From the IMG/VR virus record IMGVR_UViG_3300013126_000012, positions 95,587-159,586 of that record: a stretch of DNA of 64,000 nt. One strand, given 5' to 3'. The stretch comes from a virus. Each line of letters starts with the position of its first letter. The stretch's first letter is position 1. The notes below the pieces were generated by a model. It did not search any database and was not told where the DNA came from. It saw only the letters and a list, made by a program, of their open reading frames with translations. Below are positions 1-64,000 of the stretch, piece by piece. The translations under genes were made by a program, and so were the position numbers.

Positions 1-325
1 CAATTTTATCTTGCAATACATCTTCAACATCTTTTTCTTCTGTATCTTGTCGTTTTTTAAGACGCTTTGCAGCTGTTTTTGGATCATAATCGCCGTTTTC
101 TAAATCTTTATAAAGACGATCATCATCATTATATGTTGGATATAATTTACCATCGTCTTGCATTGTTTTATCTGTTTTACGTAAAACGTTGGTTTGTTTT
201 TCGCCAGTCGATTTAGGATTTAATCCACCTTTTTTATCATCCAATGTATAATCCTTAAGATCTTTTCTATACGTTGGTTTTTTATTTTCTGGTTTTTTGT
301 ACTTGCTTTTATGTTTTTCAGCCAT
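1..325 (-). CDS. Charged hypothetical protein, truncated by window edge
   Basis: Hand-translated open frame MAEKHKSKYKKPENKK... from ATG at 325 to the edge; ATATTTAT motif upstream (345-352). Confidence 0.75.
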   Translation of the reverse strand, partial: MAEKHKSKYKKPENKKPTYRKDLKDYTLDDKKGGLNPKSTGEKQTNVLRKTDKTMQDDGKLYPTYNDDDRLYKDLENGDYDPKTAAKRLKKRQDTEEKDVEDVLQDKI

Positions 326-353
326 GAGTCTTTCCAATTTTAATATAAATATA

Positions 354-2378
354 TCATCGTGCGTATTTCAATACTCCTAGTATCTGATTCACCGGAGCAA
401 ATGCACCTGTTAACTTATATGTATTTCCGCCATATGTAAATACTACACCTTCGGACGGCACAATTGCATCAAAACCACCCAATCGTTCAATACGCTTAAG
501 TTCTAATTCTAGTTTTGCAACTGTCTGCGGATTAGGATTGTTTTGTAGTTCTCTTATAAGTTCAGCCATTTCTTGTTTAATTGTTTGAACTGTTTTTGAT
601 GGATTTGCTGCTAAGAAATTTTCTGCATTTTTTAATGCTACTGCGCCTAAACGTAAAAACAATGTTTCAAATGGTTCCATGTTTTGTTTGTAGTAACGTT
701 TAAATTCATTTTTATCAAATTCTTGCACCCAATTTAAAAATTCTGCATTATCTATTTGTTTTTTAAGTGTGGTCATGCTTTCTGATTTATCGAAAAATGC
801 CCAACGATAAATTAATGTGTTTAATATATTTTCTGGAATATCGTATCCCATTTTATTTGCTTGTGTTTTAATAACATCTGACCACCAAGCTCGATGATAT
901 TCAGTTAATCGATCAGTATCTTTTAAACCGTAACGATTTTGTAATTGTGCAACTTCATCAAAAAATGCTGCTTGTTGATCTTCAAAATTAGAAATTCTAC
1001 CTATTTTAATTCGCTGTGGCGGAATGAATGAAAATGTTTTTTGAAGATGTGCATTAGCATCTTGGATAATGCCTTGCAAAGTACCACCACCTGTTAAATC
1101 TGTTTCTATTTGATTGCCTTGTTCATCATATTCTATTAAATTGTGAAATTGTAACACTGCAACTTCATATGAAATAACATTTTTCGTAGCTGGATAGATA
1201 ATTTCCATGTTTGCAAATACTCGACCATTCTTAAAAATTTGATTGAGTTTATCTTGTGGTACACGACTAAATGCTTCAGCTAAATCTTCTGCAGCATTCC
1301 CAAATGCATCTGATATTGGTCCTCGGCCTCCAAACTTATCTTGTATTTGTTGAACTGACATTGGTGTAATAACAGTACCTTTATTTCGTGCAAATCCAAT
1401 TTGTCCGTTTTTCCATGTAACTTGAATGTTTTGACCGTCGGTTTTTTCTGTCACTGCTTGTTCAATATCTAATCGGCCTTCTAAAGCACGAGATATAATT
1501 TCTTTGACATCGCTAAACGTTAACCCATGATCATCCCATGGATGTGCCATGTGTCCTGCTGCGCCACCTTCTTTAATTAATCGAATTCCTTCTGATAATG
1601 GCACTCCATAAACCGTTTTATCAAAATCTGCAAAGTCATATGTAAATGCTTTTCCGACGTGATTATCTAAAAATTTTCTTAATTTTTTAATTTTTGCTTG
1701 ATGTTTTGCTGTTTGTTTTGGAGTAGGATATCCTTCAAATATTTGCATAACATCTTCTTGTAATTGTTTAGTCCACCACTCTTTGGTAAACAATGCTTCT
1801 TGTAAACCTGTTGCAATTTGCCACGCATTTTTTACTAGAGCATCTTTATATTGCGGATATGATGCACGGAATGTTTCATAATCGCGATCCGTAATAGCTT
1901 TGCGTACGATGGTTGCTGATATAGGTGTTCCGTCGGCATATGTTTCTGGATCTACATCGATACTTAATTCAGTTGCATCAACGCCCATAGGTATTTTGCG
2001 TCCTTTTTTATCACCAATAGTTGCATATTTGTCTACATTAGGAACAAATGCTTTTGCTCTAACATAATCATCGCCTTTTGTAGATGCAGCCATTGCATAA
2101 CGACCTTTAGCATCTGATGGAAGTTCAAACAAATATTCGTACGCTGCCATGATTGGCGAATTGAATTCAGTGGGTTGAATTCGTATGTCCGGATTATCAT
2201 TGAGCAAGTTAAACATTTCAATGCTTTGTTCTCGTGTAATTCCTTCTCTAGGTTGAGGTCCTATAAGTAATATTACTTGACCTACCTGAGGCGATTCTGC
2301 ATAACGTTGTGCTAATGCTAAATGAGCTCCAGTTAATGGTTTAAATCCACCAGGAAATAAAACTGTTATTTTATCCAT
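354..2378 (-). CDS. Fusion: cytidylyltransferase-like (HUP fold) domain + ligase-like nucleotidyltransferase domain (DUF6267-like)
   Basis: N-term FPGGFKPLTGAH (HxGH-like) and ISATIVR; C-term GGAAGHMAHP, TEKTDGQN (KxDG), MEIIY, EGVVF, YKL. Confidence 0.7.
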   Translation of the reverse strand: MDKITVLFPGGFKPLTGAHLALAQRYAESPQVGQVILLIGPQPREGITREQSIEMFNLLNDNPDIRIQPTEFNSPIMAAYEYLFELPSDAKGRYAMAASTKGDDYVRAKAFVPNVDKYATIGDKKGRKIPMGVDATELSIDVDPETYADGTPISATIVRKAITDRDYETFRASYPQYKDALVKNAWQIATGLQEALFTKEWWTKQLQEDVMQIFEGYPTPKQTAKHQAKIKKLRKFLDNHVGKAFTYDFADFDKTVYGVPLSEGIRLIKEGGAAGHMAHPWDDHGLTFSDVKEIISRALEGRLDIEQAVTEKTDGQNIQVTWKNGQIGFARNKGTVITPMSVQQIQDKFGGRGPISDAFGNAAEDLAEAFSRVPQDKLNQIFKNGRVFANMEIIYPATKNVISYEVAVLQFHNLIEYDEQGNQIETDLTGGGTLQGIIQDANAHLQKTFSFIPPQRIKIGRISNFEDQQAAFFDEVAQLQNRYGLKDTDRLTEYHRAWWSDVIKTQANKMGYDIPENILNTLIYRWAFFDKSESMTTLKKQIDNAEFLNWVQEFDKNEFKRYYKQNMEPFETLFLRLGAVALKNAENFLAANPSKTVQTIKQEMAELIRELQNNPNPQTVAKLELELKRIERLGGFDAIVPSEGVVFTYGGNTYKLTGAFAPVNQILGVLKYAR

Positions 2379-2402
2379 TATGTTCCGTTTTATATAAATA
2401 TG

Positions 2403-5108
2403 TTATGATACAATACCACCAGGTGGTGGCAGTGTGGAACTTCCAACTGCTCGACTTGTTCGATATACAAATCCTTTCATGGCTAACATATCACCAATAT
2501 TTCCGGTTCCGTTTCTACTTGTAATCATGTATATTCTAACATATCGACCTTGATAATTTGCAAAGGTTGACGATGTTGTAGTAAAAGTACGAGTGCCACC
2601 TTGGTATGTTGCAGTAACATTGATTGATGTGATTATTTGATCCGATCCAAATAATTGTTGCGGTGCGCTCCATGAATCATATCCAGTACTAGTACCAGTA
2701 CTTCCTGATATACTAGCAGATTGAATATACCATTGACCTCGCAAATCGCCAGTAGTGCTAGTAGCTGCATTAAAATTATACATCAATGAAACTTGCATTC
2801 TAGTTTCACCTGGTAATACGAACGTTTCAAAGATTGAAGATGTTTGTGATCCCGTAGTAGATAAACTTCCGGTGTATGTAAATTCTGATCGATCGAAATA
2901 AACAACTCGTCCAACGTTTAATCCATCAACAAATTCACTGTTTGAATCAAATAGTACTTCTCCGCCTTGCACTGCAATAAAAGATGATGCAGTTACATTA
3001 CCTTGTGCGGTTAAATGAAATCCACTTGACGAAATTTCAATGTTACCGTTAGCCCCACTAATAAACGTTGTTGCAGGATTTCCAAAAAAGAATTTATCCG
3101 TCCGAACATCGATTTCCGAATCGGCAGTTGAATATCTAAAATAGCTTGAAGTGTTTGCATAAAGTTCTAAACCAACACCACTGTATGCTCCGCCGCCTTT
3201 TGTTCCAGCACTTCCTGGTAAGGCTGAACCAGACCAAAGTAAAAATCCAGGAAATCCTGCTGTAAATCCTTCGTATCCTAACGATCTAACAAAGCCTGAA
3301 TTTGGATATCCACTGATTGCTACACCACTATTTAATGAATCTGCCACATATAAAGATCCAGTAAGCATTGAATAATCGCCATCAATGTATCGGTTACCAC
3401 CTTCCCAATCTTTATTATAAATGTATGATATTTGTTTGCTTTTAACGCCAGCTACATTGTAATATTCAACTTTAAATGAAATTTGATTATCAATTTTATG
3501 TGTAGTTTGAATAGGTGTTTTAAGTCTTGTATAATCTGGAGTATATCCTACATCATTATCTGTAACAACACGAATATCAGAAATTTGCCATTCGCCCGTT
3601 TCTACTACAAGTAATAATACTCCAGTACCGGTATAATCTGCTGTAAAACTAAATGTTTGATCGTCAAATCTTTGTGAATCGCCTACTGTATTAATTTCTC
3701 CTATTCGTTTTCCAAATTTAGTAGGAAATTGTTGATTGAAATAATCAGTTGGATCTTGATAAAAACTACTACCTGATACATAAATTGCCAGTTTAGGTTG
3801 CAAATTATTACTTGTAGCAACTTTAGTTCCTAATGCATCTAATGTAACTTTATATGAGGCATCTTGTTTAAATATTCCAGCAAATGAACCGTTAATTTGT
3901 GCTACTTGTACTGAACTACTATTTGCAATATTAATAGAACTAGATATTAACATTGCATTGCTTATCGATGCAGTTGTCCATTGTAACGTTGTTGGTGCAA
4001 TTTCTATACCATTTTGATATGTATGTGCCGTCCAATATGTATCGATAATACTTTGCGATGTAAATATACCTATAGATTGATCGGGAAATAATGACGCAGT
4101 ATTAGAAATAAATATTTCTGTTTCATCTAATTCTACATCATTAACTAGATCCCAGGTGCCTACAGTACCATTATTATTCGTAAATACTTTGATTCTAGAA
4201 ACATCGCCAGTAGCTGGTTCTAATCCGGTTATTTGTATTAATGCAAATGATTGAGAATTTTCTGTTGGTACGTATGTTGGAGCTGCTTCATAATTTAATG
4301 AAAATGCCGAATTATCAAATTGAGTATATGTATGCGGAAATACACTTTGGCTGCTATATACTGTATAAACATCATCTAATAAGGCCAATGTTGGAGATAA
4401 TATCTTTTTTATCGTAGATACATATGCCGTTGTAGATATAGTATAATTAGGATTAGGTGTAGGATTTTGTGGAGTAGAAACTGTTATTGTTCCTGTCGAC
4501 ATATCTCCCGTAAACGTTCCTCCTGTAATTTCGATTGCAGGTTGATTATTATATTCAAAATACCGTACTTGCCCCGTAGTATATGTTGGAAACTGCGTAT
4601 TATTTGGATACGTACGATCTAATTGAACCCCAACTTGTTCTGAAACAGTTACAATTGGCAACGTTTCAAAAATTATTTCCGAATCGTTTGAGATATTAGG
4701 ATTTACTGATATCGTACGTGTCCATTTTACATTAGCACGACCTTGCCATTCAACGGGTGTAGGTTGACCATTAATTACTGCAGCTTCTGCAATTAAAGTT
4801 ACGGTACAATCGCCTGGAGAAGAATCTTCGTAAATATAAATTGCAATAACACGACCTTTGTCTTCATCTAAAAAATCTACTACTTCAGTATAAATTGGAT
4901 TACCATTATAATCTAAAACTTCTAAATTTAATACGCCGCCAACTTTTAAGTTAGTAGGATTTCCTCGAAGTTTAAATAAATTCTTTCCTGCAGTTAATCG
5001 AAGCGGAAATTCGGATATCTGAAAATAATCTGGAGATGTAGCAGATGTATCTGTAAAATAAACATCAATAAATTCTAAACCTTTATAAACTGTTTCTTTA
5101 CGTTTCAT
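2403..5108 (-). CDS. Putative virion structural (tail-associated) protein
   Basis: 901 aa, S/T/G-rich beta-type composition, late motif upstream. Confidence 0.5.
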   Translation of the reverse strand: MKRKETVYKGLEFIDVYFTDTSATSPDYFQISEFPLRLTAGKNLFKLRGNPTNLKVGGVLNLEVLDYNGNPIYTEVVDFLDEDKGRVIAIYIYEDSSPGDCTVTLIAEAAVINGQPTPVEWQGRANVKWTRTISVNPNISNDSEIIFETLPIVTVSEQVGVQLDRTYPNNTQFPTYTTGQVRYFEYNNQPAIEITGGTFTGDMSTGTITVSTPQNPTPNPNYTISTTAYVSTIKKILSPTLALLDDVYTVYSSQSVFPHTYTQFDNSAFSLNYEAAPTYVPTENSQSFALIQITGLEPATGDVSRIKVFTNNNGTVGTWDLVNDVELDETEIFISNTASLFPDQSIGIFTSQSIIDTYWTAHTYQNGIEIAPTTLQWTTASISNAMLISSSINIANSSSVQVAQINGSFAGIFKQDASYKVTLDALGTKVATSNNLQPKLAIYVSGSSFYQDPTDYFNQQFPTKFGKRIGEINTVGDSQRFDDQTFSFTADYTGTGVLLLVVETGEWQISDIRVVTDNDVGYTPDYTRLKTPIQTTHKIDNQISFKVEYYNVAGVKSKQISYIYNKDWEGGNRYIDGDYSMLTGSLYVADSLNSGVAISGYPNSGFVRSLGYEGFTAGFPGFLLWSGSALPGSAGTKGGGAYSGVGLELYANTSSYFRYSTADSEIDVRTDKFFFGNPATTFISGANGNIEISSSGFHLTAQGNVTASSFIAVQGGEVLFDSNSEFVDGLNVGRVVYFDRSEFTYTGSLSTTGSQTSSIFETFVLPGETRMQVSLMYNFNAATSTTGDLRGQWYIQSASISGSTGTSTGYDSWSAPQQLFGSDQIITSINVTATYQGGTRTFTTTSSTFANYQGRYVRIYMITSRNGTGNIGDMLAMKGFVYRTSRAVGSSTLPPPGGIVS

Positions 5109-5132
5109 GAATTTGATACTTTATTATAAATA

Positions 5133-8100
5133 TCAAACATGATTAATCTTGCTGAATCCGTTTGTTTTATTAACTTCAATCAAATTATCAACCATATCGC
5201 GCATCGAATCAACGTGTGAAATGATAATTGAAAAATCAAATTTAGTTCTAAAATAATCAAATAAGTTTACTACTGAAGAAATATGTTCTGCATCTAATGA
5301 ACCCCACCCTTCATCAATTGCAATGAAATTGGGACGTGGTAATGCTGAAACATTGATAAGTGCAATGCGAATTGCTAATGACGAAATAAAACGTTCCATA
5401 CCAGATGTTAATTCCAATGGCCAAAAATTATCTTCATCGTAAATAATATATCCGTTGATGTTTTTGCCATCGGTGTTTAATACCATGTTAAATTCAACAA
5501 TTTGATTGAGTACATTATTGATTTCAGCTTCAATTTTTGGAATAGCTTTTGCAACTAATTCATATGGAATACCGTTACGTTTAACTGATTCTAAATAATA
5601 TTCATATGCTTTGTATTCTGTTTCAAGTTGTCGATAACGTTCCAATTGTTCTATTGCAGTGCCTTTATTTGTACGTGCAACTTCAATTGAGCCAAACAAT
5701 GATTTAATTTGATCTTGAATTATTTTGATTTGTTGAGAACAAGTTGCAATTTTAGTTTTACATTCTTCAATTTCAGCGTCAACTAGTTGATTGTGTGTGA
5801 TTGCGGTTTCATTTTTACGGAATGATTCTTGACGTTCAATTGCGGTTTCTAATTCTGATTCTCGTGTTTGCAAATCACTTTCTAGGATTTGAAGTTGCAA
5901 TTCATTGCGTTCCAATGTAATTTTTTTAGTTGCAATATTGGATTTCAATTTGTTGTATTGGTCTGCTATTTCAAATACAGGTTGTAATTTATTTAATTCT
6001 ACGGTTGCAAATTCAATATGTTGTTGCAATTCCTCTAATATCGCTCTATCCGAATCAATTGTATTTTGAGCTTCGATTGCATTTTGCACGAAAACGTTAG
6101 ATGTACAGTATTTGCAGTTTGGATCATATTCATGAGATTCGAGATGTTTAATTTTTTCTTGTTTTGCATTTACTTGTTCCTGTTGTTGTGTAAACTTTTG
6201 TGATTGTTTGTTTATGTTAGATTCTAATTTTTGATATTGTTCAATTTGTGTTTTTATTAAATCTGCATCAATATTAACTAATTTAGATTCTAATAAATCA
6301 ATGTTTTCTGACAACGTTTCTAATTCTTGTTCTGCCGTTTCTATTTCCGTTTGGATTGATTCAATCTTATTAATTAGTACGCGTTCTTGTGATTGCAATT
6401 CTTTGATGTTTGGACCATCGTACGTTGTTGGTAATTTAGTTTCAATTAACTGTACAATTTGTTCTTGTAATCCGTTTCGCTGATCTTGTTGTTGATCTTC
6501 AAGTTGTTCTAACGAAATAATAGTATTTTGATTTTCCATTATTACTGCATCGGCTTGCACAATTATTTCGGCAAAGTCAGTTTTTTTATAATCTTTTAAT
6601 CGGCCTGCAGTTTCTTTGATTTCATCTGCTGCAAGTTGATAAAGTTGTTCAAACACCGTAATATCTAAAAACTGCGACAATAAATCTTTGCGTTCTTTTT
6701 GTGACTTTTCAATAAAGTTATTGTTGTCCGCTTGCAAAGAAAATGCCGTTAAAATAAAATCATCATATGTGCCCAAATAGCGACGAATGTTTTTATTTGT
6801 TTCACTGCGTTCTTCGCCATTTAGATTTTCTGAATCAGTGTAAAAATCTACATCAACTTTAACGTGCGTATCTTTCTTTTTGTTTTGCGTGCCGCGCCGT
6901 TCAATGGTATATGTTATGCCATTCATTTCAAAACGAAATACACCACGGAACCACGTTTTTTTGTTATTTAAAACTTCGTTTGCTTTGCTTGTTTTGCTGC
7001 ATTTATCAAATATAATATATGTAATTGCATCAAGTAAACTTGATTTGCCAGATGCATTTGTAGCAAAAAGTCCGCACACATCAGAAAGTTTGTCAAAGTT
7101 TAATGCGTTGCCTTCGCCATATGAAAACATGTTATCAAATTCAAATGATATAGGATGCCATGTAGTATGTCGTATTGATTCTACTGCTGGCAATTTTGAA
7201 TTTATTGTGCGATTGATGTGTCTGATAGCATCAACTTCTTGCGGAGTAGCTTGTGGATAATTTGCGTCAATATATTCCGTCAATAACACATTTTGATATT
7301 CAACATCGCGCACATTTCCAATTGCCAAGCTAGAAGATGCATTGGTTGCTGCAGCTCCTATAGTTCGTTGAATTGTAATGTCTTCTACTTGATATTTTTT
7401 GCGAATCGTTGCAATCAACCGTTTCATATCTGCCGCGCTTGTTTCATTAAACTTGATGCGAATGCGTGGACGTTTCGGCATACGGTGAGGTGAAGATATA
7501 ATTGCAGAGCCTTGAGTTTCTATAGTTACATAACCATAGTCATTTTCAATTTGCACAAAGTCTGCAGTACGTCGTTCCGTATCCCAAACCAAAATGCCAT
7601 GATCTAATGCTTCGCCATGATTTTGTTGAATAAGTGAACCTGGATACGCAACGGTGCGTGCATCATCTAAAAACTGTGCCGGTTTATGAATATCTCCTAG
7701 CAACGTAATGTCATGTCCTTCAAACAAATCAACGCCTACGTGTTCATTTGATATTTGATAACCAATATCAGTACGAGCTGTATTTACTGCACCATGGTGT
7801 AATGCAATTTTATATGATGCCGAAAAATCTTTTGCACGAATGTATTCTGCGGGTGTTTTATCGACAGCCATATGATTCCAAGTTACGCCACCTAATTCAA
7901 ACAATCCATTTTCTTTGATGAAATGAATATTAGGATTTTTAATCACATCGAGAACTGGACTAACTGCATCTACGCGATGCATATTGTTCAAATTCATATC
8001 GTGATTACCTAGAATAACAATTGTAGGAATTGTGAATTCATTGAAGAAATCAACAAGCATTTGAACTAATTCTGGCGACATATCTAATTTGCTATGCACA

Positions 8101-8279
8101 ATATCGCCAGTTACAACCGCAATGCTGTTTGCAGTACAATTTGCTTTAATATAATCAAATAAATTTTTAAATACTTGACGATATTCGGTGTGTCGTTTCA
8201 ATGTACGAATATGTACATCGGATATATGAAAGATTTTGTCAATCCGTTCAATACCAGTTTCAATTTTTTTTATGTCCAT
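5133..8279 (-). CDS. Fused SbcD/Mre11 nuclease - SbcC/Rad50 ATPase (T4 gp47/gp46-like)
   Basis: SDVH, GDIVH, GNHD, GDIH, YPGS phosphoesterase motifs; Walker A NASGKSS, coiled coil with CKYC hook, LTSGME signature, IAIDEG Walker B, IISH. Confidence 0.93.
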   Translation of the reverse strand: MDIKKIETGIERIDKIFHISDVHIRTLKRHTEYRQVFKNLFDYIKANCTANSIAVVTGDIVHSKLDMSPELVQMLVDFFNEFTIPTIVILGNHDMNLNNMHRVDAVSPVLDVIKNPNIHFIKENGLFELGGVTWNHMAVDKTPAEYIRAKDFSASYKIALHHGAVNTARTDIGYQISNEHVGVDLFEGHDITLLGDIHKPAQFLDDARTVAYPGSLIQQNHGEALDHGILVWDTERRTADFVQIENDYGYVTIETQGSAIISSPHRMPKRPRIRIKFNETSAADMKRLIATIRKKYQVEDITIQRTIGAAATNASSSLAIGNVRDVEYQNVLLTEYIDANYPQATPQEVDAIRHINRTINSKLPAVESIRHTTWHPISFEFDNMFSYGEGNALNFDKLSDVCGLFATNASGKSSLLDAITYIIFDKCSKTSKANEVLNNKKTWFRGVFRFEMNGITYTIERRGTQNKKKDTHVKVDVDFYTDSENLNGEERSETNKNIRRYLGTYDDFILTAFSLQADNNNFIEKSQKERKDLLSQFLDITVFEQLYQLAADEIKETAGRLKDYKKTDFAEIIVQADAVIMENQNTIISLEQLEDQQQDQRNGLQEQIVQLIETKLPTTYDGPNIKELQSQERVLINKIESIQTEIETAEQELETLSENIDLLESKLVNIDADLIKTQIEQYQKLESNINKQSQKFTQQQEQVNAKQEKIKHLESHEYDPNCKYCTSNVFVQNAIEAQNTIDSDRAILEELQQHIEFATVELNKLQPVFEIADQYNKLKSNIATKKITLERNELQLQILESDLQTRESELETAIERQESFRKNETAITHNQLVDAEIEECKTKIATCSQQIKIIQDQIKSLFGSIEVARTNKGTAIEQLERYRQLETEYKAYEYYLESVKRNGIPYELVAKAIPKIEAEINNVLNQIVEFNMVLNTDGKNINGYIIYDEDNFWPLELTSGMERFISSLAIRIALINVSALPRPNFIAIDEGWGSLDAEHISSVVNLFDYFRTKFDFSIIISHVDSMRDMVDNLIEVNKTNGFSKINHV

Positions 8280-9211
8280 AACATGTCCATTTTGAGTGCC
8301 ATTATGCCTTCAAATGTTAATATATCAGTATCGTTAATAATTTGTGTAATTTGTTCAAAACCTAATTCTGATGCATCTGCATCTTGCAATCGTACAAAAT
8401 AAACATTTAAACCTTCTGCCATGAATCGTTCTGCAATTTGCACTGCATTGCGAAGTGCATCAGCATCCAAGCAAATATAGATATCTCGAACTCGTTTTTC
8501 AATGATTTTCTTTTGCAATGCCGGTTGAATGATTTTACCAAATAACGGTATTGCATTGCGTTTAATTGCAATTGCATCAAATGCTCCTTCACAAAGAACG
8601 ATAGGTTGTGACCAATTTATAGTTAAATCAAATCCAATGATGTCTTTTGATATTTTAGGATTTTTGTGTTTTTGTTTGTCTGCTCGATAAAATGCTCGAG
8701 ATACAAAATAATTTAATTGTCCTGCTTCATCATAACTAGGAATAATTATTTTTCCAGAATATTCACCTTGTTCGCAATATCCAATTCGATACTTTAAAAT
8801 ATCCAACATACCAACACCTCGTTGCTGCAAATAATGAATTGCATTGCGATAATCAGGTGTATTTTTTTTATTCCATAATGGAACATAATGTTCCGGCAAA
8901 GCCAATGTTACTGTTGATTTTGTTTCTGCAGTATTTCGATATCTAGCAGATTCAATTATTTTTGAAAGTTGTTCAAACCATTCTTTTGACAAGCCCATTT
9001 GCTTGAACAAACTGTTAATAGTTCGACCTTTCTTATCTGATATCCAACAATGCCATGGATTTTCTCCTGCATGATTAGTATTAACGTCGATTTCTAATTT
9101 TGGCTTGTAATGTGAAGTAAACGGAGAAAAGAATGCAATGTTATTGCCGGAAGTAGATTTGCCTTTACCTAAAACTGATTCTAATAATTGTAACAGTTTA
9201 AGATTCTTCAC
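8270..9211 (-). CDS. DNA primase (DnaG-like TOPRIM)
   Basis: YLQQRG, IIIP, LCEGAFDA, CLDADA, DASE; degenerate N-terminal Zn-binding region. Confidence 0.85.
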   Translation of the reverse strand: MKNLKLLQLLESVLGKGKSTSGNNIAFFSPFTSHYKPKLEIDVNTNHAGENPWHCWISDKKGRTINSLFKQMGLSKEWFEQLSKIIESARYRNTAETKSTVTLALPEHYVPLWNKKNTPDYRNAIHYLQQRGVGMLDILKYRIGYCEQGEYSGKIIIPSYDEAGQLNYFVSRAFYRADKQKHKNPKISKDIIGFDLTINWSQPIVLCEGAFDAIAIKRNAIPLFGKIIQPALQKKIIEKRVRDIYICLDADALRNAVQIAERFMAEGLNVYFVRLQDADASELGFEQITQIINDTDILTFEGIMALKMDMLWT

Positions 9212-9392
9212 ATTTATATTATAATGAAAAACTGTAAGGAATCCAATTAATTATAATTAATATATAATATATGTTAAGCACATACATTTCATTACTGGCT
9301 TAACGATTGAATCAATAAATTCTTCAATCTATTAATAAAATAAATTTCATTAACTTTCATGAATATATTAAAAATAATTCACAAAACAAACC

Positions 9393-9875
9393 TTAACTAA
9401 AAAAACGTTTTGGGTCTGCTGGTACTTCGCCTGTTTTTACGCATTCATTTAGCCATTCTGCAGGTATGTCTTTTTTTGCAACATGTTGAATACCTAGCTT
9501 GCGAGCAAATGCTTCATATGTAGTTGGGGACGTTTTTGACAATTTTTGATTAGGATTTTGAAATATCATTCGTATATCAATACCCGGATTTGATTGTAAT
9601 ACATGTTTCATTTTAGTTCGATCGGCCGTAGTCCAACGACCTTTCGTTTCGATATACATGGTTCCGCCATTGCGTTTCGTAAATACAAAATCCGGTGTAT
9701 ATTTCGCTTTGCGTTCTGGAACTACGTAATTCAATGTTTCAGTTTCATAACGCAATTCATATTCTGTTTGTTTTATTTGTTCTGATACAGTTAGTTCCAA
9801 TCCTGATTTATAACCATGTTTAAGTGCATTTGCTCGTTTAGAGTTTCCGGAACTATGAAAATGATTTCGTCTCAT
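9393..9875 (-). CDS. T7 endonuclease I-like Holliday junction resolvase
   Basis: YKSGLE, YTPDF, IETKG, DIRMIFQ. Confidence 0.88.
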   Translation of the reverse strand: MRRNHFHSSGNSKRANALKHGYKSGLELTVSEQIKQTEYELRYETETLNYVVPERKAKYTPDFVFTKRNGGTMYIETKGRWTTADRTKMKHVLQSNPGIDIRMIFQNPNQKLSKTSPTTYEAFARKLGIQHVAKKDIPAEWLNECVKTGEVPADPKRFFS

Positions 9876-9886
9876 TATATAACTTT

Positions 9887-12019
9887 TTACTTTTTAGGTA
9901 AATTAGTACGTTTACCACCCGGCTTTCCCCATATTTTATTTTCATATGCAAATGCAATACGATCATAAACTTGTTTTGCCGAATAAGCTGATTTTAATTT
10001 TGGAGTAACGCCATCGATAAATGCAAATTTAGGACTATATACTATACTTAATATCCTTCTAGCTGCTTTTGCCGTTTCCGAGCTATCATTTAATTCTAAT
10101 TTCTTGCCATTACGATACAATAATCCAGTTAAGCTTTGATATTTTAAATCATATGATTGAATTCCTTGTAAATACTCAACTGTTGTGCCAGTGGATCCAT
10201 TTCTTGTAATAAAATATTTAACTTGTTTTGGATATTTTTTTAACATGTAACGAAGATCTCCATAAATCAAACGTATAATCATATCTACATAAGCTGCATA
10301 TGTTACCGCAAATGAAGGTGACTTTTTCAAAAAATATCTTTTGATAATACGATATACGGCTTCTCCGTCAATGCCGAATGCTAAAGTAGATCGTAAAGAA
10401 TTTATTGCTTCAATAAAACTAATTGACTTTGATATTAACTTCCATTGATATGTTGCTTGTGGCGTTATCTTTTTAGACTTATCAATATCTTTATCCATAT
10501 CTTTTTTAGGCGTTGTATCTTTTTTAGTATCGTCTTTTTTATGCGTTGTATTTGTATCTTTTTTAGTATCATCTGTTTTAGTTACAATAACCGGGTTAGG
10601 ATTGTCAGTTGTAGCAATTTGTTTAATAACATCTTTATTTGCAGCCACAAGTTGTTCATATAACTTATTATACATGTTAGAATTTTTAATTCTAGATTCG
10701 TTAATTCCTGTTTTTATTTCATTAGTAGATATACCAAATAACGCAGTTGTTAAAGAATTTGGCCAATTAGTTTCAGGCGTGTAACCTGTATAAACATTCA
10801 AATCTTTTAATAAAGCTTTAGATGTGTCACCCCAAGTTCCATACTGCGAAATAGGAACGTTAAGGAACTTTATAACTGAATTCCATTTTTCTACATCTGT
10901 GTAATTAGACAATACAATTTTTAAAAACTGTTGAAATTCATATACAGTCTTAGAATCCCATGTTGATGGAGTTTCAGATTTTGCTAAAAAATAATTTTTA
11001 AAAAATTTAGTTTTTGCAGCAGATGCATCATTTCTAGAATCATATGATATAAATTCTATATATTTATCTTTAGGTTTTATGTCTAATTCGCAAGCTGCAA
11101 TACGCGTTTTTAATTCACCAGAGTTTGTAAATTCATATGATGCTCCTGGTGTTTTATCTGGATCCAATTTATTAATAGTTAATTGATATAATAAATTTGC
11201 TTTTGCAATAGAATCAGAATCCCATGCTCCGGTAATTGTTAAACCTTGCTCTTTTTGAAATTGTTCGCAGGCCGCCCGTAATTCGCATCCAAATTTGTTT
11301 GAATTTTTTACTGATGCTAAGTTATTTAGTTGCGAACTAGCATTAGGATTTGTATAAAAATATTTAAATAATGATAAAACTGCGCTATCCGAATCTCCAA
11401 ATTTTAATTCTGTTTTAGGTACTGTTAATTTTTCTTGACCTTGAATCGTTTCTCCCGACGGGGTTCCTTTAAAGGATTTCCACTCTGAACTTTTTATTTT
11501 ACTGCGATCGAATAATAATGCACCTTTTCCAATTGTACCAATATATCCTGATGTAGATGAAGAAATAGATTTGTTTATTAAACTTCTACTAATATAAAAT
11601 GCAGGGAATCTATAAGTTGCAAATAATCGTTTTTCTTTTGGTTTTTTTCTTTTATCTAATTTAGAATCTTGCATATCAAGAACCCAAACGTAATCAGAAG
11701 AAGTTTTTGCTAAAAGACCCGCATCGAGCGTATTAAGTTTAAAAAGAGCTTGTTTTTTTAAATCTTCCGCAGACATTTCGAATTTTTTATCATCCCCGCG
11801 TCCGAATCGTCTAGTAATAAGTATTGCAGTTCCATCGGCAGTAGAATAAGTAATATTACTTTGTTTATCCGGCGACAATATTAGTGCATGCAAATCTTTC
11901 ATTAGTTTATCTTCTTCAGTATTTAATATTGCAGTTTGCACAATGATTGTAGCACCTTGTTCATGCAATGCTCTACGTATAATTTGCTCTAATATTATTT
12001 CAGGTTTCATTTGTTTCAT
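9887..12019 (-). CDS. Large late protein with peptidoglycan-binding-like segment
   Basis: LKFGDS...FG.ELRAACEQFQKEQGLTITG resembles PG_binding_1; leader IIRRALHE. Confidence 0.5.
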   Translation of the reverse strand: MKQMKPEIILEQIIRRALHEQGATIIVQTAILNTEEDKLMKDLHALILSPDKQSNITYSTADGTAILITRRFGRGDDKKFEMSAEDLKKQALFKLNTLDAGLLAKTSSDYVWVLDMQDSKLDKRKKPKEKRLFATYRFPAFYISRSLINKSISSSTSGYIGTIGKGALLFDRSKIKSSEWKSFKGTPSGETIQGQEKLTVPKTELKFGDSDSAVLSLFKYFYTNPNASSQLNNLASVKNSNKFGCELRAACEQFQKEQGLTITGAWDSDSIAKANLLYQLTINKLDPDKTPGASYEFTNSGELKTRIAACELDIKPKDKYIEFISYDSRNDASAAKTKFFKNYFLAKSETPSTWDSKTVYEFQQFLKIVLSNYTDVEKWNSVIKFLNVPISQYGTWGDTSKALLKDLNVYTGYTPETNWPNSLTTALFGISTNEIKTGINESRIKNSNMYNKLYEQLVAANKDVIKQIATTDNPNPVIVTKTDDTKKDTNTTHKKDDTKKDTTPKKDMDKDIDKSKKITPQATYQWKLISKSISFIEAINSLRSTLAFGIDGEAVYRIIKRYFLKKSPSFAVTYAAYVDMIIRLIYGDLRYMLKKYPKQVKYFITRNGSTGTTVEYLQGIQSYDLKYQSLTGLLYRNGKKLELNDSSETAKAARRILSIVYSPKFAFIDGVTPKLKSAYSAKQVYDRIAFAYENKIWGKPGGKRTNLPKK

Positions 12020-12034
12020 TTTATATAAATATGA

Positions 12035-12577
12035 TTACCAATCAATCATTACAAGTTTATTATTCCACACCATCACGTTGTCAGTTTTAAAATCTAAATC
12101 TAATTCTAAATCTGGAATATCTATTTTTTTAATGTCTTGTTGTAATGCTCGTAAAAAATTAATCAATTGAATATTTGTGTCGCGAGCACCATCTGCATCT
12201 AAAAAATCAAATATCGAAACTTCACCGCCTTGCTCTTGCGCATACGTTTTATAATTAGCAATGAATCGATTAACGACTATTTTTTGGTTACTTGATAATT
12301 CCGATGCTTTAGCCATTATATACATGTTATTTCCATCTACATAATATACCGGAATAAAAGTTGTATATCTGCTATAATTATCTACTAATTGTTCAGCAAC
12401 TCGGTATTCTTCTGTTTCTGTAGTTATTTTAAATAATTTATCTTCACCTTCAATTTCGTATACACGTCCATTATCGCCTTGTCCAAACAAAGAAAATTGT
12501 TTATTTTTAATTTTTTGCAAGATTCTGTTTAAATCTTTGCTATCTATTTCTACAAGTAAATTTCGTAAACGTATCAT
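12035..12577 (-). CDS. Minimal protein-kinase-like enzyme
   Basis: GQGDNGRVY, FKIT, DFKTDN catalytic loop, MIDW; leader MIRLRNLLVE. Confidence 0.7.
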   Translation of the reverse strand: MIRLRNLLVEIDSKDLNRILQKIKNKQFSLFGQGDNGRVYEIEGEDKLFKITTETEEYRVAEQLVDNYSRYTTFIPVYYVDGNNMYIMAKASELSSNQKIVVNRFIANYKTYAQEQGGEVSIFDFLDADGARDTNIQLINFLRALQQDIKKIDIPDLELDLDFKTDNVMVWNNKLVMIDW

Positions 12578-14151
12578 TATACACCTTTGAATGAAATATT
12601 TTTATCTAAATCTAATCGTATCAAAAAATTCATATCAACATCGCTACGTTTTTTTATAGGTTGTGCTAATTTTCCAATAGCTAATAGTTGGCCCGCATCA
12701 TCATATAAACCAACTGTTGTGATATATGGCGCAAACGTGCTTCCACTTACAAACGGAAAGTATGTAGAATCATCATCTCGCGTCAATGTTATATTCGTAG
12801 ACATATTAAAATCTCCAGCATCAACTTTTGCAATCGTAGAAAATTCATGAATTGTTACAGTACTACGATATGATGCAGTAAATGGAGATGCAATCAAATT
12901 GTTATAACGATAATCTGCAGACGATATCACTACTAATCCGTGTTTATCGAATATGTTACCGACATTTGCTGTTTGTAAAAATGTCCCGCCCTCGCTACGG
13001 TCTGTTAAAGAACTTATATTGGCAGTTGTTAGTGACTTATTAAAGATTCTAACTTCATCAATAACACCGTTAAGGTTTGAACTATTGGTGCTAAAACCGC
13101 CTAAATATACATCGGACGTATTATCTATACGCGCAGATGCAGTAAACGGAGAAAACGTATTAACTAATAAATTATTTGATGCTGATGAATGCAACGTACC
13201 ATTAATGTATAGCTGCATATTACTGCCAGATTTTTGACATACTACATGAGTCCATGATGCAGAAACTGCTATCGAAGATGTAATCTGCGAATAAAATGTA
13301 GTACTTCCAGCAATAGTATATACAATCTGTTTGTTTGCATTTAATTCGATTTTAAACGGATATGATGCTTGTAAACTACTCGATGCTTTTGCTATTATCA
13401 ATTCATTATTAGCTCCAACTGCTGAACTAGTTATAAAAAATGATACTGCATAATCATGATCACGATCATAAAATCCATCAACTGATTTTTTAATATAACC
13501 AGAACCCGTAAATGATGCTGCATATCCTATAGGTAATTGTAATCCATTAGTTGTTGGAATTCCTAAAACATATGTTACATTTGCACTTTCATATGAAATT
13601 CTAGATGTATCAAAATATTCATTAAATCCTTCATACCAACGTTCGCCAGTAGCAAATGATGAAGTATTAGTAGAAACATCATATACATTTCCGTATAAAT
13701 CAGATGCTAATGTAAATGCAGATCCGGTTAATGTAAAAGATTTTGGTTTAATTCCTTCGCCGATTTTTATTTGCGGAAATGAAAATATTGATGCACTTTG
13801 ATATAATGCTTTTTTAGTACGAGTTAAATCGGTAGGTCCATATGTTTTAAATGGTTGATCTTTGTACTTATAAAACATATGATTTATAGAAAAATATGTA
13901 ACTGACTGCAAACTACCATCTATATTCGAAGCATCATTATATGTTAAATTAGAACCCAATGCTGGAAGTTGATTAACATCGCTATAAATTCCTTGTAATA
14001 CTAGCATGCTACTAGTACTACTACCAGAAATATTAATCCATGATTTATTTGCTTGAAATGAATTAATCATTACATCTACTGGGTCTATTTTTTTAAAGAC
14101 TGTTGGATATATACCTTGATATTCTTCTTGTGTTATTCTTGATTCAGCCAT
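12577..14151 (-). CDS. LamG/concanavalin-domain virion structural protein
   Basis: WTHVV, LYING, GVIDEVRIFNKSL; C-term YITTVGLYDDAGQLLAIGKL shared with the next gene. Confidence 0.75.
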   Translation of the reverse strand: MAESRITQEEYQGIYPTVFKKIDPVDVMINSFQANKSWINISGSSTSSMLVLQGIYSDVNQLPALGSNLTYNDASNIDGSLQSVTYFSINHMFYKYKDQPFKTYGPTDLTRTKKALYQSASIFSFPQIKIGEGIKPKSFTLTGSAFTLASDLYGNVYDVSTNTSSFATGERWYEGFNEYFDTSRISYESANVTYVLGIPTTNGLQLPIGYAASFTGSGYIKKSVDGFYDRDHDYAVSFFITSSAVGANNELIIAKASSSLQASYPFKIELNANKQIVYTIAGSTTFYSQITSSIAVSASWTHVVCQKSGSNMQLYINGTLHSSASNNLLVNTFSPFTASARIDNTSDVYLGGFSTNSSNLNGVIDEVRIFNKSLTTANISSLTDRSEGGTFLQTANVGNIFDKHGLVVISSADYRYNNLIASPFTASYRSTVTIHEFSTIAKVDAGDFNMSTNITLTRDDDSTYFPFVSGSTFAPYITTVGLYDDAGQLLAIGKLAQPIKKRSDVDMNFLIRLDLDKNISFKGV

Positions 14152-14153
14152 AT

Positions 14154-14198
14154 TCAGTAAAAACCCTGCTACATTTAATATAAATATAACAGGGCTTA
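14154..14198 (-). terminator. Intrinsic terminator with late-promoter motif in its stem
   Basis: CCCTGTTATATTTA-TAT-TAAATGTAGCAGGG followed by TTTTTACTG. Confidence 0.6.
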
Positions 14199-14211
14199 AA
14201 TCAGTGTTGAT

Positions 14212-15501
14212 TTAAAAATCTAACTTAACTCGAACTAAAGCTTCGCGCTGAAATGATTTTAATAATGGTCTAGAAAGTTTTGCAACTGCTAACAATTCTT
14301 GATTATCATTATATAATCCAACCGTTGTAATATATGTTTTAGGATCGCCAATAAACGTTGATTGTGCAATTTGACCAACGCTACCAGTAACATAAGATGG
14401 GTTGTTTGAAAAATTATATTCTGCATTTTTAATTCGAACGAAATAATGCGTACTTGTTATTTTTTCTGAATTTCTTGCTTGAAACCCATATGGGTCCGCA
14501 GTTGATGGATCCGTAAAGAATGCCGAACCTGATATAGAATGAAATAATACAAAATGATTATTACCTTCTACACTTGAGCCAGTAACAGTTGCAAATCCTA
14601 ATTGCTGATCTAACATTTTTCCATCTAATATCAATGTACCATAATCTGGATATGCTAATCCGTAATAAGTAGGCGCTGTCGGATTTACTACACCAGAATT
14701 AATTGACCCTGATACAATATTATAAACTTTTCCACCATTGGTAGTTACACCCGTAGAAAGTGTTGAATCATCAATTAATTTAATAATAGTACTACCAGTA
14801 ACAACAGATCCGGTTGCATTAGTAGTTCTAGATGTAATACTTATCAGAGGCATTTCCCAATTTCCTGGATCTAAACTTTCCTTGATTCTATTTCTTTTAA
14901 AGTTTACAACATAAATATAATCTGTACTACCTGATCCAGCTGTTGTAAATCTCGTATCTGATGGATTCAATAAAAGTTGTCGATATTGAGAATAAATTGC
15001 TTTTGATGGTGAATCATTAAGTTGACCTTGCGAATCAGATCCGCTACCTAATGCATGACCAAATGCTAATGCAAATTGTACTGCAGCTGTTGAACTTGAT
15101 GGATTTGCTTGATAAACATCGATATAATATTTTCTTTGAGATGTTGTTTCAATCGATGATGTAAAGTATGTAGTTAAACTAGCAGCATTATCACTCCAAA
15201 CGCCAGCCGTTACCGTCTCTACTTGATTTGCAACAACATCATTAACTAAATCAAATTTTGTAAATGTTCTACCATTACGAGCTAAGATTTGCGATTGTTG
15301 CATTTCAGCAACCATTTGATTAGCTAACTGTTGTGCAAGTTGTTGTACTTGTTCATTGATAATTTGTGAAGAAGCAGCTGTAATATTTGTTGCATTTTGA
15401 ACTGCTTGCGTAACAGCTGGAGCTGCATTTAATGCTGTTCTAGGTACACCACCAATTCTTGGTTGTTGTTTTAATTTTGCAATGAATTCATTCATTTTCA
15501 T
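14212..15501 (-). CDS. Virion structural protein (baseplate/tail)
   Basis: C-term YITTVGLYNDNQELLAVAKL; lies in structural cluster. Confidence 0.65.
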   Translation of the reverse strand: MKMNEFIAKLKQQPRIGGVPRTALNAAPAVTQAVQNATNITAASSQIINEQVQQLAQQLANQMVAEMQQSQILARNGRTFTKFDLVNDVVANQVETVTAGVWSDNAASLTTYFTSSIETTSQRKYYIDVYQANPSSSTAAVQFALAFGHALGSGSDSQGQLNDSPSKAIYSQYRQLLLNPSDTRFTTAGSGSTDYIYVVNFKRNRIKESLDPGNWEMPLISITSRTTNATGSVVTGSTIIKLIDDSTLSTGVTTNGGKVYNIVSGSINSGVVNPTAPTYYGLAYPDYGTLILDGKMLDQQLGFATVTGSSVEGNNHFVLFHSISGSAFFTDPSTADPYGFQARNSEKITSTHYFVRIKNAEYNFSNNPSYVTGSVGQIAQSTFIGDPKTYITTVGLYNDNQELLAVAKLSRPLLKSFQREALVRVKLDF

Positions 15502-15514
15502 GTTAATATCCGTT

Positions 15515-16165
15515 TTATAAAGTTGCGGTAGTTGCTTTTCTAACCGTTAAATTCACAGTAATACTACCACCAGTTTCATTACCAATAATTGTAATCGTTG
15601 CAGTTTTATCTTCAATTAATTGAGTTTTAGCAACAACCCGGAACTCAAATCCAGCAACTGCGACACTTTGTGCATCTTCATTATCTCCAATAAAACGAGG
15701 TGTAGTTGGAAGTACTGATGTTTGTAATGCTCTTGTTACTTGAATATCCGCAACTGAAGAATCTGATAATATTGCTGTATAACCTAGGTTTGCATTTCCG
15801 CCTTGGAAATTACTTGTATTCGGCGATATTGTAGTACTATCACCAGGTGCTAATAATGTAACTGATGTGTTACCTACTGTAACAACCGGTATATTAGTTG
15901 TTTGTTTTGGTAATGTAATCAATTTATATTTTAGTGCCTGAGTTTCATCTGGAATCGCTTCTGTTATAGGCATATTTTCAATAATTGTGCCATAATATGC
16001 AGTTCCTAATGGATGATCTGGATTCCAAAGTGAATAGTCAATTTCATCATCGCCTAATGCAAACTGCGTGATATTAAACGCATTGCCGCCTTTTGCTAGC
16101 AATTCGCGTCCTTTCAATGTTAAAATTGCGTCAATTGTAACGCTGGTATTATCTAAGTATCCCAT
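15515..16165 (-). CDS. Virion structural protein (baseplate/tail)
   Basis: DAILTLKGRELLA...ITQFALGDDEIDY, typical of jumbo-phage tail/baseplate proteins. Confidence 0.65.
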   Translation of the reverse strand: MGYLDNTSVTIDAILTLKGRELLAKGGNAFNITQFALGDDEIDYSLWNPDHPLGTAYYGTIIENMPITEAIPDETQALKYKLITLPKQTTNIPVVTVGNTSVTLLAPGDSTTISPNTSNFQGGNANLGYTAILSDSSVADIQVTRALQTSVLPTTPRFIGDNEDAQSVAVAGFEFRVVAKTQLIEDKTATITIIGNETGGSITVNLTVRKATTATL

Positions 16166-16206
16166 ATGTTTTTACCTTATTTAATATAAATATACGCCAT
16201 ACTAAT

Positions 16207-19200
16207 TTATCGAGCTAAAACAAAACTACCTTGATCACCATATGATTGGTAAATCAATTGATTCGGATTCGCAGAAGACCATTCTGCAACTGGACCACCA
16301 TCGATGGTTTGAGTTGAATTAATATTAAAGCCTGGAGATGACATTTTGCAACCAGAATATCTTTGATTATCAATACCCGTTGGTAAATAATCTTGCACTC
16401 TAGCAAAACTTCCTGTAAATCTATTAGTTGAAGAAAATGTATACGAACTAGAACCATATGATCCAGTACCATAATAACCTATACTAACTGACGATGTGAT
16501 ATATTGCGTAGATTCTGAAGTAAATCTATATTCAGATAAAATACTATTTAAATATACTGGTTGTAAAGCATCACTTAACCAATATGGAGATGATGCTGTT
16601 ATCCACGAACTGCCAGATCGTAATACGTACTCATATGAATATGGTGTACTATTATAAGTAGCATCGCCACCGGTTATATACGCTTGCCATTGATCATCAT
16701 CTAGTCCCGCAATAGATAAAATATTTCCATCAAAACTAGCAGTATATAAAGAATATTCACCATTCGCCACCGGGCTAACGTTTTGCAACGATGCGGTATA
16801 TGTTGAATCAAATCTTTCTATAACTGGCAATATGGTATCTTTACTACGTTCTAATATATTTGGTTGAATTAATAATCCAACCATTTTATCTGTTCGAGCA
16901 GGAAGTAATTGTTCTAATTGTCGGAAGAATGATAAATCAAACAATGTAAACATAGAAATGTATGCATTGATATCATTTTTATTTTGATATTTCTTCCAAT
17001 ATGATTGCGCTGCTTGAATTAACTGCGGATATGAATTTAAATCTGCATTGCCTGGATCTCCGATATATTGATCTAAGTCCGTAAATCCGAATTGTGCAAT
17101 AACATCTTCGTCGATCATTGTTTGTGGAGAAAAATAAACTCCTAATTTTTTACTATCTAATGGAGCTTTATCAAATTGACTACGCTCTGCTCTTGTTTTT
17201 ATGTCTAAAACGCCAACCAATTCATTTTGCTCAATTCTAACTTTATTATCATCATATGTTCCTGCTCCTAAAGATATACCATCGTAGTAGTATGTTTCTT
17301 CAAGCGAATCATATGGTGTATTTTGAGTCCAACTAGCAAATGATGCTGATATAGTTGATGTTGCAGGCTGACTGCCTTGTAAACTTGAGGTTAATGAATG
17401 ATTAATTTTTTGATTAAGAGGTAACCTAAACACTAATTCAGAATATGCATCGACATTGCCATCATATGCTCCTGGTGCTTTTACATGATTGTTAAAAGGC
17501 GAATCGGACAAACTAGATGTCCATAATCTCAATTCTTGTAACTGTCCATATAATCTACTAGCACCTGCAGATGTACTACCTAATGTCAATGTACCAGTAG
17601 TGGCAAATGAAGCAGTTGCCGATGCTGATACTGCAGCTACAATTTTACCATACTTAGATTTTTTTGCAACTACTTCAAGCTTTGAACCCGTAGTTCTAAG
17701 TAATGTTGAAATCCAATCACCATTAAACATTTCAATATTGCCAGAACCAGTACCATTAATTTGTATAGTACCTAATGTTCCGCTACTAAAATCAATAGTA
17801 ACAACATTAGAACCAATTGTATACAAATTCATTGTGCTAGGCAATGTAGGATTTGTAATTACATCGTCTGTTCTAAATCGCAATTCAACTGATTGAATGG
17901 GCTGTGCGTAATTAACTGTAACGGTACCGGCTGCACTAGAACTCAAATCTAATGCATAATCAAAGTTTAGTTTCTCATAAATTGGAGCACGTTCTAATCT
18001 AGGTCCTCCATATTCTTTGATACTAATTAAAGACTGTGGAATTCCGTAACAAGATAATAGTGCTTGAATACTACGTTTTGTACCTTTAGATTTTAATAAT
18101 AACGGCAAGTTATTTACAATTCTTCGCCATATGGCATAAGTAATATCTTGACCTGGTACTGACGGATCACCAACCGAATTAGATCCAGTTAATGGTACGC
18201 CTGTTTCGGAAGTTCCTAAAACATATTGCCATAATTCTTGCGATTGATTTCCATCCGTTAAAGTCCACCCAAATTGTTTTGCTACAGAATATAACAATTC
18301 ATTCGGCATACCTAATTTAGGATTTTCTTCTCGCTTGTTAATGCGAGTCATATGATTTATGTATGTATACAAAATATCATAATGTTGACCAAGCATATTA
18401 ACAAATGTAGTTATACCATCACTTAGTGCATCGAATCTAATATATTCTGGTAATGCATAAACTAGAGCGTTATAATTTAATGTATCATATAGCGATGCCG
18501 ATGCATATACGCCATCATACCAAGAAATAAATGCGCTACTAGTTGTAGATGCCAACGTATACGGCCTAGTTGAGTTTGTTTTAGGTGCAGGAAGAATATA
18601 ACTTCCTGTTAACTCCGTTACTGTTGCAAATTCCGATGGTATTGGATTTGATGTTAAAATAGATGAAGATTGATAATATAAAAATTGCTCAAAATTATCA
18701 AATCCGCCAATTAGATTAGATTTTTTATTTTCAAAATCTGCAACATTCGTAGTCGCAACACTTCCAGATATTTGAGATGCAACTAAACTTTGCGATGCAT
18801 AAAATTCTATCAATTCTAATTTGTACTTAAAATTAGAAACGCGTTCAGTTGCGGAACTATAAAATATAAAGTTATTAAAATCTGAGTAATCAATGTTTAA
18901 CTTTATGCCAGATAAACTTCCAGAAAAATACGTATCAACAATTTGTTGCGATGTTTGTGTAGATGATCCTAATAAATCATTCCATGCACGTAATCCTGTT
19001 TCTGCAGATGTATTAAATGTAGCATTAGCATACCAATTTGGATTTGCCAATTGATTAAAAGATTTTTGAGGTATTATAGGAGTTATAGCTACTTTATCTA
19101 TATAAGTAGGTTTTAATTCTTCTACAATCCAACATTTAAAATCTGTAACTATATTTTCTGTTAATGGTTCATATAATTTAATGTATATATATTCGCCAAT

Positions 19201-19794
19201 AACTACCGTATTAACAATAACTGCAGTTTGATTTCTACTAAAATTTAGTAAATATGATTTATAAAATTGTTGAGTAGGCGATGTTGGATTTACTGACTGA
19301 ATAAAATTAACAATCTGTTGTGCGTATATTGGATTATCAACATCAATTGCACGTAATCGAATCTCGGTTCTATCAGGAGATATTTCATCGATGCGCAAAT
19401 ATTGTTCATTATAATCGCCAATCAGCGTTTTAAAGAAATTAACTGCAATTCTAAAATTACCTGCTGATAATTTTAAGTTATTAAATTCTTGCGAAATGTT
19501 AATTGCAATCGGCTGCGAAGGAAATCGAATCGGAGCTTTAGTATTTTGATCTACATAGTTTGGTATTTTAGATTGTAAAAGTATTTGATGATTACCCGTA
19601 ATCCAAGTATCGCCAGCATATACATGAAACTCAACTTTAATATCCGATGATTGATTTGCAATATCCGGAACATGTATAAATTTTGTATCTAATGCAGAAC
19701 TAAAAAATTCAGTTTTTGATTTTGCAATTCGTTCGCCTGTAGTAGATTTAGACGCTGATACAATTTGATTGATATTTTTATATTGCGTTAGCAT
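16207..19794 (-). CDS. Large baseplate-associated structural protein with LamG-like domain
   Basis: LLKSKGTKRSIQALL; GQLQELRLW; 1195 aa. Confidence 0.65.
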   Translation of the reverse strand: MLTQYKNINQIVSASKSTTGERIAKSKTEFFSSALDTKFIHVPDIANQSSDIKVEFHVYAGDTWITGNHQILLQSKIPNYVDQNTKAPIRFPSQPIAINISQEFNNLKLSAGNFRIAVNFFKTLIGDYNEQYLRIDEISPDRTEIRLRAIDVDNPIYAQQIVNFIQSVNPTSPTQQFYKSYLLNFSRNQTAVIVNTVVIGEYIYIKLYEPLTENIVTDFKCWIVEELKPTYIDKVAITPIIPQKSFNQLANPNWYANATFNTSAETGLRAWNDLLGSSTQTSQQIVDTYFSGSLSGIKLNIDYSDFNNFIFYSSATERVSNFKYKLELIEFYASQSLVASQISGSVATTNVADFENKKSNLIGGFDNFEQFLYYQSSSILTSNPIPSEFATVTELTGSYILPAPKTNSTRPYTLASTTSSAFISWYDGVYASASLYDTLNYNALVYALPEYIRFDALSDGITTFVNMLGQHYDILYTYINHMTRINKREENPKLGMPNELLYSVAKQFGWTLTDGNQSQELWQYVLGTSETGVPLTGSNSVGDPSVPGQDITYAIWRRIVNNLPLLLKSKGTKRSIQALLSCYGIPQSLISIKEYGGPRLERAPIYEKLNFDYALDLSSSAAGTVTVNYAQPIQSVELRFRTDDVITNPTLPSTMNLYTIGSNVVTIDFSSGTLGTIQINGTGSGNIEMFNGDWISTLLRTTGSKLEVVAKKSKYGKIVAAVSASATASFATTGTLTLGSTSAGASRLYGQLQELRLWTSSLSDSPFNNHVKAPGAYDGNVDAYSELVFRLPLNQKINHSLTSSLQGSQPATSTISASFASWTQNTPYDSLEETYYYDGISLGAGTYDDNKVRIEQNELVGVLDIKTRAERSQFDKAPLDSKKLGVYFSPQTMIDEDVIAQFGFTDLDQYIGDPGNADLNSYPQLIQAAQSYWKKYQNKNDINAYISMFTLFDLSFFRQLEQLLPARTDKMVGLLIQPNILERSKDTILPVIERFDSTYTASLQNVSPVANGEYSLYTASFDGNILSIAGLDDDQWQAYITGGDATYNSTPYSYEYVLRSGSSWITASSPYWLSDALQPVYLNSILSEYRFTSESTQYITSSVSIGYYGTGSYGSSSYTFSSTNRFTGSFARVQDYLPTGIDNQRYSGCKMSSPGFNINSTQTIDGGPVAEWSSANPNQLIYQSYGDQGSFVLAR

Positions 19795-20653
19795 TTATCT
19801 CCTGATTCCACAGATCTACATTTTTACTTGCATCTGATATTACCCAATATGATTGTAATGCATTTATTGTATGATATTGTGTATTATTGTTTTGTCCCGC
19901 TTTAGCGCCTATTCCAAATCTATCACCTATTTCAAAATCTGCATTTGGAATAATAATATCAACTTCTAAATCTTGAACTTCGTATTGATTGATAGATCCT
20001 GGAGTATTAGGCACATACTGCGATGTATTTTCAAAAGTTTGAAATTCTCGATTTAAACCCTGTTCGCCTGTTTTGATTAAAGAAAAATATGCAGTACCAA
20101 ATCCACTTGGTGCATCATAACGATGTTGCAATTTAATTCTAAAGCGTAAATCTATCCCTGAGTTTTTAATTTCTTTTGTTATAGTATATGTGTTTGGCGT
20201 TTGTTGTGGCAAGCCTTCTTGTACATCATCCATTAATATACCAGCATAATCCGGAACTGCTAAAATTTTTCTATCTTCACTAGGACGGTATCTTGCAAAT
20301 ACTGGATCTTGTAATTCTACTTGCAAATCTAAATCAAAATCTAAATCAACGGCTTCTTCTTCTATAATCGTAGTTCGAGCAGGAAATTTAAAATATCTAA
20401 ATTGCGTATCTAAAACCTTAAGAACAGATGCATTAGTAAATCGTTCGGTTACTGAATCAATTATTAATAACGGATTATTTGTATCATTTTCTTGCAAAAC
20501 AATATTACCTACTTCATCTCTAGGAATGATGTTAGTATTATTTGAAATGTAGTTTAATCCTTGGCGTTGATATAACGATTGAATTTGTCCATCTACCGAA
20601 TTTGGTAACGAACTATTAACAACTGGTGATTTTTGTGAATCATTTTTTGCCAT
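19778..20653 (-). CDS. Hypothetical structural-module protein
   Basis: ORF coupled within baseplate operon. Confidence 0.55.
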   Translation of the reverse strand: MAKNDSQKSPVVNSSLPNSVDGQIQSLYQRQGLNYISNNTNIIPRDEVGNIVLQENDTNNPLLIIDSVTERFTNASVLKVLDTQFRYFKFPARTTIIEEEAVDLDFDLDLQVELQDPVFARYRPSEDRKILAVPDYAGILMDDVQEGLPQQTPNTYTITKEIKNSGIDLRFRIKLQHRYDAPSGFGTAYFSLIKTGEQGLNREFQTFENTSQYVPNTPGSINQYEVQDLEVDIIIPNADFEIGDRFGIGAKAGQNNNTQYHTINALQSYWVISDASKNVDLWNQEINANAI

Positions 20654-21852
20654 TATCTAACTACTTTAAAATATATTTGATCATTTACATATTGTTCTGT
20701 AAATCCATCTACAATTTTTAATTCTAAACGATAATAACGTTCCGGCATAAATCCATTCATATCAATATAAATGAAATTACTTGTATCATCGCAACTAACT
20801 TTATTATAAATATTATCGTATGGAATAATAGCTTCATCCGTTAACGCATCAAACACTGCGTAATATGTTGTATTTGGTAAGTAATTAACAGTTTCTATAG
20901 GAAATAAATTAGTAGGAGATTTTTGTGGATATTTATCGCGAGCATATATACGTATTTTTGCAATCTCAGTATCTTTATATTGAGGTTTTAACTGCGTATA
21001 TATAACATATGACTCTAAATCTGCCTGCGTTAATGAACCCGTTGTAAACGTAGTATTATCAAAGTACATCGTTATTTTAGGAACATAAATAGTATGTGTT
21101 TCTCTACTATAAAATTTAATACGACCAGCAACTGCGTTATCGGATTCGTCTGAATCAGAAAATTTTAATATAAATCCATTATTTTCTATAGTTCGTCCGC
21201 CACTACCACTTAACCACATTTTTATAGCATCGGTTACATCCATATTGATATCAGTAGTTCGATACGAAAATGATTCGTTTGTTTCTAAACCAGGTTGAGC
21301 AAAAAATACTTGATTAAAATTAGATATATTAAAAAATCCACTACCAGATTGCCATAACCAACTACCACCAGCTCCTGATCCAGAAACATATAAAGAAGAA
21401 CTATTTACTTGTATTTGTTGTGAACTAGAAATCCACAAACTACCTGACATAGCATCTAACGACCAAGATGTATATGGTTTAGCCCATTGTACGCCATTAC
21501 TTACAACTGGAGAAGTGTTTAGTGTGCCCGTACCATTAATCCATGGTTGTGCAACTACTTTTGCATCAATTGTATAATCGCTAGGTAAATTTTGTGCTTG
21601 TGTTGTAAATAATTGCAACATAAACTTACAATTATTTAAATCAGCTGAATATTTTTGTAATGCATCTTGAATTTCTTGCATATCAAATTGCACTAAGCAT
21701 CTAGATTTTAATAAAGTACTTCCATCGGTATCTAAGTATTTACCAACTTCTAGTATTTCATCTAAACCGGTATTAGTAACAGACAGTGCACTACTAGTAG
21801 TAGCACCTTCATATAAAGTTGCATCTTTACTTGCATAGAATATTCTAAACAT
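20653..21852 (-). CDS. Virion structural protein
   Basis: ASKDATLYE...NTGLDEILE...FYSRETHTIYVPK; baseplate operon. Confidence 0.6.
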   Translation of the reverse strand: MFRIFYASKDATLYEGATTSSALSVTNTGLDEILEVGKYLDTDGSTLLKSRCLVQFDMQEIQDALQKYSADLNNCKFMLQLFTTQAQNLPSDYTIDAKVVAQPWINGTGTLNTSPVVSNGVQWAKPYTSWSLDAMSGSLWISSSQQIQVNSSSLYVSGSGAGGSWLWQSGSGFFNISNFNQVFFAQPGLETNESFSYRTTDINMDVTDAIKMWLSGSGGRTIENNGFILKFSDSDESDNAVAGRIKFYSRETHTIYVPKITMYFDNTTFTTGSLTQADLESYVIYTQLKPQYKDTEIAKIRIYARDKYPQKSPTNLFPIETVNYLPNTTYYAVFDALTDEAIIPYDNIYNKVSCDDTSNFIYIDMNGFMPERYYRLELKIVDGFTEQYVNDQIYFKVVR

Positions 21853-21860
21853 AAATTACC

Positions 21861-22277
21861 TTAACTGCCAGAGCCCGTACTAATCATCAAATAACTACCG
21901 CTTCTCCATAGTTGATTTACAACTGCTGGATCTGTTGTGGGTAGTGATGCAGTATACATAAATACGGTACCTTGTGTGATAAAATTACTAGAAACAGATA
22001 CATAATTAAATGAACCCGAAATGGTACGAACTGATGAACCTGAAACATATGATGATGTTGCAGCATATGATGAACTAACAGCATTTAATACATAAGAAGC
22101 TGTAGTGGCAGTCCCTAGTAAACTACCGGTAATGCTACCTGTAACAATTAATGAACCAGATATTGAAACTGATTCGGTTACGTTTCCGGTAAAAACATCA
22201 TATAAATCTTTAACAAAACTAGCAGAAATTAATCCACCAGCAACAATTTGTGAACGATTTGTATTCAATACGCCCAT
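21861..22277 (-). CDS. Small S/T-rich structural protein
   Basis: SGS/TGS/ASY repeats, LPTTDP..QLWRSG; late motif 22295-22302. Confidence 0.55.
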   Translation of the reverse strand: MGVLNTNRSQIVAGGLISASFVKDLYDVFTGNVTESVSISGSLIVTGSITGSLLGTATTASYVLNAVSSSYAATSSYVSGSSVRTISGSFNYVSVSSNFITQGTVFMYTASLPTTDPAVVNQLWRSGSYLMISTGSGS

Positions 22278-22309
22278 TATAATCCTTTTTACATATAAAT
22301 ATAAAAGGA

Positions 22310-24190
22310 CTAATAATTTACAACTCTTCCTTTGATATCTCGATTTGGAAATTTAACTTCAAAAATACTAGGATCGAGCGATGGATAAATAACGCCATTT
22401 CTAGTAGCAGTAGTTAAATCATAAACATTTCCAGAATAACCTAAATCACTATCATATAAATTTGCAAGCGATACTCCAACTACACTTTGAACGCCTTTTA
22501 CATTGGCTAATGTTGTAGTAACATCTGATTTTATAATAGGTTGATTTATTTGCCATCTATCAACACTAAATAAATCTTTCATTGCATTAATACAACGCAA
22601 CAATACTTCATTACTATTATAATTAGGTAACGCTGAAACTTCAAAAGAAACACCGACATTAATAATAAAGGCATCCTTAATATTAACGGCATCTGTTAAC
22701 ATTCTATAGTAATTTAAATATGTTTTTAAATTTTCCTTTACAGATTGATTTAGCGTTGTTAATTGTTTGCTTTCATTAAATCCTAATACATACATATTCA
22801 TTGCTAATGGATTAAGTATTCTGCTACTTTCTAAATCTTGTTGAGAAATTTGATCATCCGGAACAATATACGCTTTTGCAACGCTACCATATTTAGATGG
22901 CATTGAATACGCTCGAATAATATAATCTTCGCGTGTTACTAAACGATTTTGTGTCGCAAAATTAGCCATTGCATTGTTTTTAATGTCTTGCAATGTGTCT
23001 GCAGTTTTAGCGCCTGATGCTAGATTTGGATTATTTACTGCAATCGTAGTTTTAACAAAATTTGTTAACGGAACACTATTTGATGAATTAACATCATCGT
23101 TATATTGAATAAAGTCGACTTTTGTTAAAACATTTGTCGGAACATTATCAGCAATTCCATTTCCTACCGTATATGTGACAGTTAAAGTTGTATTAGCAGG
23201 AGCTTGTCCATAAGTACGAGTATATAAAAAATTCGATGGATCAATATCAACATCCACTGCACGTCGCACACTCGTCAATCCATTTCCTACATTATCTGGA
23301 TTCGGTACAATTTCTTCATCATTGTTATCAGATATACCTGCACCAAATTGTAATTCTAATTTATTATCGCTTCGCAATCTTGCCACATATCGTTTTGCAG
23401 TTTTACGTAATTTTAACAAACTAGGAGATGATGACCTGTATTGATATAAATCTGGATCATTTTCTAATAAATTAGGAACATCTTCAAAAATAGTGTCTTG
23501 TGCTAAAAATGGAACTTGATACCAATTATCGCCATCTGATTCTTCTACTGAAATAATTTCGATGATATTAGTATCTGGTAAAACTACTTTATCATATGCA
23601 ACAGGTGTTGTAAAATCAAATGTAGCAGTTTTAATATCACCCGATACTGCTCTTACTTGTTTTTTTAACAAATAATATAACGGTAAATTTGTAGCAGGAT
23701 CGGTTTCATATATGGTAACTTCTGTTGGATCAATTGAAGATGAAAAATCAAAATCAATACTATCCAATGTGCGAAATACAGAAGGTCCATTATTTTGTTT
23801 AACGCGCATTCCAGGTTTAATTGATAATGCATAATTGTAATCTGGCGCAACATTCGAACCCGATCCAATTGATGGTACTAGTTGAAATATATCCAACGTG
23901 ACATATGCAGGAACAACATTATTCGGAGTATATCCTAATGACTTTGCAATATCATATATATTAGCCCGTTCTGATGCTTGTTCTAATAATGATTCCTTAA
24001 GATTATTATCAGCATAATACGATAAAACATCGCCAACATACGAAGCTAGTTCTAAAAAAATCATTCCAGGTGCAGCTTCATTAAAGTCACTATATGTTGT
24101 AGGAAAATATTGTTTAGTAAAATCAATCAGATTTTGTCGTAATTGTCCAAAATCTTTTCCTAAATATGATACGTCTTTTTTTGTTTCCAT
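22310..24190 (-). CDS. Baseplate wedge subunit (T4 gp6-like / baseplate J family)
   Basis: KDFGQLRQNL, YSDFNE, YVGDVLSYY, QFGAG, QNRLVTREDY. Confidence 0.88.
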   Translation of the reverse strand: METKKDVSYLGKDFGQLRQNLIDFTKQYFPTTYSDFNEAAPGMIFLELASYVGDVLSYYADNNLKESLLEQASERANIYDIAKSLGYTPNNVVPAYVTLDIFQLVPSIGSGSNVAPDYNYALSIKPGMRVKQNNGPSVFRTLDSIDFDFSSSIDPTEVTIYETDPATNLPLYYLLKKQVRAVSGDIKTATFDFTTPVAYDKVVLPDTNIIEIISVEESDGDNWYQVPFLAQDTIFEDVPNLLENDPDLYQYRSSSPSLLKLRKTAKRYVARLRSDNKLELQFGAGISDNNDEEIVPNPDNVGNGLTSVRRAVDVDIDPSNFLYTRTYGQAPANTTLTVTYTVGNGIADNVPTNVLTKVDFIQYNDDVNSSNSVPLTNFVKTTIAVNNPNLASGAKTADTLQDIKNNAMANFATQNRLVTREDYIIRAYSMPSKYGSVAKAYIVPDDQISQQDLESSRILNPLAMNMYVLGFNESKQLTTLNQSVKENLKTYLNYYRMLTDAVNIKDAFIINVGVSFEVSALPNYNSNEVLLRCINAMKDLFSVDRWQINQPIIKSDVTTTLANVKGVQSVVGVSLANLYDSDLGYSGNVYDLTTATRNGVIYPSLDPSIFEVKFPNRDIKGRVVNY

Positions 24191-24191
24191 G

Positions 24192-24647
24192 TTATGATAC
24201 CGTTAATTGATTATTTTCAACAAATATAGTTACGGTAGGATCTTCTGCTACAATCGAAGCTGATGGTACATTGAATGAAATTGATACTTTTATTTCATAT
24301 GATAAATTTGGATCATCTTCCGCAGTAACTATATCAATGTTAGTTATATTAATATATGGCAACCAATAAGAAACAGCATCTGTTATAATTTCTGTAATTA
24401 TAGGTTTAAGATTTGCAAGATTTGGTTGAAATAATACTTGAGGTAAATCAGTACCAAAATTTGGTTGATTAATACGTTCACCTTTATATGTTAAAAGCAA
24501 ATTTTTCAAATTGCTAATAGCTTGTTCTAAACTAGTAACCGTCGATGATATTATGCCAGTTGTTCCATTAAATGGCAATTTTATACCAATTGCTCCATTC
24601 GGATTTGTTTGACTTATATCATTAACATTTACTATTTGATATGGCAT
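24192..24647 (-). CDS. Baseplate wedge protein gp25-like
   Basis: NLKNLLLTYKGERINQPNFGTDL...WLPYI. Confidence 0.9.
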   Translation of the reverse strand: MPYQIVNVNDISQTNPNGAIGIKLPFNGTTGIISSTVTSLEQAISNLKNLLLTYKGERINQPNFGTDLPQVLFQPNLANLKPIITEIITDAVSYWLPYINITNIDIVTAEDDPNLSYEIKVSISFNVPSASIVAEDPTVTIFVENNQLTVS

Positions 24648-25171
24648 TATTTACCTTTCTTATTATTAATTGCTTTCATTAAAGCTGAATAATCTCGAGT
24701 CATTGCTTGTTGTACTTCTTGCGGCACTTCGAATACCTTACCTGTTTCAGGATCTTCCATAACTTTAGGAGCAGCCGGCGTTATTCCCATTGCTTCTTTC
24801 ATGTTTTGTCGCATCGCCCCAAAATTAACGGCATCTCGAGATGTCATTCTAATTTCGTCCATCCCTTCATTCATAATGTCTTTAAAACTATTCATAGCCA
24901 TGGGCTCTTGTTCCGATAAGCTGTCAGTTTCATTCAAAATATCTGCCCAACGATTTTCAGTAAAAAGTACTTTTTGTTTTTTTCCTGATTCGCTAACCAT
25001 TTTAGGTTGAACTTGTATTACTTTATTTACATCTACTTTAGCTTGTTTTTTAGGCTGTGACATTTCTGAAATCGTAGATTGTAATCCTTCGCGAAGAATT
25101 TCGGTTAATTCTTCTTTTATAACTTCTCGTACAGCAACTTTAAGTGCTTTTACTAATGTTTTGGTATCCAT
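24647..25171 (-). CDS. Hypothetical late protein
   Basis: AVREVIKEEL leader; TRDYSALMKA C-term. Confidence 0.65.
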   Translation of the reverse strand: MDTKTLVKALKVAVREVIKEELTEILREGLQSTISEMSQPKKQAKVDVNKVIQVQPKMVSESGKKQKVLFTENRWADILNETDSLSEQEPMAMNSFKDIMNEGMDEIRMTSRDAVNFGAMRQNMKEAMGITPAAPKVMEDPETGKVFEVPQEVQQAMTRDYSALMKAINNKKGK

Positions 25172-25198
25172 ATGATTACTTTTATATAAATATTAGGT

Positions 25199-26035
25199 TT
25201 AATAAATTATGCCCGCGGGCCATACGGTGTCGGAAATTTTAGGCCCATATATAGTACGCGTAGTTTGATTTATAAAATAATCGCCTTCTTTTCCTTGATC
25301 TGTTTGTGGTTGTTCGTTAGACGTTCCTACGATAACCCGACTAGGAGCTTCTAGTAAATCTAATAAAGATCTTTGATCTTCTTGCAACTGTGCGATTAAA
25401 TCTTCTCGCAATTCAATATCAGATTCTGATACGTTTATTAAACGATAAAATTCAGATTCTATAGTAGATGTATTTGTAACTTCATTATTAATTGCATCAA
25501 TTGCATTTTTTGTATCTTGATTAACTGCAAATGTTTCTGAATTACAAATAGCCGATATAGAGTTAATTACAGTAGCAAGTAATCCTGATGCTAATGCTAC
25601 AGCTCCACTGATTACCGCTAAAATAATTGATGCTTGTGTCAAAGCCTTTGCAATATTTGCAACCAATTCATTTTGAACTGCTAATGCCTGACTAACAGCG
25701 GGCGGCGATGGGATTGGTAAAGCAACTTGTCCATTAATTATAACTGCAGCAATTTGTGCTGCAACTGTTAGAATAGGAATAATAATATTTAGAATGCGTA
25801 AAATATTTTGAATTTGTGCAATATAACGTTGAATTTGTTCTAATATTTGTTTGATTTCTTTGATCCTAGGATCATCGCATGAAATATTATTTTTAGGTAA
25901 TACATTTGATTTACCAATAGCTTCAGAAACTTTTTGATTTAATTTAGAAACAACCTTGTTTAATGCAGTTTGCAATTTATTTATTGCAGCACCTGGTTTA
26001 TTTGTAAGTTGATCAAACGGAAATGCAACAGCCAT
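25199..26035 (-). CDS. Hypothetical helical/hydrophobic protein
   Basis: 278 aa ORF, hydrophobic helices, GDYFIN...IYGPK C-term. Confidence 0.6.
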   Translation of the reverse strand: MAVAFPFDQLTNKPGAAINKLQTALNKVVSKLNQKVSEAIGKSNVLPKNNISCDDPRIKEIKQILEQIQRYIAQIQNILRILNIIIPILTVAAQIAAVIINGQVALPIPSPPAVSQALAVQNELVANIAKALTQASIILAVISGAVALASGLLATVINSISAICNSETFAVNQDTKNAIDAINNEVTNTSTIESEFYRLINVSESDIELREDLIAQLQEDQRSLLDLLEAPSRVIVGTSNEQPQTDQGKEGDYFINQTTRTIYGPKISDTVWPAGIIY

Positions 26036-26036
26036 A

Positions 26037-27005
26037 TTATGTCTTTGTTATTTTATATTTTTTACTATTCAATGTTAATAATAAGTTTTGTATTTGAGAC
26101 AATAACGGTGCTGCATTAGTAACTCCGGGAGCACCACCCGGACCTGTAGTACCCGCTGCAATTGCTTGAACTATTAACTGTAGTATTTGTTGCAAAACTA
26201 AACCATGTGATAATGGCTCCGATGCATCTTCGCCCCCAATGTAAATTTCATTTGGAGTATTTAAAATAATGCCATCTTGGGAATCAATTACAGCTACATC
26301 TCGTTTAGCTCGTAGTATAATACGATCAGCAACGCCAATAAACTGTGCACCGGTAAATATTCCGTTATGCACTGTTAAATTTTTTGTTAATTGTAATGAT
26401 CCAATTTGTTGAGTACTAGTTAAGTACAATGATGATGCATCATCTTTAACTGATTCAATTGTATATGAATCTTTTTTATAAGATCGGCCGTTAGATAAAA
26501 TAATTATAGGATCGCCATTTTGCGAACTATCCCAATTTGGTCGTATAGAATATTGGCCGCCTTTTACTGTACTAGTTAATCGAATACTATTTCCAAAGCG
26601 ACCTTCGATAATTGAATCGCCTTGAAATGGTTGTAATGCTGAAACTTCTTTTTCTTGAAACGATAATTCCTGAATGTCTGCAACATCTACTGTAGAAACG
26701 CCTTGCAATAAGTTTGCATTGACACTAGAATTTAATGAAAACGAAGAAACATAATACCATTTGACATATTGAGTTTCAGCCGTATTATCTGGAGTTAATC
26801 CACTAACTAATAGAACATGTTCGCCAATTAATGGTATTTGTTTTGTATTAATATTAAATGGTATAGCACGTACGATTTGTTGATCAAAATAGTTGGTATA
26901 TGTTTTTACAAAAATTTCAAATTGATTTTCCACAACATATTCATATGTAGCAGATTCAGGAACTGAAATTACTTCGCCAACATGAAATTGAACATTATGA
27001 TCCAC
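26037..27005 (-). CDS. Putative baseplate hub/spike (gp5-like) protein
   Basis: PLIGEHV, GDSIIEGRFGNSIR, ADRIILRAK, C-terminal TGPGG tip region. Confidence 0.55.
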   Translation of the reverse strand: MDHNVQFHVGEVISVPESATYEYVVENQFEIFVKTYTNYFDQQIVRAIPFNINTKQIPLIGEHVLLVSGLTPDNTAETQYVKWYYVSSFSLNSSVNANLLQGVSTVDVADIQELSFQEKEVSALQPFQGDSIIEGRFGNSIRLTSTVKGGQYSIRPNWDSSQNGDPIIILSNGRSYKKDSYTIESVKDDASSLYLTSTQQIGSLQLTKNLTVHNGIFTGAQFIGVADRIILRAKRDVAVIDSQDGIILNTPNEIYIGGEDASEPLSHGLVLQQILQLIVQAIAAGTTGPGGAPGVTNAAPLLSQIQNLLLTLNSKKYKITKT

Positions 27006-27432
27006 TCGAATCCTTTTTTGCTTTATCCATTGATGATTCTATACGCTGTTTTAATGCTGCAGATTCTTGTTCGATTGAATCCAATTCATCAGTTAATTCT
27101 GCAGACAATGTTTGTTCCGCAACACGAAGCAATTGTTGTTTTTCTTCGTCACTCAATAAACTATCAGCGCCTGATATTGTTTGTTTTGTAGAAATATAAC
27201 GTTGAACAATTGCAGTTAATTTAACTAGATGATCGTCATTTTTAACTGCAACATCTAAATATTCTTTAATTAACGGAACAATAATTGTAGCATCCGATGC
27301 ATTTTTTATTAATGGTTGCAACTGTGCAATAAGCTGATTTATTTGTCTATCTTTCTTTTTTGAATTATGATAAACATCGGACATTAAATCGGCAAAGGTA
27401 GTTCCTTTGAATAATTCATCATTCTTGTCCAT
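26995..27432 (-). CDS. Hypothetical helical protein
   Basis: Start moved to MDKNDELF, downstream of late motif 27449-27456. Confidence 0.65.
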   Translation of the reverse strand: MDKNDELFKGTTFADLMSDVYHNSKKKDRQINQLIAQLQPLIKNASDATIIVPLIKEYLDVAVKNDDHLVKLTAIVQRYISTKQTISGADSLLSDEEKQQLLRVAEQTLSAELTDELDSIEQESAALKQRIESSMDKAKKDSSGS

Positions 27433-27455
27433 ACAAAAACCCTTTAAAATAAATA

Positions 27456-28151
27456 TCAAAAAGGCAATTTTATGAAGTTTGATTGTTCATATTCACGAAA
27501 TTTATCTTCGTAAATTTGTTTTAAAACTTTAACTACCCGCGTAATATTTGTTGTTTCTAAATTAGTACGCTCGCGAATTAAGATATATAATGCTTTTTTA
27601 TTAAAATCTTCAATATATTCTCTAGTCTCAAAAATATGCAAGATTGAATCAGCAACATGTATATCGGTTGCTGTAGAAAAAATATAGTTTAGATTATCAT
27701 AACAATATTGAACGTATGCATTCATAAAATATTCTAGAATTTCACGCATTTCATCATTATGAATTTCTGCCATAATGTTGCGTTGTTCATCAATATTAAT
27801 TTCTAACGAATTAGATTTTAATTTAGAATAGCCTTTTTGATTTTCTGCAATTAGATAATTAAATGAAGTTCTAGTATAATAAGAATATGCTTTACCCGCA
27901 TTTGGATTAAATTTGTCTAATCGAGCTGTTAAATAAGTAACTAAATCGGTTTGCAAATCTTGAAACGAAGAATCGATATAATCAGGCTTAACTTTGTTGA
28001 TGATATTTTCAGACATTTTCATGAAAGCCGGATAAATAAATCTACGATAAATTTTTTCTCGTTGTGCTATATTTTCTGACTTATTATAAGCCGATATTGC
28101 AAAATCTGTTATTTTAGTAAAATATGATTTACTTTTCTTCGCTCTGGCCAT
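27456..28151 (-). CDS. Putative late-transcription sigma factor (gp55-like)
   Basis: Region-2-like KFNPNAGKAYSYYTRTSFNYLI; N-term YFT. Confidence 0.65.
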   Translation of the reverse strand: MARAKKSKSYFTKITDFAISAYNKSENIAQREKIYRRFIYPAFMKMSENIINKVKPDYIDSSFQDLQTDLVTYLTARLDKFNPNAGKAYSYYTRTSFNYLIAENQKGYSKLKSNSLEINIDEQRNIMAEIHNDEMREILEYFMNAYVQYCYDNLNYIFSTATDIHVADSILHIFETREYIEDFNKKALYILIRERTNLETTNITRVVKVLKQIYEDKFREYEQSNFIKLPF

Positions 28152-28425
28152 TGTCAAATTCTTCTTTTAGTTCATTAATAACTTGTTTAAGTAAATCAAA
28201 TGTAGTTCCCGCTTCATCTTCAGCTTCAAATGCCCCTAATCGGTCAATTTGTTTCATTACATTATATGATTTTTCAATGCGTTCAAACATGAAACTATTT
28301 GTTGTTTCCAATTGTTCAATATAATCCTGAGCATCAGCTAATGCACCAGCAAGAAACCATACTCGGTAGCCTAAATATGACCCTGCACCGATTAGCAATA
28401 TTGTTGTTATGATAAAAAATAACAT
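28129..28425 (-). CDS. Small membrane-anchored protein
   Basis: N-terminal TM helix; D..GAFEAEDEAG. Confidence 0.65.
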   Translation of the reverse strand: MLFFIITTILLIGAGSYLGYRVWFLAGALADAQDYIEQLETTNSFMFERIEKSYNVMKQIDRLGAFEAEDEAGTTFDLLKQVINELKEEFDNGQSEEK

Positions 28426-28426
28426 A

Positions 28427-29203
28427 TTATTCCTCGTTAAATGCTTTAAAAATATCCGTTAATGACTGTTCAACACCTGGATTATTTTCAGCTAAATTCT
28501 TTAGTCCTGTTGATTTTTGGACACGATTTTTTTCCGCAGCTGGTTTGGGAGATTCTTTGTCTTTATTTCTCCAACGTTCAAATTCAATTTGTGCTGCCAT
28601 ATGATCTGCATGATGCAAAATGATAGGAAGATTTGTTTTCAATTTGGCTTGTGCCGAGCGAGCAACAAAATATGGTTTATTTGCTTCATCATACATTCCA
28701 TCGTGAATCTTAATTGCTTGATATTCCGTCCAAGACATTTTAACATCATATTCTTGTAGCAACCAAATTGAAAGATCTGGTACCATGGTAAACGGAATGT
28801 TTTCATTGTGACGATACATTTTATTTTGATTCTTGCGATGCCAATCTGAAGTTTCTATTTGATATACTTCATTACCTTCGCCCGGAAATCCTACTTTGCC
28901 CAAATCATGATGCATTGCAGCAAAGCGAAGTTCTTCAATAGTATAACCAGACATATCCGCACCCATCTCATTCCAAGATTCATAAAGTTTCTCAGCACAT
29001 GCAATAACTCGAAGTACGTGATCTACATATCCTCCGGCAAATGCATTATGAAAATGAGCTATCGAAGATGCTGGCATCATTGCTATGCGATCTTCAAATT
29101 CATCATACATTTTATTTAATTCTGTTTTGCGGGTAGGAAAATAAGTATTTACTAATTTGCGATACTGTTCCCAGTTTGATTTGATTTTTTCTGCTTGTAA
29201 CAT
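28427..29203 (-). CDS. HD-domain phosphohydrolase
   Basis: H..FAGGYVDHV, HHDLGK, IHDG, HHAD. Confidence 0.85.
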   Translation of the reverse strand: MLQAEKIKSNWEQYRKLVNTYFPTRKTELNKMYDEFEDRIAMMPASSIAHFHNAFAGGYVDHVLRVIACAEKLYESWNEMGADMSGYTIEELRFAAMHHDLGKVGFPGEGNEVYQIETSDWHRKNQNKMYRHNENIPFTMVPDLSIWLLQEYDVKMSWTEYQAIKIHDGMYDEANKPYFVARSAQAKLKTNLPIILHHADHMAAQIEFERWRNKDKESPKPAAEKNRVQKSTGLKNLAENNPGVEQSLTDIFKAFNEE

Positions 29204-29219
29204 AACTTATTATATTGAT

Positions 29220-29384
29220 TTATTTTCGTATTTCCAATTGATGTCCATTGACAAGCTTTGATACACAACGGAAACAAGTAACAGCTGTTGCGTTTATATC
29301 TATTTTTTGACAAATTTCATCACAATATTTGCATTGTAACTTTTTAAAGCCCCTTGGCGCAGGACTACTTTTTATTTTTTTCAT
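29220..29384 (-). CDS. Small Zn-ribbon protein
   Basis: CKYC...CFRC. Confidence 0.6.
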   Translation of the reverse strand: MKKIKSSPAPRGFKKLQCKYCDEICQKIDINATAVTCFRCVSKLVNGHQLEIRK

Positions 29385-29394
29385 TTGTTTTAGA

Positions 29395-29586
29395 TTAACC
29401 GCGATCAATAAAATAACGTGCCTCTTCTAATTTTTTAATTGCACGAGCTAAATTGTCTAAAGTTGAATTTTTATCAATCTTACCTTCGGAAATGGCTTTG
29501 CCTACATTTCTAACAATTTCTTTTGCATCTTCTACATTGTCAATAACATTACTTTTGTATTTGTACTTTGGATCATAACTTGTCAT
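29395..29586 (-). CDS. Hypothetical protein
   Basis: 63 aa ORF, late motif 29628-29635. Confidence 0.6.
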   Translation of the reverse strand: MTSYDPKYKYKSNVIDNVEDAKEIVRNVGKAISEGKIDKNSTLDNLARAIKKLEEARYFIDRG

Positions 29587-29636
29587 AATTTAACCTTTTT
29601 TATTTATTATTAATATCATTATATAATATAAATATC

Positions 29637-30662
29637 TTATTCTAAAATTAATTGGGCGTTTTGACAACATTCAACATTCAACGCAATCAATGATTGTTCT
29701 TTAGCCTTAGCTTCAACCATAACATCAAGATCTGCAACACCATATGTAGCAGGAAGCCGCGTAATATAGTCGGCATGAGCCTGCTCCTTGATCTTGGTAA
29801 ACTCCTTGTATTGTTTGTGAAATGTAGGCCATTTGGGCAAGTCGGCAATGTCAATGTTGTGATGTGCAAACATACGCTCAATAAGAATTTGTGCTTCGCG
29901 TCGACGAGACTCGCTGTAATGAGTACATTGTGTGACACCATGACGTTGCCATGTCTCACGCGCCATAAAAAATGCTTCTTGTTCGGATAAGTCACCAGTA
30001 TTGAATGTGTGATGCCAATAGTCAAACGTAATAGGTATAGCAATTTCGGTATGCAACATGGAATACAATTCGCGCACGGAATACATGGAGGCCTTGTCAT
30101 CATTCTCGATAACTAAACGTGCCTTGCAAGAATCTGAAAGACGATCATAGTTATGTAACCACCGTGCAATGGTGCCGGGCTTGTCATTGTAAGTAGCACC
30201 AACGTGAATATTGATCTTGTTCTCAAAGCTAGGAGCAAAGCCCATCATATCAAAGAGCTCAGAATGCCGTTCAAGACCAGTGATGCTATTATCAACTACC
30301 GTAGCATCAGGACTACCTAGGATATGAAATGGACCAGGATGCGTTGTGATGCGATGGCCATGCGCACGAGCAAAGTCACCAGCAGCACGTAGATGCTGCA
30401 CAATAAGATCGATGTCAGGCAAATCTGCAAGCTCGTAATGATTCCAACGAGGAAAGAGCTCAGAGCCTAAACGAAACAAACGAATACCATGTGCTTCATT
30501 CCATTGCAGAATAGTTAACAAATCGCGGGCATTAGCAAGAGCAATGTCGGATGCTAATTGCAAACCGCCTAATTTAAATTTGCGATCAATCATGGCACGA
30601 CCGGTACGAATACCTTGGGCGGATAACTCCATGTTGATACAGGCATAACCATAACGTATCAT
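29637..30662 (-). CDS. uvsE: UV damage endonuclease (UvdE/UvsE)
   Basis: GYACIN, FRLGS, HPGPF, INIHVG, IENDD, FDYWHH, HYSES, AHAD, VEAKAKE. Confidence 0.93.
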   Translation of the reverse strand: MIRYGYACINMELSAQGIRTGRAMIDRKFKLGGLQLASDIALANARDLLTILQWNEAHGIRLFRLGSELFPRWNHYELADLPDIDLIVQHLRAAGDFARAHGHRITTHPGPFHILGSPDATVVDNSITGLERHSELFDMMGFAPSFENKINIHVGATYNDKPGTIARWLHNYDRLSDSCKARLVIENDDKASMYSVRELYSMLHTEIAIPITFDYWHHTFNTGDLSEQEAFFMARETWQRHGVTQCTHYSESRRREAQILIERMFAHHNIDIADLPKWPTFHKQYKEFTKIKEQAHADYITRLPATYGVADLDVMVEAKAKEQSLIALNVECCQNAQLILE

Positions 30663-30696
30663 ATATGTTTTATTTTATATTATGTAAAATGTTTGA

Positions 30697-30857
30697 AAAA
30701 TCCAAATTACGTTATTTTTTTTTGCATGATATTTATATGTAATAAAAAGGACGTAATGAAAAATATTTTATCAGAAAACATGTTGCGTTTCGGAACCAAA
30801 AACTTATCCGAAGCTGCACAACGGCAACTAGTTGTCAAATCAATCATGGAAACCATT
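30697..30857 (+). repeat. Cassette repeat, copy 1 (divergent promoters + constant leader)
   Basis: 30697-30782 near-identical to 31897-31981; 30771-30857 identical to 33364-33450. Confidence 0.9.
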
Positions 30858-31337
30858 AATCAGCATGGATTGCATAACGCCGTACGACGAAGGCTGATGG
30901 AACAGACCGTTAACGAGAATGTAACAACGTACGTTGAAAACTACCGTAAGGCCGTTATAACAGCTTTTCCGAATACGTTTGCCAATGTGGCGGGGAAAAA
31001 CGATGCCACCGGATACATACCGTTTCCCGGAAATAACCCTCAAGAATACATATATGTTTATACAAATGGAGCAGTAACATTGCCTAACGATGCACCAAAA
31101 TTGAAGACCCAGCTACAGAATGTGCACGATAAGGTTGTATTAAATGGCGTTAGCAATAACGATGCAAACTTAAAGAAATATATTGCTAATCTTACGCAAA
31201 ACCAATACCCACCCGAAACTCCACAAGGAATAGCATTAAAATCATTTAATCAACCCAATATTATAGCTATGAACAAGGCATTTTTGGCTTATAAAACATT
31301 TTTGGACAGCCAAAACCCGCCAGCAGCAAGCCAGTAA
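30756..31337 (+). CDS. Constant-leader/variable-body late protein 1
   Basis: MKNILSENMLRFGTKNLSEA leader; ATATTTAT at 30729. Confidence 0.8.
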   Translation: MKNILSENMLRFGTKNLSEAAQRQLVVKSIMETINQHGLHNAVRRRLMEQTVNENVTTYVENYRKAVITAFPNTFANVAGKNDATGYIPFPGNNPQEYIYVYTNGAVTLPNDAPKLKTQLQNVHDKVVLNGVSNNDANLKKYIANLTQNQYPPETPQGIALKSFNQPNIIAMNKAFLAYKTFLDSQNPPAASQ

Positions 31338-31392
31338 TCAACAGCTAAGATGGTAAAAAAGCCTTAATTTTTAAGTTTTAAAATATACATAG

Positions 31393-31420
31393 AAAAAGCT
31401 CTATAGCGGAGCTTTTTTTT
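31393..31420. terminator. Bidirectional intrinsic terminator
   Basis: AAAAAGCTC-tatagcg-GAGCTTTTTTTT between convergent genes. Confidence 0.75.
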
Positions 31421-31434
31421 GTGTTCAATAAATT

Positions 31435-31848
31435 TCAATATGTTTTAATAATATCAAAATCAATCCATTTCTGATATTTCACTAAATCATCAGTAAACCA
31501 ATACCAAGTAACTGATTGATGCCCTGTCATTTCAATCAATAAACCATTATCCCATGCATCTAATATTTTAACCTGGATCGTGTTGTTTATTTTTAATACA
31601 GAAATTGGTGATTCATACGCGAGTTTGTTGTCTTTAAATTTTGTTAAATGATTGTTGTTTAAATCTAAAACATACAAATTATTAACTTTTCTAGGAGATT
31701 CTTCAATCATCCTCGGATTTGCAAAAACTTCAGAAACAGTTTGCGAAGAATCTCCATAAAATGATTGAACTTCATTGACTTGAATTTTTATTATTTGTGA
31801 CTGAATGTTTGTAACAAATAAAATAGCAATACACACTAAACGTTTCAT
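31435..31848 (-). CDS. Signal-peptide protein A
   Basis: MKRLVCIAILFVTNIQS-Q; paralog of 32788-33207. Confidence 0.75.
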   Translation of the reverse strand: MKRLVCIAILFVTNIQSQIIKIQVNEVQSFYGDSSQTVSEVFANPRMIEESPRKVNNLYVLDLNNNHLTKFKDNKLAYESPISVLKINNTIQVKILDAWDNGLLIEMTGHQSVTWYWFTDDLVKYQKWIDFDIIKTY

Positions 31849-31954
31849 AACTGGTTAACTTTTTAATTATATTACAATAATATAAAATAAAAGATTAAAA
31901 TCCAAATTACGTTATTTTTTTTGCATGATATTTATATGTAATAAAAAGGACGTA

Positions 31955-32785
31955 ATGAAAAATATTTTATCAGAAAACATGCTGCGGTTTGGAACCAAAA
32001 ATTTATCTGAAGCAACCATACGAAGATTAACTGAAGCTGAAGACCCAATTGATCCGGCAGCAATTGGCTTTCCGAATTGTCCTGCAAAAACTGTGAAAGA
32101 CTTTGTTGATTGGTATATAAAATATCTTACACCATCAACTGGTTGTGTTGGACAAACATTGCTTATCATGAAACCAGAATTTGGATCGTTCAACCTATAT
32201 GAAAAAAATTTGGTTGCAAGTATTGTTGGAAAAGTAACAGTAGCATCTAGTTTTAATTTTTCATATCGATCAGGGAAAACCGATCCTCAAGGTACGACTA
32301 AGGATTCTTCCGTTTTCATATGGGATACTGCAGCAACTAGAAATTATGATTGGGCTAAACAAACAGTAAAAATTAGCGATACTGAAACATACCTCCCGGG
32401 TTTATACAATGTACATGACATGGTGGATGCTACATTATCTTTAGTACCAAATGGTGGGGTTGCCGTGCAGAGCTATTCAATTCCAGTACTTGTTGGTGGT
32501 ACTGATTCTAGTCAGACTATAGACACAGACCCTATATCAAAAAAGAAAGCCGGTACAATAAAAATCACCCAAAACGGAAATGTATCTGGAGCAATATCTG
32601 GAGCACCCATTACGGGTATTTTTCCATGGGTAGATTTATGGACGTTAATGCCAACCAATTTGGACGGATATGGGTTTACCATGGCTGCTGGCGGCATCGA
32701 AGTTCCGATACAAACCGACGCGTCTATGAAAGATTGGATTGCTAAAAACATGAAAAACGGAAAATACATAGGACCAAAAGAATAG
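31955..32785 (+). CDS. Constant-leader/variable-body late protein 2
   Basis: Same leader; ATATTTAT at 31928. Confidence 0.8.
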   Translation: MKNILSENMLRFGTKNLSEATIRRLTEAEDPIDPAAIGFPNCPAKTVKDFVDWYIKYLTPSTGCVGQTLLIMKPEFGSFNLYEKNLVASIVGKVTVASSFNFSYRSGKTDPQGTTKDSSVFIWDTAATRNYDWAKQTVKISDTETYLPGLYNVHDMVDATLSLVPNGGVAVQSYSIPVLVGGTDSSQTIDTDPISKKKAGTIKITQNGNVSGAISGAPITGIFPWVDLWTLMPTNLDGYGFTMAAGGIEVPIQTDASMKDWIAKNMKNGKYIGPKE

Positions 32786-32787
32786 TA

Positions 32788-33207
32788 TTACTGCGATTTT
32801 GTAATTTTAAACTTAGTGTATACGATGTATCTAGTATTTAAATCTATTTTTTCTTTATACACCAGGCTTTCGTTCATTGGATCTGGGTTCCACATTAATA
32901 GGCCTGGGTAGTAAGGATTTAGTATATAGATATAAACCAATCCATCGGCATTCACTACGTTTACAGGCCAATCAGAAATCAAAACGCCTTTAAAATACCA
33001 ATCATGATGATTGTTTGACACGTCAATAACATATCTTGAATGTTTGGTTAGTTTTGGTGAAGATTGACGATTGATAGGGTCTAAAATTTGAGACATTGTT
33101 AATGCAGAATCTCCAAAAAATGTTTGACCTTCAGTTATTTGAATTTCAAGAATTTGACTGTATGCCGAAATACTACTTAATAAAAACAATAATAATAGCC
33201 GTTTCAT
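32788..33207 (-). CDS. Signal-peptide protein B
   Basis: MKRLLLLFLLSSISAYS-Q; paralog of 31435-31848. Confidence 0.75.
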   Translation of the reverse strand: MKRLLLLFLLSSISAYSQILEIQITEGQTFFGDSALTMSQILDPINRQSSPKLTKHSRYVIDVSNNHHDWYFKGVLISDWPVNVVNADGLVYIYILNPYYPGLLMWNPDPMNESLVYKEKIDLNTRYIVYTKFKITKSQ

Positions 33208-33348
33208 AACTGGTTAACTTTTTAATTATATTACAATAATATGAAAACGTTTCCGTGATTCCAAATTTCATTATTTTTTTTTTTGTATGATATTTATTAT
33301 TGTTAACAAGAACATATTTATTAAAACCCCATAAAGGAATACAAACAA

Positions 33349-34044
33349 ATGAAAAATTTACTTTCAGAAAACATGTTGCGTTTCGGAACCAAAAACTTAT
33401 CCGAAGCTGCACAACGGCAACTAGTTGTCAAATCAATCATGGAAACCATTGATGAACATGGTTTGCATGGTGCTATTCGTCGACGTTTAATGGAACAACA
33501 GGTACCTGCTGATCCAGCATGGATGACTAAAGCTAAAGACGCATTGGCATCTCAAAATATACAAGACGGTAAAGAAATGTTATCAGTAGGGATAATTAAG
33601 AAAGGATCAACATATGTAAATCCAGAAAATATAGTGGCTTCTGGTGGAATGTCGTTTCCAAGTTCAAACGGATTTTCTGTTGCAGCAAAAGGTGCCACGT
33701 GGTATCCGTCACCAACTAACACAGTGGCATTCTGCTCAGCAATGTTTTTTGCTAATGAAGATATAATACAAAGTTTAATTTCAAAAGATGGGGGATACGA
33801 TCAGGCTAAATTACAACAATTACTTGCCGGAACTTATAAACACAACGGTACCGTTGTTACGGGACAAAAATCTAATATTGTTTGGTATCCATCAATTCCA
33901 TCATATGTGGCAACCGGAGGTGGTAGACTGTATGTTTTTACTGGAGACGGTGATGCTATGAGGACCGCAATGTTGGCACCATATGCAACAAGTCCTGGTA
34001 AGAAAGGTGATGTTCCAGCGGTATATACTCCAAGTGGGCAGTAA
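33349..34044 (+). CDS. Constant-leader/variable-body late protein 3
   Basis: MKNLLSENMLRFGTKNLSEAAQRQLVVKSIMETI; ATATTTAT at 33290. Confidence 0.8.
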   Translation: MKNLLSENMLRFGTKNLSEAAQRQLVVKSIMETIDEHGLHGAIRRRLMEQQVPADPAWMTKAKDALASQNIQDGKEMLSVGIIKKGSTYVNPENIVASGGMSFPSSNGFSVAAKGATWYPSPTNTVAFCSAMFFANEDIIQSLISKDGGYDQAKLQQLLAGTYKHNGTVVTGQKSNIVWYPSIPSYVATGGGRLYVFTGDGDAMRTAMLAPYATSPGKKGDVPAVYTPSGQ

Positions 34045-34060
34045 ATAAAAAACAAACACA

Positions 34061-34092
34061 AAAAATAAGGCAGAGCAATCTGCCTTATTTTA
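34061..34092. terminator. Bidirectional intrinsic terminator
   Basis: AAAATAAGGCAGA-gcaa-TCTGCCTTATTTT. Confidence 0.8.
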
Positions 34093-34109
34093 CTATGCGA
34101 GCAATCAAT

Positions 34110-34673
34110 TTATTTTACGACGATAATAACAGCATATGCTCCTTCATATACGCTATCATCAAAATAGAATCCGTATTCCGATGCAGTTGAGTCAGTCATT
34201 TCAAAAAAATCTGTATCGGTAAGGGTAGCTAAGTCAATGACGTAGTCGCAATAGGCTTTTTCTTTATTTTCGAAGTGCATTACGCGATTTTGATATAGTA
34301 CCGGTTCTAAAAGATAATAAGTATCCGGAAATTCAGCTGGCAATTCATTTTCAAACGTATGTTTAATGCTTTGCGATATTGAATCATTATGTTTCAACGG
34401 ATGTCGGTTGTATTGTGCCCGCATTTCATTCAATGCTTTTCCAAAATTCATTCGAACCGAATCCTCATTCAAGAAAACCTTCCTTTCGGTGTAATCCGTT
34501 TCATTGATGGCAACCACTTCTATCAAGGAAGATAAAAAATCTTTAGCATTGGGATCTGGTAACGTATATTTTATAATATTAGAATACCAAGGTATATTTG
34601 TTCCTACAACGGTTTGATGCTGTGCAACAACGATATTAGAAATCAATAGAATTACAAACAATAACTTTTTCAT
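34110..34673 (-). CDS. Signal-peptide protein C, possibly CAP/SCP-like
   Basis: MKKLLFVILLISNIVVA-Q; LNEMRAQYNRHPLKHND...EYGF. Confidence 0.65.
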   Translation of the reverse strand: MKKLLFVILLISNIVVAQHQTVVGTNIPWYSNIIKYTLPDPNAKDFLSSLIEVVAINETDYTERKVFLNEDSVRMNFGKALNEMRAQYNRHPLKHNDSISQSIKHTFENELPAEFPDTYYLLEPVLYQNRVMHFENKEKAYCDYVIDLATLTDTDFFEMTDSTASEYGFYFDDSVYEGAYAVIIVVK

Positions 34674-34744
34674 GGCTTTTAATTATTTAATTGGTTAATT
34701 ATATTACAATAATATGAAATTAAAACATACTATCCAACCAATTA

Positions 34745-35305
34745 TCAATCTTTTTTTATGAAGCCACTCAAGAAATCTCGCTGACGTTGGATTGCGGTAT
34801 CAAGTTCAGAATCTTTTCGTTTTTTTCCAGTTCCCGCAATATTTCCATTAGAGCTAGATTTAACAACATCTTTTCTCTCGTTGTTAGATCGGGGTGGTTT
34901 GATTGCTTTAGAATTTGTTGCAGATACATGTTTGCTACTTGCAGACTTGCTTCCGCTTTCATCTTCTGTCCTTCGGGTGTCTGTAAAAAGCTCTGTATAT
35001 GTGCTTGAATGTCCGGTTTGGATGCGTTTCCTAAGTTCATCTTGTCCAATAGATCTTGTTTCATCGATGTTGATGCATCCTGTTGTATACGCTGTTTTAT
35101 GCCCCTTGATTGAAACGCCGCACGGATAACGTGTATTATGCGATTCAACCATGTACTGAATACCCCAACTACTTGTTTTAAAAGTTTTAACATAACCATA
35201 TTTTTTTGCACCCAACCAAGTAAAGAATACTGCATCATCAATTTTAAATTGCAGTTTTTCAAACTGTTTGATGATAGCATCTGGTGCCTGTTGTTTTTTT
35301 GCCAT
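34745..35305 (-). CDS. Hypothetical protein
   Basis: 186 aa ORF in operon. Confidence 0.65.
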   Translation of the reverse strand: MAKKQQAPDAIIKQFEKLQFKIDDAVFFTWLGAKKYGYVKTFKTSSWGIQYMVESHNTRYPCGVSIKGHKTAYTTGCINIDETRSIGQDELRKRIQTGHSSTYTELFTDTRRTEDESGSKSASSKHVSATNSKAIKPPRSNNERKDVVKSSSNGNIAGTGKKRKDSELDTAIQRQRDFLSGFIKKD

Positions 35306-35311
35306 CGTTAA

Positions 35312-35773
35312 TTAATTAAGACACATTGAATTTACGTAACTAATAATGCGAAAAATGCGAATATAACGTGTTGTTTTATCTTTACGAAACATATTTTCTG
35401 TTGCTAAGTCTCTTCGTAAAATATACCCCGATTCTACAAATTTGTAGGTTACATGCCGTACGGCTCGCAAACTATTAGATTCAATCATGATGTTTCGATC
35501 ATCAATTATTACATCTACAAAATCAGTATTGCTATCATTCGATGTTGGCAATTCATTAATTGTTGATTCCTGCTTTGTAATAGGAGTTGCAGCATATTGA
35601 TCTAAATTATCGCGAACTTCTGCAAAAAATGAAGATAAATCTAATCCATTGATTTGCAGAGTAGTTGCATCAAACGTATCAAATAACCAACGTAGTTGTT
35701 CTAATGAATGTAATGTACGAAATATTGAATATTCAGACTTCGTTACAAATATTTTACTAAAGATTGATTCCAT
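35312..35773 (-). CDS. Hypothetical protein
   Basis: Start moved to MESIFSK to reduce overlap with upstream gene. Confidence 0.6.
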   Translation of the reverse strand: MESIFSKIFVTKSEYSIFRTLHSLEQLRWLFDTFDATTLQINGLDLSSFFAEVRDNLDQYAATPITKQESTINELPTSNDSNTDFVDVIIDDRNIMIESNSLRAVRHVTYKFVESGYILRRDLATENMFRKDKTTRYIRIFRIISYVNSMCLN

Positions 35774-35945
35774 AATTCCTCCGTTTTTGTTTAATAACAA
35801 ATAACCGATCAATTTCATCAACAGGCAACTGCTTTATGATTGCAATTTTTTCTCGAGCATCTTCGAAATCTGTTGCCTTTACACTACCTATGATTTCTTG
35901 ATTTACATCTTGTTTGAAAAAATATACATATACTTGGTTACGCAT
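35757..35945 (-). CDS. Hypothetical protein
   Basis: 62 aa ORF in operon. Confidence 0.6.
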   Translation of the reverse strand: MRNQVYVYFFKQDVNQEIIGSVKATDFEDAREKIAIIKQLPVDEIDRLFVIKQKRRNYGINL

Positions 35946-35957
35946 GATGCAATTTTA

Positions 35958-36350
35958 TTATAAATATAAACCTAGCTCGTAACTTCGCATTGATACTGCT
36001 AATACATCGGATAATGTTTGTGCTAATTTTCCTATTTCGTGTTTACGTAATACTAAAGTACTTCCTTTTATTTCAACAGGAAATGTTGCATCTTTGCCTG
36101 GTTTATTAGCATAAACATTGCTGGCTAATGTACTTACTGATTTTGAGTATGAAATCAAATCTTTATAACGCATTTTGATTTGTTGATTGAATATATTCAA
36201 ATGTCCAATTGTACAATTCATTGGATCTGTTTTAAAATTATCTGCAGAAATTTTTGCTTCTACCACAAAATCTAAATCTGCCCAAATGTTGCCATATCGC
36301 TGTCTAAAATCATCTGAAATGGCCCATGGCTGATTAATACTGTTTGTCAT
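35958..36350 (-). CDS. Hypothetical protein
   Basis: 130 aa ORF in operon. Confidence 0.65.
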   Translation of the reverse strand: MTNSINQPWAISDDFRQRYGNIWADLDFVVEAKISADNFKTDPMNCTIGHLNIFNQQIKMRYKDLISYSKSVSTLASNVYANKPGKDATFPVEIKGSTLVLRKHEIGKLAQTLSDVLAVSMRSYELGLYL

Positions 36351-36354
36351 GTTT

Positions 36355-37020
36355 TTATTGTAATTTATAAATTAATACTGTATATACGTCTTTTGAATAG
36401 TTGCATCGGATATTAACAAATTGATATTTCTCAATTAGCATATCCATAACCAACCCGGGGTGAACATAAAAAAATCCTTCATGATGTTGTGTGTTGATCG
36501 GATTAAGCAAATTGAATGAAACTACATGAGTTGATAGATCATATAATATATCGATGTCTGTAAACAATTTTCGTAAGTCATCATCTTCTGTTTCGCATCT
36601 ACGTTGCGTAAATACGCCAGATGCAACAACCCATTCATGTTTATCTAATTTAGCAGTTTCAAATGCACCAATTGAAACTTTATCTAAGCCCCATTTTTCT
36701 TCGCCTAACTGCGTCATTATAGGATTATGGTCAATGGCATTATACATAACAATATCATTGTTTAACGCAGCCAAATCGCGAGCTACTCCATACAAGTCAC
36801 AACGACCACATCCGATATCTAACAATGATCCACCGCCAAACCCAACTAATAAGTTTTGCATTAAAAATCGTTGTTCTGCAGTTGTATTATATCCAACCGG
36901 TATTGGACTATGCATCATGTATTCAGAATCGGTAGGTTGTAATGAGTCCCAACGCGTTTGTTCGGCATCTGAATTTGTTAAATTATTCATGATGCTCTGT
37001 TTTAATTGTTCTCTATCCAT
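36355..37020 (-). CDS. Class I SAM-dependent methyltransferase
   Basis: SLLDIGCGRCDL, WVVASGVF, VSFNLL. Confidence 0.8.
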   Translation of the reverse strand: MDREQLKQSIMNNLTNSDAEQTRWDSLQPTDSEYMMHSPIPVGYNTTAEQRFLMQNLLVGFGGGSLLDIGCGRCDLYGVARDLAALNNDIVMYNAIDHNPIMTQLGEEKWGLDKVSIGAFETAKLDKHEWVVASGVFTQRRCETEDDDLRKLFTDIDILYDLSTHVVSFNLLNPINTQHHEGFFYVHPGLVMDMLIEKYQFVNIRCNYSKDVYTVLIYKLQ

Positions 37021-37294
37021 GAATTCTATTTGAGATTCGTTCTTTATTCTGCATTTTCTTTTGTTCAGATATCATTGCCTTTAAAGGATGTGTGCGATTA
37101 ATGCTTTGTTCTACTTGAACAAATTGTGATATCATATGCCAGGCTGCAATTTCTGTATCACAGCCTGGCACCATAAATGTTTCATTTAAACTAATATCAT
37201 CATGTACAATGTAGTATTCACCATCATGATCCATCATAGCAACACTACCGGGATATCGTTTTTGAACTCGTTTTTTTAAACTTTCTAAATTCAT
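37013..37294 (-). CDS. Hypothetical protein
   Basis: 93 aa ORF in operon. Confidence 0.6.
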   Translation of the reverse strand: MNLESLKKRVQKRYPGSVAMMDHDGEYYIVHDDISLNETFMVPGCDTEIAAWHMISQFVQVEQSINRTHPLKAMISEQKKMQNKERISNRIHG

Positions 37295-37297
37295 TCA

Positions 37298-37576
37298 TTA
37301 TGATTTAGTGATTGGCAATGCATCATCTGCTAGCAATTGTTTATAAGGAATGGTAGTTGTAATCATTCCAGTATCACAAAGCATTGCAGTTAAATGTTTA
37401 TTGAGATATGTGTCATGTTTTGAATTTGCGGTAATCATACACATTGCCGATCGCGTTTCTAATAACACATCAAATACGACGGCCTTATTAACTACATATC
37501 GATCTAAAACTACTCCTACTCGATTTACTCCATCTTGAGTAACAACTACAGTATCTCCTGCTTTATATGTTGCCAT
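37298..37576 (-). CDS. Hypothetical protein (SH3/KOW-like start)
   Basis: YKAGDTVVV...GVV. Confidence 0.6.
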   Translation of the reverse strand: MATYKAGDTVVVTQDGVNRVGVVLDRYVVNKAVVFDVLLETRSAMCMITANSKHDTYLNKHLTAMLCDTGMITTTIPYKQLLADDALPITKS

Positions 37577-37785
37577 TAGTCAATAATTTTAATGATTTTA
37601 CTTGCTGAAACTGATTTTACTTCAAAGTCAAATGTATAACCTTTGAAATCATCAACAACTTTAGCTTCTGCTTCTGTTACCGAAAGTGCTTCTACTAGAT
37701 ACGTTTCGGTGCTTCGCTTTTCTTTTAGTCCTTTTGGAGTATCGACCGTGTCAATCAATTGAACTTTTGCTGTGTAATAACTCAT
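37576..37785 (-). CDS. DUF4494-like protein
   Basis: YYTAKV...ETYLVEALSVTEAEAKV...FEVKSV..SKI. Confidence 0.7.
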   Translation of the reverse strand: MSYYTAKVQLIDTVDTPKGLKEKRSTETYLVEALSVTEAEAKVVDDFKGYTFDFEVKSVSASKIIKIID

Positions 37786-37912
37786 TTTTTTAATATTTAA
37801 AATTTATATTAATAATATATAGATTTTTTCGTAAGAATCAAAGTTTTAATAAACTATTGTTACTTTTCAACGTCCAACTTCCCGGTACTGGCATTTACGG
37901 TACCGTAAATAA

Positions 37913-39886
37913 TTAAATATTTTCGGTACCGTAAACAATTTCTGTAGGACTATTGAACTTCCAAAAAAGATTTTTTTTACCGTATTTAAACCAACTAGCG
38001 CTCGTCTTTAAATGCATTCTTGCCATTCCGGTAGAACCAGAAACCTTCATCACTCCAGTTGAATACAATCTAAAATCAAAAAAATCAACTTCACCATCTG
38101 CAATTTCACCTGGAAAAGCTTGTTGTCGAAACCATACATATGGAACGTTATTCGAATCTAATCGCTCTCCTTTGTAAATTGATCTTATTGAGCTGCCGTT
38201 TTTTTCTTTCATGGTCTTAATTTTTGATATATCAATTGGAATACTATATTTAGAATCTTTACGGCTCATTTTTATAAATTCTTGACTATATAGATTTTTA
38301 TTATTTGTAAATTTATTTACACCTGGAGGTGCAACCTCTCCGGACTTAGGAGTAACATCCAACTTTTTATCATATGACCATTCAACATATATACCACTAT
38401 TAAACGTCCAATATTTCCCAATTGCAGCAGGAACATCTCGTGTTATAGTACCATCTGCATATAAACGATATATGGTATCTCGAGATGAATCCGCGCGGAA
38501 TGCTGCATAATATTTACCACTCTTATCTTGATATGCCCTTATAAATTTAATTGGAGTTTTAGACATACCAAATTCGAATACGCCAGAGCTTTTTCCAAAA
38601 TGCATGATTGTTTTAATATCATCAAAACTCGTTAAATTATATTTATTCCAACCATACGTTTTACTAATATTCTTTATCCATTCGGCAGTTTTAGAATATA
38701 AACCATTATATGATTTAAATTGCAATTTTTTAGTAGATACAATTTGTTGTTTAATTTGTTGAGATTGCTTAATTATCCAATCATGGCGTTCTTTTTTCCG
38801 TTTGTTTTCAACATCTTTACTACTAAGATATGGTCCTGTTAATTTTCTTACTAGATTATAAACTTCATCAGTCGAATAAGCTGGATAAAAATATTTTCCG
38901 CCTTTACTGGGCATTGCAATATTGTTAGTAAGAATCAATTGACCGATACCACGAGATTGATATAAATTTTTTATTTTTCTATAATCTTCATCATTTGCTA
39001 AATTATCATAAAATACACTTGATAAAAATTCTTTAGAATTTAATAGCCTAGGAATCGTATATGCTGATTGCTCCAATTGTATAGGTAATTTAGTAAAAGT
39101 TAATGCGTCTTTGCCTAAATCTGTAATAAACTTAATATATTCTGGGTGTTTGTTTGATTCATCGTTTGTAAAAATATATCCAATTGCATCTATATAAAGT
39201 GCTGCTTGTCTATTTTTGACATCTAATAATGCTTCGATAATCAATCCTTCATCCCAATTATAACTTTTAGTTCCAGTAGTAAGTTGCATCCACCATACTA
39301 AAGCATCGTCACAACGTTTACGTTCATCATTGGGTAAAATTGCCGGAGATTTCGATTTATCTTCATTTATCATTTCAGTTAACACGTGACCATATTTAAT
39401 TGTTCCGGCGTTTTCCGGTGGAGGTGGCGCTCCGCCGCCTGCAGGTGCTGCGCCACTTGCAGTAGATCCTTTTTCGGCCTTTGCCTGATCCGCTTTGCCT
39501 AATCCTTTAACATCATCTAATGATAATTGCAATTCTATAGTATAATCATCATTACGCCCAAATCCAGTATATGGAACAAACTTAATAATTTTTTTTCTAA
39601 ATAAACTTCGAAGAATACCTGGAGATACGTTTAATTCTTTTCCACTTCTGGCAATAAACTCACGTACTCCAGCATCCGAAGTTGAATATACTATGCCTAA
39701 ATGTTTAGAACCATATGCATCAAATTTTCCCAAGAAACGTTCTTCTGCAGGCGTAAATGGAGAATCTTTTGCATCACTTGGTGCATTATCAGTCTCCAAT
39801 GGTGTTGCTGCTGCAGCATCGCCAGCTGGAGCTTCTTGCTCTGCTAACAATGTTTTTTTGATGATATGTTCTAAATATTTTTTCAT
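37913..39886 (-). CDS. Large late protein with cleavable-type leader
   Basis: MKKYLEHIIKKTLLAE; A/P/G linkers. Confidence 0.7.
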   Translation of the reverse strand: MKKYLEHIIKKTLLAEQEAPAGDAAAATPLETDNAPSDAKDSPFTPAEERFLGKFDAYGSKHLGIVYSTSDAGVREFIARSGKELNVSPGILRSLFRKKIIKFVPYTGFGRNDDYTIELQLSLDDVKGLGKADQAKAEKGSTASGAAPAGGGAPPPPENAGTIKYGHVLTEMINEDKSKSPAILPNDERKRCDDALVWWMQLTTGTKSYNWDEGLIIEALLDVKNRQAALYIDAIGYIFTNDESNKHPEYIKFITDLGKDALTFTKLPIQLEQSAYTIPRLLNSKEFLSSVFYDNLANDEDYRKIKNLYQSRGIGQLILTNNIAMPSKGGKYFYPAYSTDEVYNLVRKLTGPYLSSKDVENKRKKERHDWIIKQSQQIKQQIVSTKKLQFKSYNGLYSKTAEWIKNISKTYGWNKYNLTSFDDIKTIMHFGKSSGVFEFGMSKTPIKFIRAYQDKSGKYYAAFRADSSRDTIYRLYADGTITRDVPAAIGKYWTFNSGIYVEWSYDKKLDVTPKSGEVAPPGVNKFTNNKNLYSQEFIKMSRKDSKYSIPIDISKIKTMKEKNGSSIRSIYKGERLDSNNVPYVWFRQQAFPGEIADGEVDFFDFRLYSTGVMKVSGSTGMARMHLKTSASWFKYGKKNLFWKFNSPTEIVYGTENI

Positions 39887-40074
39887 TGTTCGCTTTTTGA
39901 TTCCGCCAATTGTGTTGAACGATATTTACTTGCTAATTTTTTAATTTCATTGATAGCTTTACGGGCACGCACCCCAGCTGCCTTAACTCCTTTGTCTGCA
40001 AACCGTTCGTGATTTTCTTTGAACACTAACCAATGTTGTTCAATTTGATCAAAAATTTCTTGTGATAAATTCAT
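39883..40074 (-). CDS. Histone H1-like (Hc1-type) small DNA-binding protein
   Basis: KGVKAAGVRARKAINEIKKLASKYR. Confidence 0.75.
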   Translation of the reverse strand: MNLSQEIFDQIEQHWLVFKENHERFADKGVKAAGVRARKAINEIKKLASKYRSTQLAESKSEQ

Positions 40075-40107
40075 GTTAACCTTTTTTTATTTATTATAAA
40101 TATCAAT

Positions 40108-40317
40108 TCAAATAAAACGATCCATAAACGTATGAATGTTTTCATTTTGTATCTTTAATTTTACATAGTCAGATAATTCAATAATAATATCTGAATTTTC
40201 TTGCCAAACTTGCATTATATGATTTCGATTAACGAAACGTAATTCAGGCTCAGTTTTTTCGTTTTTACGGTGTACTTTAACTACCATTAAAGCTATAAAT
40301 TCCGTTCGGTGTTGCAT
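40108..40317 (-). CDS. Hypothetical protein
   Basis: 69 aa ORF. Confidence 0.55.
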   Translation of the reverse strand: MQHRTEFIALMVVKVHRKNEKTEPELRFVNRNHIMQVWQENSDIIIELSDYVKLKIQNENIHTFMDRFI

Positions 40318-40902
40318 CTAGTCACCTGTCCATTCTGCACCACCCATATATCCAGGATTTCTGCTTGGAGTTGTAGCTCCTCCTAAATTTCCCGTACCCA
40401 TTGGCGATGTTGATTGTGCCATTTTTTGAGTTTCAACATTTAGCTTCATCATCTGCGCAGAATTATCTCGTGCATATTGCATTAATGCCATTTTAATCGA
40501 TTCCGGATCCGTCGATGTTGAATTTATTTTAGATTTAATAAAATTTTGAAGTTGTTTAGTATTTTTAAAACGTGCTTCATCAAATATAATATCAAAAATA
40601 CCGCGCGCATACATTAAAGCACTGTTATCAACTGATTTAGCATAATCAGCTGTATATCGACTTATATCAATGCGATTAGTAATGACATCGGGTATTTGCA
40701 TCCAATCGGTTTCCGCATATTCATCCGCAAAATCCGGACCCATATCGTCATCTACTGAAGATAGTAATTCTTCGCGTTGTTGCACAGTTAAACGTTTCCA
40801 AATATCAGCTTCATTATATTCGCGAAGAATACGACGGGCTCTATGTAATTCTTCTTTAAGAATTTGCACGTGGCTAGGATTATTAATGTCAAAAAGTTTC
40901 AT
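40318..40902 (-). CDS. Hypothetical late protein
   Basis: ILKEE...ILRE leader. Confidence 0.65.
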   Translation of the reverse strand: MKLFDINNPSHVQILKEELHRARRILREYNEADIWKRLTVQQREELLSSVDDDMGPDFADEYAETDWMQIPDVITNRIDISRYTADYAKSVDNSALMYARGIFDIIFDEARFKNTKQLQNFIKSKINSTSTDPESIKMALMQYARDNSAQMMKLNVETQKMAQSTSPMGTGNLGGATTPSRNPGYMGGAEWTGD

Positions 40903-41273
40903 GATAAATTTTCCAATTTGTATATTGTTGTATAAATTAAATCTTTAAATGCATCCAATTGATTGATAATGTTTGTATCCTCTTTTGGAAATTTTGTATA
41001 TACTCGTTCTATAAAAGTAGCTAGGGCTTTAAAATATTTAAGTGCACCATCTGGAGTATATTCATCAAATCGTTCCGCAGGTTCATATCCCATAACAATT
41101 CCATGCTTTCCTTGATATGTTTCAACAAGTGTATCAACCATATCAGGTATTGCATCATAATATGCATTTAGTGCCATATGTGCTGCAAATGAGCCCGCAC
41201 CAGTAGTTTGCCAATGAAACACATGAGCTTGGTCTCGTGATGCCATTAGCGTAGAAATTAATTTTTCAAACAT
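40899..41273 (-). CDS. Ferritin/Dps-like protein (DUF5856-like)
   Basis: HVFHWQT..SFAAHMAL..YYD...D.LVETYQG. Confidence 0.75.
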   Translation of the reverse strand: MFEKLISTLMASRDQAHVFHWQTTGAGSFAAHMALNAYYDAIPDMVDTLVETYQGKHGIVMGYEPAERFDEYTPDGALKYFKALATFIERVYTKFPKEDTNIINQLDAFKDLIYTTIYKLENLS

Positions 41274-41282
41274 CGTTTCCCT

Positions 41283-42551
41283 TTATGCTATTTTATTTAG
41301 TATAGATTTTGTATAGTTATCATAGATTTCTTCAGCTGCATCTGCTCTTTTATTTCCAATATGAGCAGGTCGTTCAAACATTTTTGCAAAAGTATATGCA
41401 GCATCCCGAGGATTTGTTTGTAATCGCATTGCTGAAAGCGTCTTTGCTTGATGATGTTTTAATTCCCACCATAAGAATTCCAATTGGCCTTGCATCGAAT
41501 CCCATTTATAACCATTTTTTTCGCACCATTTCTTTAAATTATCGCCATTTTCTTTGTGCCATTGCACAATACCAAAAGATGTTCCAGAATCTCCAACCGC
41601 TTTAGGGTCAAATCCGGACTCAATTTGCATGTTTCCGGCAATTCCAGCTGATTGTGATGTTGATAATCCTTTATTTTTTAAAAATGTCATTACCAATTTG
41701 GCTGCATTTGACTTATTTATTGAACTTGAGCCACCTAATGTATCAAATTTTACATCACCAGCCTTGGTTTTATCGGATTTTGGCGTTAAAACATTTTTAG
41801 TTATCGCAGCAGTTAATATATTTTTAATAATTTTCAATATACTAATTGGTAAATCGTCTTTTTGTTGTCGTTTTTGATAAGTTTTATTTAATTTTTCTAA
41901 AGCATTTTGAGTTAAAGGACCATTAACGCCTTGTTCTATCTCATCACCTAAATCAAAACCAGCTTTTTTTAGTTTTTTCTGTATAGTTTTTAAATCATTA
42001 TCAGATTGCGATATAATATATGCAGCATCTTTAATAAAAGGCCACGGATCAATCGACCCTTTATTATAACCTCGATCGGCATAATACATACTAAAGTGTA
42101 CGTGTGGATGAGTTCCTCGTGCCGAACCAGTGTTTCCGACAGTGCCAATTATCTGCCCAGCTTTAATTGTTTGGCCTGCTTTTACAAATACTCGATCTAA
42201 ATGTGCATGATAATAATTAATGTTACCTTTCTGAATAGTCACCGTACGGCCACCTGCTCCCGAATCTTGCGTAGTAATACTCACAACAGTGCCAGTTACC
42301 GGAGCAACCACAGGCTCACCCCTTTCAGCAAATACATCAATACCTTTATGTCCGCCTCTAGATTTATGTGCAGCATCTCCTGCACCATAATCTGAATTAT
42401 GTACGGCTGTATCTCTTGTTAGCTGTTTAGTTTTGCCAACAAGGCCCGCATCATACCCAATGTTAAAATTTTTAGAACCAATAAAAAAGGTTTCTAATTG
42501 TCCTAAAGTTTGGCCAGATTCAAATTCATTTAATATGTGTTTTAATTTCAT
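41283..42551 (-). CDS. Bifunctional cell-wall hydrolase: M23 peptidase + phage tail lysozyme-like domain
   Basis: HKGID, YAHL-like YHAHL, GNTG, PHVHF; AGIAGNMQIES, GIVQW, QLEFLWWEL, FERP. Confidence 0.85.
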   Translation of the reverse strand: MKLKHILNEFESGQTLGQLETFFIGSKNFNIGYDAGLVGKTKQLTRDTAVHNSDYGAGDAAHKSRGGHKGIDVFAERGEPVVAPVTGTVVSITTQDSGAGGRTVTIQKGNINYYHAHLDRVFVKAGQTIKAGQIIGTVGNTGSARGTHPHVHFSMYYADRGYNKGSIDPWPFIKDAAYIISQSDNDLKTIQKKLKKAGFDLGDEIEQGVNGPLTQNALEKLNKTYQKRQQKDDLPISILKIIKNILTAAITKNVLTPKSDKTKAGDVKFDTLGGSSSINKSNAAKLVMTFLKNKGLSTSQSAGIAGNMQIESGFDPKAVGDSGTSFGIVQWHKENGDNLKKWCEKNGYKWDSMQGQLEFLWWELKHHQAKTLSAMRLQTNPRDAAYTFAKMFERPAHIGNKRADAAEEIYDNYTKSILNKIA

Positions 42552-42694
42552 TTTCCTTGTCCGCAATACGGTTTAACATAATTCTTGCTTGTTTTGCTAG
42601 AACTATTTTTGCTTTTTGCATGAACTCCTGGACGCTTAACTCGTGGTTTACGTACATGCATGCTCGTAGCGCTAATTTTTGCTTTTGCTGCCAT
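42548..42694 (-). CDS. Small very basic protein (48 aa)
   Basis: Hand-translated MAAKAKISATSMHVRKPRVKRPGVHAKSK...YCGQGK; stop overlaps next ATG. Confidence 0.65.
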   Translation of the reverse strand: MAAKAKISATSMHVRKPRVKRPGVHAKSKNSSSKTSKNYVKPYCGQGK

Positions 42695-42886
42695 TGAATA
42701 CTCCTATTATCGTTTCATAAACCGAATATAACCCAGCAACAACTAATGCAATGCTACCTTGTATAAAAGCAAATAACCTATTCATATTAATAAATATTGC
42801 TAGTATCATTTTACAGTAAAAAAGTGCGCCCAAAGACGCACTCTTAAACATTTGCCTCGAAATGTTTAGCCTAAGGTAGCAGGCAT

Positions 42887-43243
42887 CTATTTGCGAAATG
42901 ATTCGCGAAGTATATGTTCATGTCCATGCAAATTGCCACTAACACGTTTCCAAAATGATTCTATCATTGCATCTTTAGGATCTTCATATGCTGCATCATA
43001 TGGTTCGACGCCCGTTTCGGCTACAGACACTGAATGTGTTTCATCATCTTCTTCATTCATATTGTGTGCTGCAGATTTCATTGGTTCTTCTTTATCGCCA
43101 TCGTTATCTAGATCTAGAAAATCAGGCTTAGCAGCTTTATTGCGTTGGTATTCGGCTTGTACCTCAGCCAACGTTGGTAACGCTTGTCCGGGTTTGCGTT
43201 CCCAAGCATACGCTTCCGATAAAATATCCTTAAGTTTTTTCAT
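42887..43243 (-). CDS. Late protein with DxDxDG motif
   Basis: Start MKKLKDILSE after late motif 43261; PDFLDLDNDGDKEE. Confidence 0.7.
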   Translation of the reverse strand: MKKLKDILSEAYAWERKPGQALPTLAEVQAEYQRNKAAKPDFLDLDNDGDKEEPMKSAAHNMNEEDDETHSVSVAETGVEPYDAAYEDPKDAMIESFWKRVSGNLHGHEHILRESFRK

Positions 43244-43325
43244 GATATATCTTTTTTTAAATAAATATTGCAATACCATATAAACTAGTACGTTAGTACG
43301 CCCGTTACTCCATAATAGCGTCCTT

Positions 43326-43826
43326 TCAGGACTCCGCGCGTGTAGCGATGCCGGTGCGCACCAACCAAAGCCCCGAAGGCCGATCCAGCACCCGATATCC
43401 TGCCGTAGTGAAGCGCGTTGCATTGGCCGCTAACAAGGCACGATATATGCGTGTTTTTTGAGCTTCCTTGTCCCCGCTGCTAGTGTCAGATCCCGTTATG
43501 TCGATGCTTGCAGGTTGCCATTGTGTTGCAAAATCTATGAGGGCTTCCAGCACGGTAGCCATGAGACGCAGGTAATTGACTTGCCCCGCTGCCGCGCTAC
43601 GTGAATGCGCCACAGTATGGCCTTCACCGTCTTGGGTAGGCGTCAACATGGCAAATGCCCATTGTTGGTGTCCTTGGTCCACCATTGCCAGAGTGATGCG
43701 TACACCATCTGCTTGAAACTCGGCTTCGCGATAGTTTCTTGAGTTTTTGCGCCAGGTAAACTGGGTTGCATAAGGTGTCACCCCGCCTAAAGTAATTTCC
43801 GTTAAAAGTTGCGTTAATTGTATCAT
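43326..43826 (-). CDS. Late protein with leader
   Basis: Start MIQLTQLLTE. Confidence 0.7.
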   Translation of the reverse strand: MIQLTQLLTEITLGGVTPYATQFTWRKNSRNYREAEFQADGVRITLAMVDQGHQQWAFAMLTPTQDGEGHTVAHSRSAAAGQVNYLRLMATVLEALIDFATQWQPASIDITGSDTSSGDKEAQKTRIYRALLAANATRFTTAGYRVLDRPSGLWLVRTGIATRAES

Positions 43827-43830
43827 GACG

Positions 43831-44388
43831 TTAAGGCTTTTTTGGTAAAGTATAACACACCATATATTCCGTAATGTTGCCCGGGTCGACCTTGTACCGT
43901 ATAGGACCTTGCCGATTGGGCTTTTCGCGTGTTGCATCTAGAATGCTACTTGCACCTGGATCGTGGCCCATCCCGCCTCTACGATCGATCTGCCAATGCT
44001 TAGCGTCATCAGCTTCTGCAAGCATTGGTATTGTGATTGTTACATCGTACGTACCTTTGTTGACTCGACTAGTAATTGCAACGTTGGCAATGTTGGGTTG
44101 CAGCGGTTGATCCTTTAACCATGGATTGCATTCGCATATCAACACGTTGAATATTTGATGCAAGGTATCTCCGCTGCCGCGATTAGCATGCGATATAGCC
44201 CATCCGCTGGCCGGACCTGTATATGCAAGCCGAAATGAAGAGCTAGATTTTTCAATATCGATTTTGGGACGTACGCGACCATCGGCCGTTTTTCCCCCAT
44301 CCCAATTGGCTTTGGTTTCTGTCCAATGTATACAGGATTTCCAAGATTCACCCGTCCATTCCGTCAACAATTGTTTTAATCGTATCAT
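43831..44388 (-). CDS. Late protein with leader
   Basis: Start MIRLKQLLTE after late motif 44393. Confidence 0.7.
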   Translation of the reverse strand: MIRLKQLLTEWTGESWKSCIHWTETKANWDGGKTADGRVRPKIDIEKSSSSFRLAYTGPASGWAISHANRGSGDTLHQIFNVLICECNPWLKDQPLQPNIANVAITSRVNKGTYDVTITIPMLAEADDAKHWQIDRRGGMGHDPGASSILDATREKPNRQGPIRYKVDPGNITEYMVCYTLPKKP

Positions 44389-44449
44389 ACTAATAAATAT
44401 CGGTTTCCGTAACTTTACGATGTAAAGCTCCTGGAAACGAGACGATTCG

Positions 44450-44896
44450 TTATTTTCGTACATAGGGTTTCAATAAATCCTCTATAGTTCGTTGTTTGGA
44501 TGCATCCCAATCTGCTGCTTTGATGGTAGAATTTACCATATCGCCGGTCTTGGCTCGTACTCCAGCACCATAAACTCGCACTTCGACCTCATTGTTTTCT
44601 GGTTGTTCATAATCCGTTAAGATTGTAATTCGTACTTGATGTGTTAATGATTCCGGAAATTTCGCCTTCCATCCTTCCCCATATGACCAAATTTGGAATG
44701 TTGGATCATCATATGTCCCAACAACAGCATCCTGTGGTTTTCTTCTTGTGCTACTTTGTAGTTCGAGCTTGTGTGTTTTAACATACTTGCGTGCCCATTG
44801 GTCGAGCTCCAGGCCTTGTTTTTGAATGGGGTCTGTTGGAAGATCTCCATTTTCTGTTAAATATTGTTTCCAGAGTGTTAGGTATGTTCTTTGCAT
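44450..44896 (-). CDS. Late protein with leader
   Basis: LWKQYLTE leader; late motif 44927. Confidence 0.65.
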   Translation of the reverse strand: MQRTYLTLWKQYLTENGDLPTDPIQKQGLELDQWARKYVKTHKLELQSSTRRKPQDAVVGTYDDPTFQIWSYGEGWKAKFPESLTHQVRITILTDYEQPENNEVEVRVYGAGVRAKTGDMVNSTIKAADWDASKQRTIEDLLKPYVRK

Positions 44897-45020
44897 TATT
44901 GTTCCTATATTATAGATTATCTAATAATAAATATGACACCGTCATATTCAATAAAGAGCACCTATATAGCAAAAAATCTCCCCGTGCGAGAAAAACATAT
45001 ATAACCACCCGCATCATCTA

Positions 45021-45120
45021 GGGGGTGGTCTACCCCTTTAACGAAACCCTCCCCACCCCCCTATATAGCCCCCCCGATCACCCCCCGATACACCCCTATA
45101 CCATACCCCCCCTAGCCCCA
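45021..45120 (-). repeat. G-tract array (C-tracts on + strand)
   Basis: Eight runs of 3-7 C between 45047 and 45119 in an otherwise AT-rich genome. Confidence 0.85.
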
Positions 45121-45121
45121 T

Positions 45122-45150
45122 AAAAAAAGGGGGGCTATTGCCCCCCCTTG
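45122..45150 (-). terminator. Intrinsic terminator closing the early module
   Basis: AAGGGGGGGC-aata-GCCCCCCCTTTTTTT. Confidence 0.8.
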
Positions 45151-45166
45151 TTGACCCCTTGGTTCT

Positions 45167-45400
45167 TTATACCGACTCGCGTAATGCTTCGCGTATCTCT
45201 GTGGCAGCTACATTGTCTGGATGACTTAAGTCGGACTTAATGCTTAGGGCTTCCATCAATTGATATATGCCTGCCCACTTACCTCTTAGACGATCGGTTA
45301 ATGTATCTGCTTCGCCATACCATTTCGTAGCCAGCATGTAACTTAAATATGCTTGGGCTTCTCGGTTTTGGATCTCTTGGATCATGTTCTTCTTTGTCAT
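45167..45400 (-). CDS. Early hypothetical protein
   Basis: AAGAGAGAG leader, own promoter. Confidence 0.7.
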   Translation of the reverse strand: MTKKNMIQEIQNREAQAYLSYMLATKWYGEADTLTDRLRGKWAGIYQLMEALSIKSDLSHPDNVAATEIREALRESV

Positions 45401-45532
45401 TGTCTCTCTCTTTTAATTAATAATAATAAAGATAAGAAATACGTTTCAATTATCCTAATCTTTTGGTAACTTTTTTTACAGCAGAAATCCGACGCCTTTC
45501 GACGCCGGATCCTGGTTCGAGATATATACGTT

Positions 45533-46483
45533 CTAAGCCGGGATGATTTGTTCTGCAATCATCATCTTGGGATTTTCAAATCCCATTGCACATATGCGGG
45601 CTGCCTTGATAAAGCTACGGAGGTTAATCTCTACTCCATCAAACTCTTCATCGAGCTCCTTCATCAACTGCAAAGCCTGCTCCTTAGCTGGCATTGGGAT
45701 ACGACGCTCCATTGTTATCATCAATTGACCCATTCTGGTAAACATCTGCTCCGTTGTCAAAGCAACATCACTTACAAAGCTACGTGAGCGAATTGCTTCA
45801 TCCAATTTGCTTTGATCGATGTTGGAGATAAAGATGATGCGCCCGGTAAACTCAAAATGGCGCGGTACCTCACTGCCAAACTCATCCTTGAGCGTCTTTG
45901 TGGAGATGTAACTAATCTTGCGGGTGTCATATGAATCCAAAGCCGCTTTGAGGATATTCACTGCATCATCGTCTTTGAATATGGAGTCGCAATCATCCAA
46001 CACAATAACCTTGTCGCTATTCTCATACAGCGTAATAAACAAACCGGCCGGGGTAGCACGACCCTTGAAGTGAACAAAGTCGGTAGACTCCTTAAGGCCC
46101 AATGACTCCAATGTACTCTTAACCAAATGCGTCTTGCCGGTACCCGCGCCTCCGGTAATAACAAGTGATGGCTGAATGCCACGCCCTACCATTTTAGTCA
46201 GCCGCTCAATGTTTGCAAACATCTCCTCTGGGTCTTGTTGCTCTTTAGCCTGCATAAAGGACATCTTGGCTACTGGTGGTGGAGTCAATGCAACACCCAT
46301 GTCCATTGCAGGTACTCGGGTAACACGGCCCGTTGTGGATACTACTAATACCTCGCGGTTCTTCTCAGCATTCAATAGCTGGATGTGTCGGATGGTGTCT
46401 TTAGGCGCTATGCTACCTGTGGTTGTGTTCTTGGCAAACAACTTGCCTTTAATTCTAACTGGTTCAAAAACATTACTCATCAT
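45533..46483 (-). CDS. P-loop (AAA+-like) ATPase
   Basis: GGAGTGKT, VIVLDDCD, IFISN, AIRSR. Confidence 0.85.
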   Translation of the reverse strand: MMSNVFEPVRIKGKLFAKNTTTGSIAPKDTIRHIQLLNAEKNREVLVVSTTGRVTRVPAMDMGVALTPPPVAKMSFMQAKEQQDPEEMFANIERLTKMVGRGIQPSLVITGGAGTGKTHLVKSTLESLGLKESTDFVHFKGRATPAGLFITLYENSDKVIVLDDCDSIFKDDDAVNILKAALDSYDTRKISYISTKTLKDEFGSEVPRHFEFTGRIIFISNIDQSKLDEAIRSRSFVSDVALTTEQMFTRMGQLMITMERRIPMPAKEQALQLMKELDEEFDGVEINLRSFIKAARICAMGFENPKMMIAEQIIPA

Positions 46484-46556
46484 ATATCTCTCTTTTTAAT
46501 TATACTTAAATTTAAGGAATTAATCAATGCGATCCAACCGTTTCGCAAACTTTTTT

Positions 46557-46838
46557 TTAAAATTTTATGTTATAAGGAAAATATGTTTTTGGTCCGCCGG
46601 CTATCTTCTTTTGATCTACGATGGCAAAACCAGATACAGAAGCACATACACTTACAGGAACATCTACGGCCTCCGCAATTGCGGAAATTTGATCAAACAT
46701 CTCCTCCGGCCAATTGAAACCACACTCAACTGAAATAGTAGTGGCTGCTCCGTATTTGCCGGTTATGCTGAATAATTTAACATTGCACGGAACTTTTGCT
46801 TGCTCCAAGCCTTGAACTAACTTTTGAAAATCTGTCAT
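46557..46838 (-). CDS. Early hypothetical protein
   Basis: AAGAGAG leader and promoter. Confidence 0.7.
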   Translation of the reverse strand: MTDFQKLVQGLEQAKVPCNVKLFSITGKYGAATTISVECGFNWPEEMFDQISAIAEAVDVPVSVCASVSGFAIVDQKKIAGGPKTYFPYNIKF

Positions 46839-46919
46839 ATATCTCTCTTTTTAATTTATATAAAGATAAGGAATATATCGATAGGATCCTAATCTTTTGC
46901 AAACTTTTTTTGGATTTTT

Positions 46920-47147
46920 TTACTTGCTATAAACTTCCTCATAGAAGCTTCGAAGCATCTTGCCATGCTCGGTACGCACATAGTCTCTGCGCAATTTAAA
47001 TAGATACTGTAAGCACCTGTTATAGGTCCAAAACTTCTCTACCGATTTGTTGGTGTTGGTGTTATAGAATGCCGTTGGGTTCTCACCATATTCTGCTTGG
47101 AGTGCTTGAACAATCTCCAACTTGCTATTAAATACTTCTTGTAACAT
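46920..47147 (-). CDS. Early hypothetical protein
   Basis: Start moved to MLQEVF behind AAAAAGAGAGCAT. Confidence 0.65.
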   Translation of the reverse strand: MLQEVFNSKLEIVQALQAEYGENPTAFYNTNTNKSVEKFWTYNRCLQYLFKLRRDYVRTEHGKMLRSFYEEVYSK

Positions 47148-47211
47148 ATGCTCTCTTTTTACGTCCTTAAGGGCCGACATTTCTGCCGACCCTGGACTGA
47201 GAGATATATCT

Positions 47212-47586
47212 TTATTGATCCTCGGAGCTGTCATCGCTCGCATCCTCATCTGCCGTCTCCTCAAATATGTTTTCCAATTCCTCGCGTATGTTATTAACTA
47301 TACTATCCGTGTCGATACGCACATCCACTAATTCAATAGTGTTGTTGTAATTCAATTCAAACTCTGCATCGTCAAAATCAACTATGTCCCGGGTGCGCAA
47401 ATTGCCAATGGCATTTTCGACAATGTCCATTACCTTGTCAAACGACTCCTCATTTAATAGGAACGTCTTGCTTTCGACTTGCTCTGCCTCCAACTGCTGG
47501 ATAAGGGCAATTACTTTGTCGATGTCAACTTGTGAAGATAACGTCTTTGCTGCTTCCAATTGTGCTACTAATTCTACTTTTTTCAT
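47212..47586 (-). CDS. Early acidic protein
   Basis: Start MKKVELV behind AAGAGAG; D/E-rich C-term. Confidence 0.7.
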   Translation of the reverse strand: MKKVELVAQLEAAKTLSSQVDIDKVIALIQQLEAEQVESKTFLLNEESFDKVMDIVENAIGNLRTRDIVDFDDAEFELNYNNTIELVDVRIDTDSIVNNIREELENIFEETADEDASDDSSEDQ

Positions 47587-47697
47587 CTCTCTTTTTTTTT
47601 GGTTTTGTGGGACTATTCCCTTTTTAATTATACTTAAATTTAAGAAATTAATCAATGCGATCCAAATCTTTTTGCAACTTTTTTGCAAAAAAGTTAT

Positions 47698-47907
47698 TCA
47701 CAATTGCATTTCAAGAAATTCTAGTATTGCATCATATAAGCCTGGATCATCACTTAAATCATTGCCATCTTCATCTCGAAATACCGTATCAATCACTTTG
47801 CCACTCTCATTCAGATAATCAATTACGTATACTGTATTACCTGCTGTCAATTCAATTTCGAAGGTTTCGGTAATTACGGCGCTAGTTGTTTTGCTAATCA
47901 ATTTCAT
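47698..47907 (-). CDS. Early acidic hypothetical protein
   Basis: Own promoter. Confidence 0.7.
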   Translation of the reverse strand: MKLISKTTSAVITETFEIELTAGNTVYVIDYLNESGKVIDTVFRDEDGNDLSDDPGLYDAILEFLEMQL

Positions 47908-47990
47908 TTTTTTCTCTTTTTAATTATACTTAAAGATAAGTAAAAAAAGAATGCGATCCAACCGAATCGCAAACTTTTTTCAAACTTTTT

Positions 47991-48146
47991 TTAATCAATT
48001 TTATTCAGGGTATCTATAATGGTATCGCATAACGTGGCTACTAAATTATTGTAATCTGCGCCTTCCAATGCTTCATCAATTCCGAATCCTTCTAAGATAC
48101 ATAATACGTTTTCCTGTAACTGTTCTTTTGCTTCTGTTTTAGTCAT
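47991..48146 (-). CDS. Early hypothetical protein (51 aa)
   Basis: Hand-translated MTKTEAKEQLQENV...; AAGAGAG leader. Confidence 0.65.
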   Translation of the reverse strand: MTKTEAKEQLQENVLCILEGFGIDEALEGADYNNLVATLCDTIIDTLNKID

Positions 48147-48245
48147 ATCTCTCTTTTTTTTATTTACTACTTTTTTTGCTGCGGCTAATTAACATCATAA
48201 TTAGCACCACGTTGAGCAACAAGCTCATATATACTATGTCGCCTA

Positions 48246-48395
48246 TCATACTCCGATATATACGGCCCCGGCGGTACCGGATGCTAACTTGTAAATAATA
48301 AAGGCAATACCAAATGCCAATAACCCGGTGCATGCTACTGCTAATGCCTTAAGGGTAACTTCTACTACGTTCTCGATGCTAAACACTTTTTTCAT
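48246..48395 (-). CDS. Early small membrane protein (49 aa)
   Basis: Hand-translated MKKVFSIENVVEVTLKALAVACTGLLAFGIAFII...; AAGAGAG leader. Confidence 0.65.
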   Translation of the reverse strand: MKKVFSIENVVEVTLKALAVACTGLLAFGIAFIIYKLASGTAGAVYIGV

Positions 48396-48480
48396 TTTTC
48401 TCTCTTTTTAATTTATATATAAAACCAAATTTCTACAAAGGGTTACCCTTTTTTTCAAACTTTTTTTAACTTTTTTTTTT

Positions 48481-48753
48481 CTAATTGCCTAAGCCATCAA
48501 ACGTGTTGACGATGTGGTCTACTGCAGATCCGCCTTGCTTGGCAGCGTTCTTCTGAGCCGCTACATCTGATATCGCCCGGGCAAAGTCTACGAGGTCGCC
48601 TTTTGCTTTTGCAACAAGCAACATTTCCATTATCATGCCCAACAACACAAAATCTTCATCGCCGGTTAGCATTGCTAATACCTGAGCATTGTTTTGAGCA
48701 TCTGTTACGTTCTGGATTAAGTCCCTAGCTAACTGTTCTTGCATTTTGTTCAT
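48481..48753 (-). CDS. Early hypothetical protein
   Basis: AATAAGAGAG leader and promoter. Confidence 0.7.
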   Translation of the reverse strand: MNKMQEQLARDLIQNVTDAQNNAQVLAMLTGDEDFVLLGMIMEMLLVAKAKGDLVDFARAISDVAAQKNAAKQGGSAVDHIVNTFDGLGN

Positions 48754-48941
48754 CTCTCTTATTTTTTAATTATACTTAAATTTAAGGAATTAATCAATGC
48801 GATCCAACCGTTTCGCAAACTTTTTTCAAACTTTTTTTAAAGCATGCAACTAATGATATATAGAATCAACAAGGGCATGATAATGTACATGGCTACGCGG
48901 CCGAAGAGATCGTTAAGATCTGGATCATTCTGTTTCATATG

Positions 48942-49679
48942 TTATAGGTATTGCTCAAGTAACTTAATTCCTGGAAGTGCTGCCAATGCCTCCTCAGCTT
49001 GACGAACCAATTGTCGTGCACGCTCATTTGTGATACCCATCTCCTCACCAATCTGCTCCATGCTTTGTGCATACTCAACACCTAAGCCATAATTGCGTCG
49101 CAATGCCTCTTCTTGCTTAGGCTTTAATTGTGCCAATGCTCTATCAATGTCAAACTTCAGGTCCGCGCGGTCTCTGCTGCTGCGCACCTCATCGGCTGCC
49201 AAGAATCGATCCGCATATGTCTCTTTGTTGTCATCATCGCCTACTGGAGTGGAAATGCTCTTTGTGGAATACTCCTCAGTAGCCGTACGGTGTGATGGGA
49301 TTCTTACTGTGCGGGATAAATCATTGAGGGCTTTCTGCAACTCGGCACGGATATACCATACTGCAAACGTTATGAATTTAACATTCTTGCTGGTGTCAAA
49401 ACGATCCACAGCCTCAAACAATCCAATGTTGGCAAATGCTATGAGGTCCTCCATCTCCAAGCCCATGCCCTGGTACTGTCGTGCCACTTGCACTGCAAAC
49501 CTCAGGTTGCTTTCTATTATGGTGTTGCGTGCCTTAAGGGAGCCTGCCTGTGCATCAAGGATTAACTGCGTCTCTGCCTCCCGGCTTATGACCTGAGCCT
49601 TCTTTATCTCGGCTACGTAACGCTTTGTGGATTCGGCGCCTACTATTGCACCATTTGTAACATTGATTCTTCTTTTCAT
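48942..49679 (-). CDS. Sigma70-family (RpoD/RpoS-like) RNA polymerase sigma factor
   Basis: IESNLRFAVQVARQY, EDLI...GL.EAVDRFD, FITFAVWYIR, RTVRIP, EQIGEEMGITNERARQL. Confidence 0.92.
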   Translation of the reverse strand: MKRRINVTNGAIVGAESTKRYVAEIKKAQVISREAETQLILDAQAGSLKARNTIIESNLRFAVQVARQYQGMGLEMEDLIAFANIGLFEAVDRFDTSKNVKFITFAVWYIRAELQKALNDLSRTVRIPSHRTATEEYSTKSISTPVGDDDNKETYADRFLAADEVRSSRDRADLKFDIDRALAQLKPKQEEALRRNYGLGVEYAQSMEQIGEEMGITNERARQLVRQAEEALAALPGIKLLEQYL

Positions 49680-49764
49680 AACTCTTATTTCTTTTTATAT
49701 ATAACCAAATTTCTGCAAAGGGTTACCCTTTTTTTCAAACTTTTTTGAAACTTTTTTAGCCCGC

Positions 49765-49950
49765 TTATTTGATAAAGCGGGGTTTCTGTAATGCTGCTCG
49801 AGCTTCTCGGTATATGCGGTTGCGTTCTGCTTGTGCCATTGCTTGCTTCACTGCCGCATTCAATTGTTGTGGACGTTTTGCATCTGCCAACATGCGGGCT
49901 GCTACTGCGTCTTGCTTGAAAAATCCTGAATTCTTTTTGCCTACTGCCAT
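49765..49950 (-). CDS. Early basic hypothetical protein
   Basis: AATAAGAGAG leader and promoter. Confidence 0.7.
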   Translation of the reverse strand: MAVGKKNSGFFKQDAVAARMLADAKRPQQLNAAVKQAMAQAERNRIYREARAALQKPRFIK

Positions 49951-50027
49951 CTCTCTTATTTTTTAATTATACTTAAATTTAAGAAAAAAATCAATGCGAT
50001 CCTAATCTTTTTGAAACTTTTTTTAAA

Positions 50028-50219
50028 TTATTTTTCCGGAATATCTTCCGTGTCATATAGCTCATAATCGCCATCACCATCACTGTCAGTACACGCGTTG
50101 ATGAATCCTTTACCTGATTGCACCATTGCTAATGCTTCTTCTTCTGTCTCTGCTTCTACTTCGAAGTATTGGAAGATTGTTGCTGGAATTTTTTGTTCAA
50201 ACTTAAATAACTTTTTCAT
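50028..50219 (-). CDS. Early acidic hypothetical protein
   Basis: EVEAETEEEAL motif. Confidence 0.65.
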   Translation of the reverse strand: MKKLFKFEQKIPATIFQYFEVEAETEEEALAMVQSGKGFINACTDSDGDGDYELYDTEDIPEK

Positions 50220-50224
50220 TGCTC

Positions 50225-50404
50225 TTATTTTGTAAATGTGATTTGATAATCCAAATCAAATGATGTTTTAACTTTAACTTTATAACCTTTAAACGTACCT
50301 ATTCCATAAACATAATCGATGAAACTCATTCTATCATCTGGATGTGCTTTGGATTGATATGTATTATACTCTTCTCTTAATTGCTTTTCTAATTCTTTTT
50401 TCAT
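50225..50404 (-). CDS. 59-aa protein, paralog of 51032-51211
   Basis: Hand-translated MKKELEKQLREEYNTYQSKAHPDDRMSFIDYVY...ITFTK. Confidence 0.8.
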   Translation of the reverse strand: MKKELEKQLREEYNTYQSKAHPDDRMSFIDYVYGIGTFKGYKVKVKTSFDLDYQITFTK

Positions 50405-50427
50405 ACTTGAAATATACGAAAAGGGTA

Positions 50428-50811
50428 TTAAATACCCTCTTCCTCTAATTCTTCTACTAAAATATCTACTCTGTAACTTCCTAATTTATTTACTAACCAA
50501 ATACCTCCTATAGTTAAACAATAAACATACTCTACTCCACTTTCAAATCCGTAATCAAACAAATCTTCTACATTTGGAAACGTTGTAAAATTCAAATCTT
50601 CATTTCGATCACGATGATATGCTATTGTACTTTCAGTTGATTCATTTAACACTGAAATATCACCTAGTTCCATTAGTTTTTCTGTTTTTTCTCTATCGTA
50701 GTGTTCAAATAATGTTTTTCCTACTCCTGATAAGTAACCATCAAAATGACAATATATTGATGTTACTGTTCCGTTTTCATTTTCAATTGCTATTCTACTT
50801 CTTGTTGCCAT
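50428..50811 (-). CDS. Conserved phage hypothetical protein
   Basis: MATRSRI...IYCHFDGY..GVG.TL; YHRDR.E. Confidence 0.75.
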   Translation of the reverse strand: MATRSRIAIENENGTVTSIYCHFDGYLSGVGKTLFEHYDREKTEKLMELGDISVLNESTESTIAYHRDRNEDLNFTTFPNVEDLFDYGFESGVEYVYCLTIGGIWLVNKLGSYRVDILVEELEEEGI

Positions 50812-50874
50812 AACCTTAATTTTTTAATTTATACCTGAATATATGAATGAGATTTTAGTTATTTTAATCCTGAT

Positions 50875-51024
50875 CTAATCTCTATCAAATTCTTTTCTAA
50901 TCAATTCTCTACCTTTTTGGTATTGTCTATCAGTAATATTTCCAAATATTCTAAATGTTTCTAACATATCCATAGCCATCTTTTTGGTAGGAGCTGTTTC
51001 AATCATTTCTTTTATTTTTTTCAT
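50875..51024 (-). CDS. Hypothetical protein (49 aa)
   Basis: Hand-translated MKKIKEMIETAPTKK... Confidence 0.55.
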   Translation of the reverse strand: MKKIKEMIETAPTKKMAMDMLETFRIFGNITDRQYQKGRELIRKEFDRD

Positions 51025-51031
51025 AACCTAT

Positions 51032-51211
51032 TTATTTTGTAAATGTAATTTTATATTCAAAGTCCCAAGACTCTTTTACCTCAACTCGGTGACCCTGGAA
51101 TCGACCCAAGCTATAAACATAATCAATAAAGCTCATTCGGTCCTCCGGATGCGCTGCGGATTGGTATTTGTCGTACTCCGCCCTTAACTGTTTTTCTAAT
51201 TTTTTATTCAT
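51032..51211 (-). CDS. 59-aa protein, paralog of 50225-50404
   Basis: Start MNKKLEKQ behind AAGAGAG. Confidence 0.8.
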   Translation of the reverse strand: MNKKLEKQLRAEYDKYQSAAHPEDRMSFIDYVYSLGRFQGHRVEVKESWDFEYKITFTK

Positions 51212-51265
51212 CTCTCTTTTTAATTTATTTAAAGATAAGTAAAAATCCAATGCGATCCAAGCATT

Positions 51266-51670
51266 TTAGGAAAAAAGTTTGGAAAAAGTTTTGGCTGTCT
51301 TAAGAGGACCTTTAAAGTCATTTTCGCGTCCCCATATCTCGGCTAAGCCACTATGTCCACACTTAGGAATTACCGTATACATTACATTGCCTGTCTCGAT
51401 ATTGCATATACGAAAATCATCATACAATGGGCCATTCATCGGACAATTATTCTTAAAGAACACATAGTGCGTCAATAAATCAATTTGCGGGTTATGCCGG
51501 AGGAATGTCTTTACCTGCTTCATCAGCTTCCAGGATTTGTTTCGTAAACTGGAATCTTTGCAGAACCAATCATAAAAGTTATAACATGCATCGTTCTGTC
51601 CCTGTGAGTCAATAATTAAGCCGTTGGCTTGTGCATTCAATTGATCTGCTAAATTTGCTGTCTTTGTCAT
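51266..51670 (-). CDS. Early conserved phage hypothetical protein
   Basis: FYDWFCKD.SL, YVFFKNNCPMNGPLYDDFRI. Confidence 0.75.
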   Translation of the reverse strand: MTKTANLADQLNAQANGLIIDSQGQNDACYNFYDWFCKDSSLRNKSWKLMKQVKTFLRHNPQIDLLTHYVFFKNNCPMNGPLYDDFRICNIETGNVMYTVIPKCGHSGLAEIWGRENDFKGPLKTAKTFSKLFS

Positions 51671-51761
51671 ATATCTCTCTTTTTAATTTATATAAAGATA
51701 AGGAATAAATCAATGCGATCCAAATCTTTTGCAAGAAAAGTTACAGAAAAGTTTGCTGGCT

Positions 51762-52124
51762 CTAAAAGCCAACAAACCCTACTTTGAGTGGTAACTCTAA
51801 TTCTTCTGCTATATCCTTTAAGCGCTAATAAGGAGCATATTCTATTTCTTCTTCAACGCGTCTGGCAACATCTGCTACGCTAAATCCATGGCCGAATCCA
51901 TAACACAATACAGCCTTTTGAATTTTAATCATCTCCGGCAATGCATAATCCAACCATTCCGAATCAGATCCAAACATTTCTACATCCATATCGCATGCAG
52001 CGGTCCACATTTCAAACACTTTTACTTTAACGGCTTCGGCAACCTGATCATTGTGGTCATACATTGCCTTGCTCCAAGGCTTAACAATCTCAATTCCGTA
52101 CTGGACTTTTTTTGCTTTTTTCAT
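51762..52124 (-). CDS. Early protein with probable internal amber codon (51825-51827)
   Basis: Frame continues RLKDIAEELELPLKVGFVGF to TAG at 51762. Confidence 0.55.
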
Positions 52125-52205
52125 TTTTCTCTCTTTTTAATTTATATAAAGATAAGTAAAAGATCAATGCGATCCAAATCTTTTAGCAACTTTTTTTACT
52201 TTTTT

Positions 52206-52394
52206 TTAAACTTTTTTTATCAAAGCCGTTATTTGAAAATTACCGCGAGGCAAATCCAACCGATGCATTAACCCGGCAATTGCACGATTCTCCGTTGTGA
52301 CATTGTCTACATTTGGTTGATATGGGAATTGGTGCGTTGCATTGTTTTGTACATCCAACACTATAAACCCGGCATACATTTTGTTAATCTTCAT
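52206..52394 (-). CDS. Early hypothetical protein
   Basis: First gene of module; promoter at about 52434. Confidence 0.65.
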   Translation of the reverse strand: MKINKMYAGFIVLDVQNNATHQFPYQPNVDNVTTENRAIAGLMHRLDLPRGNFQITALIKKV

Positions 52395-52480
52395 ATCTCT
52401 TAATTTTATACTATAAAGATAAGTAAAAATCCAATGCGATCCAACCGTTTCTGCAGAAATGTTTCAAAAAAGTTATTCAC

Positions 52481-52692
52481 AAAAAAAGGGCGACCGAAGC
52501 CGCCCGTGGTACACGCCTGGGAATAAGAGAGAGAAACCCGTTGGTCGTGTTACCCAATATGCGGCGGGATCGAGGTGTTGGCGCCTAGGCCCACGTGGTA
52601 CCAAGTGTGAAGGTCGATCCAACGAATCGATCCCTTCGTTAACGATCCGCCGGGTGCGTCTGGTAGGAGCACATTGTTCCCGGACCCCGTCG
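52481..52692 (-). ncRNA. Candidate structured RNA with anti-leader segment
   Basis: GC-rich non-coding tract, nested stems, ends in GGGCGGC-TTCG-GTCGCCC-T7 terminator. Confidence 0.55.
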
Positions 52693-52776
52693 TTATTTTC
52701 TTCTACGTTCGCGGATTACGATCGCCGCAATCAATCCTAACAATGCCGCCATCCATACTATAAACAATATCATCAT
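52693..52776 (-). CDS. 27-aa membrane peptide
   Basis: MMILFIVWMAALLGLIAAIVIRERRRK; TTGGA...TATTAT promoter at 52796-52823. Confidence 0.6.
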   Translation of the reverse strand: MMILFIVWMAALLGLIAAIVIRERRRK

Positions 52777-52875
52777 CTTTCTAATTACTCTTATATAATA
52801 TGAAATACGCGCGCAACATCCAACCGAAAAGTAAAAAAAGTTTACGCTGTATAGCTAGCAAACCGAACGAAACCG

Positions 52876-53193
52876 GGTCTAAAACCTGGTTTTGGTCTAA
52901 AAATAGGACACCACTCGGACTAAAAATCAAACCGCTTTTGCTCTAAAAATGGCCTAAAAATAGGGCATATTGGTCTAAAAATAGCGGGAGGGTGCGGATA
53001 TTGCTCTAAAAATAAAGCATTCAGATCACTAGCTATAACGACACGCTGATATGGACTAAAAATAGACATGGTACGAGATCTCGTATATATAGAGCGCACA
53101 TTGGACTAAAAATAACCTTCACTCGGACTAAAAATAAACCAGGGAGATACGGGGCACGTGATCTAAAAATTGCGCATATCGGTCTAAAAATAG
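52876..53193. repeat. Array of 12 CTAAAA(AT) direct repeats
   Basis: Copies start at 52879, 52897, 52920, 52943, 52954, 52975, 53006, 53056, 53106, 53128, 53163, 53184. Confidence 0.9.
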
Positions 53194-53642
53194 GTGATCC
53201 ATGATCGCGGCTCATACAGTTCGTTTAAGAACATTGTAGCCCTTTTGGAGTCTAGATACCAGGTAAACCACAATAAAGACGCTATGCCCCGCCAAAACAA
53301 GTAGGACCGGCAGGGAGATATCTAATCTACCTTGCTGGATGCTACTACACACTAAAACTACAATTCATTCTGGATATGCGTCTATGAATATTACGTGTAC
53401 CATTCTAAAAATAACAAGGGGGCGGGAGCCATACTAGACTCTGTAACCAATTTGCATGAACTAGTAACGTATGTGGGAAACCCTGGGTACGAGGGGACTT
53501 ATGTACTTGTATGCATATATACATGTATCTCTTATTGCATACTCGTCTTTTATACTTGTATATGCTTTCTTCGTATATTAATTATTCTTCTTCAGTATCC
53601 GTAAACATTGCATTCCTACAGATACTAATTAGTCCAGACGCC

Positions 53643-53675
53643 CAGTAAAAAAGTGCCTACCGTAGCAGACACTTT
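53643..53675 (-). terminator. Intrinsic terminator (family with 42813-42843 and 54961-54994)
   Basis: AAAGTGTC...GGCACTTTTTTACTG. Confidence 0.7.
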
Positions 53676-53692
53676 GAATTCAATTGATAACA

Positions 53693-54943
53693 TTATGCTA
53701 AATTAGATTTGCCTTTGTTGTTTGTAGTATTCGTATCGTTTTTTGCTAACATGTTGATTCGATTAAGCATTGTATTAAGGTCTGGGAAATTATTGAGTGC
53801 CCAACAAGCTAATATCCAATATATATCAGTATGAATTTTTTTTTCTTCTATATAGGGTTTCAACATTGCAACTGTAATATTCTGGCCGGGTTTTAATTTA
53901 AAATGATTACGTACTGCCATTATATTAGACATTTTTTCAGTTGCTCTACATGTATATCCAGGATCTCCTTTGCGACCTGTTAAAGCCCGCTCGCGCCATG
54001 AAATTAACTGATCAGGTGTCGTATCTAATCTTAATGAAGTTATAACAGATTTTGCTTTCAATATATTGGCATTTAACTTTTTATTAGCTGACGAAACTAT
54101 AGTAGCTTTTATGTTATCTGATGTGTCTCGTTTTGTATTTTTTCTAACAAATGCATTTGTTATTTTCTTTTCTGGATTAAGTGGTTTGATAGCATATATG
54201 ATATGTTGTATTTCATGAACTAATGTATCATATTTTGCTGGATCATCAAGTTCTAAATTAACATTTATTACAGTAGATATTCCAACGATTGGGTTGTCTA
54301 CGTATGCATATGCAGTATCCAATCCCGATATAGTGGCAGTAGAATCATAAAATTTAATATACAACTTATCTAACGTATCAAAATATTTTGGCCACACCGT
54401 TTGTATCGATTGAAACTTGCTAGGTAAATACCACGTGTCCCAATTTTGTTGAACTCGTTGTTTTGTTATTGGATCTGACAGCCATGATTTCCAAAAAGCA
54501 ACTGCTTTAGGTAATTCAGTTAACCATTGTTTTTTACGAATATAACGTTCTTTTTTTATTGTTACCGGTTCCATCAAATTCAGTTTAAACTCTTTAAATT
54601 CGGTACCGATAATCTTTTTACTAGTGATATTTTGTGATGCAATACCTATATTGCGTAATGATGCTACTATTTTTTGTACATCAGCAAGATTAAATCGATC
54701 ATATTCTGCATTGATCATCGATGTGAATGTAGTATATCCAGTTTTATTATCTTTAAATTTCAATATGTATTCCAGAAACTCATCTCTGTTACGTAGCAGT
54801 TTGATTGCAGCCAGTACTGCATCCACGTCGGTACCTAATCCTTTAACTGCAGTAACAGTTTGATTATATGCACGTTGTACGCGTTTTTTATCTGTTTGCT
54901 CTTGTAGTGATTGAGCTAACAAAAATTTAAGTTTTATACCCAC
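53693..54943 (-). CDS. Late protein with HExxH metallopeptidase-like motif
   Basis: TLVHEIQH; annexin-repeat-like KGLGTDVDAV; leader IKLKFLL...LQE. Confidence 0.65.
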   Translation of the reverse strand: MGIKLKFLLAQSLQEQTDKKRVQRAYNQTVTAVKGLGTDVDAVLAAIKLLRNRDEFLEYILKFKDNKTGYTTFTSMINAEYDRFNLADVQKIVASLRNIGIASQNITSKKIIGTEFKEFKLNLMEPVTIKKERYIRKKQWLTELPKAVAFWKSWLSDPITKQRVQQNWDTWYLPSKFQSIQTVWPKYFDTLDKLYIKFYDSTATISGLDTAYAYVDNPIVGISTVINVNLELDDPAKYDTLVHEIQHIIYAIKPLNPEKKITNAFVRKNTKRDTSDNIKATIVSSANKKLNANILKAKSVITSLRLDTTPDQLISWRERALTGRKGDPGYTCRATEKMSNIMAVRNHFKLKPGQNITVAMLKPYIEEKKIHTDIYWILACWALNNFPDLNTMLNRINMLAKNDTNTTNNKGKSNLA

Positions 54944-55003
54944 AATAATAAATATTCATACAGTAAAAAAGTGCCAACGTGATGCTGACACTTTAATTTG
55001 ATT

Positions 55004-55390
55004 TTATCCTTTAATTTTTTGTACTATCTGCATAAGATAATTGTAACGGAACTTTGAATCATCATATGGTCCAACCAATCCTTTAAATTTGCGAATATTT
55101 GCTTCAAGTTTAGATACTTTATCAATTACTGTATCCGTTGTTGCGGGCACTCGTTGAATGCGATTAATAGCTTGGCTAATCGATTTGTCCCATTCTTTCG
55201 CTTGCATCTTAGGTGTGATGCGTTCGAAGTCTTTATATTCATTATCAAGACTAAAGTTAAATCCACCTATTTCGCGCGCGGAGCTACTCGCAGTTCCACC
55301 AAACACTGGATCTTTCATTACCTGATACGTATCTGGACCCAAGTCTTTGAAGTTTCCTTGTTCTAATAAAATCTTGTGTAAACGTATCAT
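55004..55390 (-). CDS. Late protein with leader
   Basis: MIRLHKILLE; late motif 55417. Confidence 0.7.
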   Translation of the reverse strand: MIRLHKILLEQGNFKDLGPDTYQVMKDPVFGGTASSSAREIGGFNFSLDNEYKDFERITPKMQAKEWDKSISQAINRIQRVPATTDTVIDKVSKLEANIRKFKGLVGPYDDSKFRYNYLMQIVQKIKG

Positions 55391-55437
55391 AATTTATATT
55401 CCTTATCTATATGATAATAAATATGGTGCTACGTAGA

Positions 55438-55848
55438 TTACCGCGTTACAATTTCATAACCCGATTCGTCTTGCAATGGAATAAACTTTGTAACCATTTT
55501 GCCTTTGAAGCTTTCATGAAACCATCCCATGTCCTGGCCTGCTGCAATGTAAGGTCCTCCTGATGGATCTACCATATCAATGGATTCGGTATCACTGTAT
55601 ACTAAATGCATATACTTTTTTGCAAACTCTGTCCATGTGCTTGCTTCCGTGTCCCATTCGTGTACACGCGTCTTGAATACTAATTCACTATCCGTACCAC
55701 CATCGGCTACATACTTAGCGTATGCATCTTTGTATACATTGGGCCAACCACAGCGATGCCATTCAAAGTTTCCGGTCCATTTAATGTTACCATTTGGTTG
55801 CAATTCAAAATGGTAATCTTCTCCGTATCTGTTTGTGTAGTTTATCAT
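55438..55848 (-). CDS. Conserved phage hypothetical protein
   Basis: NRYG...MVDPSGGPYI. Confidence 0.7.
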   Translation of the reverse strand: MINYTNRYGEDYHFELQPNGNIKWTGNFEWHRCGWPNVYKDAYAKYVADGGTDSELVFKTRVHEWDTEASTWTEFAKKYMHLVYSDTESIDMVDPSGGPYIAAGQDMGWFHESFKGKMVTKFIPLQDESGYEIVTR

Positions 55849-55855
55849 ATTATTC

Positions 55856-56206
55856 TCAATTTAATTGTTTTGCTTGATCAACATGTTTGCAACGCTTCCT
55901 AAACCCAAAGCCGGAGCATGTACATGACCATTGCTTAAAGCGAACGGTAACGGTGTATGCAGTACCCGTTGAGCCTTTAATTGTGAATTGTTTACGATCC
56001 GTTGGAATGTCACGTTGCTTTGCTTGATAGCGAACCCATATATGAGATGCATCTTCGTAAGTAACATTTTCAGCAATGCGTATGCTACCGCCTTCGGCAT
56101 CGTGAAACAACATGGTGCGACCTGATAACAAATTTGCAATTACTGGCGCATACAAGGAAGGTCCTCTACGCATTGCTCTAACTTCTTGCTTGGTGTATAC
56201 TTTCAT
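55856..56206 (-). CDS. SWIM zinc-finger protein
   Basis: YTV...WSCTCSGFGFRKRCKH. Confidence 0.8.
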   Translation of the reverse strand: MKVYTKQEVRAMRRGPSLYAPVIANLLSGRTMLFHDAEGGSIRIAENVTYEDASHIWVRYQAKQRDIPTDRKQFTIKGSTGTAYTVTVRFKQWSCTCSGFGFRKRCKHVDQAKQLN

Positions 56207-56252
56207 TCTGCTTATCTTATAACATTAATATAAGAAAACAATTTCAAAAATC

Positions 56253-56735
56253 CTAATTGTTACGATACTTTTTTCTCAAAATGATATCATAGTAATCGGT
56301 TCGAGTCTCCATTACTCCATCTTTGCTTTTGATCCATACGCATGGAAACTCTTCGCGACATTGTGCTATGCGTTCTGTTTTCGATTTGGTTTTATCAGTA
56401 AATAATTCATAATACAACCAACATTCCCAATAATGATCTTGTTCTGGAGCTTTCCATATTACGGCTATTTGATATCCAAAGAATACAAATGACCAAATAG
56501 GAGCCCATTCAAAACGTATATCTTTTGATGTCCATTTCGATTTCCATCCCAATCCAACAAAATCAAATCCAATTCGTTTAGGAACAAATTTCATCTGACC
56601 CGGTTTATCGGGATCGTTAACGACTTTACGTGGATAAAAGTACGGTGTTCCTATAGCAGTTTTTCCAATGTAAACGTTAGGTCGTATAGGACGAAATGGT
56701 GACCATATGGTCTTAAGGTAACTAAATGTTTTCAT
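56253..56735 (-). CDS. Hypothetical protein
   Basis: Start moved to MKTFSYLK. Confidence 0.65.
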   Translation of the reverse strand: MKTFSYLKTIWSPFRPIRPNVYIGKTAIGTPYFYPRKVVNDPDKPGQMKFVPKRIGFDFVGLGWKSKWTSKDIRFEWAPIWSFVFFGYQIAVIWKAPEQDHYWECWLYYELFTDKTKSKTERIAQCREEFPCVWIKSKDGVMETRTDYYDIILRKKYRNN

Positions 56736-57081
56736 TGATTCTAAATAATTCGTAAACGCTATTGGTTGTTTTAAATTTAACGTAATCATCCCGTTGTTCC
56801 ATGATCTCGGTAACAACTGTAGTTTGCCATGTAAAGAAATCATTAAATGGGGACATGATAAGTGAGCGACCAATATCTGGACTTGTATGCTTTGCTTTAA
56901 GCCGACCTTCAAAATTCCATTCAAGCCACATCACTTCTTTAGATTGATTAGTTAATCCATCTCGTTCTCTAACAAGTTTCCAATTGAATTCGTTTTCAAT
57001 AACTCCTTGTTCGAGTGCAATCTTCAATACATTATCTTCCGTTAATGTCATTGGTATTTTGTCTTGTTTAATTTTGCTCAT
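56722..57081 (-). CDS. Hypothetical protein
   Basis: FTWQTT.VTEI...FKTTNSVYEL. Confidence 0.7.
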   Translation of the reverse strand: MSKIKQDKIPMTLTEDNVLKIALEQGVIENEFNWKLVRERDGLTNQSKEVMWLEWNFEGRLKAKHTSPDIGRSLIMSPFNDFFTWQTTVVTEIMEQRDDYVKFKTTNSVYELFRINENI

Positions 57082-57379
57082 CTTTAATCTTGTTACGTAA
57101 AGAATCGCTAAACTTCAAACCCCACATCAAACTTATCATGGCCATTTCGCGTTCTGCCCAGCGAGCTGGCAATCTAAGATTCTTTTGTAAATACTTCTTG
57201 CCCCATGCTTGCCAGCAATCATTTTGTTCTACTGTCATCGTCCATTCTTGGAACCAGTTATCCTTTCGATCCTTTATGTCATCATAGGTTACTTCATGCC
57301 CAGCAATGCGGAACATTTCGTTAATCATATCGACAAGCATCTTTTCTTGTTTTTCTCGTCTTGTTAATCTCTTTGCCAT
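57068..57379 (-). CDS. Hypothetical protein
   Basis: 103 aa coupled ORF. Confidence 0.7.
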   Translation of the reverse strand: MAKRLTRREKQEKMLVDMINEMFRIAGHEVTYDDIKDRKDNWFQEWTMTVEQNDCWQAWGKKYLQKNLRLPARWAEREMAMISLMWGLKFSDSLRNKIKDEQN

Positions 57380-57555
57380 TTTTCTTGTTTTAATAATGCA
57401 TTTTCAGCTATCTTGATATGTCGTTCTAACATTTCAATATGTTTATCTCGTTTTTCAATGTCCGATTTAAATCCTTCGATTACCTGTTGCAATTCAACAA
57501 TCATTGCTCTTAAATCATCTAAATACGTTGTAATTTGTTGCATCGGATCTTTCAT
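57364..57555 (-). CDS. Small coiled-coil protein
   Basis: Heptad pattern. Confidence 0.6.
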   Translation of the reverse strand: MKDPMQQITTYLDDLRAMIVELQQVIEGFKSDIEKRDKHIEMLERHIKIAENALLKQEKWQRD

Positions 57556-57589
57556 AACTTATAATATAAAATTTATAATACATTTCCAA

Positions 57590-58105
57590 TCAATCCCACC
57601 ATGTTTTTATTCCGCTACCATCAAACCAAGTCTCATATTCATCATGATAATTTTTTAACGTTAACTTTTCATGCATCATTTGAAATTCTACATAACGTTG
57701 ACCTTGCAGTGTTCGCCATAACTCCGTCCAATCTGCTTCTGCCATTTTTTCTGCCAAATCTATGATTTTACGTAGTTTGTCTACATGATATTCTATTGCA
57801 AGGTCAAATTCTACCGTCTCGCCTAATTCGGCTTCGGCTAATGCAAAGTAATCATCTGCATGTATACGATCTATCAAATCAATGCAACGTTGAATCTTAG
57901 CAACCTTTTTGAGACGAGTTACTTCAACTTCACTGCCCGTTTGAATTGCATCGCGTAATGGTATGAGTGATGCTCTCCAAAGCTGTAACTGATACGCATA
58001 ATCATATGGTTTGAATCTCCATATGACACGCCAAAACGTTTTGATGTTTTTGCATCCTTGTTTGAAATCAAACCACCACCACCTTAAACTTCTTACAGAC
58101 CACAT
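57590..58105 (-). CDS. Hypothetical protein
   Basis: 171 aa, ends GIKTWWD. Confidence 0.7.
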   Translation of the reverse strand: MWSVRSLRWWWFDFKQGCKNIKTFWRVIWRFKPYDYAYQLQLWRASLIPLRDAIQTGSEVEVTRLKKVAKIQRCIDLIDRIHADDYFALAEAELGETVEFDLAIEYHVDKLRKIIDLAEKMAEADWTELWRTLQGQRYVEFQMMHEKLTLKNYHDEYETWFDGSGIKTWWD

Positions 58106-58308
58106 CCTTCTATCTCAATTGGTTGTTGTGTTGTATCAGGACGATATGGATCTTGTTGTTCAAACAACATGTCTCGAAGCATTCTGTTTTCATTTTCCAA
58201 ATGCTTACAAGTTTCAAATCGTTTCATCAAATTCATAGCTACTACGTATCCCATTATGCATCCAATACACGTACCTACTATTGCTGCATATAATTTACTC
58301 CGCTCCAT
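58093..58308 (-). CDS. Small membrane protein
   Basis: N-terminal TM helix. Confidence 0.55.
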   Translation of the reverse strand: MERSKLYAAIVGTCIGCIMGYVVAMNLMKRFETCKHLENENRMLRDMLFEQQDPYRPDTTQQPIEIEGCGL

Positions 58309-58558
58309 TTTCTACATCTTTTTGTTTTGATAATTCATATTCATATCGTTCTGCAATCAACTTGCGTTGCGTACTGCTACGTTCCGATGTTTTGTCTTGA
58401 ACCATATCATATTCTTGTTTCAAAGTATCCATATCCATTCTGGCTATTTCGCGTACTGACGGAGGAAGATAATCAGTTGGGTCAATACTTTTCATAAATT
58501 GTTGCAAGAACTGATTGTATTGTTCTTGTTCTTCGGGCGTTAAATTTTCTAAATTCAT
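58295..58558 (-). CDS. Hypothetical protein
   Basis: 87 aa ORF. Confidence 0.6.
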   Translation of the reverse strand: MNLENLTPEEQEQYNQFLQQFMKSIDPTDYLPPSVREIARMDMDTLKQEYDMVQDKTSERSSTQRKLIAERYEYELSKQKDVENGAE

Positions 58559-58827
58559 ATTATGATACTATATTAATTAATAACCAAATTGCACATGACC
58601 ATCCTGCCGTTCCTACGAACAACATGGATTCTGTAAACAAATCTGGTTGTGGTTCCTCTAATCCTTTTATCAATCTAATCACACAGGCTAACGCCAATGG
58701 AATTCCAAAAAATGCTAATGTCATATCTCTTATTTTTTAATGTTACCAAAGCAATCCAAACCGGCTTTCCAATTTATAATCCAGTTAATACAGCCTCTGT
58801 TTAACCAATACTTTTTTTGTTCTTTTG

Positions 58828-59181
58828 TCATATTCTCTTATTTTTATTGTTACACGTTTTACTCAAAAAATCGTTAAGTGAATGTCCGCATACACATGAT
58901 TGCGAAGACACATCAAACTTACAACCTGGCTTTGATATTTTTTTATCTGATAAGAATGCACCAACTTCCGATTGCAATGAATGCGTATTAACGGGAACTG
59001 CATCTATAGGCCCATCATACTTAGTTACGCTACCATCGGCATGAATTGTCATTGAAATATTTAATTTTCTTGGTTCTGGTTTAGACCGATTAAATACTAG
59101 ATCAAACTCGCCATTATTAGTTTCAAATAAAAATTTTCGTACTTTGTTTGTCGCCGTAACAATAAATTGTAATCGTTTCAT
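58828..59181 (-). CDS. Hypothetical protein with C-terminal Cys cluster
   Basis: C...CVCG...C; TTGGA/TATTAT promoter upstream. Confidence 0.6.
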   Translation of the reverse strand: MKRLQFIVTATNKVRKFLFETNNGEFDLVFNRSKPEPRKLNISMTIHADGSVTKYDGPIDAVPVNTHSLQSEVGAFLSDKKISKPGCKFDVSSQSCVCGHSLNDFLSKTCNNKNKRI

Positions 59182-59244
59182 AACTCTTTTTCTATAATAT
59201 AGAAAAGAATCAACGATAATCCAACCGATACGGAAGAAACTTTG

Positions 59245-59625
59245 TTATCCTTTAATTAATTTTTTATCTTCTTTGTTTAAACAAAATTTTGGATCTGACA
59301 ACAATTTATCAAATCGACGATCAACGTATGAATTTAATTCATCAATTCGTCGATGCATCGACTCTTCGCGATGACTAATCTCGTAACGAGTTTGATTGAA
59401 TTGTTCTTGTGTATTGCGCGTTCTTTCATCAATCGTTTTATGTAAGTTTTCATCGATATGCCCATTGCTTCGATATAAATTACTAATCGACTCGTTCATA
59501 TAACGATCTAACATTTCTAAGCTTTTTTTTAATTTCAGTACCTTCACAGTACTATATACAGCAATAGCAGCAAGTGCCACCAATACCATTGTTAGTACTC
59601 CAAAAGCAAACATTAATGTTTCCAT
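59245..59625 (-). CDS. Membrane-anchored coiled-coil protein
   Basis: Start METLMFAFG; TM helix then SYVDRRFDKL. Confidence 0.7.
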   Translation of the reverse strand: METLMFAFGVLTMVLVALAAIAVYSTVKVLKLKKSLEMLDRYMNESISNLYRSNGHIDENLHKTIDERTRNTQEQFNQTRYEISHREESMHRRIDELNSYVDRRFDKLLSDPKFCLNKEDKKLIKG

Positions 59626-59761
59626 AATTTTCCTCCGTATGTCAAAGAACTCCCGTATCGGGTTGGTTATCGTACTTGCGAATATGCATCGCAAGAAGTT
59701 TTTGTTGAGCGACAAGCTGTAAGCGTGCAACACAATGCAATAAGTATCATAGCAACTAGTT

Positions 59762-59974
59762 TCATATTGGTGTTCCTGTTATGTTTTTATAATCAACGTA
59801 TTGTTGAACTGCTTCATAGTAATCTTCTCTAGGAAATGCAATTCGAACATTATCAATATAAGCAAATACTTCCCGCGGAAAAGCAACAACATTAGAAAGT
59901 TTATCGAAATCAATTTTTTGAAGTTTGTAGTAACTTCCCGATTCTGCCAATCTCGTAAGTATTTCTATTTTCAT
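59762..59974 (-). CDS. Hypothetical protein
   Basis: 70 aa ORF. Confidence 0.55.
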   Translation of the reverse strand: MKIEILTRLAESGSYYKLQKIDFDKLSNVVAFPREVFAYIDNVRIAFPREDYYEAVQQYVDYKNITGTPI

Positions 59975-60047
59975 AACTGGTACTACATGATCATGTTTTT
60001 ATAACTTATATGATATAAATATATGTAAAATAAATTCTATATCCAAA

Positions 60048-62003
60048 TCATTTGATTGTTTTGATTACTTCACCATTTTCAAATACTTCTATAACGATGC
60101 CGGTAGCATTTTCATCGATGGTTTGTCCTAGCAGATTAGTTCGTCGAGCCACAACGCGTATGCTGGTTTTATTGTTGATTACGATTGGATCAAAAGTTTC
60201 GTAAGCACCATCGGTATCATATTGAGTTAGTCTATAGTAGTTGTATACGGGTTTAACGGCATTGTCTGTAACATCGTAATGAAGCTCTTGAGTCGAATTA
60301 CCGGCTGCAGCAACCGTTCCCAGTTGAGACCATGTAATTCCATTTTCACTTTTTTCTACTACAAAATGTGTCGTGTTGTGTTCCGTAGCAGTTGCCCAAT
60401 AAATAAAGTTGCTTTTGTCTACTGGCTTACCACTGAAGTAAAGCAACTCAATTGGTAAAGCTCCCATTGTTATTATCAGGTACTGCTGGGTTTGAGTATT
60501 GCATCCAGACGCATTGGATACTGTTACACGAACTGCTCCATTTGTTGTTGTTTGTGGCCATGTAAACGTTGTTGTAGGTGAGTTTGAGTTTGGTATGTTA
60601 ACCCATAATGGTGCAGAAACAGTTTGAGTATAAGCCCATACATAACTTGCTCCTATAATCGGAGTGATTGAGTATGTTTCAGCAGTACCAGCAATGATAT
60701 TGTTATTGCCTGATATATTGCTTACTAGAGGTAAACTAGGATTAACGTTTATTGTTGTTGATGTTGATGCATTGCAACCGTTTGATGATACTGTAAGTGC
60801 ATAAGACTGTGTGCTAGTTGGGGATGCCCATGGACTAGGTGCAGAGGTATTAGTTAAATTAACATTTGGTGTCCAAGTGTAGGTTATAGGCGCACCTACT
60901 GGTAATCCCGTTACTGTGCTAACGAGTTGCGTTGAGTTACCTGCACAAATAGGGTTAGAGCTAGGTGTGATACTAACTGATGGTATTGGATTGACTGTTA
61001 TAGTAACTGAAGCACAACCTGCACTGAACTGACTATTGTTATAGTTTCTTACAAAATATGTAGTTGTAACATTGGGTGCAACGGCAATGGAGTTACCAGT
61101 ACCTATAAAAGTTGTACCACATCCTCCCGTATACCAATACGCTGTACCTACTACACCATTTGCATTTAACGTAGTCGATCCACCACTACACAGTGCCATG
61201 ACACTAGCTGATATTGAGGTTGGGTTTGTTGGTGCAGGGGGTGGAGTGCAGCTTCCTGAATAAGTTACATTAATCGTAAAACCATTACCCACAACAGAAC
61301 CATCTGATAGGAATTGAACGGTTAACGGAACTCCTGCAGGTGATGATATATTTGGTATGTTAGAGTTCATCCAATAGGTTCCAATAAGAATTCCACCTGT
61401 TCCGACTCCTTGAAAAATTCTAACTCTATCACAACAAGACTCACCAGACGAAGAACCTGATAGCGAAATAACAGCAGCTCCGCCATTATTCAATACTGTA
61501 TATCCATTTGCGTAGTTTGAGTAACTTCCAAATTGACCTCCATGATCATATAATGTTGTGTTTGTTCCGCAGTTAACGGTATTGAATCCGCTATAAGGAA
61601 CAAGCGTTCCTCCACCTCCTCCACCTCCGCCTCCGCCACATTGCGCAGTTCCAATTGAACCACTTGAAGTTGATGTACCTGTTAGAAGAGTTTGTAGTGG
61701 TATGACTGTGGCTCCTGTGCTGCTTGTTACACGTATTCGACACTCACTAGACCAACTACCAGTTGTAGAACGCCATACTCGAATTGTTTGTCCAGCTGTC
61801 GCACTAAAGGTAACAGTTGCTGGTCCGTATCCGCTACTCAGCGTTACATTAGATACTACAATAACTCCGTTTACTGACACAGATGCGCGGTTACCCGTCC
61901 AACCATCTCCATATGTGTCAGTCATATGTAATGTATGTATACAAGATTGAGAAAATGAGATTGCTGATAACAACAATATAAATGCAAGTAATAGTTTCTT
62001 CAT
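60048..62003 (-). CDS. Secreted multi-domain surface protein (CUB-like + Ig-like repeats, Bacteroidota type)
   Basis: Signal peptide MKKLLLAFILLLSAISFS-Q, DTYGDGW, poly-G linker, QFLSDGSV..GF, LPIELLYF...WATATEHN. Confidence 0.8.
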   Translation of the reverse strand: MKKLLLAFILLLSAISFSQSCIHTLHMTDTYGDGWTGNRASVSVNGVIVVSNVTLSSGYGPATVTFSATAGQTIRVWRSTTGSWSSECRIRVTSSTGATVIPLQTLLTGTSTSSGSIGTAQCGGGGGGGGGGTLVPYSGFNTVNCGTNTTLYDHGGQFGSYSNYANGYTVLNNGGAAVISLSGSSSGESCCDRVRIFQGVGTGGILIGTYWMNSNIPNISSPAGVPLTVQFLSDGSVVGNGFTINVTYSGSCTPPPAPTNPTSISASVMALCSGGSTTLNANGVVGTAYWYTGGCGTTFIGTGNSIAVAPNVTTTYFVRNYNNSQFSAGCASVTITVNPIPSVSITPSSNPICAGNSTQLVSTVTGLPVGAPITYTWTPNVNLTNTSAPSPWASPTSTQSYALTVSSNGCNASTSTTINVNPSLPLVSNISGNNNIIAGTAETYSITPIIGASYVWAYTQTVSAPLWVNIPNSNSPTTTFTWPQTTTNGAVRVTVSNASGCNTQTQQYLIITMGALPIELLYFSGKPVDKSNFIYWATATEHNTTHFVVEKSENGITWSQLGTVAAAGNSTQELHYDVTDNAVKPVYNYYRLTQYDTDGAYETFDPIVINNKTSIRVVARRTNLLGQTIDENATGIVIEVFENGEVIKTIK

Positions 62004-62085
62004 ACGGTATCCTTTACGATACTCACTTGAAGAATCTTTTCAGAAACCCCCATCTACCATGGGCCGGCCGAGTCAATTATAAATA

Positions 62086-64000
62086 TCAACGAATCATCGT
62101 TATATGACCAGTAACAGTATATTTTGCATCTGTATTTTTATCACCAAACCAAATCTTATATGTATATACGCCATCTGCACATAATGCATTGTTATATGTA
62201 CCATCCCAAGCTGCTTCTGCCCAATAAGATTCCCATACCATTTCTCCCCAACGATTGAATACCGTTAAATGAAATTCTGCAGGATCGAAGCCTGAGGTAA
62301 ACACCGGCCGCCATGTTTGATTGTGTTGGTTACCATCTGGCGTAAATGTATTTGGTACATAATACAACATCTGCGGACAACGAGATACCGTTACCGTTGT
62401 GGTTGTAGGTTCTGAAACACATCCATCGACTGTATGCGTTGCTTGTATCACATACATTCCGGCATTGTTCCATGATACTGTTAGTGTCGGAGATTGTGTC
62501 GCGTTGCCTAACAACGTCCATTCTGTTATGCCTGGTGCAGTTACTGTAGCTACATATATTGATGATACAGAGTCACCTTCACAAATTTGTATGAATTCAT
62601 CATTTGGAGTAATTGCTAATACTTCAGGCTGTGGATATACTGTTACGGTTGTGTAAGATGTAAATGCACAATTGCTCTGTGTATATGTATATGATATGCT
62701 ATTTGTTCCAATTGCATTGGTTGGGTCTAACGTATTACCAGTAACACCCAAACCAGCAAACACGCCACCTGCAGGAGTTGCTGTGAGTGTTGCATTTGCA
62801 TCATATACGCAAAATGGACCAACCACATCAATTGTTGGAACGATATTTAATATGAACACATTAACCGTAACGGGTGCACTTAGGCAACCAAACTGATTTG
62901 CTGCTACTACTTGAACGGCTCCGCCTACTAATCCTGCGTTTAATGCACTCCAATCTACCGTGATGGCACTTGTTCCTTGCCCCGATGTAATCGTCCCTGG
63001 CGTTGTCCACGCGTATGTATAACCCGGTTGCGTTGGCACCGAATATGTTGCAGCAGTCTCTCCTAAGCATACGGTATCAAGTGATGCAATAGGACCAGTA
63101 ATTACTGGAGGCGGATCAATCAACGTGATGGTGTTAGATGATGTACATCCATTGGCATCAGTCACCACTACAGCATATGTACCTTGACACAACGTTGTAG
63201 CTGTTTGAGTAATTTGTCCATTGCTCCAAGCATAAGTATACGGAGCTACGCCATCAACCGGATTAGCAGTTGCAGTACCATTACAATCTCCAACACATAC
63301 GGGATTGGTTGAAGTTATCAGCGGATCTTGTAGTGGGGCTGGATCGATCAATGTAGCAGATGTAGTTATGTTGCAACCATTGATATCGGAAACGGTTACT
63401 GTATATGTTCCTGCACAAAGACCTGTTAATGAATTTGTTGTTTGACCCGTTGTCCATGTATACGTATAAGGTGCAGTACCATTAGTTGGAGTAACAACTA
63501 AAGTACCATCGCACGCAGCATTACATAATGGATCTGTTATAACAAAGTTAGGTTGATTGAGTACTGGAGGACCTGGTACTACTTGCACCGTATCTGGACC
63601 TAAGCCTACTCCTGCATTACATGTTGACCATCCTGCATTGCAAGCCGGATACTCTAGATGACAAGTATAATAAGCTCCACCGGCTGGAGGTGTAACTGTT
63701 ATTTGATTTACACCAGTTGCAATTGGGATTGGATTTCCTACTTGATACCATACTAAAGTTGGTAGCACAGCAGCACCGTTAGGAGTGTATCTTCTAGCAT
63801 CTTGCTGAGCAGTCCATTGAGTTGAATTCCTTCCAGGAACTGTTACTGCTTGTGTTCCTGTTGCATTGTGAATCCCTTGCACTGCAGTGCCTCCCGCCCA
63901 TTGCAGGCAGTTTGGTTTAACGGCAATGTGGTTTTCAATGTAATTAGTTGATTCATAAATTACTATATGGAAAGTACCTTGTGTACTAGTACACAAAAAC
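62086..64000 (-). CDS. SprB-repeat adhesin-like protein with gliding-motility (CHU_C, T9SS type B) C-terminal domain; 5' end outside window
   Basis: GTAPYTYTW...L.AGTYTVTVSD.NGC repeats; YVPNTFTPDG..N, VFNRWGE, WDGTY, GVYTYKI. Confidence 0.88.
   Translation of the reverse strand, partial: FLCTSTQGTFHIVIYESTNYIENHIAVKPNCLQWAGGTAVQGIHNATGTQAVTVPGRNSTQWTAQQDARRYTPNGAAVLPTLVWYQVGNPIPIATGVNQITVTPPAGGAYYTCHLEYPACNAGWSTCNAGVGLGPDTVQVVPGPPVLNQPNFVITDPLCNAACDGTLVVTPTNGTAPYTYTWTTGQTTNSLTGLCAGTYTVTVSDINGCNITTSATLIDPAPLQDPLITSTNPVCVGDCNGTATANPVDGVAPYTYAWSNGQITQTATTLCQGTYAVVVTDANGCTSSNTITLIDPPPVITGPIASLDTVCLGETAATYSVPTQPGYTYAWTTPGTITSGQGTSAITVDWSALNAGLVGGAVQVVAANQFGCLSAPVTVNVFILNIVPTIDVVGPFCVYDANATLTATPAGGVFAGLGVTGNTLDPTNAIGTNSISYTYTQSNCAFTSYTTVTVYPQPEVLAITPNDEFIQICEGDSVSSIYVATVTAPGITEWTLLGNATQSPTLTVSWNNAGMYVIQATHTVDGCVSEPTTTTVTVSRCPQMLYYVPNTFTPDGNQHNQTWRPVFTSGFDPAEFHLTVFNRWGEMVWESYWAEAAWDGTYNNALCADGVYTYKIWFGDKNTDAKYTVTGHITMIR

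Follow-up and report, generated by a model that had tools for sequence, protein, structure and literature searches.

The region described here, part of the genome of an uncultured T4-like phage, appears to be a structured recombination hotspot in which injected cargo proteins and envelope partner proteins may be coupled against superinfecting kin, a reading to which we assign a probability of about 0.5. It lies in a 64-kb window of the complete 159.6-kb phage genome. The plus-strand gene of each cassette would be expressed late and encode a cargo protein that is destined for the prohead and is brought into the assembling head by its leader; the gp21-type protease of the phage would then cut the leader off after a glutamate, and the small, mostly basic, hypervariable body would be packaged together with the DNA and enter the next host cell by injection, like Ip1–3 of T4. 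The tail-to-tail partner gene would be expressed from a sigma-70-type (early or middle) promoter, and its product, for which a beta-barrel, a 2-TM peptide, and a rhomboid-like protein are among the examples, would be an exported or membrane-inserted protein. Acting in the envelope of a cell that is already infected, the partner might block or neutralize the same class of cargo from superinfecting kin, in the manner of T4 Spackle and Imm. It should be noted that the T4 Ips act in the cytoplasm, out of reach of an envelope protein, which speaks against such a role.

The Phage and the Organization of the Locus

The phage encodes a Gp23 capsid protein (PF07068, E 1e-73) and a gp21-type prohead protease (PF03420, E 3e-34), and the V-K-E|S of its capsid protein aligns with the cleavage-site glutamate of T4 gp23. 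Its closest isolate is Flavobacterium phage immuto, with a capsid protein that is 56% identical, and its exported proteins follow the Q-rule of Bacteroidetes signal peptides (PMC5837995); the host belongs to the Bacteroidota. In about 100 related contigs, the locus (Table I) is conserved as a hotspot adjoining UvdE, and a UvdE homolog of 340–343 aa borders it in nearly all related loci. A simple insertion hotspot, which had been offered as an alternative, is too weak a description: the hotspot is real but highly structured.

Table I. Features of the hotspot, numbered from the first nucleotide of the window
Feature	Position	Strand	Basis
UvdE UV-damage endonuclease gene, left flank	29637–30662	-	Pfam PF03851, E 1.1e-58
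Sigma-70-type promoter-like motif TTGGA-N17-TAATAT, upstream of UvdE	30677–30705	-	Motif
Late-gene motif ATATTTAT, 19 nt upstream of cargo gene 1 ATG	30729–30736	+	Motif
Cargo gene 1, 193 aa; 49-aa leader ending RRRLME|Q, then unique body	30756–31337	+	
Hairpin with A-run and T-run between convergent genes, candidate bidirectional terminator	31385–31424		RNA fold
Partner A, 137 aa; Sec signal peptide, predicted cleavage before Q; predicted 8-stranded beta-barrel	31435–31848	-	
Divergent constant block upstream of cargo gene 2	31849–31954		Partner-A promoter motif and late motif
Partner-A promoter-like motif TTGGA-N17-TATTAT	31877–31905	-	
Late motif of cargo gene 2	31928–31935	+	
Cargo gene 2, 276 aa; short leader ending KNLSEATIRRLTE|A, then unique body	31955–32785	+	
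Partner B, 139 aa; paralog of partner A, signal peptide	32788–33207	-	
Divergent constant block upstream of cargo gene 3	33208–33348		Partner-B promoter motif and late motifs
Partner-B promoter-like motif TTGGA-N17-TATTAT	33236–33264	-	
Two late motifs of cargo gene 3	33290–33297, 33314–33321	+	
Cargo gene 3, 231 aa; 49-aa leader ending RRRLME|Q, then DPAW-family body, pI 8.6	33349–34044	+	
Perfect palindromic hairpin with A- and T-runs, candidate bidirectional terminator	34062–34091		
Partner C, 187 aa; signal peptide, predicted cleavage before Q	34110–34673	-	
Partner-C promoter-like motif TTGGA-N17-TATTAT	34709–34737	-	
Conserved 186-aa gene (MAKKQ... start), right flank of hotspot	34745–35305	-	

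An earlier note on this DNA described the three plus-strand genes, their shared leaders, and the repeats around them, and its description holds in each of these respects. The genes are real ORFs (Table I); a greedy ORF call finds 19 plus-strand ORFs in the whole 159.6-kb genome, of which just four, the present three and one more, are long and leader-bearing, the remainder being of 45–149 aa and without a supporting feature. Cargo copies 1 and 3 have 46 of 52 N-terminal residues in common and no similarity beyond, and copy 2 shares 21 of 25; the reported 87 identical bp of copies 1 and 3 (30771–30857 and 33364–33450) are their longest exact DNA match. The divergent intergenic blocks are repeated as claimed, with DNA matches of 98% (31841–31887 with 33200–33246) and 95% (30716–30814 with 31915–32013). 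A fourth copy of the 20-aa leader, at genome positions 61342–61617 on the minus strand, is outside the window and has no facing partner, a small correction to that note.

The late motif does precede each cargo gene, 19–51 nt upstream of the ATG; the whole genome has 53 occurrences on the coding (minus) strand and 13 on the plus strand, and the motif is found upstream of 36 genes, including the portal gene. The partners had been assigned Sec signals and a different promoter class, and both assignments were recovered: the signal peptides of A, B, and C end in ...S/A|Q, and a TTGGA-N17-TATTAT motif lies upstream of each. Motifs of this type also precede UvdE and, outside the hotspot, about 11 further genes, among them a clamp-loader-like ATPase, judged by its GTGKTT motif. 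Partners A and B, 33% identical over 106 aa (E 2e-15), are indeed diverged paralogs, and C falls in a separate cluster. The AlphaFold2 model of partner A (pLDDT 88.7) has only generic calycin/lipocalin-like matches.

The Leader and the Probable Cargo Bodies

The leader has a nested structure consisting of a 7–10-aa core followed by NMLRFGTKNLSE and, optionally, a 30-aa helical part, with L-x-E terminating each of the three parts. Its matches comprise 237 proteins and the representatives of 107 clusters formed at 50% identity, in which it is always N-terminal and is followed by many unrelated bodies, belonging in metagenomes to more than 100 families; it was not found in Flavobacterium phage immuto or in any cultured relative. 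At the leader/body boundary, [LIVM]-x-E is present in 180 of 180 homologs (Leu in 164, Ile in 11), as compared with 31 of 180 in a control window, and the residue after the boundary glutamate is Gln, Ala, or Gly in 161 of the 180. L-x-E is a short motif, a caveat to its reading as a cleavage site. In T4, gp21 cuts after L/I-x-E and the Ip propeptides are of 10–19 aa (PMC9026906); the N termini read from the T4 genome are of like design, being MKTYQEFIAE|A for ipII and ipIII and MAKINELLRE|S for gp24, and the short leader MIKLKNLLRE of the present phage resembles the latter. In the AlphaFold2 model of cargo 3, the leader forms low-confidence helices detached from a body with pLDDT above 90, and the confidence minimum is at residues 48–51, the predicted cut. 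Taken together, these sequence features indicate that the common leader is most likely a capsid-targeting propeptide, as in the T4 internal proteins.

The bodies are basic, with a median pI of 8.95 as compared with a genome median of 6.0–6.4, and the partners are acidic. The predicted mature form of cargo 1 is of about 143 aa with a pI of 8.75, and the body of cargo 2 is of about 247 aa with a pI of 5.5. Searches of the bodies gave no enzyme domain, and neither bodies nor partners matched toxin, inhibitor, or defense families. That the plus-strand proteins are capsid-targeted, cleaved cargo is probable on this evidence; the virion loading proposed in the earlier note thus gains indirect support from the leader architecture, cleavage motif, late motif, and T4-type protease and capsid protein.

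Two other views of the leader have to be weighed, both of which we consider improbable. The plus-strand proteins could be receptor-binding adhesins anchored by the N terminus to the tail or fiber, with receptor-masking superinfection-exclusion proteins as partners, on the model of T5 pb5 with the adjacent early lipoprotein Llp or of Cor proteins next to gpJ. A constant N terminus with a hypervariable remainder, beside a co-varying exported protein with a non-late promoter, is the signature of such systems (PMC9586334); the bodies are the fastest-evolving part of the locus, and the model of body 3, of mixed strands and helices, matches no enzyme fold. However, the leader core MI[KR]LKxLLxE also heads unrelated proteins across the phage genome, including a lysozyme-LysM protein, the protease motif ends the leader in every homolog examined, and a detached, flexible leader is predicted. 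Also, the partner sites are of signal peptidase I type, with Gln at +1 and no lipobox, many partners are inner-membrane proteins, and the bodies are basic like DNA-associated internal proteins. Alternatively, the leader might be an N-terminal domain for docking to, or regulation by, a factor of the phage or host, or a start common to late genes that favors translation, on non-virion late proteins. The lysozyme-LysM protein bearing the short leader could simply be an endolysin, and late-motif genes as a whole show no significant excess of N-terminal [LI]-x-E (9/36 versus 24/165, p = 0.14). Against this, copies 1 and 2 show five differences within the leader codons when the alignment is read by eye, and all five are synonymous, which indicates that the leader peptide and not RNA alone is under selection; the glutamate at the boundary does not vary, the short leader is similar to the gp24 propeptide proven in T4, and the T4-type protease and processed-capsid architecture are present.

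Pairing and Probable Exchange of Cargo and Partner Genes

The earlier note asked whether leader genes usually lack a convergent secreted partner and whether body and partner types are co-inherited. Among 143 leader genes with a visible downstream neighbor, 121 converge on a minus-strand gene, and in 16 cases the next gene is itself a leader gene; elsewhere in the phage genome, leader genes stand without a partner. About 112 of the 121 convergent partners encode signal-peptide or membrane proteins (103 with hydrophobic N termini and about 9 borderline, versus 60 of 461 control genes, 13%), and the Q-rule pattern fits 64 of 104 partners versus 72 of 438 controls. The partner families are heterogeneous in structure, many being inner-membrane proteins such as rhomboid (PF01694), which forms one family, or 2-TM peptides. 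Independent assortment was not seen: body and partner families pair 11/11, 7/8, and 32/33, DPAW bodies being followed by the partner-C family in 7 of 8 cassettes, and 165 of 447 same-body cassette pairs share a partner family (permutation mean 31, maximum 79), a count that rises to 393 if the small membrane partners are treated as one group. The linkage holds down to 26–32% body identity.

Shuffling of the cassettes at the constant blocks is highly probable. The linkers would be a late promoter and leader on one side and a promoter, 5' UTR, and signal-peptide start on the other. As had been proposed for recombination at the repeats, the indel breakpoints between the window and two related contigs (L008 and L010) are within the constant promoter/leader blocks; relative to L010, the flank has 86.6% and the partner region 87% DNA identity, whereas the body core does not align. 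The only repeated DNA sits outside each cargo-partner pair, the right-hand repeat including the first signal-peptide codons, so that a pair would move as one unit. The stop codons of cargo gene 2 and partner B are 2 nt apart, which leaves no recombination substrate between them. Since recombination substrates are present on both sides of the pair but not between its genes, co-inheritance is also expected without any functional link.

Functional coupling of the pair, suggested by these sequence patterns, therefore has to be set against a cargo reading in which the pairing is functionally meaningless, the content between two inward-facing adaptors (late promoter and capsid leader; sigma-70-type promoter, 5' UTR, and signal-peptide start) being exchanged as a block and linked by descent, with the partners as independent early envelope genes, either exclusion or envelope-remodeling morons. 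The arrangement of repeats and breakpoints and the 2-nt gap agree with this alternative, as does the occurrence of the beta-barrel partner family with 13 different body clusters. The bodies evolve faster than anything around them and are hypervariable; partners evolve at about the rate of the flank and are more conserved than the bodies in 107 of 132 comparisons (medians 60 and 38%), and in T4-type phages unrelated ORFs are shuffled by regulatory cassettes of the PeSL type (PMC2839356). However, exchange without coupling leaves unexplained the regular units with one gene of each kind and the combination of basic bodies with acidic partners. Also, two cargo genes sharing one partner are usually paralogs of one body family, and the partners of the largest body family are without exception small membrane proteins, which belong to several BLAST clusters. 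We regard exchange without coupling as rather unlikely, and functional coupling itself as slightly short of an even chance; that the pair acts by an exclusion or immunity mechanism is doubtful. The overall interpretation in the earlier note is thus partly supported, with respect to virion-loaded cargo, exported or membrane partners behind a different promoter class, and recombination at repeat blocks; the effector/immunity or exclusion function is only a proposal.

Comparison with Known Systems

The cargo half is a distant version of the T4 internal-protein system. The T-even proteins Ip1, Ip2, and Ip3 and over 30 variants have a capsid targeting sequence and hypervariable ip loci (Repoila 1994 via PMC2839356, PMC3012670, PMC12373910; PMC9026906), the loci being hotspots with a common packaging leader (PMC12373910, PMC3012670, PMC2839356). 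Common to both are unrelated small proteins that share only an N-terminal leader, the L/I-x-E site of a gp21-type prohead protease at its end, late promoter motifs, a plastic locus with repeated regulatory sequences, and Gp23 and gp21 homologs; also, T4 ipII and ipIII adjoin the UV-repair gene denV, as the present hotspot adjoins UvdE. However, inspection of the T4 N termini detected no similarity of the present leader to MKTYQEFIAE, and the leader is longer (up to 49 aa) with three nested L-x-E sites. The host phylum, Bacteroidota, also differs, and the cargo genes are opposite in strand to nearly all other genes of the genome and are usually tail-to-tail with a gene for an exported or membrane protein, an arrangement absent from the T4 annotation around ipI, ipII, and ipIII. 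Packaging, cleavage, and anti-restriction are proven in T4, whereas the present system is known from sequence.

In its proposed logic, an entry-acting virion protein with a pre-late periplasmic or membrane protector against superinfecting kin, the pair resembles T4 Spackle (gp61.3)/gp5 and Imm (PMC7677548, PMC7650644); Spackle inhibits the virion lysozyme gp5 in the periplasm (PMC7677548). The T4 genes, however, lie apart and are not organized as polymorphic cassettes, and gp5 is a tail-spike enzyme rather than capsid cargo. In classical toxin/immunity pairs the two proteins co-diverge, whereas here the partners evolve more slowly than the bodies. T5 pb5/Llp and gpJ/Cor likewise place a late virion-protein gene beside a small exported-protein gene with a non-late promoter, and the types co-vary (PMC9586334), but the present partners are not lipoproteins and the constant part is a leader with a protease site rather than a tail-attachment domain. 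The PeSL cassettes of T4-type phages also have conserved promoter blocks of ∼100 bp around variable ORFs, which serve as recombination linkers and contain the indel breakpoints (PMC2839356). The linkers of the present locus differ in being bipartite and divergent, with a late promoter and leader coding sequence facing a sigma-70-type promoter and signal-peptide start, and the unit moved consists of two convergent genes; this regular pairing of a cargo gene with an envelope-protein gene appears to be new.

Leader of the putative cargo proteins and the head genes of the phage

The three plus-strand ORFs described in the earlier note (putative cargo genes 1 to 3, each a leader plus a body), the three signal-peptide ORFs that face them (partners A to C) and the repeated intergenic blocks lie where it placed them, and the 87 bp that it reported as identical between copies 1 and 3 match exactly. 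Its picture of a common leader followed by divergent bodies also holds: copies 1 and 3 match at 46 of 52 residues and then not at all, copy 2 matches at 21 of 25, and the leader codons of copies 1 and 2, read by eye, differ in five places, always synonymously. The first 49 residues of copy 3 match 237 metagenomic proteins and 107 representatives of 50%-identity clusters, at the N terminus in every case (residues 1 to about 55) and with many unrelated body families behind. The leader is built of nested parts: behind a core (MKN(L/I)LSE or MIKLKNILAE) stands NM(L/R)RFGTKNLSE and then an optional helical segment ending in ..RRL(M/T/S)E. At the leader/body boundary [LIVM]-x-E is present in 180 of 180 long-leader homologues (Leu in 164, Ile in 11), against 31 of 180 for a control window deeper in the same proteins; the residue immediately after it is Gln, Ala or Gly in 161 of the 180, and Glu49 is invariant among the aligned leader homologues. 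In the AlphaFold2 model of protein 3, the leader is helical, detached and of low confidence, with a minimum at residues 48-51, and the body has a pLDDT above 90. Among cultured phages, neither the leader nor the hotspot region was found in DNA and protein searches of 50,697 records, the nearest isolate (Flavobacterium phage vB_FspM_immuto) lacks the leader, and a full-text literature search for the leader motif strings found no paper.

Most mature bodies are basic: their median pI is 8.95 and 71% exceed 8, against a genome median of 6.0-6.4. No Pfam, PHROGs or PADLOC family was found for the three bodies and three partners, nor any credible family match for 19 further plus-strand hotspot proteins of related loci. 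The fold of body 3, despite the confident model, has no match in the PDB or Atlas, and a wide structure search with protein 3, leader included, aligned the leader helices only. The pattern KG(x)xxDDE..(V/L)..A(L/I)..I...Y, which recalls an annexin repeat, recurs in the largest body family and in one protein encoded elsewhere in the genome; an annexin-like assignment of that family from the motif KG..DDE..L..AL was not supported by Pfam or by a profile search of PDB sequences.

The viral contig to which the window belongs (as bases 95587-159586) is 159,586 bp long, has direct terminal repeats and is rated complete; the genome is AT-rich, and its minus strand carries 198 of the 217 ORFs in a greedy call over the whole genome. 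The major capsid protein is of the T4 Gp23 type (PF07068, E 1.2e-73) and is 56% identical to that of immuto, the closest cultured phage; the prohead protease is of the T4 gp21 type, S77 (PF03420, E 2.8e-34), and the maturation-site glutamate of T4 gp23 aligns with V-K-E↓S in the capsid protein. In the head module, the portal position is taken by a 613-aa gene and the scaffold position by one of 345 aa, assignments made from position and N terminus only, and L/I-x-E-bearing N termini are likewise found in the genes that separate the portal-position gene from the capsid gene. Exported proteins of the region have signal peptides that expose a glutamine, which is the Q-rule of Bacteroidetes (PMC5837995). 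Taken together, the T4-like head genes, the relationship to immuto and the Q-rule signal peptides identify the phage, at the level of sequence, as an uncultured T4-like myovirus whose host belongs to the Bacteroidota; freshwater Flavobacteriia are the probable hosts of its clade.

T4 gp21 cuts after L/I-x-E and removes capsid targeting sequences (CTS) of 10-19 aa from internal proteins (PMC9026906, PMC5694885). The leader architecture, the cleavage motif, the late motif upstream of the genes, the structural model, the basic bodies and the T4-type head genes point to the plus-strand proteins being capsid-targeted, protease-trimmed cargo, which would make them the counterpart of the T-even internal proteins. 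Among all late-motif genes, there is no significant enrichment of N-terminal [LI]-x-E. A short form of the leader, MI[KR]L.x[LI]LxE, heads at least six further, otherwise unrelated proteins scattered over the genome, including a lysozyme with LysM (PF00959, PF01476) and a DUF5872 protein; these proteins are without facing partners and are probably further capsid cargo. It should also be noted that a 191-aa protein encoded between the scaffold-position and protease genes begins MMNSLKKLYRDFFGLTEAAGK, a start similar to the leader MKNLLSENMLRFGTKNLSEAAQR; a prohead core protein may be the origin of the leader, or the leader may mimic one.

Coordinates of the features discussed (window, the 64,000-nt stretch; C1, the full record; L-numbers, related loci with the leader, except L121, a T4 record)
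Feature	Record	Position	Strand
UvdE	window	29637-30662	
Cargo gene 1	window	30756-31337	+
Partner A	window	31435-31848	-
Cargo gene 2	window	31955-32785	+
Partner B	window	32788-33207	-
Stops of cargo gene 2 and partner B	window	32785-32788	
Cargo gene 3	window	33349-34044	+
Partner C	window	34110-34673	-
Partner 5' UTRs	window	31849-31876, 33208-33235, 34674-34708	-
Conserved 186-aa gene	window	34745-35305	
Sigma-70-family protein	window	48942-49679	-
191-aa protein with leader-like start	C1	87003-87578	-
Short-leader protein	C1	14467-15246	
Short-leader protein	C1	15243-15647	
Short-leader protein, also with the annexin-like pattern	C1	38054-39388	
Short-leader protein	C1	61647-62039	
Short-leader protein	C1 (window)	107621-108163 (12035-12577)	
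Short-leader protein	C1 (window)	150590-150976 (55004-55390)	
Body with the annexin-like pattern	L009	4028-4600	
Body with the annexin-like pattern	L015	6001-6621	
Rhomboid-family protein in partner position	L012	4523-5278	-
Rhomboid-family protein in partner position	L024	6646-7254	-
Rhomboid-family protein in partner position	L025	6646-7242	-
Rhomboid-family protein in partner position	L028	4597-5175	-
Cassette with UvdE inside	L024	3501-5871	
ipII and ipIII beside denV	T4 NC_000866 (L121)	64939-66415 (2940-4416)	

Promoter blocks and the probable movement of cassettes

As the earlier note had it, the motif ATATTTAT stands upstream of each plus-strand cargo gene. Over the whole genome there are 53 copies on the coding strand versus 13 on the other; it precedes 36 genes, including the portal gene, and lies 14-28 nt ahead of the start codon in most. 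Judged by the motif alone, this suggests late expression of the cargo genes. The assignment of the partners to another promoter class is borne out by TTGGA-N17-TATTAT, which is common to them and is also found upstream of UvdE and about 11 genes outside the hotspot; one gene of the class encodes a clamp-loader-like ATPase, judged by its GTGKTT motif. The phage encodes a sigma-70-family protein of its own with regions 2 and 4, which may read this class, and the class may for that reason be early or middle. The partner 5' UTRs are almost identical (TATTATTGTAATATAATTAA...) and partners A and B have their first codons, ATGAAACG, in common, so that the constant block extends into coding sequence on both sides of the cassette (one cargo gene and its convergent partner). 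Only 2 nt, and no terminator, separate the stop of cargo gene 2 from that of partner B. The convergent transcripts of these two genes must therefore overlap, so that transcribing either one could interfere with its neighbor; in pairs 1/A and 3/C, hairpins lie between the genes.

Comparison with related loci locates the breakpoints. Against L008, the inserted segment of the window consists of cassettes 2 and 3, and its ends lie within promoter blocks, near 31889 and 34660; against L010 it consists of cassettes 1 and 2, delimited by the leader start (30755) and by the copy-3 promoter/leader (about 33260-33298). Shuffling mediated by promoter cassettes (PeSL) is known in T4-type phages, and repeats have been noted at the T-even ip loci (PMC2839356); here too, conserved promoter blocks flank variable ORFs and the indel breakpoints fall within the blocks. 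Repeated DNA is present only outside each pair, the right-hand repeat taking in the first codons of the signal peptide, and linkage of body and partner is consequently expected without any functional tie.

Exported partners and their linkage to the bodies

In 26 viral and 76 metagenomic loci that carry the leader, plus-strand genes lie between UvdE and the conserved 186-aa gene in nearly all of the long loci, and every plus-strand hotspot gene begins with the leader in one form or another, with L-x-E behind it. The first outcome that the earlier note named as refuting its reading, leader genes that usually have no convergent secreted partner, was not observed: among 143 leader genes with a visible downstream neighbor, that neighbor is a convergent minus-strand gene in 121 cases, a further leader gene in 16 and some other plus-strand gene in 5. 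The convergent neighbor has a hydrophobic N terminus in 103 of the 121 cases, and about 9 more are just under the threshold or have a mis-called start, the rest being mostly conserved flank genes; the corresponding figure for other minus-strand genes of the same loci is 60 of 461. In one locus, L024, UvdE itself interrupts a cassette and separates a cargo gene from the partner family with which that cargo is paired elsewhere; the tail-to-tail junction can thus take up extra genes with the pair unbroken.

The signal peptides of partners A, B and C end in ...QS↓Q, ...YS↓Q and ...VA↓Q, respectively, with no Cys at +1, and related partners are alike in this. Partners A and B are diverged paralogues (33% identical) and partner C is unrelated to them, as originally described. 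Across the loci, the partners comprise the A/B beta-barrel family, the C family, two-helix membrane peptides of 61-87 aa, proteins with a rhomboid domain (PF01694, E 3e-16, in the L012 protein, the only one scanned; those of L024, L025 and L028 cluster with it by BLAST) and weakly CAP-like proteins; eight small membrane partners have no family match. The Q-rule signal peptides, transmembrane segments and rhomboid domain mark the partners as predicted exports to the periplasm or membrane. They are acidic, and the bodies basic. Partner A is modeled confidently as an 8-stranded barrel (AlphaFold2 pLDDT 88.7) with generic calycin/lipocalin-like fold matches only (Foldseek E 1e-3 or weaker, VIA Z 8.5 or less); its matches to lipocalins, a PliC-type inhibitor (PhiA) and potempin E are all within noise, and no function is assigned. 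A CAP domain in partner C, suggested by a language-model lead (0.92, 152 shared features), is unsupported, the alignment to weak CAP matches being poor.

Nor do body and partner types assort independently, the second outcome that the earlier note named as refuting. One body/partner family pair occurs together in 11 of 11 cases, the "DPAW" bodies, the family of window copy 3, occur with the partner-C family in 7 of 8, and the largest body family occurs with small membrane peptides, drawn from several clusters, in 32 of 33; two body families pair with rhomboid partners. With near-duplicates removed, the partner family is the same in 165 of 447 cassette pairs that have the same body (393 if the small membrane partners are pooled), far above the permutation expectation (mean 31, maximum 79 in 2000 permutations). 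The linkage is kept down to 26-32% body identity and when the cassette sits elsewhere in an array, and tandem cargo genes with one common partner are usually paralogues. Conservation falls in tiers from leader (about 90%) to partner (about 60%) to body (about 38%), and in 107 of 132 comparisons the partner exceeds the body. The Spearman correlation of body with partner identity is 0.2-0.5 in three large families; mirror-tree co-divergence is weak and confounded by shared descent. At fine scale body and partner do not co-diverge, and the pattern of conservation does not look like lock-and-key.

Possible roles of the pair and comparison with known systems

Functional coupling is favored by the one-plus-one regularity, by the usual paralogy of tandem cargo genes that have one partner in common, by the opposition of basic bodies and acidic partners, and by the repeated pairing of one body family with membrane peptides from several clusters; the confinement of the repeats to the outside of each pair would yield the same linkage neutrally. 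If the partner is made earlier and resides in the envelope, and the capsid cargo is made in the cytoplasm, the two would meet only when cargo arrives from outside. This order of events favors a role of the partner like that of Spackle or Imm (PMC7677548), in protection from, or exclusion of, superinfecting kin, a tentative reading to which a probability of roughly 0.3 is given. The stronger proposal that each cassette is a cognate effector/immunity pair for phage-phage competition, in which an injected protein would act on the envelope and the facing exported protein would confer immunity, the whole being polymorphic and shuffled by the phages, is considered improbable. A pair of receptor-binding protein and exclusion lipoprotein, of the type of pb5/Llp of phage T5 (PMC9586334), would account for the pattern of partners but not for the leader, and partners A, B and C have no lipobox cysteine.

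Should the leader prove to be a packaging tag, a motif of 20-50 aa lists more than 100 candidate families of injected proteins in abundant freshwater and marine Bacteroidota phages, and the pairing suggests that some of these proteins act in the envelope, with matched protection carried by the phages. Injected phage proteins are a main source of anti-defense functions and, to our knowledge, are known almost only from coliphage T4. Were the effector/immunity proposal correct, the leader would be a tag by which all the injected proteins of a large uncultured clade of Bacteroidota phages could be searched out. The T4 CTS is in use for loading proteins into capsids, and the leader could serve likewise for capsids of this kind. 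Even if the pairing is neutral linkage, it shows bipartite promoter/targeting linkers organizing a hotspot.

The T-even internal proteins are described as having a packaging leader and nothing else in common, and as being encoded in a genomic hotspot (PMC12373910, PMC3012670). The N termini in the T4 genome are of the same design as those described here (MKTYQEFIAE↓A in ipII and ipIII, a leader ending in ...ITE↓A in ipI and MAKINELLRE↓S in gp24). By inspection, the gp24 propeptide resembles the short leader MIKLKNLLRE, whereas the T-even CTS MKTYQEFIAE has no evident similarity to the long leader. In T4, ipII and ipIII directly adjoin denV, a UV-repair endonuclease, and the present hotspot directly adjoins UvdE, a UV-repair endonuclease unrelated to denV; the common type of neighbor may be coincidence or may reflect a conserved neighborhood logic. 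The putative cargo half of the cassette belongs to the same kind as the T4 internal proteins, as a distant member not described before. No regular convergent exported partner is annotated near ipI, ipII and ipIII of T4, and the regular convergent pairing with exported proteins is therefore a difference from the T4 ip loci and appears to be new.

Follow-up and report, generated by a model that had tools for sequence, protein, structure and literature searches.

The window analyzed here (64,000 nucleotides) forms the final 64 kb of a phage record that is complete (159,586 bases; 159.6 kb) and has direct terminal repeats. Almost all genes of this phage genome lie on the minus strand. The genome encodes a major capsid protein, portal, terminase, tail sheath, baseplate, clamp loader, primase, and single-strand binding protein, and this gene set indicates a T4-like myovirus. 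A bS21 gene is found upstream of the capsid genes (genome C1:86793-86936; L377:10754-10990, minus strand). No cultured phage was close, the only matches being chance terminators and distant sigma factors. The early promoters of the phage end in TAnnTTTA and are close to the Bacteroidota promoter consensus, TANNTTTG, the last base of which is position -5 (PMC6847099). This similarity points to a host among the Bacteroidota; a search via the phage bS21 gave no host identification. The genome has a single tRNA-Glu gene, and a distant relative has a tRNA gene cluster (L277:1100-1700).

Within the window, about 20 small genes with promoters of the host type make up an early block at positions 45167 to 52394 on the minus strand. 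Most of its genes bear an AAGAG(AG) tag in their leaders and are the proposed targets of the RNA described below. At the far end of the block, from 45000 to 45150, the minus strand is very rich in G-runs, perhaps a terminator or a genome-end signal. All 12 class I promoter sites are within the early block. Class II promoters have the form GGTTGGAT-N15-CATATTATATA, with TATTAT or TATAAT in place of the host-type element. When class II sites were scored with a matrix built from these promoters, the best score was that of the promoter of the RNA under study. Other class II sites precede genes for an AAA ATPase, the clamp loader, the DNA polymerase, and an endonuclease, so that the RNA is served by a promoter outside the early class, as an earlier note on this DNA had supposed. 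Class III promoters (ATATTTAT, 49 coding-strand sites) mark late, largely structural genes. A sigma-70-type factor is encoded at 48942 to 49679 on the minus strand (PHROG 351; Pfam Sigma70_r2/r4). It is the probable activator of the class II promoter of the RNA, and class II would thus probably be a middle class read by the phage sigma. If so, the RNA would be made later than the early genes. Another type of early promoter, marked by a palindromic GGGTAACCC box, was seen at 49700 to 49730 and 48420 to 48450, ahead of the sigma gene and of the gene at 48395.

The RNA unit lies on the minus strand at 52481 to 52825. It comprises a class II promoter, a 27-aa membrane ORF, a modular structured RNA, and a terminator, which agrees with the earlier description of a minus-strand unit. 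The putative promoter (52792 to 52825) is conserved in relatives; its TTGGAT (52823 to 52818) and TATTAT (52800 to 52795) elements are those first recognized, with the coordinates corrected by one base. The hydrophobic ORF is located at 52776 to 52693, as proposed, and encodes a predicted single-pass membrane peptide with a peak hydropathy of 2.8 and a basic tail; neither Pfam nor PHROG gave a match to it. An intrinsic terminator (52481 to 52505) closes the unit, with the previously noted UUCG loop on a stem from 52505 to 52488 followed by a U tail. The predicted transcript is about 310 nt long. Adjoining the unit, 14 CTAAAA repeats in one orientation occur at 52870 to 53413, with 0.4 expected. 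This array is kept upstream of the RNA in relatives and is a possible origin or packaging site.

We then examined the fold of the minus-strand RNA together with those of its relatives. Covariation was assessed by shuffle-based pair counts, which related sequences inflate. Module C (52641 to 52694) is a hairpin of three helices that has a bulged C and whose internal loop, CRGGGU/CGGA, is conserved. Among 20 distinct sequences, 95.6% of its cells were paired and 8 of its 16 pairs showed two-sided changes, a number matched by 0 of 500 shuffles and also exceeding all slid controls. Module C occurs once in the genome, is missing in some relatives, and is possibly a protein-binding site. Two DNA pattern scans for it were overwhelmed by GC-rich chance matches. 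The consensus fold contains module E (52609 to 52637), a hairpin with a GA bulge for which compensatory variants were read by eye in L258, L274, and L343. An alignment with L009, L296, and L304 identified a remnant of module B (52562 to 52602), a stem with an AACCAC/AACAC internal loop. Its 5' arm is missing from the genome as assembled through an apparent 9-nt deletion, and the intact stem covaries in relatives. Finally, module D (52508 to 52554) is a hairpin that presents a CU-rich loop. Its stems vary between lineages yet stay paired, with 33 cells showing two-sided changes compared with 15.9 in shuffles. The stems of modules B, C, and D covary, and G-U pairs exceeded A-C pairs on the RNA strand (12:5 and 25:11).

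Two elements of the fold first drawn for this RNA had to be revised. The outer stem (52562-52572/52643-52652) lacks conservation: its 5' arm is part of the covarying module C hairpin, and in close relatives its 3' arm pairs with the arm deleted in this genome. The second stem-loop is present as the CU hairpin, spanning 52554 to 52508 instead of 52556 to 52518. The RNA of the window folded no better than shuffled sequences (z of -0.21, and -0.93 in a second run). For the RNAs of nine relatives, the z values were between -0.6 and -5.5, and six of the nine were below -2.4. Both the poor score of the window and the departure of the earlier outer stem from the conserved fold are attributable to the 9-nt deletion in module B. 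Six palindromic 6-mers run through the RNA region and are best explained as a product of the stems and the deletion. Rfam gave no match in the window, with best E values of 0.5 to 5.6 and scores far under the gathering thresholds, and only tRNAs in the relatives. Modules B, C, and E are undescribed covarying RNA motifs.

To place the unit in a wider context, relatives were collected by sigma-anchored searches (52 to 99% identity). This gave 44 related loci, which either cover everything between the repeat array upstream and the early block or include the end of the unit; they represent about 15 lineages and are not independent. At all 44, a leader-complementary tract is found on the same strand, downstream of a class II promoter and ahead of the first early promoter. 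All 45 selected loci have the tract, which lies mostly in loops and often occurs in two or three copies. It is usually a loop of 11 to 17 nt on a stem whose sequence differs by lineage, and in many relatives the terminator hairpin itself bears it. The expected presence of the tract in relatives was not universal, however: L275 and L277 (59 to 60% sigma identity) have AAGAGA leaders without a CU loop at the equivalent place, which makes two distant relatives without the loop, or three if the ambiguous L281 is counted. Where the CU RNA would be expected, L275 has another GC-rich structured sequence (L275:7785-7965), preceded by a class II promoter and with no Rfam match. A search with the upstream 416-aa protein gave four loci without the unit. 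The phages carrying the folded antisense-type RNA are a widespread, uncultured, freshwater group.

The other parts of the unit are less constant. The accessory parts are modules B, C, and E together with the peptide; lineages gain and lose them while the loop persists. A conserved 5' element starting GGAAGGUUGAUCCAACC, module A, replaces the small membrane ORF, for example at L017:7630-7680; equivalents were seen in L011, L016, L259, L261, L264, L366, and L371, and L016 also has a longer ORF. At L016:3160-3540, an ORF is inserted in the CU hairpin region and the 3' half of the hairpin is duplicated, which suggests mobile insertion at the loop. In L267, a tRNA gene with a CAU anticodon (L267:5712-5784) shares the transcription unit with the CU loop.

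This distribution bears on the possibility that the structure is a cis-acting 3' region of a membrane-peptide mRNA, similar to a type I toxin, with the loop folding back onto its own leader. Hydrophobic ORFs of 25 to 31 aa resembling that of the window do precede the structure in many relatives, AAUAAGA is found at the 5' end of the RNA in many of them, and the loop can pair with the leader of its own transcript at -8.4 kcal/mol, with a bulge. Yet the loop persists where the small membrane ORF is absent (L017, L264, L267, L270, L366, and L371) and where the ORF in the unit encodes an unrelated soluble protein (L276, L278, and L279), and it tracks the early leaders, as described below. Nor was a terminator-like site for an antitoxin RNA found on the opposite strand; the scan of the plus strand, whose promoter model was that of sigma-70, showed neither a terminator nor a promoter. 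We consider a toxin-like cis arrangement quite improbable.

The tract complementary to the early leaders sits at 52536 to 52522, where it had been reported. It forms a 15-nt hairpin loop with a mean unpaired probability of 0.98 and is the proposed seed of the RNA. The perfect matches quoted for it all hold: 11 nt at 48753 and 49950, 10 nt at 45400, 9 nt at 48395 and 52124, and 8 nt at the sigma gene (49679). The same is true of the tag, AAGAG preceding 16 of the 20 early starts and AAGAGAG 12 of them. AAGAG lies just before the start in 16 of 20 early genes, compared with 3 of 173 other genes of at least 60 aa; the 4 remaining early starts lack it. On its coding strand, the genome has 13 copies of AAGAGAG, 12 of which are at 45.4 to 52.2 kb, and the opposite strand has one, which is the CU tract itself. 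AAGAGAG clusters likewise, with one or two adjacent opposite-strand copies, in four of five other large records; the fifth (that of L278) carries a different tag. We also looked for avoidance of the tag elsewhere and found none worth retaining (AAGAGAG, 1 copy against 4.8 expected at order 2 and 2.1 at order 3; rank 1412 of 16384).

A caution had been raised that the low-complexity pairing tract might match the leaders by chance. The tract is indeed of low complexity, but the clustering of AAGAGAG and CTCTCT exceeds chance: the RNA intervals (17.1 kb) contain CTCTCT 61 times, compared with 13 occurrences in the 539 kb of that strand lying outside them, these counts coming from the nonindependent loci of relatives. 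When the loop was compared with all start regions of the genome, the top 11 of 221 were early genes (AUC, 0.89), as the earlier note had predicted. The comparison with shuffled loops was less uniform; only 0.3 to 1.1% of shuffles equaled the leader count, but some U-rich genomic 15-mers tied with the loop in raw match count. According to RNAduplex, the predicted loop-leader duplexes are 7 to 11 bp long, have energies of -7 to -15 kcal/mol, and are low in complexity. Two short genes outside the early block, at 58724 and 58831, each share a 9-nt complementarity with the loop, which makes them possible additional targets.

A reading without regulatory pairing would make the tract an inverted copy of a leader, or simply the pyrimidine loop of a terminator or of a DNA hairpin beside repeats, at an origin or packaging site. 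The low complexity of the tract and the adjoining 14 CTAAAA repeats are compatible with it, and local copying would likewise yield co-variation of loop and leader. The exact placement of the loop in about 15 lineages despite different stems, the duplication of the loop hairpin, and the tolerance of the stems for G-U on one strand make such a reading highly improbable. A different use of the opposite strand, with the tract serving as a leader for genes there, was also rejected, since no AUG follows in the window and only 2 to 9 codons follow in L276.

Next, we asked whether loop and leader change together. The tracts of each RNA at the 44 loci were scored against the early leaders of each locus, row and column effects were removed, and clades were permuted. 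A loop fit its own leaders better than those of others (14 clades; P = 0.0003 for match length and P = 0.0013 for energy), also when L276 and L278 were left out (P = 0.004 and P = 0.018, respectively). Because the tracts had first been picked by motif after some leaders had been seen, the test was repeated on the whole 3' 250 nt, with P values of 0.0012, 0.016 without L276 and L278, and 0.15 when L279 was also removed. The mean best match to the own leaders was 8.3 nt for the RNA strand, compared with 4.4 nt for upstream DNA and 4.0 nt for the reverse strand. In L279, AGAUAGA leaders (7 of 16) are paired with a UCUAUCU loop, and in L276 and L278, GGAUAUG and UAGAGAUAUG leaders are accompanied by CAUAUCC and CAUAUCUCUA tracts. 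L011 and L270 have neither the UAAGAG leader type nor the matching loop end. The loops of L259/L366 and L348 do not favor their own leaders. The co-variation that the earlier note had asked for was thus found at the clade level, with a P value of about 0.001, but it comes mainly from two divergent lineages and falls to P = 0.15 without them. We regard the signal in these sequences as real and as resting on few independent changes.

In 329 of 333 tagged leaders, the tag ends 0 to 4 nt before the AUG. With a start site about 5 nt past the promoter element (PMC6847099), the tag would be inside the mRNA. The early leaders are short, A-rich, and unstructured (0 to -2.3 kcal/mol). AGGA or GGAG, resembling a Shine-Dalgarno (SD) sequence, is found in 12 of 33 leaders of late-promoter genes, compared with 0 of 20 early starts (Fisher P = 0.0017).

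The usual 3' tail of 16S rRNA is CCUCCUUUCU, and the AG-rich tag could be a variant SD sequence, with the loop a mimic of the tail or a decoy for a protein (bS21, bS18, or bS1), so that tag and loop would both follow the host rRNA or protein. AGAGAG can form six pairs with the tail end CUUUCU (-5.7 kcal/mol), and modules B and C resemble protein-binding sites. Bacteroidota ribosomes keep the anti-SD sequestered, and bS21, which the phage encodes, helps sequester the tail (PMC7797042). However, the tag is too near the AUG for an SD sequence, whose spacing is 7 to 9 nt (PMC7797042), and its predicted pairing with the tail end is weak. The loop contains neither CCUCC nor the alternative AUCUCAUU, and loops that carry CAU and leader bases mirror mRNA rather than rRNA. 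We hold this explanation to be quite unlikely. An arrangement controlling the temporal program at translation, in which a private tag and a silencing RNA (the RNA equivalent of T4 RegB) act on early mRNAs, with SD-like late leaders becoming usable once the phage bS21 replaces that of the host, is a tentative possibility that we doubt.

The reading that we prefer, and consider fairly likely, is that a middle-period trans-acting antisense RNA blocks initiation on the early mRNAs, including that of the phage sigma gene. The host polymerase would first transcribe the approximately 20 early genes with their private AAGAG(AG) tag, and the sigma factor among their products would switch on class II promoters, including that of the RNA itself. 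The RNA would then show the complement of the tag in a hairpin loop, as the fold and the covariation support. This loop is predicted to pair over 7 to 11 nt with the leaders inside the ribosome footprint, and across the AUG in several relatives; tracts with CAU, which cover the start codon, are present in L016, L017, L264, L267, L271, L272, L276, L278, and L343. Early initiation would be blocked, perhaps followed by mRNA decay. Because the sigma gene is itself a candidate target, a negative feedback loop would close. The block would also free ribosomes for the middle and late genes, which lack the tag. At the sequence level, the unit has what is expected of a trans-acting antisense sRNA, namely, its own promoter and terminator, a conserved structure, and an accessible complementary seed. 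No RNA chaperone was identified in our analysis, which counts against a trans-acting role.

A duplex at the position of the tag falls inside the ribosome footprint, and repression of initiation appears to be the simplest reading. The antisense interpretation also fits a loop that is unpaired, is kept amid varying stems, singles out early starts, and follows changes in the leaders. The alternative raised earlier, that the RNA titrates a leader-binding factor, is unlikely: such a decoy should contain the tag in its sense orientation, and the CU tract is the antisense copy. Pairing could instead guide or recruit ribosomes to tagged early mRNAs, making the RNA a translational activator; the accessory modules could bind ribosomal components, and the L267 unit includes the tRNA gene with a CAU anticodon. 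Repression is favored over activation, since the early leaders are unstructured and leave nothing to unfold; the pairing lies inside the footprint and sometimes over the AUG, and the promoter is not of the early class. Activation is therefore very unlikely.

The same pairing might serve mainly to block the early genes of a second, related phage, that is, superinfection exclusion instead of the timing of the phage's own program. The loop is nearly alike across many lineages and pairs with the leaders of most relatives about as well as with its own, and the c4 RNA confers immunity between P1 and P7 (PMC12197685). Against this, the early mRNAs of the phage itself are in the cell first and make equally good targets. 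Exclusion as the main role thus seems improbable, and the two roles are compatible.

The proposed antisense block has partial parallels in known systems. In Staphylococcus aureus RNAIII and RsaE (PMC2837412 and PMC2790875), pyrimidine-rich loops pair with several mRNAs at their ribosome-binding regions; RNAIII, in addition, drives an early-to-late switch and codes for a small peptide, as the phage unit may. These RNAs are bacterial, however, and their UCCC motif reads an ordinary SD sequence, whereas the phage tag is private to early genes, lies too near the AUG for an SD sequence, and belongs to a host group that mostly ignores SDs. The phage loop is a CU repeat rather than C-rich, with CCC in the closing stem, and the RNA has no sequence or Rfam relation to RNAIII or RsaE. 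The c4 RNA of P1 and P7 (PMC12197685) is likewise phage encoded and trans acting, with a loop complementary to the ribosome-binding region of its own phage's mRNA. It serves immunity in a temperate phage through one target operon (the antirepressor), whereas here a T4-like phage would have about 16 targets; no Rfam C4 match was found. Cuckoo RNAs of Alphaproteobacteria (PMC4615179) have neighboring hairpins, two to four in number, that share one pyrimidine loop motif while their stems vary, and many of the phage relatives have two loop hairpins. The bacterial cuckoo motif, CCUCCUCCC, is absent from the phage RNA, whose CU repeats track the leaders and which has added modules.

In T4, RegB and RegA inactivate early mRNAs via a shared motif in the initiation region, GGAG for RegB and the AUG region for RegA (PMC3014915). 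RegB, an endoribonuclease, and RegA, a repressor, are proteins, whereas the candidate here is an RNA. Searches for regA and regB gave no match in this genome, and the control genomes likewise gave no positive. Among described phages, those of freshwater Bacteroidetes that encode bS21 (Chen et al. 2022, PMC9723584) are similar in being myoviruses with bS21 near the capsid, portal, and terminase genes. Their complete genomes are 293 to 331 kb, with bS21 on the opposite strand, whereas the present genome is 160 kb, with bS21 on the same strand; that study does not mention a noncoding RNA or early genes. In a literature search with subscription journals mostly outside its reach, no account was found of this RNA, nor of a lytic phage that shuts off a whole gene class by antisense. 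As judged from sequence and alignment, the RNA is real, conserved, structured, and undescribed, and it belongs to none of the RNA families compared here.

Even for T4, the ways in which lytic phages bring early expression to an end are understood only in part. The known post-transcriptional tools that T4 uses for this are proteins, and the described phage sRNAs that we found target either host genes or, in temperate phages, single phage genes. If the proposed mechanism is true, an RNA that silences a whole class of its own phage's mRNAs through a leader tag would be a new mechanism in the lytic timetable. Such an RNA could also be a compact multigene switch for the Bacteroidota, which largely ignore Shine-Dalgarno sequences.
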